DNA of 20,000 nucleotides from an uncultured virus (IMG/VR IMGVR_UViG_3300008120_009089) (lineage: Duplodnaviria; Heunggongvirae; Uroviricota; Caudoviricetes), in IMG/VR virus record IMGVR_UViG_3300008120_009089; one strand, 5' to 3'. Under the pieces are notes generated by a model. The model searched no databases and was not told the DNA's origin. It saw nothing but the letters and a program-made list of their open reading frames with translations. Position 1 is the first letter of the stretch. Every line of letters begins with the position of its first letter. This document shows positions 1 through 20,000 of the stretch, piece by piece. The position numbers were made by a program, and so were the translations under genes.

Positions 1-395
1 TCATCAATATTAACAACAACTTTAATTCTTAAATCACCACCTTTTTTAGTTCTTTGTCTTTGTTGTTGTCTTCCACCAAAAGGATTACCACCAAAGATAT
101 CACCAAACTGTGAAAATATATCATCCATTGAAAATCCGTGACCACCACCAAATGGATTACCTCCTCCAAATGGATTACCACCAGTTGAACCAAATCTATC
201 ATAACTCTGGCGTTTAGAAGGATCGCTAAGAGTTTCATAAGCTTCAGCCGCCTCTTTAAATTTAGCCTCTGCTTCTGGATTATTAGGATTTTTATCTGGA
301 TGAAACTGCATAGCCATCTTACGATAAGCTTTTTTAATTTCATCATCAGTTGCTCCTTTATTAACTCCTAAAATAGTATAATAGTCTTTATTCAT
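1..395 (-). CDS. dnaJ: Molecular chaperone DnaJ (5' part; runs off the window start)
   Basis: Not in the ORF track. Manual translation from ATG at 395: [69 protein letters not shown], a J-domain with HPD, then a G/F-rich region (GGNPFGG x3, DIF motifs) and KGGDLRIKV. Confidence 0.97.
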
Positions 396-407
396 TTTTT
401 AGATTTT

Positions 408-734
408 TTATTTTAATATATTATTTAGTAATATGTCTCTTTTAATAGATTTAAGAGGTTCATTAAATCTTATTTTTGTATTTGAATTATAATCAAACCA
501 AAATGAATCATTTTCATAAGTAGTCCAATTATAATCTTTTTTTGTATGAAATCTTAAAATTGGTAGTTTATTCATAATATCTCTACATAGTTCAATGATT
601 TTATCTTCATCAAACTCTTCCTCATCTATTTTATTAACCTCATCACAAAAGTAGTCCATTACTTCACCAACAGTCTCATTAACTACTCTTAAATAGTTTT
701 TATCTGTTCTAGTACTTTCGATATACCAATTCAT
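408..734 (-). CDS. Hypothetical protein with C-terminal RDILLNNILK tail
   Basis: 108 aa ORF, overlaps the upstream ORF by 4 nt, co-oriented between grpE and dnaJ; no recognised domain. Confidence 0.75.
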   Translation of the reverse strand: MNWYIESTRTDKNYLRVVNETVGEVMDYFCDEVNKIDEEEFDEDKIIELCRDIMNKLPILRFHTKKDYNWTTYENDSFWFDYNSNTKIRFNEPLKSIKRDILLNNILK

Positions 735-1267
735 TTTAATGTCTTTTTAAGTTTCAAATCTCTTATCTCTAATTTAATTTCATCATATGTTTTATTTCTA
801 CAATTAGAAATCATTTTGTTTATATAGTTTTGACAAACTAAGTTTAAAGTTTCTATACCCATATCTAAATACTTAAACTCTATTAAACAATTTTTAATTT
901 TTGGTAGAAAGTCAACTAAATAGTTGATAAAATCATCAACATCCCAATATAGTTGAAATAATTCTAGCTTTTTATCACCATATTCCGAGAAATTAAATAA
1001 AGTTGGTTTGTTTATAAAAACCATAGACCAAGTTTTTCTAATGGCTGGTATGATAAGTACTTCTAGTTCATCCTCATCATCACCAATTTTACCAGATAAT
1101 AAACTAAAAACCTCAATTCTATTATCTAAAACATATTCTAAATCAGATTTAAGATTTGATTTTAATTCATCATCAACACCAGTAAGCATAGAATCAACAA
1201 GACTTTGTTTATATAAGTCTTGTTGTAATAATTCTATAAAGCTTTTTTTGTTTACTGGTAAGTTCAT
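731..1267 (-). CDS. Hypothetical protein with C-terminal RDLKLKKTLK tail
   Basis: 178 aa ORF, start overlaps grpE stop; no recognised domain. Confidence 0.8.
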   Translation of the reverse strand: MNLPVNKKSFIELLQQDLYKQSLVDSMLTGVDDELKSNLKSDLEYVLDNRIEVFSLLSGKIGDDEDELEVLIIPAIRKTWSMVFINKPTLFNFSEYGDKKLELFQLYWDVDDFINYLVDFLPKIKNCLIEFKYLDMGIETLNLVCQNYINKMISNCRNKTYDEIKLEIRDLKLKKTLK

Positions 1268-1794
1268 TATTCACCTAATATGATTTTAGGATATCTAAAT
1301 GGTTTACCATCTAATGTATATCCCTTACTAACAACATCAACAATTTTCTTTTCACCAATTGGTAAAATTGATATAACTTCGTGTAAATCAGTATCATACT
1401 CTTCAGTTTGAATAGTTTCAATTCCTTGACCTTTTAAAAACTTTTCAATTTTAGAAGCGATTAACTCAACACCTTCTCGAGCTGAATCATCTTTAATATT
1501 TTTGATTGCTAAAGAAATATCAGAGTCCATATCCAAAATAGAAGTAATCATAGAAACTTTTGTATTATTTCTTAATTCTTCTTTTTCTTTGATAACTCTT
1601 TTTTTATAGTTATCAAATTCAGCAGCTAATCTTAAATAATTATTATTTGATTCTTTTAATTGTTCTTCTAAATGAGAAACGTGTAGTCTTGGATTATCTT
1701 CTAATACAATTTCTTCATTCTTACCAGTTAAGTCAAGACCAACTTTTTGATCATCAATTTTCATACTCTCTACTTCAATCTTTTTATCTTCCAT
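1267..1794 (-). CDS. grpE: Nucleotide exchange factor GrpE
   Basis: YLRLAAEFDNYKKR coiled coil, YDTDLHEVI, VVSKGYTLDGKPFRYPKI are GrpE signature segments. Confidence 0.95.
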   Translation of the reverse strand: MEDKKIEVESMKIDDQKVGLDLTGKNEEIVLEDNPRLHVSHLEEQLKESNNNYLRLAAEFDNYKKRVIKEKEELRNNTKVSMITSILDMDSDISLAIKNIKDDSAREGVELIASKIEKFLKGQGIETIQTEEYDTDLHEVISILPIGEKKIVDVVSKGYTLDGKPFRYPKIILGE

Positions 1795-1798
1795 TTTA

Positions 1799-2287
1799 TT
1801 AATAATTAAATTTTAACATTTTCTTTATTGTTGCGGAGTTGTAAAACTCATAAGTAACATTCTTATCAACTACTTTGTGTATTTCTAATTTTTCAACTTC
1901 TAATTTAAAGTTATCAACATATTCAACTAATTCTCTAAGAGATTTAGCATAAGATGCTGATGGTACCCAATAATCCGGAAACTTATCTAAAAATTTATCA
2001 ACAGCTGTATCGAATGTTTTCTTTCTAATAAGTAAATATTCATTCACTTTAGAAGATTTGTTTGTTAAGATTTCAATGATGTAATTATTAAATTTGAAAA
2101 TTAAGTTATCAGTTTCAATAACTTTTAAAAGTCCAATAACAAGAGCATCTTGTTCAGAGATAGAAACTTCAGTATTTTCCCTTAAAATTCTCTCAGCTTC
2201 TTTATCGGAACCACCTAAAATGTAATAAACGTAAGTGTCCCATAAACATCTTTTAACTATATCTTCTGGATATATATTTATAGTCAT
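1799..2287 (-). CDS. Hypothetical protein, first gene of the grpE-dnaJ unit
   Basis: 162 aa ORF preceded by a TAAACT-N17-TATAAT motif; ends 4 nt before grpE start. Confidence 0.8.
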   Translation of the reverse strand: MTINIYPEDIVKRCLWDTYVYYILGGSDKEAERILRENTEVSISEQDALVIGLLKVIETDNLIFKFNNYIIEILTNKSSKVNEYLLIRKKTFDTAVDKFLDKFPDYWVPSASYAKSLRELVEYVDNFKLEVEKLEIHKVVDKNVTYEFYNSATIKKMLKFNY

Positions 2288-2308
2288 AATATTATAATAT
2301 TTTTCTTT

Positions 2309-2337
2309 ATTATAGAAACATACATATATAAAGTTTA
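2309..2337 (-). promoter_or_regulatory. Putative promoter TAAACT-N17-TATAAT
   Basis: Minus strand reads TAAACT TTATATATGTATGTTTC TATAAT, 21 nt before the ATG at 2287; same architecture at 4468 and 13844. Confidence 0.6.
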
Positions 2338-2369
2338 TAATGTAATATATAACACAAAAAAATTAAAGA

Positions 2370-2546
2370 ATGAAGCATAAAATCAAAACACCAAACGGAG
2401 TAGGAACTCTAGAGAAAATATACGCTAGTGAATTGGGGTTTTTAATGGTTAGAGTTTACTTTCCTGATACAAAATCATTTATAACATATAATGTTGATAA
2501 GTTAGAAAATTTTTTAGAAAATACACAATTAAAATTAGAAAAGTAG
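2370..2546 (+). CDS. Small hypothetical protein (58 aa)
   Basis: Below ORF-track cutoff: MKHKIKTPNGVGTLEKIYASELGFLMVRVYFPDTKSFITYNVDKLENFLENTQLKLEK; preceded by TAATATATA at 2343 and an A-rich leader. Confidence 0.7.
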   Translation: MKHKIKTPNGVGTLEKIYASELGFLMVRVYFPDTKSFITYNVDKLENFLENTQLKLEK

Positions 2547-2554
2547 TATATTTG
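2547..2554 (+). promoter_or_regulatory. Bacteroidota-type -7 promoter box TAnnTTTG
   Basis: TATATTTG 18 nt upstream of the ligase remnant ATG at 2573. Confidence 0.55.
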
Positions 2555-2572
2555 TGGAAAATTTAAAAAGTA

Positions 2573-2639
2573 ATGGAACAGACAAAATACAATCGGACAT
2601 ATCATCTACCTTGGTCACCAGGATCAACAAATGATGATA
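2573..2639 (+). pseudogene. Truncated 5' remnant of the RNA ligase gene
   Basis: Translates MEQTKYNRTYHLPWSPGSTNDD; 15/18 aa identical to KYPRTYHLPFSPGTTNDD at the start of ORF 3642..4286; similarity ends at 2639 and the frame then closes within the antisense endonuclease ORF. Confidence 0.88.
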
Positions 2640-3555
2640 ATTTATTTAAAACTAAAGAAGTTAAATCTTTAGTTTTTTTTATTTCACTTTCCCATATGTA
2701 TATCACAAAATAACCTATTTCTTCCGCTTTTATCCTTTTATCTCTATCTTTATCCCATATATCAGATACTTTCTTATAACCACCTGGGAATTTAATACTT
2801 TCATCTATATTATAGATCTCTGGATTACAATGCCAATAATCACCATTTACTTCAATTAAAATGTTAGTATTCACTAACCTAAAATCAAATAATTTACCCT
2901 TTAGTGGGAATTGAGTTGTATATGATATTGATAGATTGTTAAGAACTTCTGATATTTTGGTTTCTAAATTAGATTTGCCATTATAATTAAATATTTTATT
3001 TTTTTGTTCATCATTTAAATTGTTCCAATATTTTTTAATTGATTCTTTTTGTTTACACTTTCTTATTTCATTTTCATCATCAGTTAAATTGTTCCAAGCA
3101 AAATTATTATCTATTATCCATTTTTTAAATTCATTATTTTTGAATATGTTATCAACACCATAATTTTTCATAAATGTGTCTGATTTTTTATTTTTAATAT
3201 CCAATACCTTTGACACATTATCAACTCCATACTTCTCCATACAAGTTTTTTTATACTTAATAGATGATATTAATTTTGAACTTTCTGAAATACTCCTCTT
3301 AGGTATTGAATAATACTCCAAAAGAAATATAAAAGATTTAAAATCGATATTAAAATCATTTTTAATATCAACTAGACTTTTTAAATTCTCAACATAATTT
3401 AATGTAATAACCTCTCTTTTTGAAATATGTGGAAAATTTTTTTGAATAAACATAAATTTTATTTCTCTTTTATCATTTGTAGTTTTTAATTTACAATGAT
3501 ATATGTGTGGGTTATTAAAAACCACAACATCACAAAAGGGACACTTTCTAATCAT
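2602..3555 (-). CDS. Putative free-standing homing endonuclease (C-terminal Vsr/DUF559-like PD-(D/E)xK-fold nuclease; N-terminal CxxC..HxxxC and KYGVDN repeats)
   Basis: FDFRLVNTNILIEVNGDYWHCNP...WDKDRDKRIKAEEIGYFVIYIWESEI fits the Vsr/DUF559/EDxHD-like pattern; tandem (K/N)YGVDN(V/I)xK repeats; CPFC..HIYHC. Confidence 0.8.
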   Translation of the reverse strand: MIRKCPFCDVVVFNNPHIYHCKLKTTNDKREIKFMFIQKNFPHISKREVITLNYVENLKSLVDIKNDFNIDFKSFIFLLEYYSIPKRSISESSKLISSIKYKKTCMEKYGVDNVSKVLDIKNKKSDTFMKNYGVDNIFKNNEFKKWIIDNNFAWNNLTDDENEIRKCKQKESIKKYWNNLNDEQKNKIFNYNGKSNLETKISEVLNNLSISYTTQFPLKGKLFDFRLVNTNILIEVNGDYWHCNPEIYNIDESIKFPGGYKKVSDIWDKDRDKRIKAEEIGYFVIYIWESEIKKTKDLTSLVLNKLSSFVDPGDQGR

Positions 3556-3559
3556 ACAT

Positions 3560-3569
3560 TATATATTAA
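3560..3569 (-). promoter_or_regulatory. TTAATATATA box (putative phage late promoter)
   Basis: Exact 10-mer 4 nt upstream of the endonuclease ATG; identical copies at 6798, 10101, 12234, 13777. Confidence 0.6.
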
Positions 3570-3602
3570 AGTGAAAAAGTTGTTTTTTACCATTTTTTCA
3601 GT

Positions 3603-3610
3603 TATATTTG
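3603..3610 (+). promoter_or_regulatory. Bacteroidota-type -7 promoter box TAnnTTTG
   Basis: TATATTTG 31 nt upstream of the intact ligase ATG; same 8-mer as upstream of the remnant. Confidence 0.55.
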
Positions 3611-3641
3611 TAACATAAACAATATTTTTGAATATCTTATC

Positions 3642-4286
3642 ATGAGTAAATACCCAAGAACATATCATTTACCTTTCTCACCCGGTACTACCAATGATGA
3701 TAGAATATCTGAGAGTGTTAAATCTATTTTGGGTATTGATATTATCATAACCGAAAAGTTAGATGGATCTAACTCATCGATGATAAATGAGGGTGTCTTT
3801 GCTAGATCACATATAGATTTTTCTAAAAATCCATGGGATAATGAAGTTAGACAACTACACGAAATAAAAGTAAAAGGTAATTTAGAAGATGATGTTTTTT
3901 TATTCGGTGAGAATATGGAAGGCATTCATTCAATAGAATATACAAATTTAAAATCATACTTTTATTTATTTGGTGTTAGAGATAATAACATCTGGACACC
4001 TTGGAGTGTGGTTGAAGAATATTCTTACTTATTGGATTTACCACTTGTACCAGTTTTATTTAAAGGTATTGTAAATACCGAAAAAGAATTAAAAGACTTA
4101 GTTATGGGTTTTGTAACAGAACAATCTGAATTAGGTGGATCAAGAGAAGGTATTGTCGTAAGAAATGCTGGTGTGTTTCATAATGATAATTTCTCGGATA
4201 ATGTAATGAAATGGGTTAGAAAAGGTCATGTTCAGACAGATGAACATTGGACCAAGAATTGGAAAAAATCAAATATAAATTATTAA
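3642..4286 (+). CDS. ATP-dependent RNA ligase family protein (single nucleotidyltransferase domain)
   Basis: Motif I TEKLDGSN, motif III LFGEN, IIIa FYLFGV, IV EGIVVR, V KWVR; N-terminal KYPRTYHLPFSPG. Confidence 0.88.
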   Translation: MSKYPRTYHLPFSPGTTNDDRISESVKSILGIDIIITEKLDGSNSSMINEGVFARSHIDFSKNPWDNEVRQLHEIKVKGNLEDDVFLFGENMEGIHSIEYTNLKSYFYLFGVRDNNIWTPWSVVEEYSYLLDLPLVPVLFKGIVNTEKELKDLVMGFVTEQSELGGSREGIVVRNAGVFHNDNFSDNVMKWVRKGHVQTDEHWTKNWKKSNINY

Positions 4287-4287
4287 T

Positions 4288-4470
4288 ATGACAATAGAAG
4301 AAAAAATTAAACTTAACAAAGAAATTAGATCTTATAAAGGTGATAATCAATTTATCATTTCTTTACAGAAAGCTCTGAAAGGTAATTATGTTCAAAAAGT
4401 AGAACATAATGGTAAGAATGTTAAAATTCTTTCTGATAAACAATACGAAGCAGCTAAGATAAATTTCTAA
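4288..4470 (+). CDS. Small hypothetical protein
   Basis: 60 aa ORF starting 1 nt after the ligase stop. Confidence 0.7.
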   Translation: MTIEEKIKLNKEIRSYKGDNQFIISLQKALKGNYVQKVEHNGKNVKILSDKQYEAAKINF

Positions 4471-4496
4471 ACATTATATTCTACTCAGTATATAAT
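4468..4496 (+). promoter_or_regulatory. Putative promoter TAAACA-N17-TATAAT
   Basis: TAAACA TTATATTCTACTCAGTA TATAAT, only 4 nt before the ATG at 4501. Confidence 0.45.
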
Positions 4497-4500
4497 CAAT

Positions 4501-4698
4501 ATGGAAAATTATATTGAAGATATGAAATTATTAGGAACCGTACACTCTCACGGTTCAATAGATGAATATTACCATGTAAGAATTAAAGATGGTAAACAAA
4601 CAACATTTGAATTTAGAGTTGTTAAACATACAAAACAGAGAGTGAGTAGTTATAAAATAGATCAATCAGATCTACCAAAATCAATAGAACTTCAATGA
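4501..4698 (+). CDS. Small hypothetical protein
   Basis: 65 aa ORF, ATGA overlap with the next gene. Confidence 0.7.
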   Translation: MENYIEDMKLLGTVHSHGSIDEYYHVRIKDGKQTTFEFRVVKHTKQRVSSYKIDQSDLPKSIELQ

Positions 4699-5111
4699 GA
4701 GTAGGATTTACATGTTCTTGCTTTGACCTTTTTCATGCTGGTCATATTATGATGTTGAAAGAAGCTAAATCAATTTGCGATTATTTAATTGTTGGATTAC
4801 AAACAGATCCTACAATAGATAGACCAGAAAAGAATAAACCAATACAAAGTGTTGTTGAAAGATTTATTCAATTAGAGGCTTGTAAATATGTAGATGAAGT
4901 TGTTGTTTACGCAACTGAAAAAGACTTACTAGATATTCTTTATTCTTATCCGATTAATGTTAGAATAGTTGGAGAAGAATATAAAGATAAAGACTTCACA
5001 GGTAAAGATCTATCACACATAGAAATGTATTACAACTCTAGAAAACATTCATTCTCAACAACCGAACTAAGAGGTAGAGTTATCGAAAGATATAAAAGTG
5101 ATAAAAAATAA
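4695..5111 (+). CDS. Cytidylyltransferase family protein (glycerol-3-phosphate cytidylyltransferase TagD-like)
   Basis: FDLFHAGH (HxGH), DYLIVGLQTD, KYVDEVV, SFSTTELR. Confidence 0.9.
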   Translation: MRVGFTCSCFDLFHAGHIMMLKEAKSICDYLIVGLQTDPTIDRPEKNKPIQSVVERFIQLEACKYVDEVVVYATEKDLLDILYSYPINVRIVGEEYKDKDFTGKDLSHIEMYYNSRKHSFSTTELRGRVIERYKSDKK

Positions 5112-5145
5112 TATTATTTTATTAATTTTTCCGTATTTTTGTAAA

Positions 5146-5247
5146 ATGAAATTTGAACGTGTTAAAAAAATCATACAAAAAATAGATTGGATTTGGGTAT
5201 TCTTTCCCATTTACTATTATTGGAAAGATATAGATGATTTAACTTAA
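5146..5247 (+). CDS. Possible 33 aa aromatic-rich peptide
   Basis: MKFERVKKIIQKIDWIWVFFPIYYYWKDIDDLT fills the intergenic gap; TATTTTTG box at 5134-5141. Confidence 0.45.
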   Translation: MKFERVKKIIQKIDWIWVFFPIYYYWKDIDDLT

Positions 5248-5264
5248 CTTAAAATTTTAATAAG

Positions 5265-6488
5265 ATGTACAATATACCAACATATAACGAAGCTGTCAAA
5301 CTAACTCAAGGTAAAAGATATGTACCTGAGATAGATCAATATTTAGACGCTGCTTTCTACGAGGCTAAACTTGTAGTTGATGGGTATAATGTATCTATAT
5401 TCAACTATCGTTTAGCAACTTACAATGACTTTAAATACAACGATGCTTTTGAATTAAGAGGTTTAGTTTACGTCTTTAATGAAGATGGTTCTGTGTATAA
5501 ATCATATAGATTGTTACATAAATTTTTCAACTTAAACCAAGTTGAAGAAACTCAATACTCTTTAGTAAAAGATCGAGTTGTTAAATCTGTTTTCAATAAA
5601 GAAGATGGTTCTATTGGTTCTTTCATAAAATTACCAAACGGAAATGTTGTTGCTAAATCTAAAATGTCTTTTGAATCAGACCAAGCTTATGGTATGAACA
5701 AAATATACAACTCTAACGCAGATATAAAAAGATTTGTTGATTGGTCATTAGATAACGATTTAGTTGCTGTATTTGAGTATGTGGCTCCACACAACCGTAT
5801 AGTTTTAAAATATGATAAAGAAGAATTAATCTTATTAAGATTAAGAAGAAACTCTACTGGTGAATACTTAAACCTCCACGATTATTCAGATGTTATAGGT
5901 AATTTAAAAACTGCTGAGTCTTTTGATCTATCATTAGATGAATTGGTTGAATTGGCTAAAACTGTTGAAGGTGTTGAAGGTTGGGTAGTTGACTTAGATG
6001 GTTTATTTGTTAAAATAAAAACTGTTTGGTATTGTGAAAGACATGGTCTTTTAACAGAAGACTTGTATCGTGAAAACATACTAGTTAAATACATATTAGA
6101 TGATAAAATAGATGATGTCTTAGGTCAAATCCCAGAAGATGAAAAAGAAGCACACGCTCGTATAGAAAAAATAATAGCGGCTGTCTCTAAGGCAGTTAAA
6201 ATGAAAGTTGATTCTATATTAGAAGATTGGAAAGTGTTTCAAACTATGGCTGATGGTAAAGATTGGACTGGTGATTTAAAAGATCAACTAATGAGAAAGT
6301 CTTATGCTATGAAGTATAAGAAAACTAAAAATTTTGGAGCTGTGATGTCTATGGCGAAAGGTAACGATGTCTATGATATAGTTACTGAACAAATAGCTAA
6401 GGAAACTTTTAGATTACAAAATGCGAGAGCGTTTTTATTTCAAATAGATCCAACTCTAAACTTTAAAGATGGTGAAATAGAAGATTAA
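5265..6488 (+). CDS. T4 Rnl1-like RNA ligase
   Basis: FELRGLVY, HKFFNLNQ, motif I KEDGS, KSK, FEYVAPHNRIV, EGWV, VKIKTVWY match the T4 RNA ligase 1 family. Confidence 0.9.
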   Translation: MYNIPTYNEAVKLTQGKRYVPEIDQYLDAAFYEAKLVVDGYNVSIFNYRLATYNDFKYNDAFELRGLVYVFNEDGSVYKSYRLLHKFFNLNQVEETQYSLVKDRVVKSVFNKEDGSIGSFIKLPNGNVVAKSKMSFESDQAYGMNKIYNSNADIKRFVDWSLDNDLVAVFEYVAPHNRIVLKYDKEELILLRLRRNSTGEYLNLHDYSDVIGNLKTAESFDLSLDELVELAKTVEGVEGWVVDLDGLFVKIKTVWYCERHGLLTEDLYRENILVKYILDDKIDDVLGQIPEDEKEAHARIEKIIAAVSKAVKMKVDSILEDWKVFQTMADGKDWTGDLKDQLMRKSYAMKYKKTKNFGAVMSMAKGNDVYDIVTEQIAKETFRLQNARAFLFQIDPTLNFKDGEIED

Positions 6489-6510
6489 GGGAGGTGAAAT
6501 ATCCTCTCTT
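6486..6510. terminator. Weak hairpin between convergent genes
   Basis: AAGGGAGG-tgaaatat-CCTCTCTT (one G-U pair) between the Rnl1 stop and the stop of ORF 6509..6793. Confidence 0.4.
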
Positions 6511-6793
6511 AAAAACTTCTAAAATCTTTTACACCACCTATATTCTGTAAAATTGGTGAGCTATTTTTAATTGATGGTTTGGAACTAACTGTAATCACAT
6601 CATCTAAACCTAAACTAGACTTCATCAAGTCTGGATACTTTGTAAAGTAATCCGTTAAGAATTTAATATTCTCTTCCTCTGATTTATCATTATCCCAAAG
6701 ATGTCCAAGATTTTGTTTATTTGTTTCAATATAATCAACAACTTCTTTATTAATAACTGGATTCCAATTAGACCACTCAACTATATACTTCAT
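6509..6793 (-). CDS. Hypothetical protein with MKYIVEW leader
   Basis: 94 aa ORF; TTAATATATA box at 6798-6807. Confidence 0.75.
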   Translation of the reverse strand: MKYIVEWSNWNPVINKEVVDYIETNKQNLGHLWDNDKSEEENIKFLTDYFTKYPDLMKSSLGLDDVITVSSKPSIKNSSPILQNIGGVKDFRSF

Positions 6794-6797
6794 ATTT

Positions 6798-6832
6798 TAT
6801 ATATTAAACTTTCAATATTGAAATTCTATAAA
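6798..6832. promoter_or_regulatory. Overlapping divergent promoters with a central palindrome
   Basis: TTAATATATA on minus (6798-6807); TAAACT-N16-TATAAA on plus (6805-6832); perfect palindrome TTTCAATATTGAAA (6810-6823). Confidence 0.5.
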
Positions 6833-6836
6833 TGAT

Positions 6837-7703
6837 ATGAACACATTATATGGGATGGTTACACTTAAAGTAACCAATGAATATGCGGATAAAGCGGTTG
6901 ATTCATTTTTGAGAAATACTTATTTAGAACCAGGTGACAGATTTATAATGATTGATAATGATGGTGATTTTAAATCAAATTGGAATAATGGTAGAATAAA
7001 AGAAGAAGATATTATAGTAAATAGTAAAATTGAAAATTTTTCTCATAACATGAATATTCTTATGAGAATTGCGGTTGAAGAAGAAAAAAACCTTATCTTC
7101 ATGAGTAATGATGTTATCTTTACTCCAAATTGGTCAAAGTTATTGGGGAATAGTGATTATATACTAACTGTTCCATCTTGTAATCAAACACATACCGATT
7201 TGGGAATACCTGGATTTTTATCACTAAATGACTTTAATGAAAGATATGATATACTAAATCAGATATCAGAACACGTTAATAAACAACCATCTTACTTTCA
7301 AAGAATGCTAATGGCTTTTTATGTTTGTAGAATACCACTAAAGATAATAAAAGAAGTTGGTGAGTATGATGAAATGTTTACCGTTGGTGGTGAAGATGTT
7401 GATTATAGACTAAGATGTTTAATGAAAGGTTTTGGTGTCACTTATACACCATCATTCCTATTACATTTTAATGGAAAATCTTCTTGGAATGGAGTTGAAA
7501 ATACACAACAAATAAAAGAAAGAGAATATAAGTACACAATGCAATTTATATCTAAATGGGGATTAGATTTAAAAGATCTTTGTTTAGTTAATACTGATGT
7601 TATGAGAGTTGTAAATAAATATAACCTATACAACTTTATGAACGAAGGTAACTATAATGGTTTACTATTATATGTCATAAATAAAACAAGTATGTCAAAA
7701 TGA
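6837..7703 (+). CDS. Glycosyltransferase family 2 protein
   Basis: MIDND, NFSHNMN, FMSNDV, EVGEYDEMFTVGGEDVDYRLR, LLHFNGKS: GT-A/GT2 pattern. Confidence 0.85.
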   Translation: MNTLYGMVTLKVTNEYADKAVDSFLRNTYLEPGDRFIMIDNDGDFKSNWNNGRIKEEDIIVNSKIENFSHNMNILMRIAVEEEKNLIFMSNDVIFTPNWSKLLGNSDYILTVPSCNQTHTDLGIPGFLSLNDFNERYDILNQISEHVNKQPSYFQRMLMAFYVCRIPLKIIKEVGEYDEMFTVGGEDVDYRLRCLMKGFGVTYTPSFLLHFNGKSSWNGVENTQQIKEREYKYTMQFISKWGLDLKDLCLVNTDVMRVVNKYNLYNFMNEGNYNGLLLYVINKTSMSK

Positions 7704-7732
7704 CATATAAATTAAAGTGGCACACAATTTGA
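7691..7732 (+). promoter_or_regulatory. Inverted repeat plus sigma54-like -24/-12 motif upstream of dnaK
   Basis: TATGTCA-AAA-TGACATA (7691-7707); TGGCAC-ACAAT-TTGA (7718-7732) versus consensus TGGCAC-N5-TTGC. Confidence 0.45.
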
Positions 7733-7762
7733 CAATGTATAAATAAAAAACAAAAATAAAAT

Positions 7763-9643
7763 ATGGCAAAAGACGTAATTATTGGAATTGACTTAGGAAC
7801 AACTAACTCGTGTGTAGCAGTAGTTGAAGGTGGTGAACCAATCGTAATCAGTAATGCTGAAGGTAAAAGAACAACTCCTTCTATTATTTCATTTACAGAA
7901 AATGATAGAAAGATTGGTGATCCAGCAAAAAGACAAGCGGTTACTAACCCTAAAAAAACTATCTACTCAATTAAAAGATTTATTGGTAAAGATTTTAATG
8001 TTTGTAAAGATGAGGTAACTAGAGTACCTTATGAAGTAGTTTCAAACGGAGCTAATGTACCTACTGTTAAAATCGATGATAGAAATTATACTCCACAGGA
8101 GTTATCAGCAATGATTCTTCAAAAGATGAAGAAAACAGCTGAAGATTATTTAGGATATGAAGTGAAAAGAGCGGTTATTACCGTACCAGCTTACTTCGGT
8201 GATGCTGAGAGAACTGCAACTATTGAGGCTGGTGAAATCGCTGGTTTAAAAGTTGAAAGAATTATCAACGAACCTACAGCAGCGGCTTTAGCGTATGGTT
8301 TAGATAAGAAAAACACAGACTCTAAAATTTTAGTATTTGACTGTGGTGGTGGTACTCATGACGTTTCTGTGTTAGAGATTGGTGATGGTGTATTTGAAGT
8401 AAAATCTACTGACGGTGATACTCACTTAGGTGGTGACGACTTTGATAATGCAATTATTACTTGGATGGTTGAAGAATTCAAATCTGAAAACTCTATGGAT
8501 TTATCAAAAGATCCTATGGCTTTACAAAGATTGAAAGATGCGGCTGAAAAAGCTAAAATTGAATTATCTTCTACATCTGAAAGTGAAATTAACTTACCTT
8601 ACATCACAGCTAGAGACGGAATGCCTCTTCACTTTGTTAAGAAATTAACTAAGGCTAAATTTGAACAATTAACTTCATCTTTAGTTGATAGAGCTATCAG
8701 TTGTGCTAAATCAGCTTTGAAAAACGCAGGTTTAAAACCAGCTGATATTGACGAAGTTATCTTAGTAGGTGGTTCTACAAGAATTCCAGCAATTCAAGAT
8801 GCTATTGAAAGTTATATTGGTAAGAAACCAAACAAATCCGTGAACCCTGATGAAGTTGTTGCTTTAGGTGCGGCTATTCAAGGAGCTGTTTTAACCGGTG
8901 GTATTACTGACGTTTTACTTTTAGATGTTACTCCACTTTCTTTAGGTATTGAAACAATGGGTGGTGTGTTTACTAAATTAATTGAAGCAAACACTACTAT
9001 TCCAACTAAGAAAAGTGAAACATTCTCAACAGCATCCGATAATCAACCTTCAGTAGAATTACACGTTTTACAAGGTGAAAGAGCGATGGCTAAAGACAAC
9101 CGAACTTTAGGTCGTTTCCACTTAGATGGTATCATGCCAGCTCCAAGAGGAATTCCTCAAATCGAGGTGACTTTTGATATAGATGCTAATGGTATCTTAT
9201 CTGTACACGCTAAAGATAAGGCAACTGGTAAAGAAAATAAAATCCGTATCGAAGGTGGTTCTCAATTAACTAAAGAAGAAATTGAGAAAATGAAAGCTGA
9301 GGCTGAGGCAAATGCTGAAGCAGATGCTAAAGAAAGAGAGTTAGTTGATAAAATAAACTCAGCAGACTCAATGATTTTCCAAACCGAAAAACAAATTAAA
9401 GAGTTTGATGAAAAATTAACAGCTGATGATAAGAATGCTTTGAACGCTGACCTTGACGAATTGAAGAAAGCTCATTCCGATAAAGATGTTCAAAGAATTG
9501 ATGAATCAATCAGTAAGTTAAACTCGACTTGGAATACAATTTCAACTAAGTTGTATGAACAAAGTCAAACTGAACAAACAACAGAAAATACTTCCAGTGG
9601 TAATGATGGAGTAGATGATGTTGATTTTGAAGAAGTAAAATAA
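7763..9643 (+). CDS. dnaK: Molecular chaperone DnaK (Hsp70)
   Basis: [77 protein letters not shown]-terminal DVDFEEVK. Confidence 0.99.
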
Positions 9644-9646
9644 TTT

Positions 9647-9678
9647 AAAAAAGTCCTTGAGAAATCAAGGACTTTTTT
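9647..9678 (+). terminator. Rho-independent terminator after dnaK
   Basis: AAAAAAGTCCTTGA-GAAA-TCAAGGACTTTTTT perfect hairpin with T run. Confidence 0.9.
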
Positions 9679-9702
9679 ATTATATTTATATAAAATTATT
9701 AT

Positions 9703-10092
9703 ATGGAAACAAGAACCGCTAAATTAGCAGCAACCGCTCTTATCTTTAACGAAGATAAATCTAAACTATTAGGTGTATCAAGAAAAGATGATACAACTAA
9801 ATTTGGATTACCTGGAGGTAAAGTAGATGTTGGTGAAACATTATATGACGCTTTAGTTAGAGAATTAAAAGAAGAAACAGGATTAGATGTAAACTCAGCA
9901 AAACCAATTTTCTTTAGAGAAGATGGTGATTTTGTTGCTGTTGTTTATTTAGTAACTGATTGGTCTGGTGAAGTTTCAACAACCGAAAAGGGAGTTGTTA
10001 AGTGGATTACTTTTGAGGATTTAAAACACGGTGCTTTTTCTGAATATAATACTATGTTAGAAGAACATTTAAGGTTTATCAAACTTTTATAA
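9703..10092 (+). CDS. Nudix hydrolase
   Basis: Nudix box [23 protein letters not shown]. Confidence 0.93.
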
Positions 10093-10100
10093 TAAAAAAT

Positions 10101-10110
10101 TTAATATATA
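10101..10110 (+). promoter_or_regulatory. TTAATATATA box
   Basis: Exact 10-mer 21 nt before the ATG at 10132. Confidence 0.6.
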
Positions 10111-10131
10111 ATAAAAAATTATTATATTTAC

Positions 10132-10626
10132 ATGAAATACATCAAAAGATTTAAAGTCAACGAAAATATGAGCGGTAAGAAAATTGTTTACGTAGATATG
10201 GACGACACTCTTTGTGATTTTACAGGTCCTTTTAGAAGTGGTCAACAAAATACAGAGGCTTCAGAGGATGAACCAATTAGAAAGTGGCCTCAGTCAAAAG
10301 TTGGTTTTTTCTTAGGTTTACAACCACTACCAGGAGCAATCGAAGGAATGAATACCTTGATGTCTAAGTATGATGTTTGGATTTTAACTAGACCATCTAT
10401 TAAAAACATTCACTGTTATACCGAAAAAGCTGAATGGATTAAGAAATATTTTGGTGAAAAAATGTTAGAGAATATGATTATTTGTCCAAATAAATCCCTT
10501 GTTAAAGGAGACTACTTAATTGATGATGATACAAGACATGGTCAAGTTGAATTTGAAGGAGAACATATTCATTTTGGTAAGGAAAAATTTCCTAATTGGG
10601 ATTCAGTTATAGAATACTTAATGTAA
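10132..10626 (+). CDS. HAD-superfamily 5'(3')-deoxyribonucleotidase (NT5C-like) with N-terminal MKYIKRFKVNE leader
   Basis: YVDMDDTLCDF (DxD), FFLGLQPLPGAIE, EKAEWIKKYFG, KSLVKGDYLIDD, FPNWDSV. Confidence 0.9.
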   Translation: MKYIKRFKVNENMSGKKIVYVDMDDTLCDFTGPFRSGQQNTEASEDEPIRKWPQSKVGFFLGLQPLPGAIEGMNTLMSKYDVWILTRPSIKNIHCYTEKAEWIKKYFGEKMLENMIICPNKSLVKGDYLIDDDTRHGQVEFEGEHIHFGKEKFPNWDSVIEYLM

Positions 10627-10838
10627 TGTTTATTTATTGTATAAATAATCGAGGTTTGGAGAAATATCTAACCATCAATAAAAAATATGAAAATATTGAA
10701 GATTTTGTAGAAATTGATGAAGATTTTAACTGGTATAGAATTATCAATGATAAAAACATATCAGGAACATATGATAAATCAAGATTTGTGACAGTTGATA
10801 AGTGGAGAGAAATTCAATTAAATAAATTATTAAAATAA
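10626..10838 (+). CDS. Small hypothetical protein (70 aa), likely paralog of 18717..18941
   Basis: Start moved to in-frame ATG 10626 (TAATG overlap with the upstream stop): MFIYCINNRGLEKYLTINKKYE...KWREIQLNKLLK. Confidence 0.75.
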   Translation: MFIYCINNRGLEKYLTINKKYENIEDFVEIDEDFNWYRIINDKNISGTYDKSRFVTVDKWREIQLNKLLK

Positions 10839-10870
10839 AAAAACCCAACTTTTTCAAGTTGGGTTTTTTT
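10837..10870. terminator. Bidirectional intrinsic terminator
   Basis: AAAAAAACCCAACTT-TTTC-AAGTTGGGTTTTTTT between convergent genes. Confidence 0.9.
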
Positions 10871-10876
10871 CATTTA

Positions 10877-12211
10877 TTACCATTCATCATCATCATCATC
10901 TCCATCGCCATAAGAATCATCTTCACCATATCCTTCCCACGTACCATCAGTATGTTGACAATATCTAATTCTATCTTCATTTAAACCTTCAATATCGCTA
11001 TCGTTAGCAGCTTTATTATTTTCAACATCAATACAATACATAGTATCCATATAAGGATACATATCAAACTCAGCTCTATCTAAATCACAAACAATATCTG
11101 GTCTAGTAATCGTTCTTGATCCATTAGAAATATCTCTACCCCCGTATCCTTGATTTGTTTTATAAAAGAATCCTTCTTTTTCAGCGAATTGTTTGAATAA
11201 TTCCGTATCACTTTCATAAGCTGTGTAAATTCTATCCATAAAATCTACTTTTTCACCATTGACAGTACAGTTTCTCCAAAGAATTGCTCTACCTTTAATT
11301 TTATTAGATTGATAAACACCATCAACAACTTCACCTTCATCCGAATAAAGTATAACTAATTCAACATTTTCATTATCACAATAAATTGCTAACTTTGTTC
11401 TACTAGCACTTTTCATACAAGAATTATTTAATGAACCACCACCACTTACATATCTCAAACCATTATACCAGTGATAAATTTGATCACCTTTAACAATTGA
11501 GAATTGTCTTAAAGCATCTGCTGCAAAGTCAAATGTTGCTGTAAATTGTTCAACAAATTGAGATAACTCATGATCTGTAAACTCTATTTTACCAGCAGTT
11601 AAAATAGCTCTCGCCATTCTACCAATTCTCAATGGGTTTCTAGCTGTTGTCCAAATACCATCTAATTCAGGTGCGAATAACTCTAATCCTTCTTTGTTAA
11701 TAACAGATACTCTTGGATTTTCTTTATCAGAACCATCTCTGTTAGTTTCTTCAACTTTACAATAAACTTTACCTGAACTTTTTGAAGTTGTTTCGGTTAC
11801 AATTTTCATAACTTCTCCAACACCAACAGACCATCTATCACCAGTACCACCCGGCCATGGCTCAGCTTTATTATATTCTAATCTCCCGAAGATTGCATCA
11901 TTTGAGTCACTATGAGTTAAACATTTATTACCTTGGATACATTTCCAAACTACTGGTCTAGCAGCTAATAATTGTTGAACTCTTCTGTCTGGTGTGAAAG
12001 AGAAAGTTTCTCTATCAGTCACATCAATATAGTTTTGTGTAATACCATCAACATCAACTTTATTTAATTTCAATAACTCTTGAGCAATTCTATTACGAGT
12101 CATTCTTTTTAACAAATTAACTAATTTAGGTGAAAAAATCAACACAGATTCGTTGATTAAATCAAAAACTTGTTTCTCTGTTAAGTATTCATTATATCTT
12201 AAAATACTCAT
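10877..12211 (-). CDS. Hypothetical protein (444 aa) with enzyme-like C-terminal domain and acidic tail
   Basis: Long ORF; motifs SLNNSCM, KGRAILW, FMDRIY, YPYMDT; N-terminal MSILRYNEYLTE leader. Confidence 0.8.
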   Translation of the reverse strand: MSILRYNEYLTEKQVFDLINESVLIFSPKLVNLLKRMTRNRIAQELLKLNKVDVDGITQNYIDVTDRETFSFTPDRRVQQLLAARPVVWKCIQGNKCLTHSDSNDAIFGRLEYNKAEPWPGGTGDRWSVGVGEVMKIVTETTSKSSGKVYCKVEETNRDGSDKENPRVSVINKEGLELFAPELDGIWTTARNPLRIGRMARAILTAGKIEFTDHELSQFVEQFTATFDFAADALRQFSIVKGDQIYHWYNGLRYVSGGGSLNNSCMKSASRTKLAIYCDNENVELVILYSDEGEVVDGVYQSNKIKGRAILWRNCTVNGEKVDFMDRIYTAYESDTELFKQFAEKEGFFYKTNQGYGGRDISNGSRTITRPDIVCDLDRAEFDMYPYMDTMYCIDVENNKAANDSDIEGLNEDRIRYCQHTDGTWEGYGEDDSYGDGDDDDDEW

Positions 12212-12233
12212 CCTTAAAAATTTCTTTTTTTTG

Positions 12234-12243
12234 TATATATTAA
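12234..12243 (-). promoter_or_regulatory. TTAATATATA box
   Basis: Exact 10-mer 22 nt before the ATG at 12211. Confidence 0.6.
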
Positions 12244-12277
12244 TTTTTTATCATGAAAAAATAAAAATATATACATT

Positions 12278-12517
12278 ATGAAAAGAAAAGTGGCTAAAAT
12301 AATAGAAATATTGGGTATAGGTCTAACAGAAATTGTTATTGACTTAGATACTAGTTTAGGTACTTTTAATTCAATAGAGTGGTCTAAATCAGAGAATAAA
12401 GTTTGGCTTCATATGTTTCATGAAGATGATATACAAATATCATTTGATTTTGATGATCTAGACAAAATAGACAAATCTATGGTTTATACATTATTAGCTT
12501 CTATAGCTTATAATTAA
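12278..12517 (+). CDS. Small hypothetical protein
   Basis: 79 aa ORF, AAAATATATA variant box just upstream; stop overlaps the convergent gene's stop. Confidence 0.7.
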   Translation: MKRKVAKIIEILGIGLTEIVIDLDTSLGTFNSIEWSKSENKVWLHMFHEDDIQISFDFDDLDKIDKSMVYTLLASIAYN

Positions 12518-13017
12518 ATTCCTCTATTACCTCTTTCTTTTTCTAAATAAGCTTTAACATCTTCCCAAGTTACTCCACCAGGATTACTAGTTAATTTATC
12601 AGCATTACCTTTTGGTTTTTCTTCTTGTTTTTTTAGTTCGTTATTTTTAACTAACTCTTCATATTTCTCATCAATATCTTTAATAATAGATCCTAAATAA
12701 GCGTCAATTCCTTTTTGGTTAAGAATACTCTTATCAAAATCAACTACAAACTCTTCGAAAGTATCACCATAATAAATACCCATAACCGGTTCCATAATAT
12801 AATGATCTGTGTAAAATCTTATATTTCCAATTCGACCTTGCGCGTAAATAGTTGTTTTATAATTACCATTATAAGATTGAGAAAATCGATCTTGATCATT
12901 AAAAACTCTTTGACCATTTTTTTCAACGGTTGGTACAAAACCTAAATTAACTTGAAAGTATTTAGATCTTTTTATCTCTTGTAAGATTGTAAAGTTTGTT
13001 ACTATATTTATTTCCAT
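12514..13017 (-). CDS. Hypothetical protein
   Basis: 167 aa ORF, no recognised domain. Confidence 0.8.
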   Translation of the reverse strand: MEINIVTNFTILQEIKRSKYFQVNLGFVPTVEKNGQRVFNDQDRFSQSYNGNYKTTIYAQGRIGNIRFYTDHYIMEPVMGIYYGDTFEEFVVDFDKSILNQKGIDAYLGSIIKDIDEKYEELVKNNELKKQEEKPKGNADKLTSNPGGVTWEDVKAYLEKERGNRGI

Positions 13018-13051
13018 GAATTATTTATTTAAAAATAAAATTTCCCTAAAC

Positions 13052-13077
13052 AAAAAAATCACCATTTAGGTGATTTT
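13052..13077 (-). terminator. Intrinsic terminator after ORF 13080..13772
   Basis: AAAATCACC-ATTTA-GGTGATTTT hairpin with a 7-T run on the minus strand. Confidence 0.7.
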
Positions 13078-13079
13078 AT

Positions 13080-13772
13080 TTATTCTGTTTCGTATTCTAA
13101 TCCTTTATTTTCTCCATACTTATCATCAAAATCTGATTTTAAGAATTCTAAAAATTCAAGTAATGACATTTTTTCACTTTCTGGTGTTTCTTCTTGAGTA
13201 GGAGCTTCTTGTTGATTTTGACCTTGAGCAGGAGCTTGAGCGGCAGGCTTTTTATTTAGACTTAATTTAAACTCACCATCTTCCTTTTCTATATTAACAT
13301 TATGTGTTGTTTGACCAATTAAATCAATTTCATCTACACCATATTTCTTAAACTTAACATACATTTTTGTTATATCATCACTTGAAAAATCAGCATTTGG
13401 ATCTTTTGGTATACCATCTTTTATATTAATAGAAATATAAAGATTATAAACACCATCACCATCAGAGTATTTAACTGTTAATGAATCGTCTGTTTGTGAA
13501 TAAACTGATATTTCAGAACTATGTAGTTTAACTCCTTGTTCTGAAAGGCTAACAACACGTTTCTTACTTTTTTTATTTGAATTTTCTTTAGCTTGATTAA
13601 TTGATATATTCTCTTCTTCTGTTTCATCAACATTATCTTCATTAAATAAATCATCAACAGCTTTTTTTAACTCCATTAATTTACCTTTGATGTAAGTTTC
13701 AGGTGTATCGTTTGCTTCATTAATTTTGTTTTCATTAACAAAATCAGAATATCTTAATATTTTACTTTTCAT
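13080..13772 (-). CDS. Acidic hypothetical protein with MKSKILRYSDFVNE leader
   Basis: 230 aa ORF, low-complexity AQAPAQGQNQQE linker; TTAATATATA box at 13777-13786. Confidence 0.8.
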   Translation of the reverse strand: MKSKILRYSDFVNENKINEANDTPETYIKGKLMELKKAVDDLFNEDNVDETEEENISINQAKENSNKKSKKRVVSLSEQGVKLHSSEISVYSQTDDSLTVKYSDGDGVYNLYISINIKDGIPKDPNADFSSDDITKMYVKFKKYGVDEIDLIGQTTHNVNIEKEDGEFKLSLNKKPAAQAPAQGQNQQEAPTQEETPESEKMSLLEFLEFLKSDFDDKYGENKGLEYETE

Positions 13773-13776
13773 ACTT

Positions 13777-13786
13777 TATATATTAA
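13777..13786 (-). promoter_or_regulatory. TTAATATATA box
   Basis: Exact 10-mer 4 nt before the ATG at 13772. Confidence 0.6.
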
Positions 13787-13843
13787 TTTTTTATTCCCAA
13801 AAATAGATAGAAAGACAATTAATTCAATATATATGGTATATAC

Positions 13844-13872
13844 TAAACTTAGACTGTAAGTTATTGTATAAT
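13844..13872 (+). promoter_or_regulatory. Putative promoter TAAACT-N17-TATAAT for prkA
   Basis: TAAACT TAGACTGTAAGTTATTG TATAAT, 29 nt before the ATG at 13902. Confidence 0.6.
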
Positions 13873-13901
13873 AAAAAAAGACAAAAATAAATCTTAAATA
13901 T

Positions 13902-15821
13902 ATGAGTTTATTAAGCACGATAAAAAAAGACTTTACCCAAGGTGATAAAGATATTTCTTTACAGGAATTTTTAGAACTTTGTAAAAAGGATAAAGTTTAT
14001 TCTTCACCAGCTGAGAGAATGTTACAAGCTATTGGTGAACCAGAAGTAGTTGATACTAAGCTAGATGAAAGACTTAGTAGAATTTACTCTAACAAATTAA
14101 TTAAAAGATATCCAGCATTCTCGGAATTCTTTGGAATGGAAGATACTATTGAACAAATTGTTTCTTTCTTTAGACACGCAGCTCAAGGATTAGAAGAAAA
14201 GAAACAAATTCTTTACCTTTTAGGACCAGTTGGTGGTGGTAAATCTTCTTTAGCAGAAAGATTAAAACAACTAATGGAAAAAAGTCATATTTATGTGCTT
14301 GTTGCTGACGGTGAAGTTTCACCGGTATTTGAGAACCCACTTGGATTATTTTCTTCTTATAGAGAAGAATTAGAAAAGGAATATGGTATTCCAAAAAGAT
14401 ATATTCCTTCTTGTGCTTCTCCATGGGCTACTAAAAGATTAGCTGAGTTTGATGGTGATGTAACTAAGTTCTCAGTTAGAAAATTAAAAATGTCTATCGC
14501 ATCTCAAGTAGGTATCGCTAAAACTGAACCAGGTGATGAAAACAACCAAGATATCTCAGCTTTAGTTGGTAAAGTAGATATCCGTAAATTGGCTGAGTTT
14601 CCACAAAATGATGCTGATGCTTATAACTACTCTGGTGCTCTTTGTAGAGCTAATCAAGGTATGATGGAATTCGTAGAGATGTTTAAAGCTCCTATCAAAG
14701 TTTTACACCCACTATTAACTGCTACTCAAGAAGGTAACTTTAATGGTACTGAAAACTTACCAGCTATTCCGTTCCAAGGGATTATTTTAGCTCACTCAAA
14801 TGAGTCTGAATGGGAAACATTCTCAAACGATAAAAAGAACGAAGCTTTCTTAGACCGTGTTTACATTGTAAGAGTTCCTTATTGTTTAAGAGTTGATGAA
14901 GAAGTTGAAATCTATGAAAAACTTTTAAAACATTCTTCTTTATCTGAAGCACCTTGTGCACCACAAACTTTAGACTTGTTGGCTAAGTTTTGTGTTATGA
15001 CAAGATTAAAACACCCTGAGAACTCAAATTTATACTCTAAAATGAGAGTTTATAATGGTGAATCTTTAAAAGAATCTGATCCTAAAGCAAAATCTTTACA
15101 AGAATATAAAGATGACGCGGGTATCACAGAAGGTATGAATGGTATTTCTACTCGTTTCGCTTTTAAAGTTCTTTCTAAAGTATTTAATCACGACACTGAA
15201 GAAGTTGCTGCTAACCCAGTACACCTTTTCTATGTGTTAGAAAATGAAATTGTTAAATTACAATTACCAAAAGAAACTGAAGAATACTACTTAAATATCT
15301 TAAAGTCTAAAATCAGTACAAAATATGCTGAGTTTATTGGTGATGAAATTCAAAAAGCTTATGTAGATTCTTATCAAGAATATGGACAAAACTTATTTGA
15401 AAGATATATCACTTATGCTGACCACTGGTGTCAAGATAATGACTTTAGAGATCCAGAAACAGGACAACAATTTGATAGAGCTGCTCTTAACGAAGAGTTA
15501 GAGAAAATTGAAAAACCAGCTGGTATCGCTAATCCAAAAGATTTCAGAAATGATGTTGTACAATTCTATTTAAGACATAGAGCTAAGAATGGTGAATCAC
15601 CAACTTGGGATTCTTATGAGAAAATTAGAAGTGTGATTGAAAAGAGAATTTTTTCTAAAACTGAAGATATCATTCCAGTTATTTCTTTCACTTCTAAAGC
15701 TTCTAAAGACGAAGAAAAGAAACATTCAGAATTCATCAATAGAATGAAGGATAGAGGATACACTAACAAACAGATTAAGTTATTAACTGACTGGTATCTA
15801 AGAGTTAGAAAATCAAATTAA
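13902..15821 (+). CDS. prkA: PrkA/YeaG family AAA+ serine protein kinase
   Basis: AAQGLEEKKQILYLLGPVGGGKSSLAERLK (Walker A), KTEPGDENNQDISALVGKVDIRKL, ANQGMMEFVEMFKAPIKVLHPLLTATQEGN, C-terminal WYLRVRKS. Confidence 0.97.
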   Translation: MSLLSTIKKDFTQGDKDISLQEFLELCKKDKVYSSPAERMLQAIGEPEVVDTKLDERLSRIYSNKLIKRYPAFSEFFGMEDTIEQIVSFFRHAAQGLEEKKQILYLLGPVGGGKSSLAERLKQLMEKSHIYVLVADGEVSPVFENPLGLFSSYREELEKEYGIPKRYIPSCASPWATKRLAEFDGDVTKFSVRKLKMSIASQVGIAKTEPGDENNQDISALVGKVDIRKLAEFPQNDADAYNYSGALCRANQGMMEFVEMFKAPIKVLHPLLTATQEGNFNGTENLPAIPFQGIILAHSNESEWETFSNDKKNEAFLDRVYIVRVPYCLRVDEEVEIYEKLLKHSSLSEAPCAPQTLDLLAKFCVMTRLKHPENSNLYSKMRVYNGESLKESDPKAKSLQEYKDDAGITEGMNGISTRFAFKVLSKVFNHDTEEVAANPVHLFYVLENEIVKLQLPKETEEYYLNILKSKISTKYAEFIGDEIQKAYVDSYQEYGQNLFERYITYADHWCQDNDFRDPETGQQFDRAALNEELEKIEKPAGIANPKDFRNDVVQFYLRHRAKNGESPTWDSYEKIRSVIEKRIFSKTEDIIPVISFTSKASKDEEKKHSEFINRMKDRGYTNKQIKLLTDWYLRVRKSN

Positions 15822-15822
15822 T

Positions 15823-15848
15823 AAAAAGGGAGTTTATCTCCCTTTTTT
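15823..15848 (+). terminator. Intrinsic terminator after prkA
   Basis: AAAAAGGGAG-TTTAT-CTCCCTTTTTT. Confidence 0.85.
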
Positions 15849-15948
15849 AAAATATAATAATATGATATGCCACTTCCTCATTATGCTTATAACTATAATA
15901 GATATTTAGTTATGAATCGTAGAAGAAAAATTAAAAAAATTTATAAAG

Positions 15949-17214
15949 ATGTCAATAAATATAGTAGATCGAAGAAAGAGTCCTAAGGGAAAATCTTCGG
16001 AAAATAGACAAAGATTATTAAAAAGAATTGAAGGTCAAATTAAAAAGGCTCTTCCTGACATCGTTAAGAATACCAATGTTAAAGATTTGACATCTTCAAA
16101 AGAAAGAGTTAATATCCCAGTCAAAGGCATTAATGAACCACAATTCACTTATGATAAAGATACTGGTGATAAAAAACATGTACATCCTGGTAACAAAGAA
16201 TATTCAGAAGGTGATTTAATAAAAAAACCAAAAAGTGGTCAAGGTAAAGGTAGTGGTCAAGGTAAAGGATCAAATGATCCAAATGCTACAGAAGATGACT
16301 TTACTGTATCAATAAGTCGAGAAGAATTCTTAGATTACTTTTTCAATGATCTAGAATTACCAGATATGGTTAAAAAACATTTAAACTCTATTGTTGATTT
16401 TAAACAAAAAAGAGCTGGTTATTCTAACTATGGTAATCCAAGTAGATTAAATATAACTCGTTCATATAAAAACTCAATGGCTCGTAGGATGGCTGTTGGT
16501 ATGTTTTTCGATAAAAAGATTAAAGAAATTGAAGAAAAATTAAAGTCTGATTTATTAGATGATGAGAGAAATGAATTACTTAAAGAATTAGATAAGCTAA
16601 AAAAGATGAAGTTATCAGTTTCTTTTATGGAGGAAGTTGATTTACAATATAATAACTTTGAGAAAGTTGCTATACCAGTTACTTCAGCTGTTATGTTTTG
16701 TGTAATGGACGTTTCTGGTTCAATGGGTGAGAAAGAGAAAGATATAGCTAAAAGATTTTTTATGTTATTATATATGTTTCTTACAAAACAATATGAGAAA
16801 ATTGAGATTGTCTTTATAAGACACCATACTTCAGCAAAAGAAGTTACTGAGGATGAATTCTTTAACTCTAAAGAAAGTGGTGGTACCGTTGTGGTAACTG
16901 CTTTAGAATTGATGGCAAAAATCATTAGAGAAAGATATAATGAAAACTGGAACATATACGCCGCTCAAGCCTCTGATGGTGATGTTTGGGATAAGGCAGA
17001 TGCTAGTGATTGTTATAAAATATTAGACGTTGATATATTAAACAAAGTTCAGTATATGACATATATCGAAATATGTAGAAGTGTAGATGGTGATCTTTGG
17101 AACAACTATAAGGTTTTATCTGATAAAAGAAAGAACTTTGAGATAGGTAAGATTAATGAAGTAAGTGAAATTTGGAAAGTATTCCAAGATTTCTTTAAAA
17201 AGAAAACAGCATGA
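15949..17214 (+). CDS. yeaH: YeaH/YhbH family protein (DUF444, vWA-like)
   Basis: IVDRRKSPKGKSSENRQR, VHPGNKEY, DLELPDM, AVMFCVMDVSGSM, VFIRHHTSAKEV, ESGGTVV, WNIYAAQASDGD; directly after prkA. Confidence 0.95.
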   Translation: MSINIVDRRKSPKGKSSENRQRLLKRIEGQIKKALPDIVKNTNVKDLTSSKERVNIPVKGINEPQFTYDKDTGDKKHVHPGNKEYSEGDLIKKPKSGQGKGSGQGKGSNDPNATEDDFTVSISREEFLDYFFNDLELPDMVKKHLNSIVDFKQKRAGYSNYGNPSRLNITRSYKNSMARRMAVGMFFDKKIKEIEEKLKSDLLDDERNELLKELDKLKKMKLSVSFMEEVDLQYNNFEKVAIPVTSAVMFCVMDVSGSMGEKEKDIAKRFFMLLYMFLTKQYEKIEIVFIRHHTSAKEVTEDEFFNSKESGGTVVVTALELMAKIIRERYNENWNIYAAQASDGDVWDKADASDCYKILDVDILNKVQYMTYIEICRSVDGDLWNNYKVLSDKRKNFEIGKINEVSEIWKVFQDFFKKKTA

Positions 17215-18704
17215 TGACTAAAGAAGAATTAAAAAAATTATTTTCAAAACCTGATTGGACTGATGAAACTATTATAGAAGCTGATAAAGTTGTTAGTAGA
17301 ATCGCTAGTGAATATTTAGGTATTGAAACATATCCAAATCAATTTGAAATAATAACATCTGAACAAATGTTGGATGCTTATTCATTAATTGGTTTACCAA
17401 TTTCTTATAATCACTGGAAATTTGGTAAAGACTTTGTTATTAACTCAAATCAATATAAGAAAGGTAGAATGGGATTGGCTTATGAGTTAGTTATTAATTC
17501 AAATCCTTGTATATCTTACAATATGGAAGATAACACAACTTGTCTTATGATCTTAGTATTAGCTCACGCCGCATACGGTCATAACACATTCTTTAAAAAT
17601 AATTATCTTTTCAAACAATGGACTCAGGCAGATTCAATCATTGATTATATGGTCTTTGCTAAAGAGTTTGTTGCTAAATGCGAAGAGAAATACGGATTTG
17701 AAGAGGTAGAAATGGTTTTAGATGCTTGCCACGCCTTAATGAACTATGGTGTTGATAAATATAAAAAACCTAGAAAATTAAGTCCAACTGAAGAAGGAGA
17801 AAGACTTAAAAAGAAATTAGAAGATGATAGAATTCTTTTAAATGATTTATGGAGAACTATTCCTAAAGATGAGAAAGAAAAACTTAAAGAAAAAAGATTT
17901 CCTGAATCACCGGAAGAAAATATTCTTTACTTCATTGAGAAAAACTCTCCTAAGTTGAGAGGGTGGCAAAGAGAAATTGTTAGAATTGTTAGAAAAACTG
18001 CTCAATACTTTTACCCACAAGGTCAAACAAAAGTTATTAATGAAGGATGTGCTACTTTTACACACTATGAAATTATTAATAAAATGTTCGATGAAGGTTA
18101 TTTATCAGACGGTTTTATGCAAGAGTTTTATCATAATCATTCTAATGTTATTTTTCAACCAGGATTTGACTCTAAGTTTTACTCTGGATTGAATCCATAT
18201 ACATTAGGGTTCAATATCTTTCAAGATTTAAAAAGAATGTCTTTAAACCCAACTAAAGAAGATTTGGAATGGTTTCCTAAGATTGCTGGAAAAGGTAATT
18301 GGGCTGAAAACTTCAAATATATCGTTGAAAACTTTAAAGATGAAACATTTGTTTTACAATATCTTTCACCTAAGGTTATTAGAGATATGAAATTATTTGA
18401 AATTGATGATAAAATGGATAATAACTATTATGAAGTTAGTTCTATACATAATGAGAATGGTTATAAAAAAGTAAGAGAATCTTTATCACAATCTTATAAT
18501 AGAAGTAGATACGTACCAGATATTCAAGTATATGATGTTGATATATTCGGAGATAGAACACTTACTTTAGAATATACACCTATTAATAATAAAGGTCTAG
18601 ATTATAATGATATTAAAAAAGTTTTACCTCACGTTGAATATCTATGGGGATTCCCAGTTAGAATGACTGAAAATGGTAAAGAATTAGCAACTACAAAGAA
18701 ATAA
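17211..18704 (+). CDS. spoVR: SpoVR/YcgB family protein
   Basis: YPNQFEIITSEQMLDAYS, GLAYELVINSNPCISY, AHAAYGHNTFFKNNYLF, QYFYPQGQTKVINEGCATFTHY, NPYTLGF, LWGFPV. Confidence 0.95.
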   Translation: MMTKEELKKLFSKPDWTDETIIEADKVVSRIASEYLGIETYPNQFEIITSEQMLDAYSLIGLPISYNHWKFGKDFVINSNQYKKGRMGLAYELVINSNPCISYNMEDNTTCLMILVLAHAAYGHNTFFKNNYLFKQWTQADSIIDYMVFAKEFVAKCEEKYGFEEVEMVLDACHALMNYGVDKYKKPRKLSPTEEGERLKKKLEDDRILLNDLWRTIPKDEKEKLKEKRFPESPEENILYFIEKNSPKLRGWQREIVRIVRKTAQYFYPQGQTKVINEGCATFTHYEIINKMFDEGYLSDGFMQEFYHNHSNVIFQPGFDSKFYSGLNPYTLGFNIFQDLKRMSLNPTKEDLEWFPKIAGKGNWAENFKYIVENFKDETFVLQYLSPKVIRDMKLFEIDDKMDNNYYEVSSIHNENGYKKVRESLSQSYNRSRYVPDIQVYDVDIFGDRTLTLEYTPINNKGLDYNDIKKVLPHVEYLWGFPVRMTENGKELATTKK

Positions 18705-18708
18705 AAAG

Positions 18709-18735
18709 AAACCCACTCATTTGAGTGGGTTTTTT
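18709..18735. terminator. Bidirectional intrinsic terminator
   Basis: AAACCCACTC-ATTT-GAGTGGGTTTTTT between convergent genes. Confidence 0.85.
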
Positions 18736-18941
18736 AATATATCATCTAATTTTTCATCTCTTACTTTTGAAACAGATTTAAAATCCGATAAATAAGCTTG
18801 AATTGTTTTATATCCTACTGATGTAGTCTTATCAGGTATTTTAACCCAAACACATTTAGGGTGTTCGTGTTCAAATATTTCATAGGTTTTTCCTATTTCT
18901 ATCTCACTTCTATTTGAAGTATTACTAATACAAATATACAT
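18717..18941 (-). CDS. Small hypothetical protein (74 aa), likely paralog of 10626..10838
   Basis: MYICISN...IEIGKTYE...VRDEKLDDILK; TATATTTG box on the minus strand at 18960-18967. Confidence 0.75.
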   Translation of the reverse strand: MYICISNTSNRSEIEIGKTYEIFEHEHPKCVWVKIPDKTTSVGYKTIQAYLSDFKSVSKVRDEKLDDILKNPLK

Positions 18942-18979
18942 ATCACCAATTTATAAAAACAAATATAATAAAAATTATG

Positions 18980-19651
18980 TTATTTAACTTTTATTTTATA
19001 TGCTTTTTCAACTTTAGCTCCTCTTAAATCATATTTAGATAAATCAACATTTTCAATTTTACCTAAAGTTTTTAATTTACCTATTTTATTTTCAATTGGT
19101 TTTAAAGAACAAAAAGCAATAGTTCCACCTACTTCAGATACTTTTGACTCCATTCTAGATGAAGCATTTACAGCATTTCCGAAAAAGTCTCTTAACTCAA
19201 CCTTTTGAATACTATATGTTTTTTCATCCATATGACCTTCACAAATACCAACTCTTAAACTATAAGCTTTTTCATTAAGTATAAGTTCTTTTGAGAATTT
19301 AATAGCATTGAATAATGAGTTCTCATTTGGTTCAAAATAAACCATGAAAGCATCACCAATTGTTTTAACAATCCATCCATTATTTTTAGAAGCTAAACTA
19401 TCCACTAATTTATGATGAGCTTCTAATTGACCAATCATAGTAACTGGATCATCAGACCACATTTTTGATGAACCTACAACATCAGTAAAAACCATTGTTG
19501 GAACTGGTCCCGATTTTTTCTGTAATTCTGGACTTTCTTTATATTCTTTTTGAGCTTGTGTTAAAACTCTTTCGGATCTTACATTTGATTTATTATCAGT
19601 TGGTTCTTGCTCATCAGCTTCAAATAAACGAAAATTATTGATGTGTTTCAT
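18980..19651 (-). CDS. Class III adenylate/guanylate cyclase catalytic domain protein
   Basis: VFTDVVGSS (metal Asp), VKTIGDAFM (Lys, second Asp), LRVGI, DFFGNAVNASSRME (Asp, Asn, Arg). Confidence 0.92.
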   Translation of the reverse strand: MKHINNFRLFEADEQEPTDNKSNVRSERVLTQAQKEYKESPELQKKSGPVPTMVFTDVVGSSKMWSDDPVTMIGQLEAHHKLVDSLASKNNGWIVKTIGDAFMVYFEPNENSLFNAIKFSKELILNEKAYSLRVGICEGHMDEKTYSIQKVELRDFFGNAVNASSRMESKVSEVGGTIAFCSLKPIENKIGKLKTLGKIENVDLSKYDLRGAKVEKAYKIKVK

Positions 19652-19970
19652 TTGTTAGTTTATTTTTTATAAGAGCACACTTTTCATACTCTTCTTTTTC
19701 TTCTAATTCAGGAAGTAATTTTTTCAATTCATATACATCATTTAGTTCTAAACAAACCCAGAACTTTATATCAGATAAATCACTATAATCTTCGATATAA
19801 TGATCGATTATATCATTTACTTCATTACTATGTTCAGCTTTCATAAAGATATCTTCCCACTTATCTATACAGTTTCTTTTTAGATAATCTAATATCTCAT
19901 CAACTATAACTTCAATATGTAATTCTTTTTCTGTTGAAAAATTCTCATTAAATCTTTTTAAGTATTTCAT
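19635..19970 (-). CDS. Hypothetical protein with MKYLKRFNE leader and C-terminal UVR-like motif
   Basis: 111 aa; LEEKEEYEKCALIKNKL resembles the UvrB/UvrC coiled-coil motif. Confidence 0.75.
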   Translation of the reverse strand: MKYLKRFNENFSTEKELHIEVIVDEILDYLKRNCIDKWEDIFMKAEHSNEVNDIIDHYIEDYSDLSDIKFWVCLELNDVYELKKLLPELEEKEEYEKCALIKNKLTNETHQ

Positions 19971-20000
19971 AATATAAAAAAAAATAGTTTTATATATATA

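Follow-up and report, generated by a model that had tools for sequence, protein, structure and literature searches.

A free-standing homing endonuclease of the Vsr-like (EDxHD) type, encoded head-to-head with a phage RNA ligase gene, is in our judgement likely to spread by intronless homing with one-sided repair. This reading, drawn from sequence comparison, concerns a locus in a 20,000-nt stretch of DNA from an uncultured virus of the Caudoviricetes (IMG/VR record IMGVR_UViG_3300008120_009089), hereafter the window. There, a promoter box and the first 22 codons of an RNA ligase gene break off inside the 3′ end of an antisense endonuclease ORF, beyond which a second promoter box and an intact ligase gene follow (Table 1). 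A first-pass annotation had proposed a non-splicing endonuclease cassette that brings along a replacement promoter and ligase 5′ end, and this proposal is supported.

The boxes, the 22-codon stub, the antisense ORF and the intact ligase hold with all their coordinates and counts, including the identity of the two ligase 5′ ends at 42/55 nucleotides and 15/18 residues and their five synonymous codon differences, to which three non-synonymous ones can be added. The first 45 residues of the ligase recover the stub at an E-value of 4e-11 within the locus, more than expected by chance. A chimeric assembly of two co-occurring phage strains, conceivable for AT-rich DNA of metagenomic origin, is of negligible probability: the identical arrangement is repeated in three IMG/VR contigs (L001-L003), and a bridging contig from an independent study (run X5) covers positions 1800-2698 with no differences, reaching 59 bases past the junction, so the locus is not an assembly artefact.

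Table 1. Features of the endonuclease locus (positions in the window)
Feature	Positions	Strand	Basis
Resident upstream gene, 58 aa, no family	2370..2546	+	Left flank, outside the cassette
Resident promoter -7 box TATATTTG, left behind	2547..2554	+	Motif/ORF-start enrichment; Bacteroidetes consensus
Stub of resident (empty-type) RNA ligase, 22 codons + 1 base	2573..2639	+	Peptide exact in 12/71 ligases (among the matches listed)
Left non-homologous junction, at most 2 shared bases, ligase codon 20/21 to endonuclease codon L306	2638..2639	.	Inferred from the sequence and the native endonuclease ends of L010, L006 and L192
Vsr-like/EDxHD endonuclease, 317 aa	2602..3555	-	Profile, fold, catalytic residues
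Endonuclease promoter-like motif TAATATATA, 13 nt before ATG	3560..3568	-	Motif/ORF-start enrichment
Divergent promoter spacer, 86 nt, carried with the cassette	3556..3641	.	67-86 nt in 9/9 measured loci
Replacement promoter -7 box TATATTTG	3603..3610	+	Motif/ORF-start enrichment
Incoming ligase head, codons 1 to ~66, carrier type (S43/N63/D66)	3642..3839	+	Boundary approximate
Candidate target, codons 39-50 (KLDG adenylation motif plus the codons after it)	3756..3791	+	Inferred
Rest of RNA ligase, probably resident	3840..4286	+	blastn continuity and nt identity; modest support

The intact ligase (3642-4286) has 214 residues, matches PF09414 (E = 5.5e-25) and carries the predicted adenylation-domain KxDG lysine; K39 is invariant, and relatives have E, S, G or Q at position 43, which in the window is S (3768-3770). 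Other kinds of mobile element fit the locus poorly. A group I or II intron is rejected, the best Rfam match in 2000-4800 being no better than E 0.94 and the downstream ligase being complete with its own start. Against an intein or split intein, the stub runs straight into the endonuclease end, and the ligase aligns full length without an insertion. Against an insertion sequence, there is no transposase family, and the two copies, 42/55 identical, belong to different allele types. One kilobase downstream of the ligase lies a second RNA ligase of another family (PF09511; 5265-6488).

The antisense ORF had been called Vsr-like, which its predicted structure bears out. A model built from an 87-row alignment (pLDDT 90.4, against 38.5 for a single-sequence model) has I-Bth0305I (3R3P) as its best Foldseek match (E = 1.7e-4, TM-score 0.77 on the target), with Vsr (1CW0, 1VSR) also among the top matches, and 3R3P is the best match of the 87-homolog profile (E = 1.9e-6). 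The domain layout comprises a Cys/His N-terminus, a helical DUF7487 region, which is the only Pfam match, and a C-terminal nuclease (E198, D224, H242, D270); the PHROGs matches are homing-endonuclease families. D224, H242 and D270 align with D196, H213 and D222 of I-Bth0305I, the first two of which are Ala in the crystal construct (available text of PMC3239194), while E198, H242 and D270 are invariant and D224 nearly so among the 87 homologs. By modeled fold and intact catalytic residues, the protein is predicted to belong to the EDxHD/Vsr-like family. Its orthologs stop shortly past a conserved 'L-x-x-K-L/I' stretch; the window endonuclease runs 11 residues further, and this tail (307-317), unstructured in the model, is read from the antisense of the stub, placing the junction inside the endonuclease ORF.

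One carrier, L192, retains just the nuclease end of the gene (3242-3488), and another, L124, has a shortened C-terminus. The endonuclease at L186:2920-3933 resembles L010 and L192 in its nuclease end (94-97% nt identity) and differs in its N-terminal part (37% overall), an apparent domain swap judging by these identities. A sister subfamily (40-42% identity; L139:2995-3963 and L232:4995-5918) lies head-to-head with a large gene without Pfam match in two phages, one of 735 kb; we take this large gene to be tail-sheath-like. In L139, the sister endonuclease also directly precedes an E-type ligase. Of the distinct distant homologs examined, 46/54 are co-directional with both neighbours, unlike the window endonuclease with its head-to-head geometry, and several (in L049-L120) are followed by ORFs whose starts resemble, by eye, C-terminal intein halves.

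Linkage of the endonuclease to the ligase is consistent: all 7 close endonuclease-profile matches in viral contigs, which represent 4 lineages, face this RNA ligase head-to-head. Loci were added by a metagenome scan (best 80 of 205 matches), giving 83 loci at 53% identity or more and, among the matches listed, 71 distinct full ligases. Of these, 57 are non-carriers and 9 are carriers; one more has a 37% homolog, and 4 come with too short an upstream sequence. Dropped before counting were L040, L196, L210, L212 and L219 (fragmentary or frameshifted), L168 (mis-picked start) and loci below 53% identity. Beyond the endonuclease the genes vary, with at least 6 different neighbours among the 9 distinct carrier ligases, and the promoter spacer is alike in sequence among carriers. 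Presence of the endonuclease is optional, as seen when L158 is set against L005 and L159, L010 against L011 and L168, L124 against L177, and the window against L149, L150 and L154.

Carriers also share a ligase allele. Among the matches listed, S43, N63 and D66 occur in 9/9 carriers, and S43 occurs in 18/57 non-carriers (Fisher test, P = 1.3e-4, uncorrected for kinship and leaving out L186, with its 37% homolog, and the 4 loci with <300 nt upstream). The carrier signature, KLDG-S-N at codons 43-66, lies outside the duplicated 22 codons; over the 71 ligases, among the matches listed, carrier-associated columns begin at codon 28 and peak at 43-66, with none in codons 1-27. The two versions are sharply distinct, since 155 distinct N-terminal sequences comprise 40 with S43, N63 and D66, 113 with E43 and neither of the other two, and 2 mixed. 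S43 alleles without an endonuclease fit marker conversion or endonuclease loss, but an ancient allele maintained independently of any nuclease would suit them equally well.

Unrelated endonucleases occupy the same head-to-head position in other loci (L009:3215-3955, L128:2968-3891, L160:357-1097, L172:3280-3969, L174:573-1268, L179:127-1026 and L189:2036-2737); a Pfam scan of six of them found GIY-YIG in 3/6 and NUMOD3 in 5/6. The ligases beside these endonucleases often show differences in codons 8-16, where a second target region might lie.

The first-pass annotation had left open whether the 5′ end or the whole ligase came with the element. Matched carrier and empty pairs answer this, as their differences are confined to codons 1 to ~80-100, with most of the later bins at 90-100% identity; the moving unit is, as had been guessed, the endonuclease with the promoter and the 5′ part of the ligase. 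Per 10 codons, L158 and L005 are 57-87% identical in nucleotides over codons 1-80 and 80-100% after, L006 and L009 are 37-90% and then 90-100% identical, and L192 and L169 switch near codon 100. Two recombinants narrow the tract: L160, without a window-type endonuclease, is L009-like in codons 1-40 and L006-like in codons 41-80, and would be the product expected if the target tract alone were converted; P0019 combines S43 with E-type residues at 63 and 66. The shared core therefore falls around codons 41-50, just after the adenylation lysine. A tree of codons 41-80 requires a single change of the S/E label (SH-aLRT 99), and still one when codon 43 is left out (71 rows), whereas a tree of codons 101-212 requires 20 against a shuffled mean of 21.8 (68 rows), with at least 7 of the 20 changes forced by starred branches. 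The ends of the tract vary, because codons 1-40 and 81-100 carry a partial S/E signal (10 changes each).

In the window ligase, the 10 best matches of codons 38-66 are all of the S type, and the 3 best matches of codons 67-100 are empty alleles that share the downstream gene. The blastn match to the empty alleles L149, L150 and L165 runs unbroken through the ligase and the next gene, and there is therefore no displaced ligase 3′ half. Mean nucleotide identity of the remainder is 0.76 to syntenic empty alleles and 0.71 to carriers, and in the tree of codons 101-212 the window row falls in no starred group; with this modest support, the remainder is probably resident. A carrier-specific polymorphism and an apparent co-conversion tract in the neighbouring conserved gene are thus both found in the sequence comparisons.

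The same exchanges could have arisen passively, the endonuclease and the S head forming an old linked module moved by ordinary recombination, with another target or none and a stub junction due to chance. S43 is common without the endonuclease, the genomes are highly mosaic around the ligase, and the GIY-YIG endonucleases that occupy this position could account for some of the exchanges. However, the same short tract beside the endonuclease has been exchanged in many backgrounds, E43 occurs in no carrier, and the catalytic residues are invariant or almost so throughout the 87 homologs, and we regard passive hitch-hiking as unlikely.

The stub is probably a piece of the interrupted older allele, as had been proposed: its 18-residue peptide is found exactly, among the matches listed, in ligases that are all of the E43/empty type and include empty alleles with the gene order of the window. 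Homologs of the 58-aa upstream gene directly precede empty ligase alleles in L149, L150, L151, L154 and L156, and a viral-contig search with this gene matched the window lineage only. Of the empty alleles that had been predicted, syntenic ones exist (L149, L150 and L154, which have the two upstream genes and the downstream one), but they start with MSKY, and the expected MEQTKY start was not found: a pattern search of viral contigs gave 4 matches, 3 in the window lineage and 1 unrelated, and among the matches listed the start occurs in 0/120 ligase proteins. No close empty relative of the window lineage was found among the examined loci, in which the best ligase has ~75% amino acid identity; identities of 70-80% are therefore the basis on which the stub and the 3′ ligase are assigned to the resident allele. 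Among the contigs of four runs, none linked the stub to a ligase body; as contigs drop rare variants, this is no evidence of absence.

The stub has also been read as the normal signature of the element, which would insert at ligase codon 21, duplicate the gene start and gain immunity by recoding or by a split site. Within the window lineage the anatomy does suit this, and the junction would abolish any site that extended across codon 21. However, a coding stub is present in 0/6 other carriers with a readable flank (L161 and L207, which end short of the endonuclease 3′ end, are excluded), and the antisense-ligase tail in 0/34 other top-ranked endonuclease homologs among the matches listed, so that neither a duplicated 5′ end nor flanking by duplicated ligase ends is general. 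Nor does the divergence of the 22 codons point to recoding: over 861 pairs of empty alleles the median is likewise 42/55, those that agree fully in their peptide show 1-14 synonymous codon differences (66 pairs), the carrier L010 has 17/18 residues in common with the stub, and the carrier-associated columns lie further downstream. Insertion with recoding is accordingly an improbable account. Less probable again, and largely refuted, is a decayed tandem ligase duplicate into which the endonuclease was inserted later. Two ligase starts in direct orientation would suit it, but the stub stops abruptly within the last codons of the endonuclease, no ligase sequence beyond the stub and the intact gene was found in the locus, and the stub resembles empty alleles from other phages more closely (up to 49/55) than it does the intact ligase beside it (42/55).

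A scan of the 83 loci for the stub gave, outside the window lineage, short and weak matches only (nt E 3.9e-4 or worse); the best of these, in L010 and L015, lies inside an intact tRNA-synthetase-like ORF, has no protein-level match and was taken as chance. The one other sharp junction is that of L158, which is identical at every base to the empty allele L005 until the resident -7 box begins, and continues from there with the endonuclease; the junction lies 28 nt inside the endonuclease ORF and, relative to the ligase start, ~90 bases further upstream than that of the window. In the window and L158 alike, the junction thus falls inside the end of the endonuclease ORF. L192, L010 and L124 are similar but loosely aligned in AT-rich sequence, and L006 yielded no junction. 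The duplication does not mark an element of a new kind; it is a rare scar confined to the window lineage, while the underlying head-swapping cassette is general.

We therefore return to intronless homing with one-sided repair, which would proceed as follows. In a mixed infection, the endonuclease would cut an E43-type ligase allele near KLDG, and at the downstream end homologous repair in the ligase would copy the resistant S43 head of the donor, the promoter spacer and the endonuclease. Were the upstream end to anneal in the ligase head, the S tract alone would be converted and the endonuclease not inherited, an outcome that would explain S alleles without an endonuclease. If it did not anneal, and unrelated genes lay upstream of the ligase, an illegitimate join would be made at the endonuclease 3′ end. 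Such a join would usually fall in or just before the resident promoter and leave nothing visible; in the window it would have fallen at ligase codon 21, leaving a promoter, 22 codons and the read-through tail of the endonuclease. Splicing is unnecessary because the ligase is whole, and any upstream junction leaves a whole ligase because the cassette holds a promoter and start.

A more ambitious proposal, about which we lean somewhat towards doubt, is that one-sided homing is the routine entry into new genomes, with homology in the ligase alone, carriage of a bidirectional promoter and the first third of the gene, and a join at the element's own 3′ end. If true, this would amount to homing by gene-head swapping that does not depend on synteny, the GIY-YIG endonucleases would be competitors for the same gene head, and both would keep two ancient versions of the active-site segment of the ligase circulating in huge phages. 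The locus offers a natural record of a free-standing homing endonuclease entering non-syntenic genomes, a step that had been put forward on the basis of laboratory crosses in T4, and of an endonuclease-linked tract that reshuffles the active-site segment of a phage enzyme in many backgrounds. For an uncharacterised EDxHD subfamily with ~30 close orthologs, it also narrows the predicted target to about codons 39-50 of the E43 allele.

Several known systems share parts of this behaviour. Free-standing endonucleases cut far from their own genes and convert markers, being inherited only if repair passes them, and where homology is one-sided, repair can end at microhomology, as documented for T4 td homing (PMC2988022, available text). 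Intronless homing by T4 SegF, SegG and MobE likewise involves a free-standing gene beside its target gene, without splicing, a site hundreds of bases away, co-conversion and marker exclusion (same text of PMC2988022). However, these T4 enzymes need homology on both flanks, which was not found for the window element, whose far flank differs among carriers and whose junction lies at the endonuclease 3′ end; the nuclease family, the head-to-head geometry and the RNA ligase as putative target are further differences. The T4 td result of 1999 (via PMC2988022) resembles the present case in having homology on one side and a microhomology junction on the other, but it was obtained in the laboratory with an intron, whereas here the outcomes are natural and repeated, and the gene is free-standing.

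I-Bth0305I and the EDxHD family have the same C-terminal Vsr-like domain and catalytic positions, and an N-terminal region presumed to bind DNA (PMC3239194, PMC2677866, as far as their available text goes). Described members reside in group I introns, between split-intein halves or gene halves, or free-standing (PMC2677866, in part); unlike those in introns and split genes, the window subfamily leaves its host gene whole. In fungal mitochondria (Allomyces atp6, Ophiostoma rps3, Phlebia cox2/atp6), a foreign piece of the host gene also arrives and a displaced duplicate is left, but the inserts described in the accessible portions of PMC4019555 and PMC6279837 replace the 3′ end and carry co-directional LAGLIDADG or GIY-YIG genes, whereas the window cassette replaces the promoter and 5′ end. 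The HEG-islands of ICP1-like phages have endonucleases at exchange boundaries and interchangeable classes at one position, with whole genes or operons as cargo rather than a third of one gene (PMC10448857, available text). The available portions of PMC12724721 and PMC8393795 hold nothing further on endonuclease interchange at one position, and a literature search covering few subscription papers and no supplements found no report of phage endonucleases replacing the promoter and 5′ end of a gene, or of any directed at an RNA ligase.

Other scars and fragments were seen among the loci. An 88-nt 3′ remnant of a 252-aa gene, whole in L006, lies beside a GIY-YIG-like gene at L009:3106-3189 and is, from its sequence, seemingly another illegitimate-junction scar. 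At L040:3989-4160, a ligase without an endonuclease has nearly its whole middle deleted, its 5′ 25 codons being joined to the 3′ end, and at L026:6549-6600 a second, 14-codon fragment of a ligase start lies ~1.8 kb downstream of an intact distant ligase.

The window sits in a 76.9-kb contig with chaperone genes, among which GrpE was identified, PrkA-type genes and genes of nucleotide metabolism; the names DnaJ, DnaK and PrkA are labels we take to apply. A scan of this contig for duplicated gene ends found paralog motifs only and no second cassette of this kind. The closest ligases in phage records belong to genomes of 634,780 bp (70% identity) and 642,428 bp (69%), in which the gene order around the ligase is that of the window and the ligase is of the E type without an endonuclease; from these ligases and their matching neighbourhood, the window is taken as a fragment of a huge phage. 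Sequencing runs containing the stretch are mostly freshwater. The motif TATATTTG stands 8-60 nt before an ORF start at 9/24 of its sites in the contig, against ~4% expected, and agrees with the Bacteroidetes -7 consensus TANNTTTG (available text of PMC6847099), which suggests, without showing, the host group. The promoter-like motif TAATATATA stands 8-60 nt before ORF starts at 25/30 of its sites, 12 of them at exactly 13 nt. In the window, the leftover promoter and the 46-aa junk ORF into which the stub frame (2573-2638) continues, ending at 2713, are together (2547-2713) antisense to the endonuclease 3′ end and might damp expression of the endonuclease.
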